Shown here: positions 1 through 64,000 of the stretch, piece by piece
Layout of the letters: each line of letters opens with the position of its first letter
How positions within the stretch are numbered: position 1 is the first letter of the stretch
From: Thermoproteota archaeon
GTDB lineage: Archaea > Korarchaeota > Korarchaeia > B14-G2
NCBI GenBank assembly: GCA_037917675.1
Contig: JAVCBW010000034.1
Location: forward strand, 1-64,000
Direction of reading: 5' to 3'
Length of the DNA stretch: 64,000 bases
The notes under the pieces: model-generated
Seen by the model: the letters and a program-made list of their open reading frames with translations, nothing else
What the model was told of the DNA's origin: nothing
Databases searched by the model: none
Position numbers and translations under genes: made by a program

Positions 1-2
1 AC

Positions 3-554
3 AGGCTTGTCAAGGACTACTCTACTGGGATGAAGGTTAAGCTGATGCTGGCTAGAACCCTGATACATAGCCCTCCTATCCTGCTGCTAGACGAGCCTAC
101 AGTAGGCTTAGACCCTCCTTCAGCTAGAGAAGCTAGGCTTCTCCTCAAGGACATAAACAGGGAGCTTGGCACGACCATACTGTTCACAAGCCATAACCTC
201 AATGAGGTTGAGGAGCTATGTGAGAGGGTAGCCATAATATATAGAGGGAGGATAATAGCTGAAGGCTCTCCAATAGAGATAGGCATGAGGATAAGGAGCA
301 GGATGGAGGTTGAGTTCGAGTATAGAGGGCCTGAGGAGGTCTTAGATGAGGTCAGGAGGCTAAGCTCAGTGAAGTCAGTGGCTGTAGTCTCACAGAGTGA
401 TGTCACTAAGGCTATCGCTGAGGTCTTGAGTGAAAATGAAGCCATGTATGAGATACCTAGAGCTGTCATCTCAGCTGGAGGAGAGCTGATCTCTGTCAGG
501 AGGCGTGTCCCCTCACTTGAAGAGGCTTTCATAGCTATGACTGAGGGAGGCTAG
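3..554 (+). CDS. ABC transporter ATP-binding protein (5'-truncated by window edge)
   Basis: YSTGMK signature, LLLDEPT Walker B, TSH switch; frame is open back to the window start. Confidence 0.9.
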   Translation, partial: RLVKDYSTGMKVKLMLARTLIHSPPILLLDEPTVGLDPPSAREARLLLKDINRELGTTILFTSHNLNEVEELCERVAIIYRGRIIAEGSPIEIGMRIRSRMEVEFEYRGPEEVLDEVRRLSSVKSVAVVSQSDVTKAIAEVLSENEAMYEIPRAVISAGGELISVRRRVPSLEEAFIAMTEGG

Positions 555-555
555 C

Positions 556-1431
556 TTGAGGAGAGCTGAGCTTGTGTCCCTGCTCGGAGAGACCTTCAGG
601 CCTGTCAGAGGAGGCCTGAGGCACATATGGGCTGTCTTCTGGGCTCAAATGAAGATATTCCTATCATACAAGCTCTGGGTGGCCTCAGACATAGTCAACA
701 CGATCATATCCATAACAATGTACTACTTCATGAGCTTCCAGATCCCTCCAGAGAGGTTCAGGAAGCTAGGCTATGGGGAAAGCTACCTAGCTTTCTCGCT
801 ATTAGGCATAGCGACAGCATACTACCTGTGGGCTTGTGTCAATAGGCTGAGCCATAGCCTACAGCATGAGATCAGAGAGGGGACCTTTGAGACAGTGGTG
901 AGCAGCCAGATATCCCTATGGAGCTATGTCATAGGGCAGTCTGCGAGAGGCTTCACAACAGGCCTCCTCTGGCTCTTTGGGAGCTTCGCTGCAGGCTACG
1001 CCCTAGGCGTGAGGTATGTGACTACACCAGCTACACTGGCTTCAGCAGCTCTGGTATTCGTAGTCATGGTGGTAGCCCTCTTCAGCCTAGGGGCTGCCTC
1101 AGCTGGAGTGATCCTCGTTTACAAGAAGGGTGATCCACTAACCTTCTTCTTCACTGTCTTCGCAGAGTTCTTCTCAGGGATCATGTTCCCTCTGAGGATG
1201 CTGAGAGAATACCCTGTCTTAGAGGCTATATCGCTAGCTATACCATATACCCATGGGATAGAAGCCTTGAGGAGGATACTCATCCTTGGAGAAACCCTAG
1301 CTAGCCCAGCTGTATGGAGGAGCACACTAATACTCCTATGCTTCTCCATACTATTCATACCTATCAGCATACTCTCCTTCAAGTGGGGGTATAATAAGGT
1401 CAGGCAGCTAGGTGAGACAGCAACCTACTAG
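556..1431 (+). CDS. ABC-2 type transporter permease
   Basis: Multiple TM segments, EIREGTFE motif, FSGIMFP and PYTHGIEALR motifs. Confidence 0.85.
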   Translation: MRRAELVSLLGETFRPVRGGLRHIWAVFWAQMKIFLSYKLWVASDIVNTIISITMYYFMSFQIPPERFRKLGYGESYLAFSLLGIATAYYLWACVNRLSHSLQHEIREGTFETVVSSQISLWSYVIGQSARGFTTGLLWLFGSFAAGYALGVRYVTTPATLASAALVFVVMVVALFSLGAASAGVILVYKKGDPLTFFFTVFAEFFSGIMFPLRMLREYPVLEAISLAIPYTHGIEALRRILILGETLASPAVWRSTLILLCFSILFIPISILSFKWGYNKVRQLGETATY

Positions 1432-2311
1432 GTGCCCTGAGTTGAGCAGGTCTACAGTGGTAGAGGCTCTATCCGAGCCATACAGGCCTAAGGTAGGGCT
1501 GATCCGGAAGATATGGGAGCTTGCGCTAGTCGAGCTCAAGACCTGGTGGACCTATAAGCTGTGGATCATGCTTGATGTAACTGGGACAGTACTCCATGTG
1601 GCAACATATGTGCTAGTTTCGAAGTTCACGTCGCCTAGAGCTGTAGCTGAAGCATATGGGAGGGGAGACTTCTTCACCTTCGCTATGCTTGGCTTAGCTT
1701 TCCAGATGTATGTCTTCGGGGCGATCCAGGGGATAGCTGAGGCCATAAGGGAGGAGCAGTGGAGGGGTACGATGGAGAGTGTGCTATCTACTTCAACAGG
1801 CTTCGTGACATTCCTAGCTGGGAAATCTCTAGCTACATTCATCTTAGCAACATACTTCCTAGCTGCAGCTCTAGCTACAGGCATAGCTCTAGGAGCTAAG
1901 CTAGAGGCCTCTATAAGCTCAGCTATAGCAGCTATAGTACTCTCACTGCTGCTGATAGTAAGCCACTCGACCATAGGCATACTCAGTGCAGGGGTTATAA
2001 TGAAGTTTAAGGAGGGCTCTCCTGTAGTATGGCTGTTCTCATGGCTAACCCAGCTCTTCTCAGGAGTTCTATACCCACTTGGGCTGCTGCCATCCTGGCT
2101 TAGAGTACTGAGCAAAGCCTTCCCACTAACATACTCACTAGATGCCTTGAGGCTCACACTCATGGCTGGTGAGCCACTGTCCTCGCCGAGAGTAGCTGAG
2201 AACATAAGGTCTCTGCTCGCTTTCACAGCGATAACAGCTCCTATATCAATAGAGGTGTTTAGGAGAGGGTATAACTCAAGCAGGAGAGACGGGTCTCTAG
2301 GCCAGTACTAG
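1412..2311 (+). CDS. ABC-2 type transporter permease (second subunit)
   Basis: EEQWRGTME, FSGVLYP and PLTYSLDALR motifs; paralogous to the upstream permease; start uncertain. Confidence 0.85.
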   Translation: MRQQPTRCPELSRSTVVEALSEPYRPKVGLIRKIWELALVELKTWWTYKLWIMLDVTGTVLHVATYVLVSKFTSPRAVAEAYGRGDFFTFAMLGLAFQMYVFGAIQGIAEAIREEQWRGTMESVLSTSTGFVTFLAGKSLATFILATYFLAAALATGIALGAKLEASISSAIAAIVLSLLLIVSHSTIGILSAGVIMKFKEGSPVVWLFSWLTQLFSGVLYPLGLLPSWLRVLSKAFPLTYSLDALRLTLMAGEPLSSPRVAENIRSLLAFTAITAPISIEVFRRGYNSSRRDGSLGQY

Positions 2312-2335
2312 CAGACACAGCTAGACAGGCTGAGG

Positions 2336-3217
2336 CTAGCCTCCCAGAGCCTCAACTGATATGCTGCCACTTGTTGTCTCAGCTTCAACCTTCACTCTGA
2401 TAGGCTTCTCGCTGAAGCCTCTGGTCTCACCAGCCTTCTCCCTCTCCCCATCTACTGTCAGCTTCATGTTAGGCACGTCGACTAGGAGCCTCCCACTCAT
2501 GGTCTTAAGCCTCACCTTGCAGCCTAAGTCATAGCCTTCTGCCAACTCCACGCTTATGTCTCCGCTTACAGCCTTAGCTTCAACCTGATCCAGCATAGCA
2601 CCATAGACCCTTATGTCTCCACTTGTGGTCTCAAGCTTCACGCTGCCTTCAGCAAGCTCCACCTCTATTTCTCCACTCACAGCTTCAGCTACAATGCCTG
2701 CTGCGACATCACCTACATAGATGCTGACATCTATGTGGTGTGGAGCCCACCAGAGGAGGCTGCGAGCTTCCTCCTCAACCTCTATGCTCAAGGCTCCATC
2801 AGATCTAGATGAGCTCATCCTTATCGAGCTGAGAAGGCTCTCGAGAGCTCTCTCAGAGTTTGATGCCAGACGTGTGCTGTCACATTCACTAGAGCCTCTC
2901 TTCTATCCCAGCTATAGACTCTGATGTCACAGGAGACTCCCTTGACATAGACTCTGAGCTCTGAGACCCCTCTAGGCTCTCTGAGAGAGCTCTTGTCTTG
3001 CTAGCCTGGTATGGGGCAGGCAGCCATACCCCATAGAGACAGAGGACAGAGAGATTATGGCTGCTGTAGCTACTGCTAGCGCGAAGACAGCTACAAGGCT
3101 TACAGCCTCCCTTGCTATAAGAGACTGCATCCTAGGCCTAACCATGCCTGCAGCAGCCATCAAGAGGCCAGCTGCAACCAGAGTTAGAGGCCTATGGTAT
3201 CCTGGAAGCTGCTCCAT
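2336..3217 (-). pseudogene. Frameshifted membrane-anchored DUF4097/adhesin-like beta-repeat protein
   Basis: C-terminal (T/V)SG(D/S)I repeats in ORF 2336-2818; a protein-like frame continues upstream (EPRGVSELRVYVKGVSCDIRVYSWDR) across frameshifts near 2865 and 2975 into the hydrophobic ORF 2972-3217. Confidence 0.6.
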
Positions 3218-3239
3218 GACACATACCTAAATGCTAAGG

Positions 3240-3690
3240 TCGCTAGCCCAGTTCACACTAGGAGCTTACCCAGCCATACTGCCGCCTTTCCCACGCTCCC
3301 CACCTATCAAGCCAGCTGCTATCAAGATGAGGCCTAGTATGATGAGTGCAATAGACCCTGGGATAGGACCTTAAGAAGGTACTCTCTCAGAAGCCAGTAG
3401 ACGCCAGCGGAAGCCAAGACTATCCCGATTAGCAGGCTGACGTTGTCTCCTCTCCTGCTCTCTGCTTCTATAGCTGCCTTACTGACAGCAGTGCAGGAGG
3501 CCTCCTTCCTCTAGCGTATACTGATGCAACCAGTAGAGTCACTACCATGGCGCTTACCCATGATGAATCCACGCTAGCACTATCACCAGCAGCGAGACCA
3601 CAGCATTACTCAGATGCCTCTCTATAGCTTGACCTAAGTCAGCTAGCAACTCTATTAACCCTAACTCCAGCACCCATAGAAGACTTCTAG
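3240..3690 (-). pseudogene. Decayed small membrane protein gene(s)
   Basis: Hydrophobic fragments (VSLLIGIVLASAGVYWLL, IALIILGLILIAAGLIG, AVVSLLVIVLAW) interrupted by stops and frameshifts. Confidence 0.4.
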
Positions 3691-3978
3691 GACTCAGCTT
3701 ACACAGGTATTTATAGCTATGTAAGCTTAGATTCCCTAGGCTCACCCCCTGGGCTCACCGGGAGCATATCATCCTCTTATCCAGTTTGCGGCAGCCTGCT
3801 CTATCCGCTGACATGGCAGAATTCGCCTTACTCAACCAGGTGGAGCCATGTTAGCATGATAAAGATCTAGAAGATGGAAGCCAGCTAGCCCTACAGCCCA
3901 AGCCTAGCCAGGATGCTGATCTCTAGCTTTTGCTGAAGCTTACAAGACAATGGCCTTAAGCATCTATACTTCAAGCCT

Positions 3979-5001
3979 CTACCAGACTTCCAGCCTAGCT
4001 ACCTGAGATGTAGCTTGGATTGCTGACTTAAGCCTTCTGGTAGCCTCCCTCACACGCCTAGGGTCGAAGTCTCTTTCCTCAACAAGGAAGCTGAAGAGCT
4101 TATCCTCATCTACCCCACTGAGCTCGATAGAGTAGCTGTCTGTCACAGGAGGGTTTAGGTAGAACTCTCTGACCTCCATCCAGTTCTCATCTAGCTTAAG
4201 CCCCTCAGCTTCAGCAGCCTTCTCTAAGCTCCCATATCTTGATATCAGCTTATAGGCCTTCTTAGGCCCAATACCATAGACCCCCTGGTTGTAGTCTGTT
4301 CCAGCTAGTATAGCTACCTCGATGAGCTGCTTCCTGCTGAGCTTCAGAGATCTGAGCACCGTGTCGAGCTCAACGAGCTCAGGGATAAGCCTATAGGACA
4401 CAGGCCTCTTCCTGAGGAACTTCCTGCCAGTTATGGTCAGGTTTCTGACAAGCCTAGGGGCACCAAACAGGATTGAGTCATAGTCCTGTGATGCAGCAGC
4501 CCAGACATCTCCGCTAGCAGCCATGTGAGCTGACTGAGCTTCTCCCTCTGATGGAGCTTGAACCCAGGGGATCCCCATGGTTGTCAAGAGGGCCTTAGCT
4601 TCATCAGCCATCTCTCTGCTAAGCCTAGAGGAGACAACTGCCTTAGCCCAAGCCTTCCTCAGGTCTCTCTCCTCAACTGCCTTAGCCCACTCAGCCATGG
4701 CCTTCTCACGTATAGCTCTCCTCTCCTCAAGCTCTCTAGCTTTGAGCCTTGGAGGAGGCCCATCGAAGACGTAGACCGGTATTACTCCAGCTTCAAGCAG
4801 CCTGATGGTCCTATAGAGGAGCCCACTCAGGTGGCTAGTGACTCTCCCTCTCCTATCTCTGAGAGGGGTCCCATACTCTGTCCTGATTATAGCTAGAAAC
4901 TGGTAGATTGCATTGTAGGCGTCTACTGCAACAGCTTTCCCAGCAAGCTTCCTCAGAGAAGTCTTCACTCTAGGGATAAGAGGAGCTATCTGAGCACCCA
5001 A
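3979..5001 (-). CDS. fen: Flap endonuclease 1
   Basis: AVDAYNAIYQFL, YVFDG, APSEGEAQ, SQDYDSILFG, GTDYN..GIGPKKA, C-terminal PIP-like QVARLEVW. Confidence 0.97.
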   Translation of the reverse strand: MGAQIAPLIPRVKTSLRKLAGKAVAVDAYNAIYQFLAIIRTEYGTPLRDRRGRVTSHLSGLLYRTIRLLEAGVIPVYVFDGPPPRLKARELEERRAIREKAMAEWAKAVEERDLRKAWAKAVVSSRLSREMADEAKALLTTMGIPWVQAPSEGEAQSAHMAASGDVWAAASQDYDSILFGAPRLVRNLTITGRKFLRKRPVSYRLIPELVELDTVLRSLKLSRKQLIEVAILAGTDYNQGVYGIGPKKAYKLISRYGSLEKAAEAEGLKLDENWMEVREFYLNPPVTDSYSIELSGVDEDKLFSFLVEERDFDPRRVREATRRLKSAIQATSQVARLEVW

Positions 5002-5791
5002 CTAGATCACCTAGCTTACCTAGATACCTCACATCAACCTTCTCATCAGCCCACCTCAAGCTGACTCCAGCCTCCCTCATCCTCCTGAGAGCATTTGGGT
5101 AGGGGTCTATGCTCTCATCTTCCAGGTCTAATACGACGCCATAGCCTAGCTCTCCAAGCCTCCTAAAAATCTCTCTCCTATCCATGCCCCAGGTGACACG
5201 TGGATCAAGGACTGCAGCAGGGTAAGCTCTCACACCAAGGCTGAGCAGCCTCTCAACGGCCTTAAAGGGGAGGTCGAAGGCCCAGCCTGCTGCCCCAGTC
5301 TTCCAGCTGAAGCCATCTGGTGTACCTGCCTTGATAGAGACTCTCACAACAAGCTTCCTGAAGCATGTCAGCTCCTCAGCTAGCTCAGGCCTGAACCCAA
5401 GGAGGATCCCATTCGTCTCAAGGATGAACAGGCTAATCTCCCTGCTCTCATCAGCTAGCTCAAGGAGCCTGATTAAGTGCCTCCAGCATAATGTAGGCTC
5501 TCCACCTGATAGCCTAGCTCTCCTGACTCCAGAGCTGGCGGCAAGCCTCTCCATAACACGGAAGGCGCTCTCAGGAGAGTGGTATCCACCATACCTCTCA
5601 GGCTCATCTCTACATAAGCTGCTCCAGCAGAAGAAGCACCTCAAGTTGCAGCCACACACATATCCAGTTGAGATCCCCTGATAGACCCCAACCACATGGA
5701 AGCCAGTATACTTCCTCTCAACGACTCCTCCTCTAGCCCTACAGACAGCCTTTTCAGCAGCCTTACTGAGCTCAATGGGGTCAAACACCAA
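4970..5791 (-). CDS. Radical SAM protein (archaeal uncharacterised family)
   Basis: GCNLRCFFCW motif, LSGGEPT, FILETNG; start moved to the TTG following an AGGTGG RBS. Confidence 0.85.
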   Translation of the reverse strand: MVFDPIELSKAAEKAVCRARGGVVERKYTGFHVVGVYQGISTGYVCGCNLRCFFCWSSLCRDEPERYGGYHSPESAFRVMERLAASSGVRRARLSGGEPTLCWRHLIRLLELADESREISLFILETNGILLGFRPELAEELTCFRKLVVRVSIKAGTPDGFSWKTGAAGWAFDLPFKAVERLLSLGVRAYPAAVLDPRVTWGMDRREIFRRLGELGYGVVLDLEDESIDPYPNALRRMREAGVSLRWADEKVDVRYLGKLGDLVGCSDSSSYP

Positions 5792-5990
5792 TAGAAGCCA
5801 CCTGAGGTGTAAGGGCACCACAGCTATAAACACCGTTCCGACTCTCTGCTACATCTATAACTTTTGAAACGTAGCGAAGAGCCTTCCCTCCTCCGCTAGC
5901 TTCCTAGCTCACTGCTCTCAGCAGGCTAGTGTAAGCTTAATAAGCCTTCAGAGCACCTTAACCTCTACCTTAAGGGTAGCTGGTGGTCTA

Positions 5991-6449
5991 TTGGAGCTGA
6001 GGGAGCTGCTCGACCTAATTGGAGCTGGAAGCGAGCGTGATGTGAGAGTCTACCTGGCTGGCAGAGTGCTTCTGCTAGCTAAATCTGAGGAGGAGCTTAG
6101 AGACACGCTGAGGGCATTCACTCTGCCACCTTGGGTTCCAGCTGAGAGCCTCAGTAAAGCAAGGCTTTCTCCAGCTGTCTCCTTTAAGGCTGAAGGCAGC
6201 GTGGAGACAGCTATAGTATCTGACCTGAGGAGCATGGATGAGTCTCTTAAGCTTGCGAGCAAGATTGTGTCGAGGCTCCTAGATGAAATGCCTCTTGGTG
6301 TCGAGAGAGTGGATGTTATAGCCTCATTTTCAGCTAGCGAAGATGGAGGTGTAGCCTCATCTTATGCTGTGGTTGTGAGGTTTGCTAGCAGGCTGAGGGA
6401 GAAGGTCTCAGAGGTGCTCTCTGAGCTAGTAGGGCCTTACGATAGCTAG
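5991..6449 (+). CDS. Hypothetical protein
   Basis: 152-aa ORF with host codon usage, GGTGGT RBS and a TTAATA box upstream. Confidence 0.65.
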   Translation: MELRELLDLIGAGSERDVRVYLAGRVLLLAKSEEELRDTLRAFTLPPWVPAESLSKARLSPAVSFKAEGSVETAIVSDLRSMDESLKLASKIVSRLLDEMPLGVERVDVIASFSASEDGGVASSYAVVVRFASRLREKVSEVLSELVGPYDS

Positions 6450-7427
6450 CCCATGCTTGCTCCATATGACTCTAGCTCTCACTCTAGCTCCAAGTGGAAT
6501 CTCCTCTGCATCGACTACAGTGACTGCCCTACCCCTATAGACCCCTATCTTCTCTCCCTTAAGCCAGCCTGGAGCTTCAAGCTCAACTTCTATCTTGGAG
6601 CCGACCTTGAGGTCTTTTATGACCTGTGGGTGAGGGTGTATGTTGAAGTCTTCTCTCCTCAAGACCAGCTTTACACCATATTCTCTCTCCCACTCTCTGA
6701 GCTTGCTATAGAATGCTCGCCAGCTCATAGGCTTTACTCCCTTAGGCTTCCTGCCACGTGGATGCTCAAGGTACTTCTGGACTCCGAGTGGAGGCCACCT
6801 CTTGCCTGCACCAGCCTCGAGTGCAAACTCTATTATCCTAGGGATCTCTCTGTCATTCAGCTTTGGAACCCAGACTGGAGCTATCAGCAGATCTATGCCG
6901 CTGTCAGCTATGGCCTCAGCCATCTCCTTGACTCTCTCTACACTATAGCCTGGTGTCCCTGATATCTCTCTCGCTAGCTCAGGGTCGAGGGCATCTATCG
7001 AGAGGTTCACTCTCGATAGCCCAGCTTCCTCAAGGTCTTCTATGAGCCTATCAGTCAGTAGGTGCCCATGTGTCTGGATCGATACAACCTTAACCCCCCT
7101 CATTGAAGATGCCTCCTCTACTAGCTCTGGAAGCCAAGGGTAGGTGAGTGGGTCACCTACTGTGTCAATGTGCACCTCAATCTGCCTACATCCCTTAGAT
7201 TTAACAGCCCACTTAAGCCACTCGAGCATCAGGTCTAGCCTCACAACAACCTCTGTAAGCCTGCTCCTGCTCTTGGGGCCAGCGTCAGTAGAGCAGAAGA
7301 CACAGGAGAGCGGGCAGATGGTCGTAGGCCTAACCTGTAGCACATTTGTCCCTCTGTCTATCAGGCCATAGTGTATGCAGCCTACCAGTGGGAGATCAAG
7401 GTCTCTCCCGACAACTATAGTCTTCAA
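6426..7427 (-). CDS. Radical SAM protein with C-terminal TRAM-like domain
   Basis: GLIDRGTNVLQVRP, CPLSCVFC, C-terminal beta-rich segment. Confidence 0.88.
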   Translation of the reverse strand: MKTIVVGRDLDLPLVGCIHYGLIDRGTNVLQVRPTTICPLSCVFCSTDAGPKSRSRLTEVVVRLDLMLEWLKWAVKSKGCRQIEVHIDTVGDPLTYPWLPELVEEASSMRGVKVVSIQTHGHLLTDRLIEDLEEAGLSRVNLSIDALDPELAREISGTPGYSVERVKEMAEAIADSGIDLLIAPVWVPKLNDREIPRIIEFALEAGAGKRWPPLGVQKYLEHPRGRKPKGVKPMSWRAFYSKLREWEREYGVKLVLRREDFNIHPHPQVIKDLKVGSKIEVELEAPGWLKGEKIGVYRGRAVTVVDAEEIPLGARVRARVIWSKHGLAIVRPY

Positions 7428-7498
7428 CCAGACACCATATAGCAGTGCTCTAAAGAGATTTAGCTGTTGGCTTCCTAGCCCACCTATCAGCTAAGGCT

Positions 7499-7630
7499 CT
7501 AGTGTAGTGTGGAGCAACTCTTACCTGCTCAGTAGCTGCCTCATAAGCTAGGGCAGTAGTAGTCTCAGGTCCTTGCGGTAGCATATGTAGTATAGTGCTA
7601 AGCCTGCTGTAGCTAGTGTAGTGTGGAGCA
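7499..7630. repeat. Two exact 18-bp direct repeats CTAGTGTAGTGTGGAGCA in a divergent intergenic region
   Basis: Copies at 7499-7516 and 7613-7630. Confidence 0.85.
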
Positions 7631-7682
7631 TCCCCATACGTTGAGAATTAAAGCAGGTAGCCTTAGCTCATGAGGTGCCTAC

Positions 7683-9122
7683 ATGGTGGTGAAGGCTCCT
7701 GAAGAATACCTTGAGAGCGTCAGGAGGCTCAAGCCTAGGGTTTATGTCGCAGGGGAGCTTGTATCAGACTTGGTGGCTCACCCTAACACTAGGGCTGTAG
7801 TCAACGCGATAGCAAAGACATACGAGCTTGCCTCCTCTAGAGAGTACAGGAGGGTAATGACGACAGTCTCACCAATCTCAGGAGAGAGGGTGAATAGGCT
7901 GAACCACGTGTGCATCAGCCCTCTAGACTTGGAGATGAGAGCTAAGCTAGCTGAGCTCACAAGCAGGAAGACAGGGACATGCAACTACAGGTGTGTAGGC
8001 TGCGACGCGATGAATGCTCTAGCTCACGTGACGAAGCTCATAGATGCAGATAAGGGGACAAGCTACAGCAGGAGGCTCATGGAGTTCATCAGGCTCCTAC
8101 AGGGAGAGGACCTAGCCTGCAGTGGGGCTCTGACAGACCCTAAGGGAGACAGGAGGAAGAGGCCAGCTGAGCAGGAGGATCCAGACATGCATCTGAGGGT
8201 TGTCGAAGAGAGGAGCGACGGCATAGTCGTGAGGGGAGCTAAGATGCACCAGAGTGGAGCTGTAGCAGCTCACTGGACGATAGTGATGCCAGGCCTGACC
8301 CTCAGGAGTGGGGAGGAGAAGTATGCCATAGCTTTCGCGGTCCCAAATGGAGAGAGAGGGCTGACCTACATATTCCAGAGCACGTCAGTAGATGCTGAGA
8401 GGAGGGAAGCTAAGAGTGAAGCTGAGCTTGGGCTACCACACTATGGGGTGAGAGAGACATGCATGATAGTTTTCGACGACGTCTTCATACCATGGGAGAG
8501 AGTTTTCCTCTATGGTGAAGTAGAGTATACAGGGCAGCTCATAAGAGCGTTTACAAGGATGCATAGGATGTCAGCTGCAGCATGCAAGGTAGGCTTCGGA
8601 GACCTGATAATAGGGGCTGCGAGCCTAGCTGCAAAGTATAATGGTGTTGAGAGAGCCCCTCACATAGTACACCAGATAACTGAGATGGTGAGGCTTAACG
8701 AGACCGTCAGAGCCTGCTCTCTGGCAGCAGCTAAGCTCGGAGAGAAGCTGGAGACTGGAGTATGCCTGCCACACGAGATGTTTGCGAACATAGCTAAGCT
8801 GAATAGCGCCCTATACTACTTTGAGATGGTGAAGGCTGCAACAGACATAGCTGGAGGCCTCCTTGTGACAGCTCCATCCTGGAGAGACCTCCAGAGCCCT
8901 GAGGTAGGCGAGTATGTCAGAAAGTACCTGAGGACACCATATGCGACAGCTGAGGACCGATGGAGGATATTCAAGTTCCTACAGCACTGGGCTGCTGGCC
9001 CACATGCAGCTGAGACATGGCATGGAGGAGGCTCACCTGCAGCACAGAGGATGCTAATATACCAGACAGCACTCCTAGAGGAGAAGGAGAGGGAGGTGCT
9101 TGAGCTAGCTAAGCCTAGGTGA
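7683..9122 (+). CDS. abfD: 4-hydroxybutyryl-CoA dehydratase (AbfD/HpaB family)
   Basis: TGTCNYRCVGCD (CxxxC), TDPKGDR, GAKMHQSG, H-x6-C in MHRMSAAACK, WHGGGSP. Confidence 0.85.
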   Translation: MVVKAPEEYLESVRRLKPRVYVAGELVSDLVAHPNTRAVVNAIAKTYELASSREYRRVMTTVSPISGERVNRLNHVCISPLDLEMRAKLAELTSRKTGTCNYRCVGCDAMNALAHVTKLIDADKGTSYSRRLMEFIRLLQGEDLACSGALTDPKGDRRKRPAEQEDPDMHLRVVEERSDGIVVRGAKMHQSGAVAAHWTIVMPGLTLRSGEEKYAIAFAVPNGERGLTYIFQSTSVDAERREAKSEAELGLPHYGVRETCMIVFDDVFIPWERVFLYGEVEYTGQLIRAFTRMHRMSAAACKVGFGDLIIGAASLAAKYNGVERAPHIVHQITEMVRLNETVRACSLAAAKLGEKLETGVCLPHEMFANIAKLNSALYYFEMVKAATDIAGGLLVTAPSWRDLQSPEVGEYVRKYLRTPYATAEDRWRIFKFLQHWAAGPHAAETWHGGGSPAAQRMLIYQTALLEEKEREVLELAKPR

Positions 9123-9126
9123 CAGC

Positions 9127-9534
9127 ATGGAGTATAGGGCTAAGCTGACCTGGGACGGTGAGACAGGCTGCATAGCTGAGCTCACTAGGCAGCAGATCAA
9201 GGTGGATACACCTAGAGAGTTCGGAGGTAGAGCTCAGGGCCCTCCTCCAGAGGAGCTCCTTGCAGCCTCAGCTGGAGCATGCTACATAACAACCCTGCTA
9301 TACTTCGCTAGGAAGATGGGCTTAAAGCTCAGCTCCCTCGCTGCTGAAGCCACATGCACCCTAGAGAGAGGGGAGAGGGGGCTGTCTGTGTCGAAGGTGA
9401 AGCTGCAGGTTGAAGCCTCCTCAGAGGACCTAGAGAAGCTTGAGGAGTGCCTGAAGCTGACTAGGGAGTACTGCCCGATAACCAGGATGGTTGAGAAGGC
9501 AGCTGAAGTCAGCATAGAGGTGAGCTTGAGGTGA
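9127..9534 (+). CDS. OsmC family protein
   Basis: PEELLAASAGAC and YCPI conserved cysteines. Confidence 0.9.
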   Translation: MEYRAKLTWDGETGCIAELTRQQIKVDTPREFGGRAQGPPPEELLAASAGACYITTLLYFARKMGLKLSSLAAEATCTLERGERGLSVSKVKLQVEASSEDLEKLEECLKLTREYCPITRMVEKAAEVSIEVSLR

Positions 9535-10400
9535 TTGGGGAGCTAGCAGCTCTAGCTACAGCCTTCTGCTGGACGTATAGTGCTGTAGCCTATAAGCTGG
9601 TGGTCATGAGAGCAGATCCGCTGGCAGCTAACATAGCTAGGCTGCTTTCGACAGCTCTCATGCTAGCTGTAGCCCTACCTCTAGCAGGCCTCCTAGACAT
9701 CGTGGTGTCTACTCCAGCTAGGCTCCTAGCCTTAGCTGCTGCAAGCGGTGTGATAGGGCAAGTCATAGGAGACACCCTATACATGCTGACCTTGAAGCTA
9801 ACTGATGTCTCAGTATCTGTAGCCTTGACATCAACCTACCCCCTATTTTCTATGGCTGCCTCTGTAGCTCTAGGTGAGCCTGTAGCAGTGAGGAGCATAG
9901 TGGGCTCACTAGCAATACTCCTCGGGATCCCACTGGTCACTGGAGTAAGGAAGTCTAGTAGAGTCAGCATGCTAGGAGCTACTATGGCCATCGTGACGGC
10001 AGCTGTATGGAGCATCAGCATCCTGCTCCTAGACCTAGCGATCCCTGACTCAGCTAGCTCTCTTGTGAAGAGCTCTATCGCGATAAACACCGTGAGGGTT
10101 GTGGTGGCAGCTATAGCTGCTGCTCCAGCCATAGCTGTGAGGCATAGGGCTATAGCTTCCTTCTCAGCTGGAGACTGGCTGATCATCTCCTCAGCTGGAT
10201 TTATTGCGATAGGCTTAGGCTGGGTTCTCCTCAGCTTTGGGATGGCTGAGTCTGGAGTCTCCACTGCCGTACCGCTGTCATCGACTACACCCCTGTTCTC
10301 AGCTCTAGCTGGGAGAGCTTTCTTCAGGGAGGAGCTTACACCATACCTCATGGCTGGAGCAGCTCTGATAGTAGCTGGCTCATGTCTGATCTTAGTCTAG
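9531..10400 (+). CDS. EamA/DMT family transporter
   Basis: About 10 TM helices in two repeats, TYPLFS and TTPLFS. Confidence 0.88.
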   Translation: MIGELAALATAFCWTYSAVAYKLVVMRADPLAANIARLLSTALMLAVALPLAGLLDIVVSTPARLLALAAASGVIGQVIGDTLYMLTLKLTDVSVSVALTSTYPLFSMAASVALGEPVAVRSIVGSLAILLGIPLVTGVRKSSRVSMLGATMAIVTAAVWSISILLLDLAIPDSASSLVKSSIAINTVRVVVAAIAAAPAIAVRHRAIASFSAGDWLIISSAGFIAIGLGWVLLSFGMAESGVSTAVPLSSTTPLFSALAGRAFFREELTPYLMAGAALIVAGSCLILV

Positions 10401-10478
10401 CTCTACCCTGCAGCAGCCTCCAGTTGCTTTTAGAAACACCTTTATACCACATGAGTTTATGCTGTAAATGGTGGTTGC

Positions 10479-10901
10479 TTGGATAGGAGAGACCTCGAGA
10501 TCCTGAGGATCCTAGAGGAGAACTCAAGGGTTACGATAGCTGAGATAGCTAAGAAGCTTGGGATAAGCGAGTCGAACGTCAGGAAGAGGATCAGGAGGAT
10601 GGAGGAGAATGGAGTCATAAGGAAGTATACTGTCATAGAGGATCCAGCTAAGCTCGGCTACCATATAGTCGCAATCCTAGGCCTAGACACGATGCCAGGG
10701 AAGAACATAGATGTAGCTAGGAAGCTATCTGAGTTCGATGAGGTCAAGAGGATCATGATATGCAGTGGAAACCACAGCCTGGTAGCTGAGGTCTGGGCTA
10801 GGAGCGGAGAGGAGCTTAGCAAGCTAATATGCCAAAAATACGGGAAGATAGATGGGATAACAAAGGTCTACACGAGCATAGTCCTAGAGAGGGTTAAGTA
10901 A
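10479..10901 (+). CDS. Lrp/AsnC family transcriptional regulator
   Basis: D..D..IL..L..N.R.....IA..LG.S...V..RI HTH plus RAM domain. Confidence 0.93.
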   Translation: MDRRDLEILRILEENSRVTIAEIAKKLGISESNVRKRIRRMEENGVIRKYTVIEDPAKLGYHIVAILGLDTMPGKNIDVARKLSEFDEVKRIMICSGNHSLVAEVWARSGEELSKLICQKYGKIDGITKVYTSIVLERVK

Positions 10902-10910
10902 GGTGTAGAT

Positions 10911-11492
10911 ATGGATGAGGTCGACCGGAAGATAATTGCAGCGCTCCAGGAGGATGGGAGAGCTAGCCTGAAGGAGATAGGAGAGGTCCTCGGCTTCACA
11001 AGCATGGGTGCGAAGAAGAGGCTCGACAAGCTTCTGAAGAGCGGCATGATAAAGGTATCTGCGCTAGTCAACATGAAGAAGGCTAAGGCATATGCTGCAG
11101 TCCTCATGCTCGAGGTAGAGAGCTCAGCTGCATTGAGGAGGATACTAGAGAAGTTCAGGAAGTGCCCTAGAGTGGTCTATGCTTGCTCTACGATAGGAGG
11201 ATATAACATGCTGGTCATGACAGTAGCTGAGGACCTCAGCACGCTGGAAAGCGAGTCCCTGGAGGCCTGCTCTATAAGAAGCCAGCCTGGAGTGAGGAGA
11301 TCAGAGTTCTACCCTATAGGTGAGATATACTACTCCCCATATCTCCCAGTCAGAGTGAGCTTAGCAAGCAGATCGATGGAGAAGGCTCCATGTGGAGCTG
11401 TATGCAAGAGATGTGAGCGATATGCTAGCGAGAGGTGTAGGGCATGCCCCAGCACAGTATACTATAGGGGAGATGCTGAAAGCCTATTCTAG
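10911..11492 (+). CDS. Lrp/AsnC family regulator with Cys-rich C-terminal extension
   Basis: AsnC HTH; tail APCGAVCKRCERYASERCRACP. Confidence 0.88.
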   Translation: MDEVDRKIIAALQEDGRASLKEIGEVLGFTSMGAKKRLDKLLKSGMIKVSALVNMKKAKAYAAVLMLEVESSAALRRILEKFRKCPRVVYACSTIGGYNMLVMTVAEDLSTLESESLEACSIRSQPGVRRSEFYPIGEIYYSPYLPVRVSLASRSMEKAPCGAVCKRCERYASERCRACPSTVYYRGDAESLF

Positions 11493-11529
11493 CAGGCTTA
11501 ATATCTGAGTCTAAGGTAGCTCACCTACC

Positions 11530-12609
11530 ATGAAGGCCGTGAGAGAGCTAGCTTGGCCTCTAGCTCTAGCAGCTCTATATGCTATAGCTAGGCTAGCTGG
11601 AGTAAGGTGGCTTACTACAGCTGCTGCGTTAGCCCTAGGCTGCTGGCTGGTCTATAGGCCATCAGAGTGGGCTGCAGAGGGAATGGAGGGCCTTGGGGCA
11701 GCACTAGGCTTCAGCAGCTACATCTCAGGCGTCCTGAGCAGCCTAGCCTCAAACCTGCCTGAGATAGCCATGAGTAGCAGAGCAGCCTACACAGGAGTCG
11801 TGAGGGGGCTTCCAGAGATGGTGGATCTAGCTTCCCTATCAGTCCTGAGCGCCATAGGCTTCAACATGATGCTGCTAGGTGCAGTCATAGTGCTCAGCAC
11901 TAGAGGAGAGAGGAGCATACCAGCTCCACCTGAAGCCTTAGCTCACGAGCTAGAGCTCATGAGGTTCTCGATAGTAGCTGTGCTCCTGATATCAGCTCTC
12001 GGGCTGCTCTCCTCAGGAGGTCCTGCGAGGGTTCTCCCCAGAGAGGCAGCTAGCCTCCTGGTTGCATCATACATAGTATATGCTGTATTCATGCTGAGGA
12101 GAGGCAGCAGAGAGCCTATGAGCTATGGGAGGCTAGAGGGCAGTGGGAGAGGGCTCAGCCATAGCATAGCTCTAGCTGCAGCTGGCTTCACTGGGATAGC
12201 TGCTGGAAGCGAGATCATAGTAGGCACAGTAGAGGGCTTCCTACACCTTGAGGAGGTAGCTGGAGTCAGCTCTGTTGTCTTAGGTGGAGTTGTCATAGGA
12301 GGCTTAGGGAGCATACCTGAGCACATGATAGCTCTACTACAGGCCTCGAGAGGTGCTCTCAGCTTCAGCCTCGGGAACCTCATCTCAAGCTTAACTCAGT
12401 CGCTTCTCCTGATCCTAGGTGGGATAGGAGTCTTCATACCTATAGTGCTAGATGAGTATGTTGTGTTCCAGCTCATGGTAGCTGCAGTCTCCCTCTGGTT
12501 CCTCAAGAGAAGCATCGTTGACGATGGGAAGCTAGACCTATATGAGGGGGTGATGGTCATTCTAGTCCAGCTCCTAGTGTTCTCACTCCTCCTAAGAGGA
12601 AACCTCTAG
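11530..12609 (+). CDS. Ca2+/cation antiporter (CaCA) family membrane protein
   Basis: Alpha-repeats ASNLPE and GSIPEH, GNLISS, DDGKLDLYEG. Confidence 0.8.
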   Translation: MKAVRELAWPLALAALYAIARLAGVRWLTTAAALALGCWLVYRPSEWAAEGMEGLGAALGFSSYISGVLSSLASNLPEIAMSSRAAYTGVVRGLPEMVDLASLSVLSAIGFNMMLLGAVIVLSTRGERSIPAPPEALAHELELMRFSIVAVLLISALGLLSSGGPARVLPREAASLLVASYIVYAVFMLRRGSREPMSYGRLEGSGRGLSHSIALAAAGFTGIAAGSEIIVGTVEGFLHLEEVAGVSSVVLGGVVIGGLGSIPEHMIALLQASRGALSFSLGNLISSLTQSLLLILGGIGVFIPIVLDEYVVFQLMVAAVSLWFLKRSIVDDGKLDLYEGVMVILVQLLVFSLLLRGNL

Positions 12610-13536
12610 CCTCACTCCAGCTGTAGAGGCTTCAACTACCCCTCTCTCTACGTCACCGAACCCCCATAGCATGTATGGTGTAGTGTGTACTGCAGCATGC
12701 TCTCCAAGGCTGTTCAGGCATATAACACCGCAGTCTAGGCCAGTCCTCCTCTTCATGTACTCGAGGGCAGCTGAGGCAGCTAGCCTAGGGCTCAGCTTCT
12801 GCTCCATGAAGCCTACCACACTCTTCGCTAGGCAAGCTCTGATAGCAGCTTCTCCAATCCCTGTAGCAGAGCAGCCTCCAGCTAGGTCAGCATATGTTCC
12901 ACAGCCTATGAGTGGCGTGTCCCCTATCCTGCCAGGAAGCCTCAGGATCAGCCCTCCAGTTGAGGTTGCAGCCGCGACATTCCCCTGAGAGTCTACTGCG
13001 ACAGCTCCAACAGTCCCTGTGAGGCCAGGGTACTCTTCTAAGAGCTTCCTTATACTGAGAGCCCACGTGAACCCATACTCTCCAGCCTTCTCCATAGCTC
13101 TCCTCCACCTCCTCAGAGCTCTCTCAGTCTTTAGGTCAGCTAGCTCAAGCCCAGCTTCCCTAGCCAGCTTCTCAGCCCACTCCCCAGTGAGCAGTACATG
13201 TGGAGTCTTCTCCATGACTAGCCTAGCAAGTGAAACAGGGTTCTTAACCCTCCTCACACATGCTACTGCTCCAGCTCTCAGCGTCCTACCGTCCATTATG
13301 CTAGCATCCATCTCAACTTCCCCTATGTAGTTCAGGGAAGACCCTGTTCCAGCGTTAAACAGCGGGGAGTCCTCCATCACTCTCACAGCAGCCTCGACAG
13401 CATCGAGAGGCCCTCCACTAGACAGGGCTCTTAGCCCTACCTCCACACTTCTCCTTATGACCTCAACTCTCTCCTTAGCCTCTCTTCGGCTGAGCTCCCA
13501 TCCTGCTCCACCATGAACTATGACTGCAGCTTTCAT
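12592..13536 (-). CDS. Isoaspartyl peptidase/L-asparaginase (Ntn hydrolase)
   Basis: IVHGGAG, EMDASIMDG, GTVGAVA, ATSTGG, GRIGDTP. Confidence 0.95.
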   Translation of the reverse strand: MKAAVIVHGGAGWELSRREAKERVEVIRRSVEVGLRALSSGGPLDAVEAAVRVMEDSPLFNAGTGSSLNYIGEVEMDASIMDGRTLRAGAVACVRRVKNPVSLARLVMEKTPHVLLTGEWAEKLAREAGLELADLKTERALRRWRRAMEKAGEYGFTWALSIRKLLEEYPGLTGTVGAVAVDSQGNVAAATSTGGLILRLPGRIGDTPLIGCGTYADLAGGCSATGIGEAAIRACLAKSVVGFMEQKLSPRLAASAALEYMKRRTGLDCGVICLNSLGEHAAVHTTPYMLWGFGDVERGVVEASTAGVRLEVSS

Positions 13537-13586
13537 GAGGCACCCCTCCGTACTCAGCTTTTATCTAACTCTCATATTTCATCCTG

Positions 13587-14054
13587 GTGTCCTGCTTGAG
13601 GAGAGAGTACCCTGAAGCACCGCTAGTCGGGGTAGGTGTCCTGATACATGATGAGCAAGCAAATAGGATTGTGCTGGTAGAGAGGGGTGCTCCTCCAGCT
13701 GAGGGTAAGCTCTCGCTTCCAGGAGGGCTAGTTGAGCTAGGGGAGACTGTTAGGGCAGCTGCTGCCAGAGAGGCCTTAGAGGAGACTGGGCTAGAGGTGG
13801 AGGTCCTAGAGCTCATAGATGTCGTAGACACCATAGTATATAGGCCAGGAGAGAGCAAGCCGATCTACCACTATGTGCTCATAGACTTCCTAGCTAAGCC
13901 GGTAGGAGGCTCACTGAGAGCTGGAGGAGACGCTAGGGAGGCTATGTGGGTCAGGCTAGAGGACATCCCAAAGCTAGCAGGTAGGGTCACAAAGTCTACT
14001 CGAAGGATCCTAGCTAAGGTAGGCTTCCTTAAGCTTAAGTCTCCAGGCAGCTAG
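13587..14054 (+). CDS. Nudix hydrolase (ADP-ribose pyrophosphatase-like)
   Basis: Nudix box GGLVELGETVRAAAAREALEETGL. Confidence 0.93.
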   Translation: MSCLRREYPEAPLVGVGVLIHDEQANRIVLVERGAPPAEGKLSLPGGLVELGETVRAAAAREALEETGLEVEVLELIDVVDTIVYRPGESKPIYHYVLIDFLAKPVGGSLRAGGDAREAMWVRLEDIPKLAGRVTKSTRRILAKVGFLKLKSPGS

Positions 14055-14199
14055 AGGCTCATGGTGCTAGCCTTGATCAGGGAGGTGCTACCTAGAGTAT
14101 TCCAGGTCGACCTCAAGCCATCTGGCCTCGAAGGCCTAATATCATCCTACATACTAGCTGGAGAGAAGGCTGCGATAGTAGATCCAGGCCCCTCCTCAG
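14030..14199 (+). repeat. 170-bp direct repeat, left copy
   Basis: Identical by eye to 20023-20192 (TAAGCTTAAGTCTCC...GGCCCCTCCTCAG). Confidence 0.95.
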
Positions 14200-14273
14200 T
14201 AATTCCACCGAGCACCCCAGCTTCCACCCTAATGTTCCCAGATATATGGTTCATTGCTCCTGCTCCTCCATAA
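14061..14273 (+). pseudogene. Truncated duplicate of the MBL-hydrolase 5' end
   Basis: First 46 codons identical to ORF 20054, then runs into island sequence. Confidence 0.85.
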
Positions 14274-14467
14274 ATGACTTCTCCAGTTGGAAGCATGAAG
14301 TATAATAGCGAGGTATAATAGCTTCTTTGCATGCCTTAAGGTACAGTGGCTCTCCAACCTGGCTTCAAGCAGCTTCGTGAAGCTTGTATACTACTCCTCT
14401 ACCAACCAACTCCATGTTTACAATTTTCAATACCTTCACAAACCATTTCTAAACTGGCGGTCAACAT
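14200..14467 (-). pseudogene. Truncated, decayed gene remnant at the island's left edge (possibly D-glutamate cyclase/DUF4392-like N-terminus)
   Basis: GAGGTGG RBS then broken frames containing NMELVGRGVVYKLHEAA*SQVGEPLYLKACKE; cut off at the repeat. Confidence 0.35.
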
Positions 14468-14568
14468 GCCACCACCTCGGCTTTAAATGCGGGTTAAAAC
14501 TTTTTTTGAATAGCACACAAATTTTATATTATAATGAAATTTGGGGAAATCGATCAGGGGGTGCTTGT

Positions 14569-15870
14569 ATGAGAAGGCGAGGTATAAGTAGAACCATCAT
14601 GGCTGCCACCGCTGTAATTGTTATAGTGGTTGCTGCAGTAGGAGTATGGCTTTTCACTAGAGCTCCACCAGGAGTCGAGGTTAAAGAGGTTAAAATTGGA
14701 GTAATCCTGCCCCTATCAGGAAAGCTAGCTGAGACAGGTGCAGACTTGAGGCGAGGCATCGAGTTTGCTGTTGGTCAAATAAACGAAGCTGGAGGAATAA
14801 AGAACCTCGGTGGAGCCAAACTCGTTGTGGTATATGGGGATAGCGCTGGCAAGCCTGAGACTGGTGCAGCCGAAGCTGAGAGGCTTATAACAGAGGAGAA
14901 GGTTGTAGCACTACTGGGAGCTTATCAGAGTGCAGTAACCAAGACTGTGAGTGAGGTTGCTGAGCGCTATAATGTGCCACACTTAAACCCGGACTCCACC
15001 TCACCAGTACTTACTGAGAGAGGCTATAAGTGGTTCTTTAGGACAACGCCACACGACGCAATGTTTGCAGCTCAACATGCAGAGTTCCTTGATTACTTAA
15101 ACGAGAAGTTTAACGCTGGGATTAAGAAGGTTGCTATAATTCACGAGGACACCGAGTGGGGAGCTAAGACTGCTGAAGCCTGGCAGAAGTACCTAAAGGA
15201 GCATGGATACGAGGTTGTTAAAGTTGTTAGCTACCATGCAGCAACTGTTACCTCCCTTGACAGCGAAATAGACAGCATTAAGGCTGCTAACCCTGATGCC
15301 CTCTTCGCAGCCTCATATGTATCTGACGCTATTCTACTGGTTAGAACATGCAAGGAGAGGGACTTTAACCCCAAGTTGATCTTAGCTCAAGACGCAGGTT
15401 TCATCAACCCAACCTATGTGAAAGAAGTTGGAAAAGACGGCTACTACATATTCTCTAGAGAAGTATTCAACTGGGATCTGCTTGAAGGAATTCCCAGGTT
15501 AAAGGAGATTAACGAGAAGTACAAAGCTAAGTATGGAGTCGACTTTAATGGAAACTCTGCAAGAGATTACACTGGGATATGGGTTCTCTACTATGCTATA
15601 GAAGAGGCTGCAAAGAAGGCTAAGCCAGCCAATCTCGAGGAGTTCAGAAAGGCCATTAGAGACGCGCTTGCTGCAATGGATCTGCCAGCTGAAAAAATAA
15701 TAATGCCTTGGGCAGGAATTAAGTTTGATGAAAAAGGGCAGAACATAAAGGGAGCCGGCATAATAGTGCAGATGCGTCCAGAAGATGGCAAGTACCACAC
15801 CGTATACCCGCCAGAGGTCGCAACTGTCGATATAATCTTTCCAATGCCCACTTGGGCTGAGAGAGGCTAG
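14569..15870 (+). CDS. Branched-chain amino acid-type ABC transporter substrate-binding protein
   Basis: N-terminal TM anchor, KIGVILPLSG, INEAGGI, WFFRTTPHD; start at ATG after GGGGTG RBS. Confidence 0.92.
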   Translation: MRRRGISRTIMAATAVIVIVVAAVGVWLFTRAPPGVEVKEVKIGVILPLSGKLAETGADLRRGIEFAVGQINEAGGIKNLGGAKLVVVYGDSAGKPETGAAEAERLITEEKVVALLGAYQSAVTKTVSEVAERYNVPHLNPDSTSPVLTERGYKWFFRTTPHDAMFAAQHAEFLDYLNEKFNAGIKKVAIIHEDTEWGAKTAEAWQKYLKEHGYEVVKVVSYHAATVTSLDSEIDSIKAANPDALFAASYVSDAILLVRTCKERDFNPKLILAQDAGFINPTYVKEVGKDGYYIFSREVFNWDLLEGIPRLKEINEKYKAKYGVDFNGNSARDYTGIWVLYYAIEEAAKKAKPANLEEFRKAIRDALAAMDLPAEKIIMPWAGIKFDEKGQNIKGAGIIVQMRPEDGKYHTVYPPEVATVDIIFPMPTWAERG

Positions 15871-15880
15871 CATCCGCACC

Positions 15881-15897
15881 TTCCCTTACTTTTTTAT
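15881..15897 (+). terminator. Pyrimidine/T-rich archaeal terminator-like tract after the binding-protein gene
   Basis: TTCCCTTACTTTTTTAT just after the stop codon. Confidence 0.4.
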
Positions 15898-15935
15898 ATA
15901 TCACTTTGAGAAAGGCTACCAAGGGAGGATTTAGG

Positions 15936-16820
15936 GTGGCTGCGTTGGTGGGTTTCTTAGACTTGATGCGTGCTGTAATCAGTGGGGTTTTGATTGGAAG
16001 CATTTACTCGCTGGTTGCCATGGGATTAGCACTTATCTGGGGGGTTATGGACGTAATAAACTTTGCTCAAGGTGAATTCATGATGCTAGGAGCTTTTACC
16101 ACGTATTGGCTGCTGGCGCTAGCAGGAATAGACCCTCTGCTAAGCTTACCCTTATCCTTCACGTTAGTCTTTGCTCTTGGTGTCCTCACACAGCGAGCAA
16201 TAATCGACAGGATCCTGCATGCACCGGTTGTAAGCCAAATAACAGCAACATTTGCTCTTCTCATGATAATAAGATATGGGGCTGAAGTTGTCTTCGGCCC
16301 TTTCACGAGAAGAGTTGTCACTGGTTACACCGATAAGCTGCTCAGATTCTCCTGGATTACAATCCCCTTAACGAGGATAATCGCCTTTATAGCTTCCATA
16401 CTTGTGGTCGTAGCACTATTCCTCTTCCTTTCAAAAACATACATAGGTATAGCTTTAAGAGCAACCTCTCAAAATAGAGAGGCTGCTGCTCTAATGGGTA
16501 TTAACGTAAGAAAAATGTACTGGCTTGCTTTCGGAATAGGTGTGGGGATATCAGCGATAGGAGGATCGCTCCTCTCAACCTTCCTCCCAATATATCCAGA
16601 GATGGGAGCCTTCTTCTGCTTACTAGCCTTCATCATAGTGGTGTTCGGCGGCTTCGGCAGCGTTTTCGGAGCTTACATAAGCGGCTTAATAATCGGTGTG
16701 GCAGAGGCTGTAAGCGCTCTCTTCATAGCTCCAACACTTAAGGATGTAGTAGCCTTCCTCCTTTTCATCTTAATAATCTTAGTTAGGCCAACAGGCCTAT
16801 TTGGAACTAAAGCAAGCTAG
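15936..16820 (+). CDS. livH: Branched-chain amino acid ABC permease
   Basis: GLALIWGVMDVINFAQGE, GIALRATSQNREAAALMGIN. Confidence 0.92.
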   Translation: MAALVGFLDLMRAVISGVLIGSIYSLVAMGLALIWGVMDVINFAQGEFMMLGAFTTYWLLALAGIDPLLSLPLSFTLVFALGVLTQRAIIDRILHAPVVSQITATFALLMIIRYGAEVVFGPFTRRVVTGYTDKLLRFSWITIPLTRIIAFIASILVVVALFLFLSKTYIGIALRATSQNREAAALMGINVRKMYWLAFGIGVGISAIGGSLLSTFLPIYPEMGAFFCLLAFIIVVFGGFGSVFGAYISGLIIGVAEAVSALFIAPTLKDVVAFLLFILIILVRPTGLFGTKAS

Positions 16821-16828
16821 GTGGTAAA

Positions 16829-17860
16829 GTGGCCAGCATGCTGTCTCTGCTGAAAGCTGAGCTAACTGGTACTCGAGGAGTTATAGTAGCTGGAGTAAGC
16901 ATAGCACTAGTACTAATGCCTATTCTTTTTAAAGCAGCAGACCTGCCCTTCCCAGCTAACACGCTTCTGCTCTGCACTCTATACGCTATCTTAGCTATGG
17001 CATGGAATATTCTAGCAGGCTACGCAGGCCAGCTAAGCATAGGGCACGCTGTATTCTTTGGAGTGGGAGCTTACACCACCATGATACTCATGCTATACTA
17101 CAACATCAGCCCTTGGATAGGCATAGTTATAGGAGGGTTTATAGCAAGCATCGTTGGAGCAGGCCTAGGAGTACCATTCTTCAGGCTGAGAAGCCACTGG
17201 TTTACACTAGCAACAATAGCAGCAGGAGAGATCTTTAAGCTTGCCTTCATACCCTGGAAGTGGGTGGGTGGCTCAGCAGGCCTTCAGCCTCCAATAGTTC
17301 CTCGCGAAAAAGCTCTATACTACCTTCAGTATGCAGGCCCCTATGTTTACATATACATCGCTCTACTCTTCCTCCTTATCGAGCTAGTAGTACTCTATAG
17401 AGTCGTGAACAGTAAAGTAGGCTACTACCTTCAAGCAATTAGAGAGGATGAAGAGACAGCTATGACAATAGGCATCAATCCATTCAAGTATAAAATGATT
17501 GCAATGCTGATAAGTGCCTTTTTCACAGGAATAGGTGGAGGTCTCTACACTATAAGGTTTAGGTTCATAGATCCTTTCGCTGTATTCGACATAATAACGA
17601 TTTCAGTTTACATAGTTGTAGCTGGAATACTTGGGGGAATGTACTCCTTCATCGGACCTGTAGTGGGAGCCTTCCTCTTCATACCTATAACAGAATACGT
17701 GCGAGTTAATGTAGTAGCCAGATTTCCCAGGTATTATGGCTTACAAGTCTTTGTCCTAGGCGTTGTACTACTCATCATTTCCTTAATCCTGCCTGAGGGG
17801 GTAATGGGGTGGTTAAGGAGGAAGGGGTATGTTAAGGAGAAAGTGATTGGAGGTGAGTAG
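16829..17860 (+). CDS. livM: Branched-chain amino acid ABC permease
   Basis: [36 protein letters not shown]. Confidence 0.92.
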
Positions 17861-18587
17861 CTTGGAGCCTATACTTGTCTTAAAAGGAGTTACAAAGAGG
17901 TTTGGAGGGCTAGTTGCAGTTAATAACGTAAGTTTTGACGTTAAGAAAGGCGAGATCCTAGGTCTTATAGGCCCAAATGGAGCCGGTAAAACAACAATTT
18001 TCAACTTAATAACCGGCTTTTACAAGCCTGATGCTGGTAAAATCTTTTTCATGGGAGAAGACATAACTGGAAAGTCTCCATATGTAATCTCTAAAAAGGG
18101 AATTGGTAGAACCTTTCAAATAGTAAAGCCCTTGCTTGGCCTAACAGCTATGGAAAACGTTATGACCGCTGCCCTACTCAAGGCCAAGGACTTCGACGAA
18201 GCTGCTCAAAAATCCCTAGAGTTGCTAGAGTTCACAGGCTTATATCCGAAGAGGTTTGTGAAAGCAGCTTCACTCAATCTAGTTGAGAGGAAGAGGCTGG
18301 AGCTTTCGAGAGCTTTAGCAATAGACCCAGACCTCCTACTTCTAGACGAAGTGGTTGCAGGGCTTAACCCAAGGGAAATCGACGAAGTTTTGGATTTGCT
18401 CAGAGAGATAAATGCGAGAGGTAAGACGCTATTGATAGTTGAACATGTTATGCGAGCTATCATGAACATTTCTCAAAGAATAATTGTACTGCACCACGGA
18501 AGCAAGCTTGCAGAGGGGACTCCCAAAGAGGTAGCAAATGATAGGAGAGTGATAGAGGCTTACCTAGGGGGGAGAGAGGAGGTGTAG
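17847..18587 (+). CDS. livG: Branched-chain amino acid ABC ATPase
   Basis: [35 protein letters not shown]. Confidence 0.93.
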
Positions 18588-18591
18588 AAGG

Positions 18592-19302
18592 TTGGAGGCT
18601 CTTAAAGTAGAGAATCTAAGCGTTTTCTATGGAGATGTCCAAGTACTCTGGGAGATTTCCTTCAAAGTCGAAAAGGACGAGATTGTAGCGCTCCTAGGGG
18701 CTAATGGAGCTGGTAAAACCACAACCCTGAAAACCATATCAGGGCTATTAAAGCCCAGAGCAGGCTCAATACTCTTCAAGGGAGTGGATCTCACGAAGCT
18801 GGAGCCTCACCAAATAGTGGAAATGGGGATCGCCCATATACCAGAAGGGAGACAACTGTTCCCGCGCTTAACAGTTCTTGAAAACCTTAAGGCAGCAGCC
18901 TACACTAAAAGGGCGAGGAACCATTTCAAAGACTCGGTTGAAAGAGTCTATAATCTCTTCCCTATCCTCAAAGAGAGGAGGAACCAGCTTGCAGGCACAT
19001 TAAGCGGTGGAGAGCAGCAAATGCTAGCCATAGCTAGAGGCTTAATGCTAAGGCCAGAGTTGTTCATGCTAGACGAGCCGAGCTTAGGCCTCGCACCAAA
19101 ACTGGTTATTGAGGTGCTAAGCTTGGTTAAGAAGCTTAGAGAAGAAGGCTACACCATCCTACTAGTAGAGCAGAACGTCCACCAAGCTCTTAAAATCGCT
19201 GATAGAGCATACGTCTTGGAAACAGGCAGGATTGTAAAGTCGGGAACAGGCCAAGAGCTGCTTGGAGACGAAGAAGTTAAGAAGGCCTATCTAGGTCTCT
19301 AG
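18592..19302 (+). CDS. livF: Branched-chain amino acid ABC ATPase
   Basis: GANGAGKTT, LSGGEQQMLA, LDEPSLGLAP, VEQN. Confidence 0.94.
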   Translation: MEALKVENLSVFYGDVQVLWEISFKVEKDEIVALLGANGAGKTTTLKTISGLLKPRAGSILFKGVDLTKLEPHQIVEMGIAHIPEGRQLFPRLTVLENLKAAAYTKRARNHFKDSVERVYNLFPILKERRNQLAGTLSGGEQQMLAIARGLMLRPELFMLDEPSLGLAPKLVIEVLSLVKKLREEGYTILLVEQNVHQALKIADRAYVLETGRIVKSGTGQELLGDEEVKKAYLGL

Positions 19303-19311
19303 GTGAGCTAA

Positions 19312-20025
19312 ATGTATGGCTGGAGAGCTAGAATCGGCTTACTAATACCATCGTCAAACACAACAATGGAGCCAGAGTTCTACAAGATGGCTTCAGAGGG
19401 GGTATCAGTCCACACAGCTAGGATGAAGCTTAAAGAAGTAACAGCAAAAGCACTGGTTGAAATGGAGGAGTATGCTGAAAACGCTGCAAACCTCCTTAGA
19501 GACGCTAAGGTCGATGTAATAGTATATGGCTGTACGACTGGTAGCTTGGTTAAAGGAGTAGGGTATGACCTCAAGCTATCAGCCAAGCTTGAAGAAGCAT
19601 GTGGAAGACCTGTAGTGACAGCTGCCACAGCTGTAGTAGACGCTTTAAAAAAGCTTAAAGCAAAGAAGGTCTGCGTTGCCACACCATACATAGATGAGCT
19701 GAACGAGAAGGAAAAGGCATTTCTAGAGGGTAGCGGCTTTCAAGTGCTGAAGATAAGAGGGCTGGGGCTAAGGGACAACACTGAGATAGGAAAGCTACCG
19801 CCTACAACAGCATACAGGCTGGCCAAGGAAGTTTTCACACCCGACGCAGACTGTATATTTATCTCGTGCACAAACTTCAGAACAATAGAAATAATACAAA
19901 CGCTAGAAGAAGACTTAGGTAAACCTGTTGTCACAAGCAATCAAGCATCAATGTGGGCTGCGTTAAAGAAGCTGGGTATTTCTTTCCACATAAAAGGATA
20001 CGGAAGACTACTAGAGAAAACATAA
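19312..20025 (+). CDS. Maleate isomerase/arylmalonate decarboxylase-like (Asp/Glu racemase superfamily)
   Basis: RIGLLIPSSNTTME, YGCTTGS, FISCTNF, PVVTSNQA. Confidence 0.88.
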   Translation: MYGWRARIGLLIPSSNTTMEPEFYKMASEGVSVHTARMKLKEVTAKALVEMEEYAENAANLLRDAKVDVIVYGCTTGSLVKGVGYDLKLSAKLEEACGRPVVTAATAVVDALKKLKAKKVCVATPYIDELNEKEKAFLEGSGFQVLKIRGLGLRDNTEIGKLPPTTAYRLAKEVFTPDADCIFISCTNFRTIEIIQTLEEDLGKPVVTSNQASMWAALKKLGISFHIKGYGRLLEKT

Positions 20026-20192
20026 GCTTAAGTCTCCAGGCAGCTAGAGGCTCATGGTGCTAGCCTTGATCAGGGAGGTGCTACCTAGAGTATTCCAGGT
20101 CGACCTCAAGCCATCTGGCCTCGAAGGCCTAATATCATCCTACATACTAGCTGGAGAGAAGGCTGCGATAGTAGATCCAGGCCCCTCCTCAG
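20023..20192 (+). repeat. 170-bp direct repeat, right copy
   Basis: Identical to 14030-14199; begins at the TAA stop of the last island gene. Confidence 0.95.
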
Positions 20193-20977
20193 CAGTGGAA
20201 ACCCTGCTGTCAGCCTTAGAGGAGCTGTCTATACCGCCAGCTAAGGTGGCTTACCTCCTAGCGACACACATACATGTCGATCACGCTGGCTCATCAGGGC
20301 TCCTACTGAGCAAGCTTCCTGAAGCTAAGCTAGCTGTATTCTATAGGGCTTCAAAGCACATGGTGGATCCAACTAGGCTATGGGAGAGTACGAAGCAGGT
20401 TCTAGGTGAGAGAGCTGAGGTATATGGCCCATACAAGCCAGTTCCACCAGAGAGGATCCTAGATGTGAGGGAGGGTGACTCTATAAGCGTGGAGGGCTTC
20501 AAGCTAGATGTCATAGAGTCACCTGGCCACGCCTATCATCATGTCTGCTACTTCATACCTGACATGAAGGTGCTGTTCTCAGGAGATGCAGCTGGAATAA
20601 GGCTTCCTAAAGCTGAAGCCGTAGCTCCAACCACACCTCCACCATTCCGCCTTGACCTGGAGCTCAAGACCCTAGATAAGCTAGCTTCTCTCTCACCAGA
20701 GTACATATGCTACACACACTTTGGAGCATATCCTGGTGCAGTAGAGAAGATCCTAGAGTATAGGAGTCAGCTTGAGCTCTGGTATACAGCTGTAAGAGAG
20801 ATGCTAGACAGGGAAGCTAGCCTAGATGACATGTTCAGTGAGCTGGAGAAAAGAGACTCTAGGCTGAGCAGGATCCTTGAAGCTTACCCACAGGAGTTCA
20901 TCAGGCAGCTCCTATACTCGAGTCTAGTAGGCATGATGCAGTATGCTATAGGAGAGAGCTTAAGCTCTGAAGCATAG
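20054..20977 (+). CDS. MBL-fold metallo-hydrolase
   Basis: THIHVDHAG, SPGHAYHH, FSGDAAG, YTHFG. Confidence 0.92.
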   Translation: MVLALIREVLPRVFQVDLKPSGLEGLISSYILAGEKAAIVDPGPSSAVETLLSALEELSIPPAKVAYLLATHIHVDHAGSSGLLLSKLPEAKLAVFYRASKHMVDPTRLWESTKQVLGERAEVYGPYKPVPPERILDVREGDSISVEGFKLDVIESPGHAYHHVCYFIPDMKVLFSGDAAGIRLPKAEAVAPTTPPPFRLDLELKTLDKLASLSPEYICYTHFGAYPGAVEKILEYRSQLELWYTAVREMLDREASLDDMFSELEKRDSRLSRILEAYPQEFIRQLLYSSLVGMMQYAIGESLSSEA

Positions 20978-22093
20978 CATCTTCACCTGAAGCCCTCCAT
21001 AGGGTAGTGCTCTCCTCTCAGCTAGCTCCATGTGTCTGCCTAGCTCCTCCTCGAGGACTCCTGCCACCCCTGCCTCAGATATGATGCACACTACTTCATG
21101 GACACACTCTGCTAGAGCATCTGAGAGCCTCCTATAGAGCTCAGCTATCCTGCCTCTCCTCCCAGACCTATACCCGAATGGCGGGTTAGATAGAGCATAC
21201 TCGACACTATACCTCCTATAGACCTCTAGGAAGTCTCCTACTGTGAAGTCTATGGTGTGGACTCCAGCTCTAGCTGCATTGAGGACAGCTCCCTGGATGT
21301 GCTTGGGGCTGACATCTACACCATAGAGCTCTGGGCTACACCTCCTAGACATACGCTCCCTGAGCTTAGCCAGCTCCTCTCTGACATCAAGCTCCGAGAA
21401 GGGCTTTAGCCTGGCTAGAGGATAGCTCCTCCTAAAGCTTCCAGGAGGTATCCCGAGAGCCATCATCCCAGCCTCAATCAGTATGGTCCCACTCCCACAC
21501 ATTGGGTCTAGGAGGCTCTTCTCGCAAGTCCACTCTGAGAGCCTCAGCATACAGGATGCTAGCACAGGGTTGAGTGGAGCAGGGTGGTTATACACCCTAT
21601 ATCCTCTCTTGTGAAGTGACGCTCCACTTGTATCGACACCAAAGTAGAAGAGGTCATCGATCACATAGCATCTGACAACAACATCTGGGTTGCTCAAGTC
21701 CACCTTAATCCTCCTGTCAAAGTAGTCTACGATAGCCTGCCCAGCTACCCTATTCACGTCAATGGAGGTGTAGCTGTGCTCGCCGTGCCTAGCGGTCCTC
21801 ACAGCAAACGTAGAGCTCTCATCGAAGAGCTCACGCCACTCAAAGCTCCTCACCGCCCTATAGATCTCATCAAGTCCCTCTCTGCCAAGTGAAACCCTAC
21901 TGCAGCCACCATACACTAGGACTCTAAGCAGGGTCCTACAGCCTAAGTTCAGTGTCAGGAATTCTCTTGGAGAGCATCTGAAGACAGCTCTCCCACGCCC
22001 AACAACCCTGAGCTCTCTTCCACCTAGCAGCTCAGCTATCTCACTAGCTGCAATGTCCTCAAGCCCCCAAAAGCATATGGCGAGAGCCTCCAT
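20960..22093 (-). CDS. trm14: THUMP-domain tRNA (guanine-N2) methyltransferase, Trm14-like
   Basis: THUMP domain, DTSGASLHKRGYR, HPAPLNP, DPMCGSGT, SNPPFG. Confidence 0.85.
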   Translation of the reverse strand: MEALAICFWGLEDIAASEIAELLGGRELRVVGRGRAVFRCSPREFLTLNLGCRTLLRVLVYGGCSRVSLGREGLDEIYRAVRSFEWRELFDESSTFAVRTARHGEHSYTSIDVNRVAGQAIVDYFDRRIKVDLSNPDVVVRCYVIDDLFYFGVDTSGASLHKRGYRVYNHPAPLNPVLASCMLRLSEWTCEKSLLDPMCGSGTILIEAGMMALGIPPGSFRRSYPLARLKPFSELDVREELAKLRERMSRRCSPELYGVDVSPKHIQGAVLNAARAGVHTIDFTVGDFLEVYRRYSVEYALSNPPFGYRSGRRGRIAELYRRLSDALAECVHEVVCIISEAGVAGVLEEELGRHMELAERRALPYGGLQVKMLCFRA

Positions 22094-22431
22094 CCACTAC
22101 CCACCATAGAGCTGCCTGTAGCTACACCCCTACTAGGCAGCTACACTACTGCCTTAGGAAGCTGATAAACCAGACGGTATCTAGATGCCAGCTACCAGAA
22201 GCAAGCTGAAGCTCTAGCTGATGACGAGCATCCTCGAAGCTATCTGGAGCTTAGCATAGAGCTGAGACAGGATGCATGATAGATGTAGCTGTCATGCTTC
22301 AGGCCATATGCCTCATCAGCCTAGCTAGGGGCTATCTACAGCTTATAGCCTCAGCACTGCTCTGAACGAGCTCTATGCTAGATGGGAGCTATGAGTATAC
22401 GCCTTGTGAAACCGTTAAATATTTGGTGAAT

Positions 22432-22584
22432 GTTGGTGGGTGTGAAGGCCGTCTGGTCGCTAAGCGACCATCAGGCTTCAACCTTCAGATGTGGGGCGCA
22501 GGAGGTTCCCTCGAAGGGGGTGAGACCACTATGGTCGATGTAAACCAAGGCAGATGTCCACTCACCAACGCAGACACCCGCCGA
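22432..22584 (+). ncRNA. Putative structured non-coding RNA (unassigned family)
   Basis: Terminal 11-bp helix plus internal hairpins whose G-U pairs work only on the + strand; TTAAATA box at 22415-22421. Confidence 0.45.
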
Positions 22585-22655
22585 ACCCATGCTGCCTCCT
22601 CTCAGCTTATGGTGGAGCTTTTAAGACAGCTTCTGCCATGCTATGTGGTGGTTGA

Positions 22656-23894
22656 TTGAGCCACCTTAAGGGGATTACTGGAAGCTTGAGCAGGAGGCTT
22701 GAAGGCAGGAGGATTGTCCTCTGTATAACTGGGAGTGTAGCTGCTATGGAGGCTCCTAGGCTTGCAAGGGAGCTTATGAGGCATGGTGCTGACGTGAATG
22801 TAGTGATGTCTAATGCTGCTTGCAAGCTTATCGGCCCAGATCTAATGGAGTGGGCTACTGGTAACCCTGTCATCACAGAGCTCACTGGGAGGCTAGAGCA
22901 TGTTGAGCTTGCTGGAGACTGGGAGGGTAAGGCTGACTTGGTGCTGGTATATCCTGCTACAGCTAACACAATAAGCAAGATAGCTCATGGAGTAGATGAC
23001 ACACCTGTTACAACAGTTGTTTCCACTGCACTAGGATCTGGGATCCCTGTGCTCGTTGCTCCAGCCATGCACCACTCCATGTACAGGAACCCCTTTGTAG
23101 CTGAGAGCTTAAGGAGGCTCTCTGAGGGGGGTGTGAGGGTCATCCAGCCTAGGATAGAGGAGGGGAAGGCTAAGGTCGCTAGCGTAGATGAGGCTGTAGA
23201 GGAGGTCCTAAGAGAGCTTTCCCCAAGAGACTATGGTGGTGTTAGAGCTATTGTGACTGCTGGCCCGACAGTAGAGTGCATCGACTCAGTGCGTGTAGTC
23301 ACGAACATGAGCTCTGGCATGATGGGTATTGAGCTAGCTAAGGAGCTATATAGGCGTGGTGCTGAGGTCAAGCTTATCTATGGCCCAGGGACAGTTCAGC
23401 CTCCAAGCTGGATAGAGACCATAAGGGTTATGTCAGCTCAGGACATGCTTCAGGCGGTCAGATCTGAGCTATCTAGCCGGGAGTATAGCCTCTTCATAGG
23501 GGCTGCTGCAGTCTCAGACTATGCTCCAGAGGAGACTCTGCCAGGTAAGCTCTCTACCAGAGAGGTCAGAGAGCTTACTCTCAAGCTTGTCCAGACACCT
23601 AAGATACTTGAGGCTGTCAGGGAGGCTAGCAGTAGCATAAGGATAGTTGCGTTTAAGGCTGAGTTCGGAGTGAGTAGAGATGTGCTCGTGGAGAGGGCGA
23701 GAAGGAAGCTGAGGGAGCTGGGTGCAGAGATGGTTGTCGCAAACGACCTAGCTAAGCCAGGGGCAGGCTTCAGGTCTGAGACAAACCAGGCCATAATAGT
23801 AGACAAGACAGGAGCTGTAGTAGAGCTGCCTCTGATGCCTAAGAGTGAGCTGGCTAAGGCAATCCTAGACCACCTAGCTTCACTAGGATGGTAG
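22656..23894 (+). CDS. coaBC: Phosphopantothenoylcysteine decarboxylase/phosphopantothenate-cysteine ligase
   Basis: CITGSVAA, PATANTISKIAHG, APAMH, VTAGPT, SSGMMG, AAAVSDY, FKAE, VAND. Confidence 0.96.
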   Translation: MSHLKGITGSLSRRLEGRRIVLCITGSVAAMEAPRLARELMRHGADVNVVMSNAACKLIGPDLMEWATGNPVITELTGRLEHVELAGDWEGKADLVLVYPATANTISKIAHGVDDTPVTTVVSTALGSGIPVLVAPAMHHSMYRNPFVAESLRRLSEGGVRVIQPRIEEGKAKVASVDEAVEEVLRELSPRDYGGVRAIVTAGPTVECIDSVRVVTNMSSGMMGIELAKELYRRGAEVKLIYGPGTVQPPSWIETIRVMSAQDMLQAVRSELSSREYSLFIGAAAVSDYAPEETLPGKLSTREVRELTLKLVQTPKILEAVREASSSIRIVAFKAEFGVSRDVLVERARRKLRELGAEMVVANDLAKPGAGFRSETNQAIIVDKTGAVVELPLMPKSELAKAILDHLASLGW

Positions 23895-23895
23895 C

Positions 23896-24585
23896 ATGTG
23901 CACCATAGTAGCTCTGCTCTCAGATGGAGAGCTGCTCTTCCTGGAGAACAGAGACATACCAGATGAGAGGTTCATTGGAGACATGCCAGCTATGCTGAGA
24001 GGAGTAGCTGCGTTATTCGACTTGAGGTCGAGTGGCATAGTATGTGGCTATAGCCTAAGGTCTAAGGTGTATGGTGGAGTTGTAAATGTGCTAGGCTATG
24101 AGGCTCCGAAGTCACGTGGTGTACTTCTCCTCAAGACTCTGGTGAAGGCAAGCTCTCTAAGCGATGCCTTAAGCTACATGACTAGGGAGCTTGAGACAGG
24201 AGAGTATAGCTCAGCAGTCTACCTGATAGGTGACATGAGCTCGATGCTGAGAGTCGAGAGCTATGGTAGGAAGGTCTACATAGAGGAGCTAGACAACACA
24301 GCCATAGTGACAAACATATTCCACAGCCTGAGAGACGGCTTGTACCTGGAGGCTTCAGCAGCAAGAGAGGCAGCTGTAAGAGAGTTCCTACATCATAGGA
24401 GCCCTCTCTCACTAGGAGGCATCATGCAGCTAGCAAGGCTCCACAGAGGGCTGGGCTCAGTCTGCAGGCATGGGGTTAAGCACACTGTCTCAAGCATGAT
24501 ATTCAAGGCTTCTCAAGAGGGGTTTGAAGCATACTACTGCCGTAGCCAGCCATGTAGGTTCCAGTACTCTAAGGTGTGCTTCTAG
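23896..24585 (+). CDS. Putative Ntn-hydrolase-fold protein (NRDE/C45-like)
   Basis: N-terminal MCT (Cys nucleophile), ENRD, VTN, HTVSSMI. Confidence 0.55.
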   Translation: MCTIVALLSDGELLFLENRDIPDERFIGDMPAMLRGVAALFDLRSSGIVCGYSLRSKVYGGVVNVLGYEAPKSRGVLLLKTLVKASSLSDALSYMTRELETGEYSSAVYLIGDMSSMLRVESYGRKVYIEELDNTAIVTNIFHSLRDGLYLEASAAREAAVREFLHHRSPLSLGGIMQLARLHRGLGSVCRHGVKHTVSSMIFKASQEGFEAYYCRSQPCRFQYSKVCF

Positions 24586-24611
24586 CCTAGCATGGAGATG
24601 CTTTAGCTAGG

Positions 24612-25388
24612 CTAGCTTGGCTGACGCCTCTCTGGCAGCTTGCAGAAGACTCTCTCTCCTCTCTTAGCGACCTCTACTCCAGCTCTCTTCAAGCTCTCTT
24701 GGACATGAGGGTATAGGACTAGAGTCTCAAACTCGACTTCAGCTAGCTTGCTGCTGATCTCACTCAGCTTTCTGATGAGAGATGCCAGCTTCCTCTCATC
24801 TATGAACTCTAGCATCACTGCTGCGTTACATGACATCCCTTCTCTGACCAGGTTCTCTAGCGCCCTGAGCTGGAGGCTGAACGCCTCTCTTCCAGCTCCA
24901 GTTAGGGCCTCGAAGTCTTCTGGTGTAGCTCCCTTGAGGCTTACTCTCACGTGGGTGAAGTCTCTCGCTTCGCTGGCAAGCTCCTCTGCATATGCTCTCG
25001 AGGACCCGAGCACTATGCCATTTGTTTCAAGTATGAATATCCTCCCTCTCCTGCTATGCTTCAGCTCTCTCAGGACTCCCATGAGGTGTGTCCAGCCTAG
25101 TGTAGGCTCATTTCCACTTATCCTGAGCAGCATGTATCCTCGGCTTTCAGCTATCGAGGTGAGCTTCCCTGCGACTTGCCTTGGGCTGTAGAACCTGCCT
25201 ACTGTCTTGAAGCTGTCTCTTGGCTTGGCGCTCCAGCAGAATATGCACCTTAGATTGCAGCCTACACAGTCTGCTGTCGCTATGCCGCCATAGAATGGAG
25301 CTGGCCTGAACCTATAGTACTTTCTCTCCTCTCCTCTGAGGACATGCTCCTCTATAGCCCTACCGTGCTTAAGGGGGTCGAAGGGCAA
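24612..25388 (-). CDS. Radical SAM protein (paralog of 4970-5791)
   Basis: ERKYYRFR..FYGGIATADCVGCNLRCIFCW, ISGNEPT, FILETNG. Confidence 0.88.
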   Translation of the reverse strand: MPFDPLKHGRAIEEHVLRGEERKYYRFRPAPFYGGIATADCVGCNLRCIFCWSAKPRDSFKTVGRFYSPRQVAGKLTSIAESRGYMLLRISGNEPTLGWTHLMGVLRELKHSRRGRIFILETNGIVLGSSRAYAEELASEARDFTHVRVSLKGATPEDFEALTGAGREAFSLQLRALENLVREGMSCNAAVMLEFIDERKLASLIRKLSEISSKLAEVEFETLVLYPHVQESLKRAGVEVAKRGERVFCKLPERRQPS

Positions 25389-25412
25389 TAGACCACCAAA
25401 AATTGGAGTGGG

Positions 25413-26573
25413 CTAGAAGTCTACTCTCCTCCCCTCATACATGTACTTGAGGAGCCTCCTGTAGTCTTCGTGAGATGGTATTCTAGGGTTGACTGTGGTT
25501 CCACTTGAAGATGCTGCTAGCTTGACGAGCTTGTCCATGTTCTCCTCAAGCTCTCTCTCTGACACCCCGCTTTCAGCTAGAGTCGATGGAAGCCTCAGCT
25601 CGCTGAGTAGCCTCCTGACTTCGTCAGCTAGCTTGAGCCCAGCTTCCCTCTTGCTCACGTAGCTTAGCCTGAGGTGGTGTGCTATGTCCTCAAGCCTATC
25701 CTCTGCCTCAGGTAGGTCATACTCTATGGTGTAAGGTAGGCATACTCCAACTATCTCTCCATGTGGGATCTTGAAGACTCCTCCTATCGCATGAGCTAAG
25801 GCGTGAGCTACACCTATCATGGAGTTACTGAATGCTAGCCCAGCTATAGTAGCTGCATTATGCATCTTCTCTCTAGCTTCCATGTCATCTGGGTTCCTGT
25901 ATGCCCTTGGCAGGTAGCTGAAGACTAGCTCTATAGCTTTCAGAGCTAAGCCATCTGTGAAGTCGTTTGCCCACTGGCTCACATATGCCTCTATGGCATG
26001 TGCTAGGACATCCATGCCTGTTGCAGCAGTGAGCTTTGGAGGCATGCTCCTAGCTAGCCTTGGGTCTACTATAGCTATGTCTGGGATCAGCTCATGGTGT
26101 GCTAGCTCCATCTTCCTGTGCTCAGCTGGGTCAGTTATCACAGCAGCCCAAGTTGCTTCCGAGCCTGTCCCACTGGTAGTAGGTATGGCTATGAGCCTAG
26201 CTTTCTCTCTCAGCTTGAGCTCAGCTAGCGGAGCTATCTCCTCTATGCTGAGCTCTGGGTTCTCGTATAGCGCCCATATGGCTTTAGCTGTGTCTATGCA
26301 TGAGCCTCCTCCCACAGCTACTATGAGGTCTGGCTGCACTCTCCTAGCGGCTTCAAGCCCTCTAGCAACGCAAGACGTTGTAGGCTCAGCTTCTACTCCA
26401 TCATAGAGCTCGACTTCAACTCCAGCTTCCCTAAGCTTCTCAGCTATGCTCTCTGCTGCAAGCCTCCTTAGCACCCTATCTGTCACTATGAGAGCCTGTC
26501 TTCCCCTGATCTCGCTCAGGTAGTCTAGTGCATCCTCTCCGAACACTACCTTAGGGGAGATGAAGTACCACAA
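25413..26573 (-). CDS. Iron-containing alcohol dehydrogenase
   Basis: AVGGGSCID, PTTSGTGSE, GMDVLAHAIE, GVAHALAH, PHG. Confidence 0.95.
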   Translation of the reverse strand: MWYFISPKVVFGEDALDYLSEIRGRQALIVTDRVLRRLAAESIAEKLREAGVEVELYDGVEAEPTTSCVARGLEAARRVQPDLIVAVGGGSCIDTAKAIWALYENPELSIEEIAPLAELKLREKARLIAIPTTSGTGSEATWAAVITDPAEHRKMELAHHELIPDIAIVDPRLARSMPPKLTAATGMDVLAHAIEAYVSQWANDFTDGLALKAIELVFSYLPRAYRNPDDMEAREKMHNAATIAGLAFSNSMIGVAHALAHAIGGVFKIPHGEIVGVCLPYTIEYDLPEAEDRLEDIAHHLRLSYVSKREAGLKLADEVRRLLSELRLPSTLAESGVSERELEENMDKLVKLAASSSGTTVNPRIPSHEDYRRLLKYMYEGRRVDF

Positions 26574-26584
26574 GCTCTCAGCCG

Positions 26585-27010
26585 CTAGATGAACTCTGTT
26601 GGAACCTTGCTTGCTGTCTCAACGAGCAGCTTAGCTGCCTTCGTATACCTCATGACCTTAGCCATGTTCCCCTTCAGCTTGAACTTCCTGGTCAGCAGGC
26701 CCTTGATAGGGTCTATCTCGCCTCTGATGAGCTTCTTCCAGTTGGAGTAAGGCCCCTCGTAAACGAACTCTGTCTTAACCTCACTTCGGCTTGAGACCAT
26801 CCTAGCATCTCTACACTTCCCATGATAGAGGTCTACATAGAAGCAGTACTCTCTGTCAAGCCCCTCATCTGGAGTTATCACGAAGAGGAAGTCGCCCTCC
26901 CAGTCTCTAGCTGCCTCCTCATACTCCCTGTTCCTGTTAAGCTCCTCCTTGAACGCCTTAATCCACTCTTCACTAGGGAACTTGTACCTCATGCTCAACA
27001 TGCTCACCAT
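26585..27010 (-). CDS. SCP2 sterol/lipid-binding domain protein
   Basis: FPSEEW, WKKLIRGEIDP, KFKLKGNM. Confidence 0.85.
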   Translation of the reverse strand: MVSMLSMRYKFPSEEWIKAFKEELNRNREYEEAARDWEGDFLFVITPDEGLDREYCFYVDLYHGKCRDARMVSSRSEVKTEFVYEGPYSNWKKLIRGEIDPIKGLLTRKFKLKGNMAKVMRYTKAAKLLVETASKVPTEFI

Positions 27011-27021
27011 AACCCTCTACC

Positions 27022-28878
27022 CTAGGTGGTTGATAACGCTGACCCAGATGACCAAATGTCTCCAGCTACATCCTCGAGCCCAAGCTCAGCTAGAGTCTTC
27101 CTGAGGGGCTTCCCTGTCTTAGGATCCCACCCTCTAGCATCATAGAGCTCTCTGAGCTGCCTGCTCAGGTCTGGCACATGCCCCTGTGTGCCTCCCTCTC
27201 TCAGAGGCTCCATGACGACCTTAGGTAGCCTATCGTTTGCAGCAGTGTCTCCGAGCTTCATGTTGAAGCACCTCTTCAGGTCGAATATCCTCCTCCCAGC
27301 CTTCATGAGCTCCTCTATGCTGTAGCTCCAGCCTGTAGCATAGGAGAGCATCTCAGCTGTCAGCTTCACAGGTATGTTCGCGAACTGGCACATTATCAGA
27401 GAGTTATAGACGCTCCTGAGATCCTGACACCTAGCTGCCACATACCCCTTACCCTCATTTAGGAACCTGTCTCCTGATGTTATCCCAACCTCAGGGAAGT
27501 CTTGGCCTAAGTCAACTAGCCAGACGTCACCTTGGAGGTGGCATGCGCCTCTAGGTGACGTAGCATAGCATACTGCCTGCCCTAGGAACGCTCTGGGATC
27601 ATGCATCGGTATCTCAAGCCCTCTGACATGGGCAGCATACTCCTCCATCCCATACCTGGCAGCAAGCTCCTTGACTCCTCTGGCAAGATGCCTTCCAAAC
27701 CCTTCTCCTCTAGCTGTCATCTCTATGAGCTTGTGGACAGCCTCGACATCACCCCAGTTGAGCTCGAATCCGACCTCCTCTCTTGTGATAGCTCCCCTCT
27801 CATAGAGGAACATGGCGAAGCCTATTGTAACCCCCATGCTTATGGTGTCTAGCCCATAGAGGTTGCAGAGGTAGTTTGCGTAGGCGATCCCCTCTAGGTC
27901 TGATATGAGGAGCAGAGACCCCAGGGATGCTACAGTCTCATATTCTGGGCCATCTGTCTCTGGAGTCTGGTACCTACCTGAGAGCTTGACTACCCTACCA
28001 CACCCTATTGGGCAGCCATAGCATGCTCTTCTCCCTACTAGGATCGTGGAAGCCATGGCTATGCCGCTTATCTTGTCGACTTCCTTGAAAAAGCCTCCAG
28101 TGAAGTACTTGGTAGGCATGTCTCCTATCTCCTGCCCCATCTCAGCATACCCTGATGTCCCAAGCTCCCTATACATGGAGGTCGTCAAAAGCTCAAGCAG
28201 CTGCTGCCTAGCTTCGCCTACAGCCTTCCTGAACCCAGCTGGGTCAGCTGCCTCCACTCTAAGAGAGCCTGAGACAGCTATAGCCTTCAGGTTCTTGCTC
28301 CCCATCAAGGCTCCAAGCCCACACCTAGCTGCCATACGCCCCTTGTCATTGGCTACTCCAGCTATCCTGACGAGGTTCTCTCCAGCAGGCCCAATGCAGG
28401 CTACACTAACCTTCTCACCTAAGTCCTTTGATATGGCCTCCTGTGTCTCGAAGGTTGTAGCTCCCTTGAGCCCCTCACAGCTCCTGATCTCACACTCACC
28501 GTCCCTGACATACAGGTAGCTGAGCTCTCTGGCTCTCCCAACTATGAGTAAGCCATCTACTCCAGCCTTCTTCAGCCTAGCTCCAAAAGCTCCTCCAGCA
28601 TTAGCTTCACCCCATAACCCAGTCTGAGGGCTTCTGCCACAGACTACATGCCTGCCACACGCTGGAGCTTGAGTCCCTACTAGAGGCCCAGCCATGAAGA
28701 CAAGTGGGCTAGCTGAGTGCAGTGGATCCATGCTCCCATCGACCATGCCATAGATCAGCCTACAGGCAAGCCCGCTTCCACCAATGAACTCCTTAACCCA
28801 CCTCTCATCCAGCTCCTTGAGCTCAGCTCTCCTCTCAGAGAGGTCTACAGCCAGGATCCTACACCAAGCTGAAGTCAA
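27022..28878 (-). CDS. aor: Aldehyde:ferredoxin oxidoreductase (tungsten AOR family)
   Basis: IGPAGEN, GLGALMGSKNLKAI, CYGCPIGC, GPEYET, GLDTIS, RGACH. Confidence 0.95.
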   Translation of the reverse strand: MTSAWCRILAVDLSERRAELKELDERWVKEFIGGSGLACRLIYGMVDGSMDPLHSASPLVFMAGPLVGTQAPACGRHVVCGRSPQTGLWGEANAGGAFGARLKKAGVDGLLIVGRARELSYLYVRDGECEIRSCEGLKGATTFETQEAISKDLGEKVSVACIGPAGENLVRIAGVANDKGRMAARCGLGALMGSKNLKAIAVSGSLRVEAADPAGFRKAVGEARQQLLELLTTSMYRELGTSGYAEMGQEIGDMPTKYFTGGFFKEVDKISGIAMASTILVGRRACYGCPIGCGRVVKLSGRYQTPETDGPEYETVASLGSLLLISDLEGIAYANYLCNLYGLDTISMGVTIGFAMFLYERGAITREEVGFELNWGDVEAVHKLIEMTARGEGFGRHLARGVKELAARYGMEEYAAHVRGLEIPMHDPRAFLGQAVCYATSPRGACHLQGDVWLVDLGQDFPEVGITSGDRFLNEGKGYVAARCQDLRSVYNSLIMCQFANIPVKLTAEMLSYATGWSYSIEELMKAGRRIFDLKRCFNMKLGDTAANDRLPKVVMEPLREGGTQGHVPDLSRQLRELYDARGWDPKTGKPLRKTLAELGLEDVAGDIWSSGSALSTT

Positions 28879-29273
28879 GGAACCACCATACCCTACAATG
28901 CTACAGCTGTATTAAGCTACTATGCTAAACAGAGCCCTGGCAGCTTCTCTCGAATCTCTTCTTAAGCTATGCTCCTCTCGCTGGGCTGCGTTCTTCAGGC
29001 AGCCTGGTGCCAGAAGCCTACAGATAGACCTATACTCTCCAAGATGGCTGTGAGGTAGCCGCCAGAACAGAGCTAGAGTCAGGATCTAGCTCCATGCCTT
29101 CAGTGTAGCCTCTGTGGTGCAATCATGTAGCTCTCAGCGAAGCACTGATGCTAGATGGCGTGTTGAGAAGGATCTATGAAGGAGGCTATAGCCAAAGTAG
29201 CCTAGGTAGCATATGCTAGCAGTAACCGACAAGTTAAAAGCGTATGTAGCCTGTGACTTTAAGGTGACACTAC

Positions 29274-29903
29274 ATGAAAGCTTCTCTCGCTGCTGTCGTT
29301 CTCATAGCTATAGCTGTAGCTGCATACGCCCTCTACTCATACACTGGTGCTCCTGAAGCTGCTATGAAGCCTGAAAAGAGCCTCAGTGGCAAGAGGGTTC
29401 TCTTCATAGTGTCTTTCAGAGATTTCAGGGATGAGGAGCTTGAGGTTCCGCTAGCTCACCTGAAGAAGCTTGGTGCTGAAGCCTATGTTGCCAGCACACA
29501 GAGGGGTATAGCGAAGGGCATGCTAGGCATGATTGTTGAAGTCAACTTAACACTAAGTGAGGTCGATGTAGGTGAGTTTGATGCAGTTGTATTCATTGGT
29601 GGAAGTGGGACGCCGAAGTACCTCTGGGGGAACCGTGAGGCAGCTAGGATAGCTAGGGAAGCCTATGAGAGAGGGAAGGTTGTTGCTGCAATATGTCTTG
29701 CTCCAGGCGTGCTAGCTGAGGCAGGTATATTGGAGGGGAAGCGTGCTACAGCGTATCCTGCAGCAAGGCAGATGCTCATAGAGCATGGAGCAGAGTATGT
29801 CAGAGCTAAGGTGGTTGTGGAGGGAAATGTGGTGACAGCATCAGGGCCTGAGGCAGCTGAGGAGTTTGCTGAGGCGATAGCAGACCTCCTCTCTAGAGGG
29901 TGA
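29274..29903 (+). CDS. DJ-1/PfpI family protein with N-terminal membrane anchor or signal
   Basis: FRDEE, FIGGSG, AAICLAP; hydrophobic N-terminus. Confidence 0.88.
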   Translation: MKASLAAVVLIAIAVAAYALYSYTGAPEAAMKPEKSLSGKRVLFIVSFRDFRDEELEVPLAHLKKLGAEAYVASTQRGIAKGMLGMIVEVNLTLSEVDVGEFDAVVFIGGSGTPKYLWGNREAARIAREAYERGKVVAAICLAPGVLAEAGILEGKRATAYPAARQMLIEHGAEYVRAKVVVEGNVVTASGPEAAEEFAEAIADLLSRG

Positions 29904-29912
29904 TATGGTAGC

Positions 29913-31088
29913 ATGCTAGACTCTGTCATAGTCAGGTTTGGCCCAGAGATAGGTGTGAAGAGCAGCAGAGTTAGGCTTAGAATGGAGAGGAGAGTCTGCA
30001 GCCACATACTGAGGGCTCTTGAGCACTATAAGCTAGAGGTCGATGGTACAGAGTACACTTCTGGGAGGCTATACCTGTACTCTAAGGTGGCTGAGGAGGT
30101 AGCTGAGAAGGCAGCTAGAGTCTTTGGGGTGTCATCAGCTTCACCAGCTAAGGCTACATCTTCTAGCCTAAGTGAGATAGCTGATGTAGCTGTCAAGCTA
30201 GCTTCACCTGTGCTCACTGAGGGAGCTCGGTTTGCTGTCTCATGTAGGAGGGTGGGAGACCACCCATATACCAGCGGAGACGTGTGCAGCAAGGTTGGGG
30301 AAGCTATACTAGAGTCTCTAGGAGATAGGCTTGTGAGAGTCGACTTAGATAACCCTGATGTCACAGTTGGTGTCGAGGTGAGAGGAGACAAGGCCTTCGT
30401 CTACACGAGAGTCTTGAGGGGGCCAGGAGGCTTCCCAGCCGGCTCACAGGGGAAGTCGGTTTGCTTGCTCAGTGGAGGCATAGACTCACCTGTAGCATGC
30501 TGGCTAGTCATGAGGAGAGGGAGCCTACCAGTCTTCCTCACATTCGACAACACACCCTATGGTGGAGAGGAGCTTATTGAGAGGGCGCTAGAGTGTGCCA
30601 GAGTCCTCATGACCTGGATCATAGGCTTCAAGACGAGAGCATATGTAGTCCCACATGGGCAGCTACTAGAGAAGTTGATTGAGGGCGCACCAAGATACCT
30701 GACATGCATACTATGTAAGAGAGCTATGCTCAGGGTAGCTGAGAAGATCGCTGCCAGAGAGCGTGCTCACGCGATAGTCACAGGTGAGAGCCTAGGGGAG
30801 CAGGCAAGCCAGACCATATGGAACCTCAAGGCCATATCTCAGGCTGTATGCAGCTTCCCAGTGCTGAGGCCTCTGATAGGCTTCGATAAGCCTGAGACAG
30901 ATGAGCTGGCTAGGAGGATAGGCACATATGAGATAACAGCTAGGAAGGCAGCTGGCTGCAAGGCTGCACCAAGCAAGCCTGCTACAAGAGCTAAGCTAAG
31001 CGATGTGGCTGCAGCTGAGGAGGAGCTGAGCCTGCCAGCCATGGCCTCTGAGCTCCTCAGCAAAGCTAGGGTCGTGGAGCTCCCATAG
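29913..31088 (+). CDS. thiI: tRNA 4-thiouridine synthase ThiI
   Basis: THUMP domain, LLSGGIDSPVA PP-loop, CILCKR, TGESLGEQASQT, RPLIG. Confidence 0.95.
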   Translation: MLDSVIVRFGPEIGVKSSRVRLRMERRVCSHILRALEHYKLEVDGTEYTSGRLYLYSKVAEEVAEKAARVFGVSSASPAKATSSSLSEIADVAVKLASPVLTEGARFAVSCRRVGDHPYTSGDVCSKVGEAILESLGDRLVRVDLDNPDVTVGVEVRGDKAFVYTRVLRGPGGFPAGSQGKSVCLLSGGIDSPVACWLVMRRGSLPVFLTFDNTPYGGEELIERALECARVLMTWIIGFKTRAYVVPHGQLLEKLIEGAPRYLTCILCKRAMLRVAEKIAARERAHAIVTGESLGEQASQTIWNLKAISQAVCSFPVLRPLIGFDKPETDELARRIGTYEITARKAAGCKAAPSKPATRAKLSDVAAAEEELSLPAMASELLSKARVVELP

Positions 31089-31096
31089 GTGCATGC

Positions 31097-32152
31097 ATGA
31101 GGCTGAAGCCTAGGAGCTGCTGGGTTGCTACAGGAGAGCGTGAGGCAGCTGAGGCAGCTGAGAGAGCTGGGCTGGAGCTGAGGCCTGACGCAGAGCTGCT
31201 GGTAGTCTGTGGGGGAGACGGAACATTTGCTTCAGTAGCTAGCAGAGAGGACAGGCCTCTCCTCTTCGTCAGGAAGAGAGGGAGCATAGGGGCGCTAGCT
31301 CAGGTATCCATGAGCTCTCTAGAAGCAGCCTTGAGGAAGATAGCTAGAGAGGGCTGCTGGCTAGCTGAGATGATGAGGTTAGAGTGTAGTGGCATAGTAG
31401 CCTTCAGCGACATATATGTGACTCACAGGACAGGTGAGAGGAGCATAAGGTATAGGGTTGAGGTTGAGGGGCGAGAGCAGGTGGTCACAGGCTCAGGCGT
31501 CATATTCTCGACGCCCCAGGGCTCATCAGGATACACCTCCTCAGCTGGAGGGCCACAGGTCAAGATACCTAGGATAGTTGTAACACACATATGCCCATAT
31601 AGGGCCTCTAAGCTAGAGGACAGGATGATAAGGCTAGAGGAGAGGTGGCATATAGCTCAGCCAGACTCGACGGTGAAGTTCACACTCCTCCATCCTAGTG
31701 AGGCAAGCTTGCATGCTGATGGCAAGCTAATCAGGGTGGTTGAGGCTGGTGAGGAGCTCACAGTCAGGGGAGCTAAGCCAGCTAAGGTGGCTGCCTTGAG
31801 CCCAGTTGAGCCACGTAACGTGCTGCTGGCAGCAGTCTTAGAGGGCAGGAGAGGCTTTGCTGTGGTCAGGAGGAGAGGCCTCCTAGAGCTCCCCTCAGCA
31901 GAGTATAGGGGACTGGAGTCAGCTGAGGAGCTGGCCTCTAGCTTAGGCTGCAGCCTAGTAGCTTGCAGGGAGTTCTATCATCATGCTGAGCAGGAAGCAT
32001 ACTATGTTGCCTGCCTCCTTGAAGCCAGAGGCTCTCCAAGCCATAGGCTATGGGCTTCCCCAAGGGCTCTGCCTCCATCAGCATTCGCGAGGTGGAGCTG
32101 GAGATCCCTATACGAGTACTACAGGTGGAGAGGCAAGGTCATAGGAGAGTAG
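31097..32152 (+). CDS. NAD kinase-family protein with extra C-terminal (Nudix-like) domain
   Basis: GGDGT, STPQGSSGYTSSAGGP, ADG; about 115 aa C-terminal extension. Confidence 0.75.
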   Translation: MRLKPRSCWVATGEREAAEAAERAGLELRPDAELLVVCGGDGTFASVASREDRPLLFVRKRGSIGALAQVSMSSLEAALRKIAREGCWLAEMMRLECSGIVAFSDIYVTHRTGERSIRYRVEVEGREQVVTGSGVIFSTPQGSSGYTSSAGGPQVKIPRIVVTHICPYRASKLEDRMIRLEERWHIAQPDSTVKFTLLHPSEASLHADGKLIRVVEAGEELTVRGAKPAKVAALSPVEPRNVLLAAVLEGRRGFAVVRRRGLLELPSAEYRGLESAEELASSLGCSLVACREFYHHAEQEAYYVACLLEARGSPSHRLWASPRALPPSAFARWSWRSLYEYYRWRGKVIGE

Positions 32153-32153
32153 C

Positions 32154-33758
32154 TTGCTCACGCTCATAGTTGACGCGCTAGCCTCAGGGAGAGGCTGGAG
32201 AGCTTCAGCTAGAGACGCTATAGGAGCAGGCCCAAGAGCTATAGCTGGAGTCCTCGAGAGGCATGGGCTAGAGTGCAGGATAGCTAGAGCTGAGGAAGCA
32301 CTGAGAGAAAGGAGGCTCCTCATGAATGCAGGCGTCATCTTGGCTTCAGCTATGACCATGGACATCGAAGCTCTTAGGAGGCTCTCATATGCTGTGAAGC
32401 TCAAGAGCCCTGAGACCCCCATGGTGGCTGGAGGGCCAGCTGCATCAGACCCATATGCTCTCCTCTCGAGGACCCTGTTCGACATAGCTGTAATAGGAGA
32501 GGGAGAGAAGACCCTAGAGGAGCTCCTGAGCATAGGGCTCTCAAGGGGAGCCATACCAGACCCAGACGACCTCAAGTCTGTAAGGGGGCTGGCATATAGG
32601 TGGAGAGGCAGAGTTGTAGTCACAGAGCAGAGGCCTCTGATGTCAGGGGGAGAGCTAGACTCCTATAGGCCGTCAGTGAGGAGGGTAGCTGACTACCCAC
32701 ACTACTTTGCTGCCAGAGTGTATGTTGAGGTTGTGAGAGGGTGTAGTAACTTCAAGAGGACGTCTCTGAAGCTGAGGAGTGGCTTAGAGTGCACTGGCTG
32801 CAACAGGTGTAGCAGTGGGAGCTTAGCTGAGAGGCTGAGCTGCCCAGCTGGGATAAGGCCAGGATGCGGGTACTGCTCAGTCCCATCGCTACATGGGCCA
32901 CCTAGGTCGAGGAGCATCGAGTCCATAACATCAGAGGTCAGGGAGCTCATAGCTCTCGGAGTACATAGGATCGTACTTAGCGCACCAGACTTCCTAGACT
33001 ACATGAGAGAAAAGCTTGTAGAGCCTGAGCCTCTGACAGACCCTAGGAGCCCAGAGCCAAACTACAGTGCCATAGAGGAGCTGCTAGCTTCCCTGAGGAG
33101 CATCGCAGAGGAGTCAGGCGCATACATCATGGTAGAGAACATAAAGCCTTCTCTATTCACTGAGAGAGCTGCTAGGATCCTAGCAGAGTACCTTCCTGGG
33201 ACTCCAGTGCACATAGGCTGTGAGACAGGAGACCCAGCTCACTCTAGGATGCTAGGCAGGCCATCAGCTCCATCTGAGGCTCTTGAGGCAGCTAGGAGGG
33301 CAGCGAGACACGGCTTGAGGCCCTACGTGTACTTCATACATGGCCTGCCAGCACAGACACGTGAGACAGTTGAGAGGACAGTGGAGCTCATAGAGAAGCT
33401 TGATGAAGCTGGGGTTGAGAAGGTCACAGTCTATAGGTTTAAGCCTCTCCCGATGTCAGCTTTCGAGCATGAGCCTCCAGGTAGGCCTGCCTCCAGAGAC
33501 CCACTGAGCTACAGGATAGTTGAAGCAGCTAGGCAGCTGAACACAAGGAGGAAGATGAGGCTAGTAGGCAAGAGGATGAAGGTCATAGTTGCAGAGCCAC
33601 ATCCTAGGCACAGGAGATATGCCTATGCATACCCGCTGGAGGATGGGCCAGCAGTGCTGCTAGTAGATGGAGCTGCCATGATAGCTAGCGTGGTTGAAGC
33701 TAAGGTGACTAGAGTCCTTTCAGATAGGCTTGTTGAAGCTGAGGTCTCTGGTAGCTGA
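32154..33758 (+). CDS. B12-binding domain radical SAM protein with TRAM-like C-terminus
   Basis: VAGGP and VIGEGE B12-binding-type motifs; EVVRGC...GCGYC; GCETG. Confidence 0.88.
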   Translation: MLTLIVDALASGRGWRASARDAIGAGPRAIAGVLERHGLECRIARAEEALRERRLLMNAGVILASAMTMDIEALRRLSYAVKLKSPETPMVAGGPAASDPYALLSRTLFDIAVIGEGEKTLEELLSIGLSRGAIPDPDDLKSVRGLAYRWRGRVVVTEQRPLMSGGELDSYRPSVRRVADYPHYFAARVYVEVVRGCSNFKRTSLKLRSGLECTGCNRCSSGSLAERLSCPAGIRPGCGYCSVPSLHGPPRSRSIESITSEVRELIALGVHRIVLSAPDFLDYMREKLVEPEPLTDPRSPEPNYSAIEELLASLRSIAEESGAYIMVENIKPSLFTERAARILAEYLPGTPVHIGCETGDPAHSRMLGRPSAPSEALEAARRAARHGLRPYVYFIHGLPAQTRETVERTVELIEKLDEAGVEKVTVYRFKPLPMSAFEHEPPGRPASRDPLSYRIVEAARQLNTRRKMRLVGKRMKVIVAEPHPRHRRYAYAYPLEDGPAVLLVDGAAMIASVVEAKVTRVLSDRLVEAEVSGS

Positions 33759-33800
33759 AGCCAGCTGCCTCACGATGAAATCTTTAAATACTTCTGTGCC

Positions 33801-34172
33801 ATGGCACACATGGTGCTCAGGTTGAAGATAGCTCTAGCATGTAGGAGCAAGAAGGGGTTAAGCAGCCAGCTCTCAGATGTCTTCGCTAGGTCAGCCTACT
33901 TCACGCTCGTCAAGTTAGAAGGCTGTGAGCCTAGGGAAGTCGAGGTCATCGAGAACCCGTACCTAAGCCTCAAGCATGGCATAGGCCCACTGATATGTGT
34001 CATGCTCAAGAAGGAAGGTGTAGAAGCTGTTGTAGCAGGAGACTTCGGCCCGACAGTCAAGCAGCTCCTGAGGGAGCTTGACATAAGGCCAGTAAGGGTG
34101 AGAGCTGGCCTGAAGGTCTCTGAGGCAATCAAGGAGGTCTGCAGCATGCTACAGGCTAGAAGCTCAGCATAG
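33801..34172 (+). CDS. NifB/NifX (dinitrogenase FeMo-cofactor biosynthesis-like) family protein
   Basis: FARSAYF, IENP, VVAGDFGP. Confidence 0.8.
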   Translation: MAHMVLRLKIALACRSKKGLSSQLSDVFARSAYFTLVKLEGCEPREVEVIENPYLSLKHGIGPLICVMLKKEGVEAVVAGDFGPTVKQLLRELDIRPVRVRAGLKVSEAIKEVCSMLQARSSA

Positions 34173-34230
34173 GCTTAAAGCATGCTGCTAGCGTACACAA
34201 CTGTTATTAATCTCAGCATAGCTCAGGAGG

Positions 34231-35088
34231 GTGGTGTCAGAGATGCGAGAGCAGGCTGCTGAGCGCAGAGAGCTACCTGTGAGGCGTGAGCAGCCTAAAG
34301 GGACTGAGCTGGCTGGCATGAAGGACGTGAAGCATAAGATATCTGTGATGTCAGGGAAGGGAGGAGTAGGTAAGACTACTGTAGCAGTGAACCTGGCTTT
34401 CACACTAGCCTGGAAGGGCTACTCAACTGGGATCCTAGATGCAGACATACATGGGCCTGATGTCCCAAAGATGCTGGGTCTCGAGGGAGAGCATCCTATA
34501 GTAACGAACTCTGGCATCCTACCTGTCCCAGGGCCACTTAACATAAAGGTCATGTCAATGGAGCTCCTCCTAGTGGACTCAAGCACCCCAGTGATATGGA
34601 GAGGGCCTCTGAAGATGCGTGCAATAGAGCAGTTCCTCAGCGAGGTGCTATGGGGCTACCTAGACTTCCTGATAATAGATCTCCCACCTGGAACAGGAGA
34701 TGAGCCTCTTAGCATAATGCAGCTCATACCAGACATGAGCGGCGTGATCATAGTGACAACACCACAGGAGGTCGCCTTGCTAGATGTGAGGAAGGCTATC
34801 AACATGGCTAAGAAGCTAAACGTCAGGGTCCTCGGCATAATAGAGAACATGTCTGGCTTCACCTGCCCAAAGTGCGGTGAGACAACGTACATATTCGGTG
34901 TAGGTGGAGGAGAGAAGGCTGCTAGAGAGCTAGGCATCCCCTTCCTAGGGAGGCTCCCAATAGACGTGAGGGTCAGAGAGGTGAGTGACGAGGGCAAGCC
35001 CTTCGTACTGGAGCACAGAGAGAGCGAGGTGAGCAAGTCCTTCATGGAGGTCGTTGAGAAGATAGAGAGGGCCCTCGGGCTAGCCTAG
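34231..35088 (+). CDS. Mrp/Nbp35 (ApbC) Fe-S cluster carrier ATPase
   Basis: [36 protein letters not shown]. Confidence 0.95.
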
Positions 35089-35476
35089 CTACCTTAGAGA
35101 GGTACCTTGAGAGCTTAACGTCCTCTGCCTCAACCCTATAGAGCCTCCCCTTATAGACGACGTAGTGTAGAGCCTCAAACCCCCCGATCAGCTTCCTCAC
35201 CTCCTCGACAAGCATGTGTAGCTGGACACAGTGTGGTGAGCCATCTACACTCAAGGCTACAACCTCGCTCAGATTAGATGCTCTGGCAGCGCAAGCAAGC
35301 TTGTAGGCTACCATGTTATAGTGCTCTCTCTCAAGGCAGACTGATGCAGCAAACCTGCCTTCTGAGAGAGCTCTAAGGTGCTCTGGCCACTCCACCTCTA
35401 TGCAGGAGCCATAGAGGAGCAGCTTACCCAGCTCCCTGAGCCTCCTCGAGCCCACGTTCGTCTCCATGAACTCCAT
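35042..35476 (-). CDS. Conserved archaeal Cys/His-containing protein at the end of the hdr cluster
   Basis: GSC, VCLEREH, VDGSPHC.QLH; abuts hdrB. Confidence 0.7.
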
Positions 35477-36348
35477 TACCCCAGCCTCTCAAGCACCTTC
35501 TCAACTGGGCTAGAGTTCAGGTCGAGCCCAAGCTCCTCCTCACTGAGCTCTAGCGCAAGCCCAACTAGCTGAGTAGCATAGAGCACTGGCATAGACAGGG
35601 GCTTGCCTACAGCAGCTGCAGCAGCCTTCTGGCTTTGATCAAGCATCTTCATACAGTGTGGGCATGGTGTCACAATGAGGTCAGCTCCCCTCTCCTGTAC
35701 TGCAGCGATCTTCTCTCCTGCAAGGGTGAGTGCAGCCTCCCTCCTAGTGTATACTAGGATTCCTCCACAGCAGCTGAGCTTCTCAGGATAGTCTATTGGC
35801 TCTCCTCCAATAGCCTCGACTATGGCTTCTATTCTCCCTGGGCTCTCAGAGTGGTCTGGCCTAGGCATGTCACTTGGCCTCAAGGTCTGGCAGCCATAGT
35901 GTGCAGCCACCTTGAGGCCACTGATCCCTCTTCTCTCAGCTAGCTTACCTGACTCAGCTGCCTCAGCTAGCACAGTCAGTATGCTGACTGCTCTAGCTCT
36001 GCCAGCATACCTCAGCCCCTCCTGGCCTAGCAGCTCCAGGACCTTGCTCCTGAGCTCTCTGCTATGCTCCAGCACCCTTCTAGCCTCTGAGATGTGGAAG
36101 TCGCAGACGCTACATAGCGTGAGCAGGCTCCCACCCTGCTCCTCAGCTAGAGCTAGGTTCCTAGCTGACAGGTAGAGCCAGGCAAGCATGCTCGCGCTTC
36201 TCACAGGCATGCCGCAGCAGGAGAGGCCCTCAGCCTCCCTATAGGGTATCTCAAGCGCCTCAAGCACCCGCCTAGCTGAGAGCTCACATGCATAGAGCTC
36301 TGTTGAAGCTAGGCACCCAGGGTAGATCACAAGCTCCAGCTCACCCAC
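35476..36348 (-). CDS. hdrB: Heterodisulfide reductase subunit B
   Basis: YPGC, SCCG, CSVC, HYGC, CCGG, CPHC (two CCG domains). Confidence 0.93.
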   Translation of the reverse strand: MGELELVIYPGCLASTELYACELSARRVLEALEIPYREAEGLSCCGMPVRSASMLAWLYLSARNLALAEEQGGSLLTLCSVCDFHISEARRVLEHSRELRSKVLELLGQEGLRYAGRARAVSILTVLAEAAESGKLAERRGISGLKVAAHYGCQTLRPSDMPRPDHSESPGRIEAIVEAIGGEPIDYPEKLSCCGGILVYTRREAALTLAGEKIAAVQERGADLIVTPCPHCMKMLDQSQKAAAAAVGKPLSMPVLYATQLVGLALELSEEELGLDLNSSPVEKVLERLG

Positions 36349-36883
36349 CTAAGACCACCTCCAGCGTGCTCATCAAGGCCTCAGCGAACGCATCCATCCT
36401 CCTAGGCCTAGAGGCAGGAGGGAGCCCTAGCTTCTCTCTCGTGTACCTCCTCCCACTCCTCCCAACAGCCTCTCTAGGCTCCTGTATGAGCCCAGTGTCC
36501 AGTATGGACATCACCATCTTAGAGAGCTCCTCAGGCAGCTCAGCTCCCCTAGACACCGCGATGGACCTCAGCTTCAGTATTATGTCTACTGGAGAAACGC
36601 TCTGGGGGCATCTCTCTCTACACTGCAGGCACTGGGCACATGCCCATATTATCTCTGACCCAGCTAGCTCCTCTATGAAGCCGTCTCTAGCTAGAGCAGC
36701 GATCTCATGTGGCTTCAGCTCAAGCAGCCTCATTGAGGTGCATCCTCCACTACATCTGCCACAGAGGTAGCAGTAGTCTGGTGTGCTCAGCCCAAGCTCA
36801 AGCAGCTCCCTATAGACTTCCCTCTTGAGCTCAGGCTTCTCTTCAGCTAGGGTAAGCAGGTCTACTAGAGCCATGTTAGCCAC
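36341..36883 (-). CDS. hdrC: Heterodisulfide reductase subunit C
   Basis: CYLCGRCSGGC and IWACAQCLQCRERCP. Confidence 0.92.
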   Translation of the reverse strand: MANMALVDLLTLAEEKPELKREVYRELLELGLSTPDYCYLCGRCSGGCTSMRLLELKPHEIAALARDGFIEELAGSEIIWACAQCLQCRERCPQSVSPVDIILKLRSIAVSRGAELPEELSKMVMSILDTGLIQEPREAVGRSGRRYTREKLGLPPASRPRRMDAFAEALMSTLEVVLGG

Positions 36884-37277
36884 CTCTCAGAGGCCCAAGC
36901 TCCCTGAGCTCCTCAGTGAACATCCTTACCACCTCAGCGAACTTCTGGCCCTCAGAGGCTGAGATCCACTCCAGCCTGAGTCTTTCAGACTCTATCCCGA
37001 GCTCAGGGAGGAGCTTCCTGACGAGTAGGAACCTCCTCAAAGCCTTCATGTTCCCAGCCATGTAGTGGCAGTCTCCAGGGTGGCAGCCTGCTATCAGAAC
37101 TCCATCTGCTCCATGCTTGAATGCTGCAAGCACTAAGCTTGCGTCGACTCTGCCAGTACACATCACTCTGACTATCCGCACGCTAGGAGGATACTCTATC
37201 CTAGAGGTGCCAGCTAGGTCTGCTCCAGCATAGCTGCACCAGTTACAGCAGAAGGCTATGATCAAAGGCTCCTTCAA
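36876..37277 (-). CDS. mvhD: Hydrogenase iron-sulfur subunit MvhD
   Basis: FCCNWCSYAGAD, RVMCTGR, GCHPGDCHY, WISASEG. Confidence 0.95.
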   Translation of the reverse strand: MKEPLIIAFCCNWCSYAGADLAGTSRIEYPPSVRIVRVMCTGRVDASLVLAAFKHGADGVLIAGCHPGDCHYMAGNMKALRRFLLVRKLLPELGIESERLRLEWISASEGQKFAEVVRMFTEELRELGPLRGG

Positions 37278-39250
37278 GCTCTCACCTCAGCTAAGGCTTC
37301 AACCTGCCTGTGGAGCTGCTCGTCTGTGAAGCCAAGCTGCTGTATGGCTCCACTTGGGCAGGCTGCTGCACAGGCTCCACACCCTCTACAGAGGGCTGGA
37401 GTAACCTCAGCGACAGTCCTCCCCTCCTTCTCAGTGAGGCTTATCGCATTATAGCTACAAGTCTCAACACAGACCCCACAGCCACCACAGAGTTCAGTGT
37501 CGACTGTAACTATGTGGGGTGGGAGCTCGACTACCCCAGCTGACATCAGTGATACTGCCTGAGCTGCAGCTGCGCCAGCTTGAGCTACAGTGTCAGGTAT
37601 GTCCTTTGGGCCCTGCGCGGACCCTGCTAGGAACACTCCTGAGACAGCTGTCTCAACAGGCCTCAGCTTCGGGTGTAGCTCAAGCAGGAAGCCATCTGGG
37701 CCAGCTGGAAGCTTCAGCTTCTCCCTTATCTCAGCTGTCCCATCACTTGGGACCACACCGTTCTCTAGGATCACGAGGTCTACTGTGACCCTATATGGCC
37801 TAGCTGTCCCAGTGTCCCATATGTCGAATGTCAGAGTGCCATCTGGGTTCTCTCTGATCTCACCTGGCTTCCCCCTTATGACCACAACATTCCCTAGGCT
37901 TCTGACCTTCCTATAGAACTCCTCGAATCCCTTGCCAAAGGACCTCATGTCCATGAAGCACAGGACTATCTCAGCTTCTGGATTGCTGCCATGCACATAG
38001 TAGGCATGCTTAAGCCCACACATGCAGCCTATCCTACAGCAGTATGGGAGGTGCTTCTCGTCTCTGGAGCCTACACAGAGGAGTATAGCTACCCTCCTAG
38101 GAGGCTTCCCATCTGATGGCCTCAGGATCCTTCCTGCTGTAGGACCTCCAGCTGAGGAGAGCCTCTCTAGCTCTAGGCCTGTTATGACGTTCCTGAACCT
38201 GCCGTAGCCATACTCTGGGATCTCCCTTGGGTCTAGCAGCTTGAAGCCTGTAGCTACGACTACTGCTCCAACCTCTACCTCCTCTACTCTGTCTTCCTGC
38301 TTGAAGTCTATGGCTTCAGCTGGGCAAACCTTCTCACATACTCTACAGACCTCCTTCGTGAAGTAGAGGCAGTGCTCTCTGTCTATGACAGGCCTCCTTG
38401 GGACAGCTTGAGGGAACTGGAAGTATATTGCAGTCCTATATCCTAGGCCCTCATTGAACTCGTCTGGGATCTTCTTGACAGGACACTTCTCAGTGCAAAG
38501 CCCGCAGCCAACACACTTGCTCCAGTCTACGTATGCTGCTTTCCTCCTCACCTTAACCTTGAAGTCTCCAACATAGCCTTCTATGCTCTCAACCTCAGAG
38601 TATGTCATCAGCTCTATGTTAGGGTGGCTTGCAGCCTCAGCCATCAATGGAGTTAGGATGCACTGTGAGCAGTCTAGAGTTGGAAACGTCTTATCAAGCT
38701 TAGCCATGTGCCCTCCTATGCTAGGCTGCCTCTCAACAAGATAGACTTTGAACCCAGCATTAGCTATGTCGAGTGCAGCTCTTATCCCAGCTATCCCCCC
38801 TCCTATCACGAGAGCTGCAGGCTTGACTGCGACCTTCTGGGTCTCTATGGGCTCTAGGAGGGATGCTTTCGCTACCGCGCCAGCTATGAGCGCCTTGGCC
38901 TTCTCCAGGGCCTTCTCTGGCTCTGAGCTATGGACCCATGTGACATGCTCTCTTATGTTAGCGAACTCGAGGAGGTGAGGGTTTACCCCAGCCTTCTCAA
39001 GGACCCTCTGAAATGTCTGCTCATGCATCTTTGGGCTGCAGGCTGCTATCACAACCCTGTTCACTCCAAGCTCCTTTATGTCCTTGGCTACCAGCTCCTG
39101 CCCTGGGGAAGAGCACATGTAAGGATAGTCTCTAGCAACCACTACCCCAGGGAGCTTCGAGGCATACTCTGCTAGCTTAGAGACATCTATGACTCCAGCT
39201 ATGTTCTTGCCGCAGTGGCATATGTAGACGCCGACTCTAGCCTCGCTCAT
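37274..39250 (-). CDS. hdrA: Heterodisulfide reductase subunit A
   Basis: GVYICHCG, AACSP, IGGGIAG, KLDKTFPTLDC, CVGSRD, YCCRIGC, C-terminal 2x4Fe-4S. Confidence 0.97.
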   Translation of the reverse strand: MSEARVGVYICHCGKNIAGVIDVSKLAEYASKLPGVVVARDYPYMCSSPGQELVAKDIKELGVNRVVIAACSPKMHEQTFQRVLEKAGVNPHLLEFANIREHVTWVHSSEPEKALEKAKALIAGAVAKASLLEPIETQKVAVKPAALVIGGGIAGIRAALDIANAGFKVYLVERQPSIGGHMAKLDKTFPTLDCSQCILTPLMAEAASHPNIELMTYSEVESIEGYVGDFKVKVRRKAAYVDWSKCVGCGLCTEKCPVKKIPDEFNEGLGYRTAIYFQFPQAVPRRPVIDREHCLYFTKEVCRVCEKVCPAEAIDFKQEDRVEEVEVGAVVVATGFKLLDPREIPEYGYGRFRNVITGLELERLSSAGGPTAGRILRPSDGKPPRRVAILLCVGSRDEKHLPYCCRIGCMCGLKHAYYVHGSNPEAEIVLCFMDMRSFGKGFEEFYRKVRSLGNVVVIRGKPGEIRENPDGTLTFDIWDTGTARPYRVTVDLVILENGVVPSDGTAEIREKLKLPAGPDGFLLELHPKLRPVETAVSGVFLAGSAQGPKDIPDTVAQAGAAAAQAVSLMSAGVVELPPHIVTVDTELCGGCGVCVETCSYNAISLTEKEGRTVAEVTPALCRGCGACAAACPSGAIQQLGFTDEQLHRQVEALAEVRA

Positions 39251-39313
39251 AAGCTGCCCTAACCGCCTCACTAGCCCACGTTTTTAAAGGTGGGCTACTC
39301 CAGCCTATCTGCT

Positions 39314-40690
39314 TTAAGCTAGCTTATGCCTCCCTCCGATCTCTGAGACTGCTCTAGCTGAGAGCTCCAAGCCGAGTCTAGCAGCATCCTCGACATCACA
39401 GCCGCCCAGGAGCCCTATGGCAAGCCCAGCTGAGAAGGCGTCTCCAGCTCCAGTCGTGTCTCTTGCTGTAACGCTATCTGCTAGCAGCTCTATACACCTG
39501 TCCTCTCTCAGGATCAGACACCCCCTGCTACCGAGGGTGACTACAGCAGCTCCACAGCCCTCTCTAACCAGCTGCATGAGCTTGCTCCTCCAGCCTTCAA
39601 TAGAGCTAGCTGACTCTATGTTCAGTATGAAGACATCAGCTAGCTTAGCTATCTCAAGAGCCTGCCTGCCTCTGATCTTGATCATGGGAAGCCCAGGCCT
39701 ATAGACCACAGTCTTCCCTCTGTCCCTGGCATATCCTGCTATTACGCGAGCTATCTCCGTGTAGACCTCTCCGACATAGACTAGCTTGCTCTCCTCAACC
39801 CTCTCCCAGCTGACCTCGCTAGGAGAGCTCAGTGAGAGGGATGTCTCCTCTCTAGCTGGAAGAACCACCTGCTTACATCCGTCTCTAGCCACTAGCACTA
39901 TTGTTCTAGCTGTCTCAGCCTCCTCTGAGACTACTATGCTGCTCAAGTCTACACCTAGCTCAGCTAGCCTAGCCATAGCTATGAGAGCAGCCTCGTCAGC
40001 ACCGACCTTCGCTATGAGAGCTGTTGCAACCTCCATCTGAGCTAGAGCTGCAGCTACATTAGCTGCCATCCCACCTGGGAGAACTATGGTGTCTAGTGTG
40101 AAGTATGTTTCGTCTCTCAGAGGGAGCTCCTCAGCTGGCACCTCATAGTCTACTGCTATAGAGCCGAAGACAGCTGCCTCTATGCTCTTCCTAGTGGATG
40201 CAGCTAGGCTGCTCAGATATGACTTGAGGAAGGACTTCAGTATGAGCTTTGGGCTGACCTTGTAGTCGACACAGAACCTAGCTACGCTCTCAGCATATAG
40301 CTTGAAGAGCTCCACTGAGAGCTCTCTGACATACTCGTCTTCAGCTAGCCTCGGAGGTGAGAGGAGCATCGAGATCCAGGCTCCAAGCTTCGTGAGCCTA
40401 TACCTCCTGACCCACACCCTCTTTCCCTTGGACTCAACTCTCCCAGTAGACTCCTCTAGTAGCCCTGCTCTGACCAGCTCCCTAAGCCTCTTCACCACAG
40501 TCTTGTCTGACTTCCTCCCCTTAAAGGTGTCTACTATCTCCTGCTGCCTCACAAAGCCCCTTAGCGGCATGAGTCTAAGGATCTCCATCGCGTCCTCTGA
40601 GCCGAATGCTGACAGCAGGATCCTAGCCTGCTCATTCAGCTTGACTGGTAGCGGAAGTATGTAGGGCCATATGCTGCTCAAGCAAGCCAC
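39314..40690 (-). CDS. Winged-HTH plus PfkB/ribokinase-family kinase fusion
   Basis: N-terminal wHTH (KRLRELVRAGLLEE...YRLTKLG); GGMAANVAAALA, VTLGSRG, DTTGAGDAF. Confidence 0.85.
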   Translation of the reverse strand: MACLSSIWPYILPLPVKLNEQARILLSAFGSEDAMEILRLMPLRGFVRQQEIVDTFKGRKSDKTVVKRLRELVRAGLLEESTGRVESKGKRVWVRRYRLTKLGAWISMLLSPPRLAEDEYVRELSVELFKLYAESVARFCVDYKVSPKLILKSFLKSYLSSLAASTRKSIEAAVFGSIAVDYEVPAEELPLRDETYFTLDTIVLPGGMAANVAAALAQMEVATALIAKVGADEAALIAMARLAELGVDLSSIVVSEEAETARTIVLVARDGCKQVVLPAREETSLSLSSPSEVSWERVEESKLVYVGEVYTEIARVIAGYARDRGKTVVYRPGLPMIKIRGRQALEIAKLADVFILNIESASSIEGWRSKLMQLVREGCGAAVVTLGSRGCLILREDRCIELLADSVTARDTTGAGDAFSAGLAIGLLGGCDVEDAARLGLELSARAVSEIGGRHKLA

Positions 40691-40831
40691 CTGCCAGGCT
40701 ATTGGGCTGATGCAAGCTCCTCTTTAAACTGTGTGGTATGCCGTCTAGCAGCTGGAACCTCAGGAAGAAGGCTTTCCACCGCTTCCAGGCAAGTTTAAAA
40801 CGCTAGAGCGGAGAGCTAGCCTGGTGGTCTT

Positions 40832-41566
40832 GTGCCTGCACCCTCATCTAGACACCTAGCTCTCATAGCTGTCTTGGCGGCAGTCTATGCCATGGCATCT
40901 ATGCTCCCAGGCATACCTGTGATCGGTGGAGGAGGTAAAGGCAGAATAGAGCTAGCAGCCTTCCTTGGGCCAGTCTACGGGATGCTGATAGGCCCATTCA
41001 CAGGCTTTGCTGCAGCGTGGCTTGGAGCTCTAGTAAGCTGGGTTCTACCACCTGGGTCTTCAGGCCCATGGGGGCTTGCCACAACTCTCTGCCCAGCTAT
41101 GGGAGCTCTAGTCTCAGGGCTAGCTGTCACCCAGAGGGTCGGCAGGATGAGAGGCTGGACTCTAGCTTCAGCTGTCCTAGGAGCTCTGCTAGCTGGCTGG
41201 TACATGACAGCAGTAGGGAGGATAGCCTACTGGTATCCTCTGCTCCAGTGGGCTGGGCTCATCATGATCTTAGCTTCAGGTAGGTGGCTCCCAAAGCTAT
41301 ATGATGGGAAGTCTATGCCTGCTGCAGCTGTGCTAGCAGGCTATGCTGGCATAGTCTCAGACCACATGGTCGGTAACCTGCTCTTCATAGAGCTCGGAAG
41401 CCCACTCCTAGGGGTCTCCATGGCACCTGAGAAGATGGCTGCCCTCTTCAAGGCTGTACTACCCATCTCAGCAGCAGAGAGGATGACCATGCTCCTGCTC
41501 CTAGCGGTCATAGGTGTTCCAGTGATCTATGCTGTCAGGTCTTCAGGTGTCCTCAAACGCAGCTAA
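40832..41566 (+). CDS. Membrane protein, probable ECF transporter S component
   Basis: LALIAVLAAVY, GMLIGPFTG; about 7 TM helices. Confidence 0.65.
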   Translation: MPAPSSRHLALIAVLAAVYAMASMLPGIPVIGGGGKGRIELAAFLGPVYGMLIGPFTGFAAAWLGALVSWVLPPGSSGPWGLATTLCPAMGALVSGLAVTQRVGRMRGWTLASAVLGALLAGWYMTAVGRIAYWYPLLQWAGLIMILASGRWLPKLYDGKSMPAAAVLAGYAGIVSDHMVGNLLFIELGSPLLGVSMAPEKMAALFKAVLPISAAERMTMLLLLAVIGVPVIYAVRSSGVLKRS

Positions 41567-41579
41567 ACAAAAATGCTGA

Positions 41580-42647
41580 GTGAGCCCCCTTCTCTCAGGT
41601 GGGTGCTTGAGTAGAGTCCTACTCAGCTTCAGAAGCTATGCTCTAGCTGAGAGGGAGGAGAGGCTGGAGGCTGAGGTTACGAGAGAGCTGGCCCTAAGCC
41701 TCTATAGTAAGATGGTGCTCTCTAGGGTCCTTGAAGAAGAGCTCAAGAGGAGGTATGAGAGCTTTGAGATGAGAGGTGAGCTCCACCTCAGCCGAGGCCA
41801 GGAGGCTATCCCAGCTGGAGTATGTGAGCTCCTATCTGACAGAGACTTCGTCTCAGCTACTCATAGGTGCATAGCTCATGCTGTATGTAAGGGGCTGCCA
41901 CTAGAGGGTATCATAGCAGAGCTGTATGGGAGGGCTTCAGGAGTCTGTAAGGGTAAGGGAGGCCCAATGCATCTTGCGAGCAGCAGCAAGAGGTTTCTGG
42001 CAACAGGCATAGTTGGAGGAGGGATCCCTATTGCTGTGGGAGCTGCGTTAGCCTTCAAGACACTCAGGGAGGACAGCGTTGCAGTAGCCTTCTTCGGAGA
42101 CGGAGCTGCAAACCAGGGTACATTCCATGAGTCCCTCAACCTAGCCTCCATATACAGGCTTCCAGTAGTCTTCGTCATCGAGGACAACCAGTATGCCTTC
42201 AGTACGAGGAGAAGTGAGTCGACTGCTATAGAGGACAACGCTATTAGAGCTCTAGGCTACAGGATGCCAGGCCTAGTTGTAGATGGGAATGATGCTATAG
42301 CAGTGTATGCAGCAGCAAGGTGGGCTATAGAGAGAGCTAGGAGGGGAGGGGGGCCAGCTCTGCTGGACTGCAAGACATATAGGCTGTCACCTCACCTCGA
42401 GGTAATAGACACAGAGGAGTATAGGCCTGGAGGAGAGAGGGAGAGGTGGGAGAGGCTTGACCCAGTCAGGAGGCTAGAGGAGAAGGCGGTAGGGCTGAAG
42501 CTGGCGTCAAGCGAGGACTTCGAGCAGATATGGTCTGAGTCTAGGGAGCTGGTCGAAGAAGCATTCAGGAGGGCTCTGAGCTCCCCTCTACCGAGCCAAG
42601 AGGAGGCTTTCTGCGACTTGTTCTCAGGTGAGTGCTATGCCACGTGA
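41580..42647 (+). CDS. TPP-dependent 2-oxoacid/acetoin dehydrogenase E1 alpha subunit
   Basis: HLSRGQEA, GKGGPMH, FFGDGAANQG...N TPP motif, KTYR. Confidence 0.93.
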   Translation: MSPLLSGGCLSRVLLSFRSYALAEREERLEAEVTRELALSLYSKMVLSRVLEEELKRRYESFEMRGELHLSRGQEAIPAGVCELLSDRDFVSATHRCIAHAVCKGLPLEGIIAELYGRASGVCKGKGGPMHLASSSKRFLATGIVGGGIPIAVGAALAFKTLREDSVAVAFFGDGAANQGTFHESLNLASIYRLPVVFVIEDNQYAFSTRRSESTAIEDNAIRALGYRMPGLVVDGNDAIAVYAAARWAIERARRGGGPALLDCKTYRLSPHLEVIDTEEYRPGGERERWERLDPVRRLEEKAVGLKLASSEDFEQIWSESRELVEEAFRRALSSPLPSQEEAFCDLFSGECYAT

Positions 42648-43644
42648 GATAGCTATGTGGGAGGCCATAAACGAGGCCATGAGGCAGGAGATGGAGAGAG
42701 ATAGCAGGGTGATAGTGCTAGGAGAGGATGTAGGCAAGATGGGTGGGGTCTTCTGGTGTACTCAAGGCCTCCTAGAGCAGTTCGGGAGCTCCAGGGTAAT
42801 AGATACACCGATAAGCGAGGCTGGGTTCATGGGGATGGCTATCGGAGCAGCACTGATAGGGCTGAGGCCTATAGTAGAGCTCCAGCTCATAGACTTCTTC
42901 GGGGTGGCTTGGGACCAGATATACAACCACCTGGCTAAGATCAGGTACATGTCTGGAGGCCAGTTTAAGCTGCCAGTTGTGATAAGAGCTCCGATAGGAG
43001 GAGGCTACGGTGGCGCAGCACAGCACTCCCAGGTCCTGTACTCCATATTTGCTCACATCCCAGGGCTGAAGGTTGTAGCTCCATCAAACCCATATGACGC
43101 TAAGGGCCTGCTGATCTCAGCTATAAGATGCGATGACCCAGTCGTGTTCCTAGAGCATAAGCTCCTATATGGCCTATTCTATCTCCCACCAGGCTCCTTT
43201 GGAGAGGTACCTGAGGGCTCATATGAGCTCCCACTTGGGGAAGCTAGAGTGGCAGCTGAGGGAGACGATATCACGATAGTCGGGGTAGCATACACAGCAT
43301 ACATAGCTGAGAAGGCAGCTGAAGCTCTCAGAGAGCAGGATGTGAGCGCTGAGGTCATAGACCTAAGGACTCTAGTGCCACTAGACAAGCAGGCGCTCAG
43401 GAGGTCAGTGAGGAAGACAGGGAGGCTCCTCGTAGTAGATGAAGACTACCTCCCTTATGGGCTGACAGGTGAGGTCATAGCTACTGTAGCAGAGGACGCT
43501 GAGTCCTTTAGAGCGCTTAAGGCTCCTCCAGCTAGAATAGGGAACCCAGGTGTCCCAGTACCTTTCTCGGAGCCTCTGGAGCAAGCTGTTCTCCCATCCC
43601 AAGATAAGGTTGTAAGGGAAGCTCTAAAGGTGGTGAGGGGCTGA
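42628..43644 (+). CDS. TPP-dependent 2-oxoacid/acetoin dehydrogenase E1 beta subunit
   Basis: LGEDVG, DTPISE, AAQHSQ, DPVVFLEHK, IDLRTLVPLD. Confidence 0.95.
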   Translation: MSAMPREIAMWEAINEAMRQEMERDSRVIVLGEDVGKMGGVFWCTQGLLEQFGSSRVIDTPISEAGFMGMAIGAALIGLRPIVELQLIDFFGVAWDQIYNHLAKIRYMSGGQFKLPVVIRAPIGGGYGGAAQHSQVLYSIFAHIPGLKVVAPSNPYDAKGLLISAIRCDDPVVFLEHKLLYGLFYLPPGSFGEVPEGSYELPLGEARVAAEGDDITIVGVAYTAYIAEKAAEALREQDVSAEVIDLRTLVPLDKQALRRSVRKTGRLLVVDEDYLPYGLTGEVIATVAEDAESFRALKAPPARIGNPGVPVPFSEPLEQAVLPSQDKVVREALKVVRG

Positions 43645-44089
43645 GGGTAGCTGTCTCCCTAGCAGGCTAGCTTCATTGACGGCACATAGCTCTGCATGCT
43701 GTCAGAGTGCTGTTTAATCGCGGGCTCTGTGAGAGCAGCAGAGAGCTGAAGCTTGAGGATTGTAGCTCTAGATGTTATGTCGAGAACATAACCGGCATAT
43801 AGCTGAGAGAGGGGAGTCTTCCCCTCACGCTCGGGAAGCATGGTGTCTGGCTTCTATCTCTATGGGAGAAGCACTCGGAGGTGGGTTCTAGCCTTAGAAA
43901 GCCTCTTAGCTACATGGGATAGAGCTTTAGATGCTGCTGCAGCCACAGCTAGAAACAGGGAGATTAATAGCATTGCAAGAGGTATCGCTATAGCTGTGCC
44001 ATCCATTAACTTTCACCACGTAGCTCTCGCTGGAGCTCAGCGCATATAAAAACTTTGGCTGGCAGTAGTCTCACTGGTATAGGGCACAT

Positions 44090-44650
44090 GTGGGTGGTGA
44101 GAGGTTGAAGGCAGATGTTGGAGACTACTTCCACAGGCTCCTACACCCTAGTCTCACAGTACTCTTGGTCTCAAAGAGCAGGGGGAAGGTCAATGTGATG
44201 GCATGTAGCTGGATAACTCCTGTAAGCGAGGATCCTCCTCTGGTAGCTGTAGCTGTAGGCAGAGAGTCTCTAACTAACCAGCTGATAAGAGAGTCAAGAG
44301 AGTTCACTGTGAACATCCCTCCAGCATCTATGCTGAGTCAGGTCTGGAAGGCTGGCACTACAAGTGGCAGGAGGGTTGATAAGGTCAGAGAGCTGGGCCT
44401 GAGGCTTTCAGACCCCAGGGCAGTGTCTACTCCAGTGATAGAGGGGTGTATGGCAAGCCTAGAGTGTGTGGTGGTCAGAGAGGTTGAGGCAGGAGAGTGT
44501 ACTCTATTCATAGGAGAGGTGAAAGCTGCCTATGCTGACAGAAGCCTCTTCAAGAGAGGCTTATGGGATCTGAGCAAGACAGATCTGCTACTCCACTTAG
44601 GGTCAAGGTACTTCACAGTCCCACGTGAGAGGCTTCAGCCTCCAAGGTAG
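44090..44650 (+). CDS. Flavin reductase (flavoredoxin-like) family protein
   Basis: NVMACSW, EFTVN, GTTSGRRVDK, LEC, LFIGEV. Confidence 0.9.
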   Translation: MGGERLKADVGDYFHRLLHPSLTVLLVSKSRGKVNVMACSWITPVSEDPPLVAVAVGRESLTNQLIRESREFTVNIPPASMLSQVWKAGTTSGRRVDKVRELGLRLSDPRAVSTPVIEGCMASLECVVVREVEAGECTLFIGEVKAAYADRSLFKRGLWDLSKTDLLLHLGSRYFTVPRERLQPPR

Positions 44651-44986
44651 CTACTCCCCAAGCCTGATGACTCCCATGTCATCTAGGAAGTCTAGTATGC
44701 CATCAGCTACAGCTAGAGCCTTGACCCAGAGGCTAGCTTCGCTTGCTGCTGCAACAAGGATGCAGCAGGGGAAGTGCTCTAGGTAGGGTGCTTTTAGGAG
44801 CCTTTTTCCAGCAGCCTCAGCTACATCCTTCATGATGAAGGCTATGAACGTGGCTGCTAGAGCCACGTCATGCCCTGAAAGCTTAGATACGTAGAGCACC
44901 CATGCTGGAAGCCATATCAGGTACCAGACCACCCTCCCAGGCCCTCTATTCTTAGCTAAGAGCTTCTTAATCCTCACCATCCACAC
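44651..44986 (-). CDS. Hypothetical membrane protein
   Basis: Abuts ccdA in an operon; hydrophobic segments. Confidence 0.6.
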   Translation of the reverse strand: MWMVRIKKLLAKNRGPGRVVWYLIWLPAWVLYVSKLSGHDVALAATFIAFIMKDVAEAAGKRLLKAPYLEHFPCCILVAAASEASLWVKALAVADGILDFLDDMGVIRLGE

Positions 44987-45627
44987 TATATGACCCCCTG
45001 AGCATGAGCTATCATATAGGCTCCTACAGCAACTAGAGTTGACCCAGCAACATGCTCCATGTATCTGCTTAGCTTAGCAAGCTTAGCTGTAACCGGCTTC
45101 CTTTCAGCTATCCCACCGACTATGAGGAATGGGAGACCTGCTCCAAGACTGAATGATAGCATGTATAGTGCAGCATTGAGCAGGTCAGCTGAGGCAGCCA
45201 TAGCTACAGCTGAGATGATCACAGGGCCAGCGCATGGCGCACCGATCAAGGCGAAGGCTAGCCCTATCATAAATGCCCCCAGAACTCCCTCTTTAGCTTC
45301 AGGCTGCCAGCCTAGCCTGTAGAAGATTTGTTTAAGTGGGCTGAGCACCACAGTGCCCATCAGGACTAGTAGAGCTCCTGAGGCTGTAGCTAGCCTGCTA
45401 TACTCTGCTATGAGCATGTGGCTCACATAGGATGCCAGCACCCCATAGGCTGTGAAGCTAGCTATTATCCCAAGCATGCAGGCTGCTCCAGCCAAGAGCC
45501 CTCTTCTGCCACGTGATGCAGCTAGGTAGGTGACGAATGTAGGCAGCACTGGGAAGAGGCATCCAGAGAAGGCTACGGAGACCCCCATTATGAATGCAGC
45601 AGGAAGCTCTGCAGCCTGCAAGCTCAC
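44986..45627 (-). CDS. ccdA: Cytochrome c biogenesis/DsbD-type transmembrane electron carrier CcdA
   Basis: SGCLFPVLP and APCAGP cysteine pair, FSLGAGLPF. Confidence 0.88.
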   Translation of the reverse strand: MSLQAAELPAAFIMGVSVAFSGCLFPVLPTFVTYLAASRGRRGLLAGAACMLGIIASFTAYGVLASYVSHMLIAEYSRLATASGALLVLMGTVVLSPLKQIFYRLGWQPEAKEGVLGAFMIGLAFALIGAPCAGPVIISAVAMAASADLLNAALYMLSFSLGAGLPFLIVGGIAERKPVTAKLAKLSRYMEHVAGSTLVAVGAYMIAHAQGVI

Positions 45628-46229
45628 CTCCTCTTAGCTAGAGCTATAGCAGCTGCTGCAGCAGCTAAGACAGCTAGAGATAGGGCAGCTGGCAGCAGCC
45701 TAGAGCCTCCAGCTTCCTCTGCTGCCGTGGTTTCCTCTGGAAGCTGCCCTATTAGCCTAGAGACCTCCCTGGACACCACGTCTGTGCTTGTAAGCCCCAC
45801 GTGGAACCATGCAATAACACCCTCTCTGTCTACTAGCACTAGAGTCGGTATAGCTTTGACACCATATGCTGAGCCAGCTGCCCCCTCTGGGTCTACTAGG
45901 ACTATCCACGTCATCCCTCTGCTCTCAGCGAACTCCCTGACCTTCTCTATGCTCTCACCGAGGTCCACGGAGATTATCACGAAGTCCTCTGGCGGGTACA
46001 TCCCCCTGAGCTCAGCTAGCCTAGGTATCATCGACCTGCATGGCCCACACCAGGTGGCGAAGAAGTCTAGGAGGACTACCTTCCCTCTGAAGCTGCTTAG
46101 AGCATACTCCTCTCCATCTATCCCCTCTAGCTTGAAGTCAGGTGCCTTAGAGCCTACTTCAGGCTGGCAGGCTGCTAGGGCTCCAGCAGCTGCCATCAGG
46201 GCTAGAGATGCTGCCAGCATAGCCTTCAA
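45624..46229 (-). CDS. TlpA/ResA-like thiol-disulfide oxidoreductase, membrane anchored
   Basis: APDFKL, DFFATWCGPC, IPT; N-terminal signal, C-terminal TM plus KRR. Confidence 0.9.
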   Translation of the reverse strand: MKAMLAASLALMAAAGALAACQPEVGSKAPDFKLEGIDGEEYALSSFRGKVVLLDFFATWCGPCRSMIPRLAELRGMYPPEDFVIISVDLGESIEKVREFAESRGMTWIVLVDPEGAAGSAYGVKAIPTLVLVDREGVIAWFHVGLTSTDVVSREVSRLIGQLPEETTAAEEAGGSRLLPAALSLAVLAAAAAAIALAKRR

Positions 46230-46287
46230 GCCAGCACCAGCAGCAGGCTGGTGTACATGGTTAAAAGGTTTCTGGCAGCTATAGGCT

Positions 46288-47055
46288 CTAAGTGGTGTCA
46301 CCACACACGCAGAAGGCTTCGTTAAGCAGGTCATAAACCTCTCTCAGCCCCTCTCCTGTTACAGCTGAAGCTAGCGCCACCCTGCTTGCTGCCCTATACT
46401 TCACGAGCACCCCAGCTATCTCAGCTGCCATCTCTGCGATGACTCCGCCTGAATCAGACTGCACAGCTTCCATAGCCTCACTCTCATCCATCTCCTCAAC
46501 CATCCTCTTCAGGAGGACCCTCCTGTCATCTGGAAGCACATCCACCTTGTTCAGCACAGCTACCATTGGAGCTTCAAGCCTCAGCTCAACTGCCTTAGCT
46601 AGAGCTAGCGTCAGCACTGTCTCAGCTAAGGTTGATGGGAGAGCTGCATCTATCAGGAAAGCCCCTGCTACCCTAGCGTTCTCCTGGAGGTAAGAGACAA
46701 GCCTAGGCCCAGCCTCCCTGAAGGCGAATATCTCAAGCTGCCCAGGAGTGTCTATCAGCGTGACTCCAGCACCTGAGCTCCAAAGTGGAGCAAGAAGCTC
46801 ATCTGCTGTCTCAGCTATCCTCTCGACAGCTCTGACCTGAGCGCTATTAGGCCCAAGCCCCTCCTCCTTCATGATGCTCCTGACTGTGAAGTGCTCTCTG
46901 ATGTCGTAGTCTGGCTTATAGGGTAGGTACTCTGCTCCAGGATCCAGGTTGACTGCTAGGTGGCTCTCACCTATCTCAGCTAGCAGCTTGCTGAGTGCAG
47001 AAACCATCGTGGACTTACCTGCTCCAGCTGTGCCAAGCAGTAGGACGCATAGCAT
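46288..47055 (-). CDS. GPN-loop GTPase
   Basis: GTAGAGKS, VNLDPG, GLGPN, DTPGQLE, NKVD. Confidence 0.93.
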   Translation of the reverse strand: MLCVLLLGTAGAGKSTMVSALSKLLAEIGESHLAVNLDPGAEYLPYKPDYDIREHFTVRSIMKEEGLGPNSAQVRAVERIAETADELLAPLWSSGAGVTLIDTPGQLEIFAFREAGPRLVSYLQENARVAGAFLIDAALPSTLAETVLTLALAKAVELRLEAPMVAVLNKVDVLPDDRRVLLKRMVEEMDESEAMEAVQSDSGGVIAEMAAEIAGVLVKYRAASRVALASAVTGEGLREVYDLLNEAFCVCGDTT

Positions 47056-47127
47056 AGCCACCGCTATCATGTTATAGCCTCGACAGGCTTATTAACACTT
47101 ATATTTACCTGACCTTATGTCAGCATA

Positions 47128-47844
47128 GTGGTGAGAGGTATGGTGCCTCCGATAATCATGCAGATATGGCAGATGCTGGTAAGCTGGGTTCCAAGGCTGA
47201 TAGCTGTCATCATAATACTGCTGGTAGGCTGGATCATAGGGAGGCTGCTAGGCAAGGGTATCTCAAGGGTGCTTGACAAGGTGGGGCTAGATGATGCTCT
47301 GAGGAAGACCATATTAGGGAAGGCTATAGAGAAGTCTGGGATGAGCATAGTAGGCTTCTTCGACTTGATAGTGAGGCTCTTCGTCTACCTTGTAGCGATA
47401 TTCGCTGCAGTAGACTACCTGGGCATAGAGGTCCTCAGCGCGTACATGAAGGCTGTAGTAGAGTACCTGCCAAGCCTGCTAGCTGGCATCTTTGTGATCA
47501 TAGTAGGCTTCATAGTCTCAGACTTCATAGGGGACACGCTGGCTGCAGTAGGCAAGGAGGCTGAAGTAGCCTATGCCTCGCTGTTCGCTACAGGCCTGAA
47601 GTTCTTCCTCTACTTCATAATAATAGTCATAGGCCTCCAGATGATGAAGATCGACGTGAGCATAATATACCTGTTCGCTAAGGCAGCAGCTTGGGGTGCT
47701 GCAGTAGGCATCGGAGCAGGCTTAGGCATAGCAGTCGGGTGGGGCTTCAAGGACTATGTAGCCAGGAAGGCAGAAGAGTGGACTAAGACTCTATCAGAGG
47801 CGGCAAAGAAGGCAGAGGAGGGTGTTGGCAAGAAGGCTACTTGA
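47128..47844 (+). CDS. Conserved TM-helix repeat protein (MscS-associated/CmpX-like)
   Basis: Repeats [16 protein letters not shown] and [16 protein letters not shown]. Confidence 0.75.
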
Positions 47845-49558
47845 GCATGGGCATTCTGATTCCCTCCTTTTTTACAGTCTGGATTGCCTTCTCATAGCCT
47901 GCGTCAGCATGCCTTACGACACCTATACCAGGGTCTACTGTAAAGACTCTGAGAGCTCTCTCCTCAGACTTCTCTGTACCATCTAAGACTAGGCTGAAGC
48001 CTGCATGTATGCTGTAGCCTATGCCTACTCCTCCACCATGGTGGACTGCGACCCATGTTGCGCCAGCTGCTGTGTTCAAGAGAGCATTGAGTATAGGCCA
48101 GTCTGCTACAGCATCTGAGCCATCCTTCATCCCCTCAGTCTCTCTCATCGGTGAGGCTACGCTGCCAGAGTCAAGGTGGTCTCTACCGACCCATATAGGC
48201 CCAGCTAGCTCCCCTCTCCTTACCATGTCATTTATCATCTTGCCGAACCTAGCTCTCTCACCGAAGCCAAGCCAGCAGACCCTAGCTGGGAGCCCCTGGA
48301 ACCTCACGTGCCTCCTAGCCTTCTCAATCCACCTACACAGCCTCTTGTTGTAGCTGAACTCACTTAGTATCGTGTCGTCGAGAGCATATATGTCCTTTGG
48401 CTCACCAACTAGGCTAGTCCACCTGAATGGTCCTCTACCCTCCTCGAACATAGGCCTTATGAAGGCTTGGACGAACCCTGGGAATGCAAATGCCTCAGCA
48501 TACCCTGCCTCATAAGCCATTCTCCTGATGTTGTTCCCGTACTCGAAGACGACACTGCCCTTCTTAGCGAACTCAACCATTGCTTCAACATGCTTCCTCA
48601 TCGACGCTAGAGCTCTCCTGACATACTCTCGTGGGTCGCTTTGCCTCAGCCTAGCAGCCTCCTCAACTGAAAGGCCTTCTGGGATGTATCCGCTAAGCGG
48701 GTCATGGGCTGCAGTCTGGTCTGTCACGACATCTGGTATCACACCTCTCCTGAGGAGCTCAGGGAATACTGTGGCAGCGTTGCCTAGAAGCCCTATGCTC
48801 AATGGCCTCCTCTTCTCCTTCGCTTCCAGAGCCATGTCTATAGCCTTGTCGAGGTCATCTGTCCACGTGTCTAGGAAGCCATGCCTGATTCTCCTCTCAA
48901 TCATCCTCCTGTCGACTTCAACTATCAGCCCAACGCCTCCATTCATCGTTATCGCTAGTGGCTGAGCTCCACCCATCTCACCTAAGCCAGCTGTCAAGAC
49001 AAGTCTCCCCTCGAGGCTTCCTCCAAAGTACATGTCTGCAGCATACCCGAATGTCTCATAGGTGCCCTGAAGTATCCCCTGTGTCCCTATGTAGTTCCAG
49101 CAGCCAGCTGTCATCTGCCCGAACATTATCAGCCCCCTCCTCTCAAGCTCCCAGAAGTGCTCCCAGGTAGCCCACTTAGGCACGAGCAGAGCGTTGGCAA
49201 AAAGTATCCTAGGAGCCATCTCATGGGTCTTGAACACAGCTACAGGCTTCCCACTCTGGATTACAAGGGTCTCATCAGGCTCCATGGTGAGCAGCGTGTC
49301 TACTATGGCCTCAAAGCACTCCCAGTTCCTAGCTGCCTTCCCAGTCCCACCGTACACAATGAGGTTCTTAGGGTCCTTAGCTACCTCAGGGTCAAGTACA
49401 TTGAATAGCATTCGTAGAGCTCCCTCAATCTGCCAGCTCTTACAGTGGAGCTCAGCTCCCTTGATCACATGAACCTCTCTCTTCTCAGGGTTATAGTAGC
49501 CTTTATCAACCAGAACCTTAAGAGGCCTCGCCTCAACAGCTAAAGCTCTCTCACTCAA
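47837..49558 (-). CDS. hutU: Urocanate hydratase
   Basis: [45 protein letters not shown]. Confidence 0.97.
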
Positions 49559-49646
49559 GCTTACACCAGTCTACAACCATGCCAGCACTTAAAAACATAG
49601 CTGGCAGAGCTACAAAGCTTAAAGCAGGAGCTGGCCTACAGCTGGC

Positions 49647-50200
49647 ATGCTCAAGGTCACAGGAGAGAAGCTCCCAATCTGATGGAGAGGGTACTTGTAG
49701 AGAGCGAAGCTGACGGAACCCATCCTATCTCCTTCGCTTGTGGAGGGATCTTCTACACATAGCTCACTTAAGCTCTCACTCATCAGCTAGCCCTGCTATC
49801 TTAGAGGTCAGAGCTGGCTAGGCTCCTCAACACTATGGCTTGCATCAGCTCTAGCAGATGAGAGAGTAGATGGCATGTTTACTCTATAGGAGCCGATGAG
49901 AGGAGGCTGAGAAGGCTCCCGAGAGCCTTAAGCAGATGGGGCTAGCAGGCTACATGGAGGTGGTGCCCAGAGATGTGAGAGCTGCTATAAGAGGCCTCCA
50001 CCTACTACTCAACTTAGCCTTCATAGGTGGAGGGAAAGAGGAGTACAGCGCCCATCTACGACTCCTGTCAGCTAGGCTCAGGAGGGGGTCTGCTGGCTCA
50101 CAGCGTGATATCACCACACATGAGCTAGCAGGCTTTCTCAGGGAGATGACAGAGGCACGCTGCTGGATGACGACGATACTACCAGCTGGCCAAGCAGGCA
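49647..50200 (+). pseudogene. Decayed class I SAM-dependent O-methyltransferase
   Basis: Fragments across frames: AILEVRAG, STLWLASAL, LKQMGLAGYMEVVPRDV, LAFIGGGKEEY..HL; several stops and frameshifts. Confidence 0.55.
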
Positions 50201-50207
50201 TAAGCTG

Positions 50208-52010
50208 TCAATCAAAGCCTACTGAGCTCTTCGCTACACGTAGGATGTCAGGGAGTGCTTCTCTAACCTTAGCTATGTCTCTGTAGTAGGGGCGGTCTTC
50301 CCTTATCGGGAGGCCTATCAGCCTCCCTATATGGCTGTAGGCTGCTCCTGTCCCTGCTCCGAGGCTGCTGGCGCTCAGCTCTGCTGCCTCCAGCCTCAGC
50401 GATATAGCCTGAGAAGCGTTTAGCAGCTCTATTGCAAGCACCGTCTTCGCGTTCTCTAGGATCTCTCTAGCCTTCAAGGCTGCAGTCATGCTCATACTCA
50501 CATAGTCCTCCTGGTTGGCTGATGTCGGTATGGTGTCTGCTGAGGCAGGGTGTGCTAGCACCTTGCTCTCTGATGCTAGTGCTGCAGCAGTATACTGTGT
50601 TATCATGAGCCCAGACATCAAGCCGCCTCCCTCTATGAGGAATGGTGGCAGCCCCCTGTTTAAGGTAGGGTCAAGTAGCCTGAATGTCCTCCTCTCTGAG
50701 ATCATGCTCACATATGTCAAGGCTATTGCTAGCGTGTCTAATGCGAGAGCTAGAGGCTGCCCATGGAAGTTTGCTCCAGAGATGACCTCCATGCTCTCTG
50801 GGAGGACCAGAGGGTTATCGCTTACAGAGTTTATCTCGACTTCAACTATCTTCCTAGCGAACTCTATGGCCTCTCTCAGCGCGCCATGCACGACTGGAGC
50901 ACACCTTATCGAGTAGGCGTCTTGTACTCGCCCTAGCTCAGCTCTCGTGAAGTCCATGTCTGAGAGGATCTTCTTAGCCTCGCTAGCAGAGCACATGGCT
51001 AGCAGCCTATTCTCTCCTTCAGCATGGACTCTGATCCCTGCTTTAATGGATATGGCTTCAGCTAGCTTAGCTGAGCTCACACCTAAGGCTGAAAGCAGCC
51101 TCCTACTCACCTCAAGCTTAGCTCCACCAGGAGCCTCCTCGAGCTCAGTGAGCTCAGCTAAGCTGAGCCCCATCCTCCTCAGCATAGGATCTGAGCTTGC
51201 CCCTACAAGCCTGCTTCCAGCTAGGAACGCTCTAGCTAGCCTAGCGCTCTCCACCTGCCCGCTATGCGGCCTGAGCTCATGTAGCCTGCTGTCAAGGTGG
51301 TCTGTTGGCGAGAGGAGGGCCTCCATGGTCATCGCAAGCGCTAGGTCAGCTAGCTCAGCTAGAGCCTGGCTCTCATGGAGTAGGAGGCATGCTAAGCCTG
51401 CTGTAGCCTGCGTCCCATTGTTGAGTGCAAGCCCCTCCTTGTAGCTGAGCTCAAGAGGGCCGCCGACCTCTCTCAGAGCACTCTTCAGCTCCTCTCCTCG
51501 GACTCTCCTACCTCTCCAGTAGGCTTCCCCCTCCCCTATCAGAGCTAAGGCCATGTGGGATAGAGGAGCTAAGTCTCCACTTGCTCCAACAGACCCCCTC
51601 TCAGGGACAACTGGAACCAGATCCCTGTTGAGGGCTTCGGCTAAAACCTCTAGCACATGATACCTGACACCAGAGTAGCCTCTAGCAAGAGTGTTTAGCC
51701 TCACTAGCATCATTGCTCGAACAACCTCTCTAGGAAGCTCTCTCCCAACACCAGCTGAGTGGCTGAGGATCATGTTCCTCTGGAGCAAGCTAGCCTCCCT
51801 AGAGCTGACCCTGCTTTCAGCAAGAGCACCAAAGCCTGTTGTAACCCCATATACGACAGCTCCCCCCTCAACTAGCTCAACTAAAGCCTTCCACGCCTCC
51901 TCAACCCTCTCCCGCACCCCCTCAGCTATCTTGACCTCAGCTCTCCCATAAGCAACATCTACGACATCTCTGATGGTTAAGCCCTCTCCACTCACAACCA
52001 CAGCCCTCAA
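50208..52010 (-). CDS. hutH: Histidine ammonia-lyase with internal insertion
   Basis: VYGVTTGFG, LSH substrate motif, ASG (MIO) in VGASGDLAP, QDAYSIRC, NFHG, NQED. Confidence 0.95.
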   Translation of the reverse strand: MRAVVVSGEGLTIRDVVDVAYGRAEVKIAEGVRERVEEAWKALVELVEGGAVVYGVTTGFGALAESRVSSREASLLQRNMILSHSAGVGRELPREVVRAMMLVRLNTLARGYSGVRYHVLEVLAEALNRDLVPVVPERGSVGASGDLAPLSHMALALIGEGEAYWRGRRVRGEELKSALREVGGPLELSYKEGLALNNGTQATAGLACLLLHESQALAELADLALAMTMEALLSPTDHLDSRLHELRPHSGQVESARLARAFLAGSRLVGASSDPMLRRMGLSLAELTELEEAPGGAKLEVSRRLLSALGVSSAKLAEAISIKAGIRVHAEGENRLLAMCSASEAKKILSDMDFTRAELGRVQDAYSIRCAPVVHGALREAIEFARKIVEVEINSVSDNPLVLPESMEVISGANFHGQPLALALDTLAIALTYVSMISERRTFRLLDPTLNRGLPPFLIEGGGLMSGLMITQYTAAALASESKVLAHPASADTIPTSANQEDYVSMSMTAALKAREILENAKTVLAIELLNASQAISLRLEAAELSASSLGAGTGAAYSHIGRLIGLPIREDRPYYRDIAKVREALPDILRVAKSSVGFD

Positions 52011-52246
52011 AACACCACCAAAAACCCTCTATCACAGCACCTTATAACTGAGGCCCTAGCTCCAGCATCCATGTTAGCTTTAGCATCAGCCATAGCTCAC
52101 ACTAAAGCTGATGGCAGAAGGCATGGGGAGTACTCTCCATAACTGCATGTAAGCTATGCTGCACCCTTAGCCTCAACTGTAACCTGAGCATCCAGAGGCC
52201 TTATATAGTGCCCTAGGACGCTAAAGAGACGTGGACGAGAAGCTAC

Positions 52247-52833
52247 GTGTGTCGCCACCCCTCAGCTGAGGGATCAGAGTGGAAGCTGATAGCTCCATGT
52301 GGCCTCTACTGTGGTGAGTGCACAGCCTTCCTCAATGGAGAGTGTAGTGGATGTAGAGCTGGTGTTGGGCTAGCTAAGGAGTATAGGAGGCTTTGCAAGA
52401 TTGCCAAGTGCTCTGAGAGGAAGGGTATCCAGGTCTGCATAGACTGTGATGAGTTCCATGTAGGCTCTTTGAGCTCTTCAAGTCTGAGGATCTAGAGTCT
52501 AGTGCTTGGCTCCTAGATGTGTGGGTTAACATGAAGCAGGTCAGGAAGCTAGGGATATCAGAGTTCCTGAGCAGGAGGAGAAGCCGGGTTGAGGAGAGGA
52601 AAGCTTGTGCTAGGAGCATGGGAGTCAGCTTCTGTGACGAGTGTGAAGACTGGCCATGCGACCTGCTAAAGAGGCCTGTACTAGCCCCCATGGACCTCAA
52701 GCTGTTCGAAAGGCTCATGGGGGCACGAGGAGCCCTAGCTGAGCAGAGCTACGAGGTATACCCAACATTTCCAGCGTGTAGGAGCATCATGGAGGTAGCC
52801 TGCCATGCCAGCTCTCTGAGCTCATCTCCATAG
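52247..52833 (+). pseudogene. Cys-rich DUF3795-like protein split by a single-base frameshift
   Basis: APCGLYCGEC...C..C..EF then, one base off, (P)CRLFELFKS...CDECEDWPC; one C missing at about 52456. Confidence 0.75.
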
Positions 52834-53036
52834 CTCACTTACACCATAGCCTCTCAGAGGCCTGCGAGGCCATCTCGCAGCTACAGCTGCTGATCACAGG
52901 GCCTCAGCAATGTGGGTCGAGACAGCAGACACTAGCAGCATGCTTGAGTTAGGTGCCGAGTGGGTCCTCTGAAGCCTTTAAGCTGCTTTGGTAGCCTAGA
53001 AAAATTTTAATTATAGCTTAAGCTAGGTCTAGTTGC

Positions 53037-53124
53037 GGCCGGGGTGAGGTAGCCTGGTTAGCCTGGGGGCCTGTGGAGCCCCAAGCCCGGGTTCAAGGCT
53101 ATAGAGAGAGTCCCGGCCCCGGCC
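53037..53124 (+). tRNA. tRNA-His(GUG) with encoded G-1 and a 13-nt intron in the T-loop
   Basis: Acceptor GCCGGGG/CCCCGGC, D-stem AGGT/GCCT, anticodon arm GGGGC-CTGTGGA-GCCCC, T-stem CCGGG/CCCGG enclosing 20 nt; C discriminator; AT-rich promoter at about 53000-53015. Confidence 0.93.
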
Positions 53125-53708
53125 CATGCTGCTAGCTGCCTCCCAAGCTTAGCTGAGCACTTAGATCTACCTCATGCAGCTACCATAGCTATGACACCGC
53201 TAGTGGCGCTAAGATATGGGGTTAGAGGTGGTTTTCAGGCTGAACTCGCTTCAGAGGCTGTCAGCCTACTAGGCATCTAGCCTCTATCACAAGCTGCTTG
53301 GAGAGGGAGCTATAGCCCTAGTCAGCACCTTGCTTCAGCTTCCAAAGAGCTACCTTGGTCTGCAGGCTGGGGTGTAGTATTGAGAGGTGAGCTGAGGTAG
53401 CGTAGGAGATGGTGCTTCAGCTGAGGAGTATTAGCTGAGTGCTTTCATAGGTCAGCTCCAGAGTGGGCTTAGGCTGCTCTAGCAGCTCATGCAGCGTGTA
53501 TATGGCTTTTGCTGTTGCTTGGCTCAGCTGGCAACCTTTAAATAAGCTGCCTGAAGCCTCCAGGTGGGGTTGGTATGCTGCCAGCTTCTAGAAGGTTTTC
53601 CCTCTCAGCTGTAGTAGCCTCTAGTCTAGGAGGTTTTTGGGTTCATAGCTGACGGAGGCTGCCAGAGGAGGTTTCTGCAGTCAGGGAGCCTAGCTTGGAG
53701 GTGTCTGT

Positions 53709-55331
53709 TTGAGCAGGGTGTTTAAGGCTCCACGTGGAACTAGGGACTTTACCCCAGAGGAGATGGCTAAGCGTAGCTATGTTGAGAGGGTCATCAGGAG
53801 GGTCTTTGAGAGCTATGGGTTCCAGCAGGTTCAGACACCGATCTTCGAGGCATTCGCCCTCTTCGCTCTGAGGTCTGGTGAGGAGATAAGGAGCAAGATG
53901 TTTGTCTTCACAGTAGACGGAGAGGAGATGGCTCTGAGGCCAGAGGTGACGGCAGCAGTCTGCAGGATGGTCTCCTCAGGTGAGCTAGACCTGTCTAAGA
54001 AGCCTCTCCGCCTATACTACATAGGGCAGTGCTACCGCTATGAGGAGCCTCAGGCAGGCAGGTATAGGGAGTTCTGGCAGGCTGGAGTAGAGCTCATGGG
54101 CTCACCTAACCCTGAGGCTGACGCTGAGGTCATAGCTCTAGCTGTAGACGTGGTGAGGAACCTCGGGATAAGAGGCTTCGAGCTGAGAGTCGGAGACATG
54201 CGTGTCATGAGAGGCCTCCTAAGCGAATCAGGTGTGCCAGAGGAGGCTCAGAACAGGGTGATAAGCTCTCTGGATGTGCTGGAGAGCAGCATAGAGAAGC
54301 TCTCGCTCTACGCTGACAGGCTCAGAGGCAGCGGAGAGCTTGCTAGAGAGGAGCTAGCTGACCTGGGCAGGAGGCTTGATGAGCTCAGAGCATGGAAGGA
54401 AGAGGAGTATAGGAAGATGTCCTCTGGAGAAAGCGAGCTGCCAGCTAGCTTAGAGCCTCTCCTGGAAGTCGACCCCCTAGTATACAGGGTGAGGGAGCTA
54501 TATGAGAGTGGCAGGAGAGAGGAGCTAGCTGAGCTCATAGAGAAGTCGATCCGAGAGCTCAAGGAAGCCCAGAAGGCAATGTGGGTCTACTATGGAGTAG
54601 AGTATGAAGATGGAGTGGAGGTGAAGAGAGCTAAGCTGAGCACCAGCACAGCTGAGGCTCTCCTCAAGATGATGGACCTACATGGCCCAAGAGACAGCGT
54701 GCTAGATGCTGCCAAAAGCATACTCTCCAGCTATCCCTCAGCTCTAAGAGCCTTAGACGCATACAGAGAGGTCCTAGACCTGCTCCCACACCATGGGGTA
54801 GAGGAGTATGTTGCTGACCTCAGCATAGCTAGAGGCCTAGAGTACTATACTGGGATAGTCTTCGAGATCCACTGCCCATACCTAGGCGCTCAGAAGCAGG
54901 TCTGTGGAGGAGGACGCTATGACAAGCTCGTAGAGGAGTTCGGTGGCCCGAGCATGCCAGCTACAGGGTTCGCCTTAGGATTCGATAGGCTAGTCTTAGC
55001 TATGGAGAAGTCTGGTGTGAGGTTTCCGCCACAGAGGAGAGCAGATGTCTATGTGGCTGCACTCTCAGCTAACATAGTCCCATATGCCATAGAAGTCTCC
55101 AGGAAGCTCAGGGAGGCAGGGGTAAGAGTAGAGATGGACACTATGAGGAGAAGCATCAGGGAGGCGCTTTCCTTTGCATCCAAGATGGAGATGCCGTTCG
55201 TAGCGATCATAGGTGAGAGGGAAGCTGCTGAACACAAGGTCACCTTGAGGATCATGGGTGAGAGAAGGCAGGTCACACTCACCCCAGAGGATGCAGCTAG
55301 CCTAGTAGCTAGCAGGGTGGGATCACGGTAG
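53709..55331 (+). CDS. hisS: Histidine--tRNA ligase with large insertion
   Basis: PRGTRDF, TPIFE, LRPEVT, YRYEEPQAGRYREFWQ, RGLEYYTG, GGGRYD, GFALGFDR, anticodon-binding domain. Confidence 0.95.
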   Translation: MSRVFKAPRGTRDFTPEEMAKRSYVERVIRRVFESYGFQQVQTPIFEAFALFALRSGEEIRSKMFVFTVDGEEMALRPEVTAAVCRMVSSGELDLSKKPLRLYYIGQCYRYEEPQAGRYREFWQAGVELMGSPNPEADAEVIALAVDVVRNLGIRGFELRVGDMRVMRGLLSESGVPEEAQNRVISSLDVLESSIEKLSLYADRLRGSGELAREELADLGRRLDELRAWKEEEYRKMSSGESELPASLEPLLEVDPLVYRVRELYESGRREELAELIEKSIRELKEAQKAMWVYYGVEYEDGVEVKRAKLSTSTAEALLKMMDLHGPRDSVLDAAKSILSSYPSALRALDAYREVLDLLPHHGVEEYVADLSIARGLEYYTGIVFEIHCPYLGAQKQVCGGGRYDKLVEEFGGPSMPATGFALGFDRLVLAMEKSGVRFPPQRRADVYVAALSANIVPYAIEVSRKLREAGVRVEMDTMRRSIREALSFASKMEMPFVAIIGEREAAEHKVTLRIMGERRQVTLTPEDAASLVASRVGSR

Positions 55332-56518
55332 TGAATATAGCTGTAGTAGGGGAGGCAAGCTGTGGCAAGTCGATGCTCATAGGAGCTCTCCTCCATAGCC
55401 TCAGAGAGGTCCCAGATGGGTTCGTGGAGAGGCTCAGGAGAGAGTCTAAGGCTGTGTCTGGAGAGGACAGGGCCTACGCCTACCTGCTAGACAAGAGCAT
55501 GGAGGAGAGGAGGCTAGGCCATACGCTTGAGGTTAAAGCCTGCAAGCCACTAGAGCTCCATGGCACCTCAGTTAGGCTAGCTGACACACCTGGCCTCGAG
55601 AGAGGTGCTCACGGACTCATGTCAGCGTTGATGCAGGCTGATGCAGTCTTAGCTGTAGCAGACCCGACATCACATTCTATAGCTAAGCTAGAGGACTCTC
55701 TCATGACAGCAGCTCTCCTCTCAGTAGACCAGTGTATAGCTGCTATATCCAAGATGGATGCTGTAGGCTACTCAAAGCATGCATATGAGTCTACAGCACT
55801 GAAGATCGAGAGGGCAGCTGATTCAGCTGGCATAGTCCTCAAGGCTATAGTCCCAGTGTCAGCTAGGGAGCTCGAGAACATAGCTGAGCCAGGAGGGAGG
55901 ATGAGCTGGTATAGCGGCCCAACGCTAGCTGAAGCTCTAGCTGAGCTGAGAGAGCCAGAGAGGCACCTAAGCCTCCCAATGAGGCTCCCAGTCCAGAGGT
56001 ACTATGAGAGGCCAAATGTGATAGCAGGTGTGATCGCTACAGGTGTAGCTAAGGTAGGCATGGAGATCGTGCTAGCTCCATCAGGTGCCAGAGGGGTAGC
56101 TGAATCCATTGAGTCATGGGGCACTAGGCTAGAGGAAGCTGAGGCAGGTGAGGATGTTGGAGTCAAGCTCAGGGGGGTAGCGAGATACCAGGTGAAGAGA
56201 GGCTTCCTAGCTGGGCCAGCTGACAGCCCACCTAAGTCAGCTAGAGAGCTCACTGCCAGAGTGCGTGTCAAGGTGCCTGAGGCCATCAGGCCTAAGAGGT
56301 CTCTGATGGCATATGTCCACCAGGCTAGAGCTCAGTGTAGGATTCTAGAGGCAAGCCATGAAGGAGAACACACTCTGCTCAAGCTTAGAGTAGAGGATCC
56401 ACGCCCACTTCCAGTAGACGAGCATATGCCTGTAGTCAGCAGGATAGCTCTCAGAGCCCAGCTGAAGGAGTCATCTAAGACTGTAGCTGGAGGAGTCTGC
56501 ACTGAGGTGGCAGAGTGA
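55331..56518 (+). CDS. Divergent EF-1alpha-like translational GTPase paralog
   Basis: GEASCGKS, YAYLLDK..EERRLGHT, DTPG, SKMD, PVSA, WYSGPTL, domain II PMRLPVQ...AEAGEDVG. Confidence 0.85.
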   Translation: MNIAVVGEASCGKSMLIGALLHSLREVPDGFVERLRRESKAVSGEDRAYAYLLDKSMEERRLGHTLEVKACKPLELHGTSVRLADTPGLERGAHGLMSALMQADAVLAVADPTSHSIAKLEDSLMTAALLSVDQCIAAISKMDAVGYSKHAYESTALKIERAADSAGIVLKAIVPVSARELENIAEPGGRMSWYSGPTLAEALAELREPERHLSLPMRLPVQRYYERPNVIAGVIATGVAKVGMEIVLAPSGARGVAESIESWGTRLEEAEAGEDVGVKLRGVARYQVKRGFLAGPADSPPKSARELTARVRVKVPEAIRPKRSLMAYVHQARAQCRILEASHEGEHTLLKLRVEDPRPLPVDEHMPVVSRIALRAQLKESSKTVAGGVCTEVAE

Positions 56519-56845
56519 AGGCTACGCTGAAAGCCTACACCTACATGGAGCTCATGAGGTGGTGTTGGATCAGCCCCTAGAGCACAGATGGCTCCATTAG
56601 AAGGTCTGCTGGCAGAGGATTCGTGGCGAGGCTGAGAATATAGCTAGAAGCCTCCAGATAAGAGATTCGTCAGCTCTAGCAGAGCTCACCTCAGCAGGGT
56701 CAGCCATAACGCCAGCTCTCTAGAGGAGGGTGAGAAAGCATACAGGATAGCAGAGCGCTCAGCGAGCAGCCACATGTGATAGCTTCCATGCAGATGAGGC
56801 CTAAGCTGAGTAGCATGGGGTGCTGAGGGCTGCATCCAGCTTGCT

Positions 56846-57436
56846 CTAGAGCAGCCTAGCAGGCCTCCTGAGCTTCGGCTCAACAGGCTTATATGGATAG
56901 GGTTCTCCTAGCCTATCTAAGCTAGCAAGCTCACTGACGTCTCTTCTAGGCGTAGCGCTTGGCTTCTCAGCTGGGTAGCCAACCGAGATTATCGCTACTG
57001 GTATGAGAGGGCGTTTCGCGCCAACAGCTTCAAGAACAGCTTCATCGCTAAAGGCTCCAACCCAGCATGTGCCGAGCCCAAGGCTTGTGGCAGCCAGCAT
57101 GGCGAACGTAGCAGCTATCGTAGCATCCTGGATGCAGTAGAGCACTTCACCACGGCGCCCATATCTCACTCTAGACCTCTCAGGGTTAGCTAGGAAAACG
57201 AGGTCGACTGGAGCTTCAGCTATAAACCACTGCCCGAGAGCAGCTCTAGCCAGCTTAGCTCTAACACTCTTATCTCTCACGACAACTATCTCATAGGCCT
57301 GTAGGTCTCCAGCAGAGGGCGCTGAGTTAGCTGCCTCCAATATGAAGCTGACAGCTTCATCAGAGACTTCCCTATCAGAGTATGATCTGACAGACCTCCT
57401 AGATGCAAGCACATCCACAAACTCCAAGCACATCAC
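56846..57436 (-). CDS. Nitroreductase family protein
   Basis: RRSVRSY, APSAGDLQ, GLGTCWVGAF, GYP. Confidence 0.93.
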   Translation of the reverse strand: MMCLEFVDVLASRRSVRSYSDREVSDEAVSFILEAANSAPSAGDLQAYEIVVVRDKSVRAKLARAALGQWFIAEAPVDLVFLANPERSRVRYGRRGEVLYCIQDATIAATFAMLAATSLGLGTCWVGAFSDEAVLEAVGAKRPLIPVAIISVGYPAEKPSATPRRDVSELASLDRLGEPYPYKPVEPKLRRPARLL

Positions 57437-57671
57437 CTACAGCCCACAGCAGGTCTCCAGCTGACAGAGGCTACCACCTGGGTAGGAGCCTCAAAGTCAG
57501 ACTCTAGCCCCCTTATAAGCATTCCCTACAGGCGCTACATGCAGCTGACACCCAGGCAGCATCTCAGCTGGAAGATAGGCAGCTGCTAAGATCGCTGCAG
57601 CTCTAGCCTGCTGGCTGCATCTAAGCTAACGTTTTAATGTGTAGCCCTCATGTGATCTCCTGCGGTGTCGT

Positions 57672-59807
57672 GTGCTCATGAGGATGCTGAAGCTTAGGGT
57701 CGCTGAAGCTAGGCCTGAAGACGTCTATAGGAAGCTTGCCAGGCTAAGCCACAAGTCTATGGTTGAGCTCAATGCTGCCAACGGCGACTTCATCGAGCTA
57801 TCCTCACCTAGGGGCGCTGTAGTATGCCAGGCTTGGCATGACCCTGAGGATGAGAGCTCTGACCTAATCAGAGTCGATGGGCATGTGAGGCAGCAGGCTG
57901 GAGTCCGCTTAGGAGAGCATATATCAGTCAGGAAGGTAGATGTCCCTCCTGCCTCAAGGGTCGTGCTAGCTCCAGTCGATCAGGTTGGCTTCGACCTTGA
58001 GCTGGTAAGCTACCTTAAGAAGCAGCTCCTAGGCAGGCCTCTCTCACGTGGCGAGCTCATAGTCATACCTGTATTAGCAGCTGAGCTCAGGTTCCTCGTT
58101 GTCTCAGCACACCCATCTCACACTGTCTACGTAGCAAGCGAGACGAGGCTAGTGATCCGTGGAGCTCCAGCTGAAGCTGTGAGAGGCATCCCAAGGGTCA
58201 CATGGGAGGACATAGGTGGCTTGGAGGAGGCTAAGGCGAAGATAAGGGAGGTCGTTGAGCTACCCATAAGGTACCCTGAGCTCTTCAGACACCTTGGTAT
58301 AGAGCCTCCTAAGGGTGTGCTCCTCTATGGGCCACCTGGCACAGGGAAGACCCTGCTAGCTAAGGCTCTAGCGAACGAGGTTGGAGCATACTTCATATCC
58401 ATCAATGGCCCAGAGATCATGAGCAAGTTCTATGGTGAGTCTGAGGCCAGGCTCAGGGAGATATTTAGGGAAGCAGAGGAGAACGCGCCCTCAATAGTCT
58501 TCATAGACGAGATAGACGCCATAGCTCCTAGAAGAGAGGATGTCACAGGTGAGCTTGAGAAGAGAGTTGTAGCTCAGCTTCTAGCTCTCATGGATGGCTT
58601 GAAGGAGAGAGGGAGAGTCATTGTGATAGCTGCTACAAACAGGGTCAGTGGAGTAGACCCTGCACTAAGGAGGCCAGGTAGGTTCGATAGAGAGATAGAG
58701 ACCCACCTACCAGATAGGAGGGAGAGGCTTGAGATACTCAAGATACACACCAGGAGCATGCCTCTAGCCCCATCTGTCAGGCTGGATGAGATAGCTGAGG
58801 CTACACACGGCTACACTGGAGCAGACCTAGCTGCGCTAGCTAGAGAGGCTGCCATGAACGCTCTAAGGAGGGTTCTCCCAGGAACTGACCTCAGCTCCCT
58901 CAAGGTCACAAGAGAGCTTCTCAGCAAGCTCAAGGTTGAGATGCAGGACTTCCTTGAGGCAATGAAGCACATCCAGCCAACCCTGCTGAGAGAGGTCTAT
59001 GTTGAGGTGCCTGAAGTCCACTGGAGCGACATAGGCGGGCTAAGGTCTGTCAAGCAGGTCTTAAAAGAGTCTGTTGAAGCCCCACTAAGGTACCCTGAGG
59101 TCTTCAAGGAGATGGGTATAGAGCCTCCCAGGGGAATACTCCTCTATGGGCCACCTGGCTGCGGGAAGACCCTGCTAGCTAAGGCTGTGGCAACAGAGAG
59201 TAGGGCAAACTTCATATGCATTAGGGGCCCAGAGCTGCTGAGCAAGTGGGTAGGTGAGTCTGAGAAGGCTGTGAGAGAGGTCTTCAGGAGGGCAAGGCAG
59301 GTAGCGCCATGTGTCGTGTTCTTCGATGAGATAGATGCCATAGCTCCAGCTAGGGGGAGCTCAGACTCATCTGGCGTCACAGACAGGGTTGTCAACCAGC
59401 TTCTCACAGAGATGGATGGCATAGTCCCACTGCAGAACGTCATAGTCTTGGCAGCAACCAACAAGCCTGAGGTGCTTGACCAGGCTCTCCTCAGGCCAGG
59501 GAGGCTTGAGAAGATCCTCTATGTGCCTCCACCAGACATAGAGGCTAGAATAGAGATATTCCAGATACACACCCGGAGGATGCCTCTAGCTGAGGACATA
59601 GACTTCAAAAAGCTAGCAGAGATGACCGAGGGATACACAGGTGCAGACATAGCTGCAGTGTGTAGAGAGGCTGCGATGATAGCTATAAGAGGAGAATACA
59701 AGCTTAAACCTGTGGAGATGGAGCATTTCACCCAGGCGATAAGGGTGGTTCCTCCATCTCTCAGCAGCAAGCCATGGCTCCAGCAGCAAGCATGCAGCCA
59801 GCTCTAA
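57672..59807 (+). CDS. cdc48: CDC48/VCP-family AAA+ ATPase
   Basis: N-domain; two AAA modules GPPGTGKT and [14 protein letters not shown] and [15 protein letters not shown]. Confidence 0.95.
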
Positions 59808-59921
59808 AGCCGGTCGCGTAGCTGATGCTGGGTGTGCTGCTGAGGCATCTAGCACCAACTGGGCTAACTCGAGGAAAAATTTAATTTAAGTCCTGCTGCC
59901 CCTGCATGATGGTGTCCTCCT

Positions 59922-60014
59922 TTGAAGCATACCCTCCTAGCTTTGCTGCATGCCACTCTCCTAGAGGGCTCTACTGCCATAGCTACCCTGCTCCTCAGGA
60001 AGGCTAGAGGATGA
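59922..60014 (+). CDS. Putative 30-aa hydrophobic peptide (MKHTLLALLHATLLEGSTAIATLLLRKARG)
   Basis: TTG start after GGTG RBS and an AT-rich promoter at about 59873-59890; stop 4 nt before the next ATG. Confidence 0.4.
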   Translation: MKHTLLALLHATLLEGSTAIATLLLRKARG

Positions 60015-60018
60015 CACC

Positions 60019-60654
60019 ATGATACCTACTATCCTCAAGCTAACTGTAGCATCAGAGGCTATAGCCTCTCTGCTCAGCTTTCTGATAGGGTACTATGCTC
60101 TCAGAGCATATAAGGTCACTGAGCTGAAGGGGATGCTCTACCTGAATGTAGGCTTCACCCTGCTTGGAGCTGGCATGCTATTCAGAGCTCTGTCAAGCAT
60201 ATACATCCTGACCCTCGCATCGAGGGGTGCTGCTGCAGCTGCCAGAGCTGCAATCAGAGTTACGTCAATAGCCTACATGGCTGTCAAGCTGGCAGCATAT
60301 GCTATGCTCGCAACCATGTATAGCAGGCAGCCTAAAGCCTCTAGCGTCTCCATGTCAGCTCTCATCTTCCAGCCTAGAAGGCAGGTAGCTGCCCTAGTCT
60401 ACAACATCTATCTTGAGCTAGCTGCCATACCAGTGCTCACATATATCTCAGCTCAATCTCTGATGAACTTCCTCTACTCTAGAAGCAGGGAGAGCCTACT
60501 GGTCACCATTGGGTTCACGCTGCTGCTAGCAAGCCACGTGCTTGCCCTGCTCATCCCTCTAGCAGCAGCATTCTATATGCTATCAGTTCTAGCTCAGCTC
60601 TCAGCTCTAGTCTCCATGCTAGCTATGCTCCTGGCGGTGAGATCCAGTGGCTAA
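60019..60654 (+). CDS. Multi-pass (6-7 TM) membrane protein
   Basis: Hydrophobic repeats GFTLLG/GFTLLL; overlaps the downstream regulator. Confidence 0.75.
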   Translation: MIPTILKLTVASEAIASLLSFLIGYYALRAYKVTELKGMLYLNVGFTLLGAGMLFRALSSIYILTLASRGAAAAARAAIRVTSIAYMAVKLAAYAMLATMYSRQPKASSVSMSALIFQPRRQVAALVYNIYLELAAIPVLTYISAQSLMNFLYSRSRESLLVTIGFTLLLASHVLALLIPLAAAFYMLSVLAQLSALVSMLAMLLAVRSSG

Positions 60655-60922
60655 GAAGTACAGGTCTAGGATGCAGATATATGCTGACATACTAGCTGAA
60701 CTAGAGCATGGGGAAGCTTCAATAACTCAGCTACTCTATAGAGCAAACCTATCTCATGCAAGGCTAGTCAAGTACCTCAATAGCCTAGTGGACTCAGGGC
60801 TAGTGAGGAAGCTGGAGTCAGAGGGTGCTGTCAGATATGTGCTCACATCCAAGGGGCTAAAGTTCCTACAGGAGTATAGGAGGTTCATCAAGTTTGCTAA
60901 GGCCTTTGGGATCGAAGTTTAG
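60647..60922 (+). CDS. Archaeal winged-HTH transcriptional regulator
   Basis: RSRMQIYADIL, ANLS, YVLTSKG. Confidence 0.88.
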   Translation: MAKKYRSRMQIYADILAELEHGEASITQLLYRANLSHARLVKYLNSLVDSGLVRKLESEGAVRYVLTSKGLKFLQEYRRFIKFAKAFGIEV

Positions 60923-61064
60923 CCTGAGAGGCTGCTGCCTCTAGGTCTATAGCATGCCTAGCTCCGCCTTCCTGCTCTCCTTGGTGAGGCGGCTACGCTA
61001 GCAGGAGCCTAGCAGCATCCTCCACTGGTCTAGAGGCTGCTTCTACAGCTTGATCTGGGAGATC

Positions 61065-61838
61065 CTAGACGCCAACCCTGATAGCTCCCTCTCCCTTAGC
61101 TATACTGAAGCTCACCCACTTAGTGAGGTGTCTGACGCCACTCATCCTCCTCACTCTAACCTGCTTAGATAAGATCCCCATCTTCATGGCATTTGGGTCG
61201 AATCTCAAGTCTATTATGCCATCTGTGAAGCACTCCATTATGCTCCTGTAGTTGTCGAATACTCCGAAGTGCATCGTGTAGAAGACTGGGACTATCAGCC
61301 CCTTACAGAGGTCTGCTCTCAGCTCCTTCATGGACTCAAGCAGGACAGCAGGGTCTACTCTCGTTAGGAACTCTGTGATGGAGTCTAAGACGACGGCTCC
61401 CCTCTCAGCCATCCCCCTGCTTTCAGCTTCAGCTATGACAGCTCTCCAGACATCCTCTGGCCTCCCCGGCTTGCTCAGGTAGACTGTGTTACCTGATATA
61501 GCTTCCCTGAGCCTGCTTACTGAGGGGCTGAGCTTCACCTCTCTTAGCCTCTCCTCTATCCTATAGGAGAAGCAGTCTAGGAGTACAAGCCCTCCCTCCA
61601 GAGACCTAGCTAGGTCAAAGCCTAGTGCAAGGATCCTCTGGGCAGCTGAGAGCGCTGTGTCTTCCATGCAGACCATGATAGCTGGCTCACCTCGCTGTGT
61701 GAACCTGTAAGCGATCTCTGTCACGATCGCACTCTTCCCTGTACCCGGCTCCCCCTCAACTGATATCAGGGAGCTTCTCAAGACCCCCTCTGGGAGGAGC
61801 TCATCTAGCACAGAGACTCCAAGCTTGACAGCTTGCAT
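61065..61838 (-). CDS. KaiC/RAD55-family RecA-superfamily ATPase
   Basis: GVSVLDELLPEG, GEPGTGKS, LDSI, DGIIDL; start at ATG 61838. Confidence 0.88.
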   Translation of the reverse strand: MQAVKLGVSVLDELLPEGVLRSSLISVEGEPGTGKSAIVTEIAYRFTQRGEPAIMVCMEDTALSAAQRILALGFDLARSLEGGLVLLDCFSYRIEERLREVKLSPSVSRLREAISGNTVYLSKPGRPEDVWRAVIAEAESRGMAERGAVVLDSITEFLTRVDPAVLLESMKELRADLCKGLIVPVFYTMHFGVFDNYRSIMECFTDGIIDLRFDPNAMKMGILSKQVRVRRMSGVRHLTKWVSFSIAKGEGAIRVGV

Positions 61839-61839
61839 G

Positions 61840-62007
61840 CTACCTCTTCCTGACCATCTTGCTTCCACACCTAGGGCAGCTCACTGTATAGCATGGAACC
61901 CCACGCTCATGTGGAACCGTATACCCACAGCTTGGGCAGATACACTCTCCACCAGGCCCAAGCCCATAGCCTCCCATCCTGCCTCTACGCCTACCCCACC
62001 CAGCCAA
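61840..62007 (-). CDS. Small double zinc-ribbon protein (55 aa, absent from the ORF track)
   Basis: MAGWGRRRGRMGGYGLGPGGECICPSCGYTVPHERGVPCYTVSCPRCGSKMVRKR; AGGTGG RBS; stop 1 nt before the ATPase ATG. Confidence 0.85.
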   Translation of the reverse strand: MAGWGRRRGRMGGYGLGPGGECICPSCGYTVPHERGVPCYTVSCPRCGSKMVRKR

Positions 62008-62024
62008 GCTGCCACCTGAAGCTG

Positions 62025-62354
62025 CTAGGCATACATCAGGAGCTCAACAGCCTCCCTTTTACCCTTCCTCTCTCTAGCCCAGTCTCTGACGAGCCAGTCG
62101 ATGAGCTCCTCAAGCCACCTCCTACAGTCGTCCTCCTCAAGGCACTCCCTAAGCTTGCTCTCGAGCTCACTGCATAGCTCAGGGTCATCTGGGTCGCTGA
62201 CATAGCCTACAGGCGTCATATGGCGGCCAAGCTCCCTGACAAGATAGTAGTCAAGCTCCTCTCTCTCCTGATCACTCAACTCCCCGATGGCTCTCTCAAT
62301 GGCCATGTCAATGATACCCTTAATCAATCTGAGTGCATGTCTACTCAATCTCAC
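62025..62354 (-). CDS. Hypothetical acidic protein
   Basis: 109-aa ORF with AGGTG RBS and TTTAAG box; first gene of the operon. Confidence 0.7.
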   Translation of the reverse strand: MRLSRHALRLIKGIIDMAIERAIGELSDQEREELDYYLVRELGRHMTPVGYVSDPDDPELCSELESKLRECLEEDDCRRWLEELIDWLVRDWARERKGKREAVELLMYA

Positions 62355-62488
62355 ACCTAGCTTCTAGCTGCCATAGGATATCTTAAATCTTGCCTACGTG
62401 GAGGCCATAGCTCAGAGCAGGTTACAGGCATCCGTGTATGCCACCAAAGCTTTAAATCTCATGACTGAAGCCTCCTAGTGGTGTCTAG

Positions 62489-63214
62489 ATGGCTGTACTT
62501 GAGGTCTCAGAGCTTACAGTCGAGGTCGGTGGCCGCACTGTAGTAGAGGACGTGAGCTTCAGGGTTAGAGGCGGAGAACTCCATGTCCTGCTAGGCCCAA
62601 ATGGGAGTGGTAAGACTTCCATAATAAACGCCATAATAGGGATCCCAGGCTACAGGGTTGTTAAGGGATCTATTAAGCTGGATGGGGTAGACGTAGCCAG
62701 AATGCCTATAGATGAGAGAGCTAAGCTAGGTATCGGAGTCATGTTCCAGAGGCCACCTAGCATAAGAGGAGTGAAGCTAGGTGAGCTAGCTGCCAGAGTG
62801 GCTCAGATACATGGCAGCAGCCCTCCTAGCATAGACCTGAACATATCTAGCTTGCTAGGTAGAGAGCTCAACATAGGCTTCAGTGGAGGAGAGGTGAAGA
62901 GAAGCGAGCTCTACCTGCTGCTCTCTCAGAGGCCTAAGATAGCGCTGCTAGATGAGCCTGACAGCGGAGTAGACGTGGAGAACCTTGCTCTCATAGGTAA
63001 GGCTATAAATAGCCTCCTGGAAGCTGGAGCTGGAGTCCTCGTGGTAACACACCTAGGCTACATAATGAGGCACATCACAACGAAGACGAAGGCCTATGTC
63101 CTAATAGATGGCAGGATAACATGCACAGGAGACCCAGACAAGATCCTAAGCGACATCTTGAAGAAGGGATTCGACTGGTGCCGTGAGTGTGAGGCTCCAC
63201 TAGAGAACTGCTGA
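62489..63214 (+). CDS. sufC: Fe-S assembly ATPase SufC (SmsC)
   Basis: GPNGSGKT, FQRPP, LNIGFSGGEVKR, DEPDSGVD, C-terminal CxxC. Confidence 0.93.
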   Translation: MAVLEVSELTVEVGGRTVVEDVSFRVRGGELHVLLGPNGSGKTSIINAIIGIPGYRVVKGSIKLDGVDVARMPIDERAKLGIGVMFQRPPSIRGVKLGELAARVAQIHGSSPPSIDLNISSLLGRELNIGFSGGEVKRSELYLLLSQRPKIALLDEPDSGVDVENLALIGKAINSLLEAGAGVLVVTHLGYIMRHITTKTKAYVLIDGRITCTGDPDKILSDILKKGFDWCRECEAPLENC

Positions 63215-63223
63215 GGCGAAACC

Positions 63224-64000
63224 TTGATAGCTGAGAGAGCGAGGAAGGCCTTAGATAAGCCCTCTAAGTATGGCCCTGACATAGACCTAAAGTCACTTGA
63301 GATACCAAAGGGAGCCATAGACATCCGGTCAAGAGAGGAGGTGGCAGAAGAGTACTCAAGGGAAGCAGAGAAGGTTGGAGTAGACCTGAGACGGAGAGGA
63401 GGATACGTCCAGGTAGATGAGAGGGTGGTCTTCAAGCTCACAAGAGACTGGATGAAGAAGCATGGTGTGCTCCTCATGAGCATGAGGGAAGCCATAGAGG
63501 AGCTCAGCTGGGCTAAAGACTACTACTGGAAGGCTGTTCCAGTAGACGCTGACAAGTATACTGCTACAGTAGAGCTCGCGGAGGCACAGGGCTACTTCAT
63601 CTACGTCCCTCCAGGTATCAGAGTAAAGGCCCCAGTGCAGACTTGCCTCCTCCTATATAGGAGTGGCATAGCTCAGCCAGTACATAACATAGTAGTTGTG
63701 GAGGAGGGTAGTGAGCTCCACCTGCTGACAGGCTGTGCGTCAGCAGCACATGAGGGGGCGCATCTCAGCGTCTCAGAGTTCTATGTCAAGAGGAATGCGA
63801 AGCTGACCTTCACCATGATACACAGCTGGTCAACAGGCTTAGATGTGAGGCCTAGGACAGGAGTGGTCATAGAGGAGGGTGGAGAGTACATAAGCACCTA
63901 CCTGACACTAGCTCCAGTACGCTCACTTCAGTCCTATCCTATAGCATATCTGAAAGCTGATGCCAAGTGTAGGATGAACACGATCATAGTGGCCAAGGAG
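63224..64000 (+). CDS. sufB: SufB/SufD-family (SmsB) scaffold, 3'-truncated by window edge
   Basis: YGPDIDL, WKAVPVDADKYTA, PVQTCL, HNIVVVEEG, TGC, SEFYVK, MIHSW. Confidence 0.9.
   Translation, partial: MIAERARKALDKPSKYGPDIDLKSLEIPKGAIDIRSREEVAEEYSREAEKVGVDLRRRGGYVQVDERVVFKLTRDWMKKHGVLLMSMREAIEELSWAKDYYWKAVPVDADKYTATVELAEAQGYFIYVPPGIRVKAPVQTCLLLYRSGIAQPVHNIVVVEEGSELHLLTGCASAAHEGAHLSVSEFYVKRNAKLTFTMIHSWSTGLDVRPRTGVVIEEGGEYISTYLTLAPVRSLQSYPIAYLKADAKCRMNTIIVAKE

What the first reader, a model, noticed from the sequence alone, without database searches (positions are those of the whole stretch)
53709..56518. HisRS coupled to a catalytically altered EF-1alpha paralog: candidate undescribed His/His-tRNA handling module
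Seen: hisS ends TAG and the next gene starts GTG sharing base 55331, a translational-coupling arrangement. The second gene has the EF-1alpha layout with rewritten motifs: G1 GEASCGKS (canonical GHVDHGKS), switch I RLGHT (RGITI), DTPGL replacing DxPGH so the catalytic His is lost, and SKMD (NKMD). Domain II lacks the ISGVGTV loop and has GVI/EDVG where EF-1alpha has GRV/DNIG, which line the aminoacyl-end pocket. Established: specialised EF paralogs (SelB, Hbs1/eRF3, CysN, aIF2-gamma) serve dedicated tRNAs or partner enzymes; none is known to me as a HisRS partner. Inference: a HisRS-binding subunit or a dedicated His-tRNA carrier, possibly for channelling, histidine sensing or non-ribosomal use of His-tRNA.
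Basis: partly seen in the sequence, partly recalled or inferred. Interest (0 to 1): 0.82.

Follow-up and report, generated by a model that had tools for sequence, protein, structure and literature searches.

The report
HisRS with a dedicated dead-GTPase EF1A partner
An uncultured sediment archaeon encodes its only histidyl-tRNA synthetase, which carries an unusual extra helical domain, directly in front of a diverged copy of elongation factor 1-alpha that lacks the catalytic histidine. The same gene pair recurs in a handful of other archaea, which points to an undescribed two-protein unit for handling histidine-charged tRNA.

Summary
hisS (53709..55331) and a 395-aa EF-1alpha paralog (55331..56518) share one base. 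The paralog has GEASCGKS, RLGHT and DTPGL motifs and a remodelled domain II.

A canonical EF1A lies elsewhere in the genome, and this hisS is the only HisRS.

The pair is conserved. In 11 of 11 loci with context (10 genomes plus one metagenome contig, two GTDB phyla) the paralog sits directly behind hisS, from a 29-nt overlap to a 16-nt gap. All 12 family members lack the catalytic His.

Every linked HisRS (528-555 aa) carries a conserved extension of roughly 120 residues in its insertion domain. HisRS in genomes without the paralog lacks it. In one class, 7 of 401 genomes have the paralog and the same 7 have the full extension.

dN/dS is 0.15-0.25. The family forms its own clade (100/100), outside canonical aEF1A and CysN. 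Complex prediction gives weak support only (0.60 against a best control of 0.16).

Best reading: an obligate HisRS/EF1A-like module. The paralog probably binds GTP but is not a ribosome-activated GTPase, and it docks on the HisRS extension to act on HisRS or on His-tRNAHis. The mechanism is inferred. I found no published description.

The parts
53709..55331 (+). hisS: the genome's only histidyl-tRNA synthetase, 540 aa, with class II catalytic core, extended insertion domain and anticodon-binding domain
   Evidence: TIGR00442 hisS scores 387.6 bits (cut-off 286.75). Pfam tRNA-synt_His scores 213.4 and HGTP_anticodon 62.1. It is the only match over the cut-off in G000.
54291..54677 (+). Lineage-specific extension of the HisRS insertion domain (about aa 195-323): long helices plus a beta hairpin. 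Boundaries are approximate.
   Evidence: The block is absent from the short HisRS of G008 in alignment A4, and partly absent from G046. It is conserved in 10 long HisRS (A7). The AF2 model of aa 165-372 has pLDDT 95.5 and pTM 0.88. Foldseek found no PDB match at E <= 0.001; the best E was 1.1. Pfam has no family for the block.
55329..55333 (+). TAGTG junction: the hisS stop TAG and the paralog start GTG share base 55331, with an SD-like agggtggga 8-16 nt upstream
   Evidence: The same 1-nt overlap occurs in G001. In nine other loci the spacing runs from a 29-nt overlap to a 16-nt gap.
55331..56518 (+). EF-1alpha-derived paralog, 395 aa, three domains, catalytic His replaced by Leu
   Evidence: TIGR00483 scores 193.6 bits (cut-off 540.1) and PRK12317 212 (cut-off 502). 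The PDB profile search gives 387 bits to A. pernix aEF1A over the full length. The AF2 model has pLDDT 86.2, with TMq 0.89 to 3WXM. The family forms a 100/100 clade.
55349..55372 (+). G1/P-loop GEASCGKS (aa 7-14)
   Evidence: GKS is invariant in 11 of 11 family members.
55583..55597 (+). G3 DTPGL (aa 85-89): the catalytic His of DxPGH is replaced
   Evidence: The position is non-His in 12 of 12 members: L8, Y1, I1, M1, V1, counting L165.
55748..55759 (+). G4 SKMD (aa 140-143)
   Evidence: [NS]KMD is kept in 10 of 11 members; G023 reads NLKE. This genome's canonical EF1A also has SKMD.
55997..56155 (+). Remodelled domain II pocket: R223, the 3-aa loop deletion after aa 226, V234, W263 and D275
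   Evidence: These columns are invariant in 17 canonical aEF1A as D, R, H and N. In the family they read R (10 of 11), V (10 of 11), W (11 of 11) and D (11 of 11).
53037..53125 (+). Probable tRNA-His(GUG) gene with encoded G-1 and C73 and an intron of about 13 nt in the T-loop, about 580 nt upstream of hisS
   Evidence: The Rfam tRNA model scores only 18.3 bits (E 0.8, below the gathering score of 29), but it aligns the acceptor, D and anticodon arms with anticodon loop CUGUGGA. The exons are 100% identical in G001 and differences cluster in the inserted stretch. The T-arm and intron parse is my own reading.
50208..52010 (-). hutH (histidine ammonia-lyase), divergent from hisS, with an insertion of about 80 aa
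   Evidence: TIGR01225 scores 569.4 bits (cut-off 539.15), matched in two stretches. The insertion is aa 279-357 relative to the G044 HutH. hutH lies next to the module in 6 of 9 loci with enough context.
47837..49558 (-). hutU (urocanate hydratase), downstream of hutH
   Evidence: TIGR01228 scores 890.3 bits (cut-off 375).

Best explanation
hisS and the EF1A-like gene form an obligate, co-inherited two-protein module.

Shown:
- The paralog derives from aEF1A and keeps the three-domain fold.
- It keeps the nucleotide-binding motifs G1, the switch I Thr, DxxG, G4 and G5.
- It has lost the catalytic His in every member.
- It has exchanged the domain II pocket residues for a new invariant set (Arg, Trp, Asp).
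- It is always encoded immediately behind, and usually overlapping, a HisRS that carries a conserved helical extension of roughly 120 residues in its insertion domain.
- This HisRS is the only HisRS in the five genomes where that was searched, each of which also has a canonical EF1A.

Inferred:
- Translational coupling makes the two proteins together.
- The paralog, probably GTP-bound and unable to perform ribosome-triggered hydrolysis, docks on the HisRS extension next to the synthetase active site.
- From there it acts on the enzyme or its product. Most likely it captures or shields the aminoacylated 3' end of His-tRNAHis as it leaves HisRS, as an escort or guardian comparable to aSelBL/MM1309 with Cys-tRNACys.
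- It is not a second ribosomal elongation factor.
For: Linkage:
- The paralog follows hisS on the same strand in 11 of 11 loci with context: G000, G001, G023, G043, G044, G047-G051 and metagenome contig L165. Spacing runs from a 29-nt overlap to a 16-nt gap, mostly with SD-like purine runs upstream.

Co-occurrence with the HisRS extension:
- All linked HisRS are 528-555 aa and carry the extension.
- 0 of 36 genomes of sister family f2 have the paralog. Their HisRS match in two pieces that skip the block.
- In the class of G044, the paralog is in 7 of 401 sampled genomes and the full extension is in the same 7.
- G046, in the same order, has neither the paralog nor most of the block.

Housekeeping context:
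- The linked HisRS is the only HisRS over the cut-off in G000, G001, G023, G043 and G044. Each of these genomes also has a canonical EF1A, though in G043 it is split over two contigs and each piece scores below the cut-off.

Selection and phylogeny:
- dN/dS for the paralog is 0.21, 0.15, 0.17 and 0.25 in four pairs. HisRS gives 0.11-0.18.
- The paralog clade has 100/100 support and is separate from the CysN-type clade (100/100) and from canonical aEF1A (quick tree).
- The HisRS and paralog subtrees are congruent. The HisRS of G000 and G023 group with those of the other phylum's order (100/100) rather than with family f2 of their own class.

Motifs:
- GKS is kept in 11 of 11 members, and switch I Thr/Ser in 11 of 11.
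- G4 is kept in 10 of 11, and the catalytic His in 0 of 12.
- New invariant residues are W263 and D275 (11 of 11 each) and R223 (10 of 11).

Fold:
- TMq is 0.89 to GTP-form aEF1A (3WXM, 3VMF) against 0.46-0.52 to GDP forms.

Binding (weak):
- The complex prediction verdict is weak support. Scores were 0.60, 0.62 and 0.60, and the best of 3 controls was 0.16.
- The partner's pLDDT was at least 86, and the runs agreed in at least 97% of contacts.
- The mark was reached by 58 of 80 solved complexes and 2 of 110 mismatched pairs.
- At 0.60 or under it was reached by only 7 of those 80 solved complexes and by both mismatches. The tool rates such a pass as more often wrong than right unless the guess was already likely.

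Precedent:
- MM1309 has Tyr in place of the catalytic His, shows no GTPase activity, and protects Cys-tRNACys (PMC4329189, passages read).
Against: - Physical binding rests on genomic association plus one weak prediction. No interface was returned.
- The pocket changes may mean loss of tRNA 3'-end binding, not re-specialisation. The hairpin that forms one wall of the A76 pocket is shortened by 3 residues.
- The Lys90 equivalent for the tRNA 5' phosphate is not conserved (G4, H2, K2, N2). Only 5 of 28 canonical-invariant domain III columns are kept.
- Mapping onto T. aquaticus EF-Tu numbering relies on motifs I recalled. No tool alignment supports it.
- G023 has a degenerate G4 (NLKE), and 3 of 12 members have Asn for the G3 Asp. 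GTP binding may therefore not be universal.
- G046 and all of family f2 manage with a HisRS lacking both features, so the module is dispensable for HisRS function as such.
- The family is rare: 11 clusters of long HisRS at 90% identity among 5.8 billion proteins. The patchy distribution fits horizontal transfer of a hitch-hiking pair.
- Net charge does not distinguish paralogs from canonical EF1A.
- There are no expression data.
Confidence: 0.5

Rival explanations
1. The paralog is an allosteric, nucleotide-dependent regulatory subunit of HisRS that does not touch tRNA. It would act like CysN on CysD, with a GTP state that tunes adenylate formation or charging. Alternatively it could act as a histidine-status switch tied to the neighbouring hut genes.
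For: - The evidence of linkage and co-occurrence is the same as for the best explanation.
- HisRS, like CysD, forms an adenylate. The CysN-type gene in G023 sits next to a gene I read from its sequence as CysD-like, which shows the EF1A-like-plus-adenylating-enzyme layout exists in this class.
- tRNA-contact positions are poorly kept.
- hutH is adjacent in 6 of 9 loci, in three different orientations, and hutU lies in the window.
Against: - CysN keeps DxPGH and hydrolyses GTP, whereas this family has no catalytic His in 12 of 12 members.
- The domain II pocket was replaced by new invariant residues instead of decaying, which suggests a ligand is still bound there.
- G023 has the pair but neither hutH nor hutU.
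- hutH adjacency within one order may be inherited synteny.
Confidence: 0.27
2. The paralog is a dedicated ribosomal elongation factor that delivers His-tRNAHis to the A site, a SelB-like specialised carrier.
For: - It has the full three-domain EF1A architecture, modelled in the closed GTP-like form.
- The nucleotide-binding motifs are intact.
- The tRNA-His gene lies upstream of hisS in G000 and G001.
Against: - The catalytic His needed for ribosome-activated hydrolysis is missing in 12 of 12 members.
- Each of the five genomes searched keeps a canonical EF1A.
- No second tRNA-His was seen among the 35 Rfam tRNA matches in G000.
- tRNA-His adjacency is confined to one genus.
Confidence: 0.05
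3. The paralog is a decaying or neutral EF1A duplicate that lies next to hisS by chance, or that hitch-hiked during horizontal transfer.
For: - The family is rare and patchily distributed: 3 of 43 genomes in one phylum and 7 of 401 in another class.
- The branches are long, and G023 is very divergent (branch length 2.2).
Against: - dN/dS is 0.15-0.25, similar to HisRS itself.
- The ORFs are intact in 11 loci and carry family-specific invariant residues.
- Adjacency holds at 27-42% identity across the family.
- The paralog co-occurs strictly with a HisRS domain extension.
Confidence: 0.03
4. The paralog is a CysN-type sulfate adenylyltransferase GTPase subunit.
For: TIGR02034 CysN is the second-best NCBIfam family, at 142 bits.
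Against: - The CysN score is far below the cut-off of 336.1, and EF-1alpha scores higher.
- The CysN-type clade is separate with 100/100 support.
- No cysD lies beside the paralog.
- The true CysN-like gene of G023 keeps DAPGH and sits next to a CysD-like gene.
Confidence: 0.01

Closest known systems
aSelBL / MM1309 of Methanosarcina mazei (SelB/EF-Tu/aIF2gamma-like 'guardian' protein)
   Same: It is an archaeal EF-Tu-superfamily paralog that exists beside a canonical aEF1A. Its catalytic His is replaced (Tyr50; G023's copy of this family also has Tyr). No GTPase activity was detected. It binds one specific aminoacyl-tRNA (Cys-tRNACys) and slows its hydrolysis (PMC4329189, passages read).
   Different: MM1309 is SelB-like, 350 aa, with the P-loop Lys changed to Arg. 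The passages I read do not mention any link to a synthetase gene. The present family is EF1A-derived: TIGR00483 scores 193.6 bits against selB at 51.9. It keeps the P-loop Lys and is always encoded behind a HisRS with a co-occurring extra domain.
CysN-CysD (GTP-regulated ATP sulfurylase)
   Same: It is an EF-Tu/EF1A-like protein that serves as the dedicated partner of an adenylate-forming enzyme encoded by the adjacent gene. An example sits in G023.
   Different: CysN keeps DxPGH and is an active GTPase. It forms a separate clade with 100/100 support. Its partner is CysD, not a tRNA synthetase.
Synthetase:EF1A complexes (Methanothermobacter LeuRS:EF1A; vertebrate ValRS:eEF1A/eEF1B)
   Same: An aminoacyl-tRNA synthetase is physically associated with EF1A, proposed to channel aminoacyl-tRNA (PMC4394549, passages read).
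   Different: Those complexes use the housekeeping EF1A. There is no dedicated paralog, no loss of the catalytic His, no operon, and, in the archaeal case, no appended docking domain.
Canonical archaeal EF1A (A. pernix 3WXM, 3VMF, 4CXG)
   Same: It has the same three-domain fold. TMq is 0.89, identity 30%, and the profile match is 387 bits over the full length.
   Different: The paralog scores far below the family cut-offs. It lacks the catalytic His and has a changed G1 (His to Glu/Asp). Of 127 columns invariant in canonical EF1A, 29 are lost and only 44 are kept. It has a shortened domain II hairpin.

Membership tests
Translation elongation factor aEF1A (TIGR00483 / PRK12317) | Scores at or above the curated family cut-off | tested here: not met
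   193.6 bits against 540.1, and 212 against 502. The genome's real EF1A on C57 scores 623.9.
Translation elongation factor aEF1A (TIGR00483 / PRK12317) | Catalytic His in switch II (DxPGH) | tested here: not met
   The motif is DTPGL here. The position is non-His in 12 of 12 family members.
Translation elongation factor aEF1A (TIGR00483 / PRK12317) | G domain plus two beta-barrel domains | tested here: met
   The AF2 model has pLDDT 86.2, with TMq 0.89 to 3WXM. The PDB profile match spans positions 2-420.
Translation elongation factor aEF1A (TIGR00483 / PRK12317) | Groups with canonical aEF1A in a tree | tested here: not met
   The family is a separate 100/100 clade outside the canonical EF1A group, which has 92/95 support.
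Translation elongation factor aEF1A (TIGR00483 / PRK12317) | Guanine-nucleotide binding motifs G1, G4 and G5 | tested here: met
   GKS is kept in 11 of 11 members, [NS]KMD in 10 of 11, and SA in 11 of 11. Actual binding was not testable.
CysN (TIGR02034) | Family cut-off, CysN clade, and an adjacent cysD | tested here: not met
   142 bits against 336.1. The family lies outside the 100/100 CysN-type clade. Its neighbours are hisS and a nitroreductase-like gene.
SelB / aSelBL | SelB-like sequence affinity | tested here: not met
   TIGR00475 scores 51.9 bits against a cut-off of 242.25, well below the EF-1alpha score.
SelB / aSelBL | Binds one specific aminoacyl-tRNA | not testable with these tools
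   This needs a deacylation-protection or binding assay.
Histidyl-tRNA synthetase (TIGR00442) | Family cut-off, class II motifs and anticodon-binding domain | tested here: met
   387.6 bits against 286.75. HGTP_anticodon scores 62.1. RYREFWQ, GGGRYD and GFxxGxDR are conserved.
HisZ (TIGR00443, regulatory HisRS paralog) | Lacks the anticodon-binding domain and coexists with a separate HisRS | tested here: not met
   The protein scores 280.4 bits against 271.65, so it passes that model's cut-off. However, it has the anticodon-binding domain, scores higher on hisS, and is the only HisRS in the genome.

The most novel reading that the evidence does not exclude
A previously unrecognised trGTPase subfamily: an EF1A-derived, hydrolysis-dead, GTP-locked subunit that forms a holoenzyme with HisRS through a co-evolved docking domain. 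It takes His-tRNAHis directly from the synthetase active site to shield it, to meter how much charged tRNA-His reaches the ribosome, or to report His-tRNAHis status to histidine catabolism (hutHU next door). This would be the first aminoacyl-tRNA synthetase with its own dedicated elongation-factor-like partner, and the module would move between archaeal phyla as a unit.
Probability: 0.3. Interest if true: 0.88.

Novelty: new variant of a known kind. Interest (0 to 1): 0.76.

Why it matters
Specialised EF-Tu/EF1A paralogs (SelB, aSelBL, CysN, Hbs1/eRF3) and loose synthetase:EF1A complexes are both known. A dedicated, catalytically disabled EF1A paralog genetically welded to one synthetase, together with a matching new domain on that synthetase, is not among the seven archaeal trGTPase subfamilies listed by Atkinson 2015 (PMC4342817, passages read). 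It did not appear in my literature searches either.

If the two proteins bind, this would be a compact natural system for studying hand-off of aminoacyl-tRNA from synthetase to an EF-like protein. It would also show what an EF1A scaffold does once ribosome-triggered hydrolysis is removed. The pair is small enough (540 + 395 aa) for direct biochemical and cryo-EM tests.

Tried and rejected
tRNA-His detection:
- aragorn found no tRNA-His in G000, with or without intron mode.
- It also found none among the 35 Rfam tRNA matches of the genome.
- The Rfam gathering scan of the window found nothing.
- The gene surfaced only through G000/G001 conservation and a sub-threshold Rfam match.
- An MFE fold of the unspliced 90 nt is not a cloverleaf (z -1.14).
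- tRNA-His was not found within about 5 kb of the module in the other loci.

Expression:
- No RNA holder was listed for the stretch.

Fold and composition:
- Foldseek of the HisRS insertion domain gave no PDB match at E <= 0.001, so the idea of an EF1B-like or other known docking fold is unsupported.
- Net charge and pI do not separate paralogs from canonical EF1A.

Family size and context:
- A single-sequence word search with the insertion found only the query itself and P0160. The profile search found 11 clusters.
- The second EF1A-like gene of G023 was checked and rejected as a family member. It is CysN-like and sits next to a CysD-like gene.
- 'Ss-EF1A-like' in PMC11698992 is only a model mRNA name and is not relevant.

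Limits on the literature check:
- Supplements of papers were not consulted. Atkinson 2015's additional files may list lineage-specific archaeal paralogs that I could not see.


Full report
**Observation.** The window holds hisS at 53709..55331 (TTG start, TAG stop, 540 aa) and an ORF at 55331..56518 (GTG start, 395 aa). The sequence cggTAGTGaat shows that one G is shared between the stop and the start.

The first product is a bona fide HisRS. TIGR00442 scores 387.6 bits against a cut-off of 286.75, and an anticodon-binding domain is present.

The second product hits EF-1alpha models best but far below their cut-offs: TIGR00483 at 193.6 against 540.1, and PRK12317 at 212 against 502. CysN (142 bits), SelB (51.9) and aIF2-gamma (21.5) score lower.

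- GEASCGKS against GHVDHGKS.
- RLGHT against RGLTI.
- DTPGL against DAPGH.
- A 3-residue deletion at ITGVGLV.
- GVIATG against GRVVTG, and GEDVG against GDNIG.

One item was over-read. SKMD is also the G4 motif of this organism's canonical EF1A.

**Genome context.** G000 (1.78 Mb, 62 contigs, 92.7% complete) has a canonical EF1A on contig C57 at 623.9 bits, over the cut-off. It has no other HisRS over the cut-off, so the linked hisS is the housekeeping enzyme.

**Is the pair conserved?**
- The same-genus genome G001 ('Thermoproteota archaeon B14_G2') has the same two genes with the same 1-nt overlap. The paralog is 79% identical.
- Within G000's GTDB class (40 genomes) and phylum (43 genomes), a family profile finds the paralog in G000, G001 and G023 only. 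G023 belongs to another family.
- The 36 genomes of family f2 have only canonical EF1A.
- In G023 a 528-aa HisRS is followed, with a 14-nt overlap, by a 409-aa paralog reading DTPGY.
- A scan of 185,579 species genomes and one of JGI metagenome contigs added MAGs labelled Bathyarchaeia or Bathyarchaeota (L084, L085) and contig L165. Each has a 543-555-aa HisRS overlapping the paralog.
- Centring on L085's genome (G044), 7 of the 9 genomes in its order have the paralog.
- In the five new genomes of that order, hisS lies directly upstream.
- In the wider class, the same 7 of 401 sampled genomes have it.

In total, 11 of 11 loci with readable context show hisS followed by the paralog. Spacing runs from a 29-nt overlap to a 16-nt gap, mostly with purine-rich SD-like runs upstream. 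Start codons were taken as the first in-frame start, so overlaps may be overestimated.

One further family member (P0010) has unknown context.

**A matching change in HisRS.**
- All linked HisRS are 528-555 aa. They carry a conserved block of roughly 120 residues inside the insertion domain, and the catalytic motifs are intact.
- HisRS of the 36 f2 genomes match in two pieces that skip the block.
- A profile of the insertion domain finds the full block in exactly the 7 paralog-bearing genomes of 401 in G044's class.
- G046, in the same order, has a 475-aa HisRS that lacks most of the block. No paralog ORF lies in the 335 nt that remain downstream before the contig ends.
- Two incomplete genomes are uninformative, because no HisRS was found in them: G033 (66% complete) and G045 (0.7 Mb).
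- Among 5.8 billion proteins, the block defines 11 clusters at 90% identity.
- The isolated domain folds with high confidence: pLDDT 95.5 and pTM 0.88, as long helices plus a hairpin.
- It has no PDB fold match at E <= 0.001 and no Pfam family.

**Selection and phylogeny.**
- Nei-Gojobori dN/dS for the paralog is 0.21 (G000/G001), 0.15 (L084/L085), 0.17 (L085/L165) and 0.25 (L084/L165). HisRS gives 0.11-0.18 in the same pairs.
- An exhaustive HMMER scan of 1.84 billion representatives found two other close clusters, P0010 and P0011, at 41-42% identity. Hits then drop to 35% and below.
- In a careful ML tree (43 rows, LG+G4), the 12 family rows form one clade with 100/100 support. A CysN-type clade (100/100) and the canonical aEF1A group (92/95) are separate.
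- A 68-row quick tree agrees. A mixture-model run was lost, and G023 is a long branch.
- Within the family, G000/G001 and G023 nest inside the diversity of G044's order.
- A HisRS tree built without the extension columns groups the G000 and G023 HisRS with that order's HisRS (100/100), not with family f2 of their own class. Its subtopology is the same as the paralog tree's.
- The two genes therefore appear to have been inherited, and probably transferred between phyla, as a unit. The direction is tentative, because only f2 served as outgroup.

**What the paralog can and cannot do.** Across 11 full-length members plus L165:
- GKS is invariant.
- The switch I Thr is kept in 10 members (Ser in 1).
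- The G3 Asp is Asn in 3 of 12.
- G4 is [NS]KMD in 10 of 11 (NLKE in G023).
- G5 SA is invariant.
- The catalytic His is never present: L8, Y1, I1, M1, V1.

Nucleotide binding is therefore plausible, and ribosome-activated hydrolysis is not.

Of the columns invariant in 17 canonical aEF1A, the family keeps 30 of 65 in the G domain, 9 of 34 in domain II and 5 of 28 in domain III.

Several domain II positions are replaced by new invariant residues, not scrambled:
- D228 becomes R (10 of 11).
- H271 becomes W (11 of 11).
- N283 becomes D (11 of 11).
- R242 becomes V (10 of 11).
- A 3-residue deletion shortens the adjacent hairpin.

PMC4329189 (passages read) lists the EF-Tu aminoacyl pocket as His67, Glu226, Asp227, Phe229, Thr239 and Asn285. 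It lists the A76 pocket as Ile231, Val237, Leu289 and Glu271, and the 5'-phosphate site as Lys90 and Arg300.

By my own motif-based mapping, several of the changed columns fall on these sites. I recalled the Thermus motifs PVEDVF, EMHRK and GDNVG for this, and no tool alignment supports it. The mapped columns are:
- Glu226, which becomes H or Q.
- Asp227, which becomes R.
- Asn285, which becomes D.
- The His two residues after Glu271, which becomes W.
- Lys90, which is not kept.
- Arg300, which is kept as K or R.

So the 3'-end pocket has been rebuilt under selection. That fits either a new specific ligand (the histidyl end of the tRNA is the obvious candidate) or a protein contact.

The AF2 model (pLDDT 86.2) superposes best on GTP-form aEF1A, with TMq 0.89 to 3WXM and 3VMF. 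GDP forms give 0.46-0.52.

**Binding test.** Co-folding HisRS (540 aa, 5-row alignment) with the paralog (395 aa, 7-row alignment) gave a verdict of weak support:
- ipSAE scores were 0.60, 0.62 and 0.60. The controls scored 0.00, 0.00 and 0.16.
- The partner's pLDDT was at least 86, and the runs agreed in at least 97% of contacts.
- The mark was reached by 58 of 80 solved complexes and 2 of 110 mismatched pairs.
- At 0.60 or under it was reached by only 7 of those 80 solved complexes and by both mismatches.
- No interface was returned.

I treat this as a small addition to the genomic evidence.

**Histidine neighbourhood.**
- Divergent from hisS lie hutH and hutU. hutH scores 569.4 bits against a cut-off of 539.15 and carries an insertion of about 80 aa. 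hutU scores 890 bits.
- hutH is adjacent to the module in 6 of 9 loci with enough context, in three orientations.
- G023 has the pair but neither hut gene, so Hut is not required.
- About 580 nt upstream of hisS, a 90-nt stretch has exons 100% conserved in G001. It aligns to the tRNA model with anticodon GUG, an encoded G-1 opposite C73, and an insert of about 13 nt in the T-loop that carries the G000/G001 differences.
- I read this as the tRNA-His gene with a non-canonical intron. The Rfam score (18.3 bits) is below the gathering score.
- This tRNA adjacency is confined to the one genus.

**Explanation and rivals.**
- Best-supported reading (confidence 0.5 overall): an obligate HisRS/EF1A-like module. 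I put about 0.9 on its being a co-selected functional pair, about 0.65 on physical association, and about 0.35-0.4 on His-tRNAHis binding.
- Main rival (0.27): a tRNA-independent nucleotide-state regulator of HisRS, by analogy with CysN/CysD or linked to Hut.
- A true ribosomal His-specific elongation factor (0.05) conflicts with the missing catalytic His.
- A decaying duplicate (0.03) conflicts with the dN/dS values and the strict co-occurrence.
- CysN membership (0.01) conflicts with the tree and the gene context.

**Comparison with known systems.**
- The closest functional analogue is aSelBL/MM1309 (catalytic His to Tyr, no GTPase, protects Cys-tRNACys). That protein is SelB-like, and the passages I read mention no synthetase linkage.
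- Synthetase:EF1A complexes (LeuRS:EF1A in Methanothermobacter, ValRS:eEF1 in vertebrates; PMC4394549 passages) use the housekeeping factor.
- Atkinson 2015 lists seven archaeal trGTPase subfamilies (aEF2, aEF1A, aGTPBP, aIF2g, aSelB, aSelBL, aIF5B). None resembles this one (passages read).
- Full-text searches returned no description of a HisRS-linked EF1A paralog. Supplements were closed.

**Verdict.** This is a real, conserved, rare two-gene module. I rate it a new variant of known kinds (specialised EF paralogs and synthetase:EF complexes). Its mechanism is still inferred, and it is directly testable.

Noticed in passing
window 53037-53125 (+): A probable tRNA-His(GUG) gene with an encoded G-1 and an insert of about 13 nt in the T-loop. 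aragorn and the Rfam gathering scan both missed it. The exons are identical in G001, and the insert differs.
   Followed up: partly
window 50208-52010 (-): hutH carries an insertion of about 80 aa (aa 279-357) that is absent from the HutH of G044 (516 aa). The MIO motif GASGD is intact. G000 also has a second HAL-family gene on C5, at 511.6 bits, below the hutH cut-off.
   Followed up: partly
window 52247-52495 and 52519-52833 (+): Two adjacent small Cys-rich ORFs both hit DUF3795 (40.1 and 20.2 bits, covering different parts of the model). They may be one gene split by a frameshift or an assembly error.
   Followed up: no
window 52834-53708: About 875 nt upstream of hisS has almost no ORFs. 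Apart from the tRNA-like element, the stretch 53233-53439 is 67% identical to G001.
   Followed up: no
L001 1489-2760 (-) (G000:C57): This organism's canonical EF1A has SKMD in place of the usual NKMD at G4.
   Followed up: no
L247 1489-3511 (-) (G023:C18): An EF1A-derived CysN-like gene (398 aa, GHVDHGKS, DAPGH) lies directly downstream of a 271-aa gene that I read from its sequence as CysD-like (no family scan was run). It is an archaeal CysDN-type pair in the same class.
   Followed up: partly
P0012, P0014, P0015 (representative library): A second divergent EF1A-like group branches between the HisRS-linked family and canonical EF1A. P0012 keeps DVPGH, and P0014 has DSPGD. Their gene context is unknown.
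   Followed up: no
window 53709-55331: The HisRS also passes the HisZ equivalog cut-off (280.4 against 271.65 bits). Automated annotation could therefore mislabel long HisRS of this type.
   Followed up: partly
G000:C41:100292-100387 (-): aragorn calls an intron-containing 'tRNA-Pyl (cta)'. Many tRNA hits cluster on C41, and most have introns. The call is probably a mis-parsed intron, and I did not examine it.
   Followed up: no
L084/L270/L264/L265/L267, downstream of the paralog: A CinA/NMN-deamidase-related gene (about 265 aa; NF002291 scores 290.7 bits, just under the 293 cut-off) follows the paralog in 5 of the 7 genomes of G044's order. This is probably inherited synteny.
   Followed up: partly
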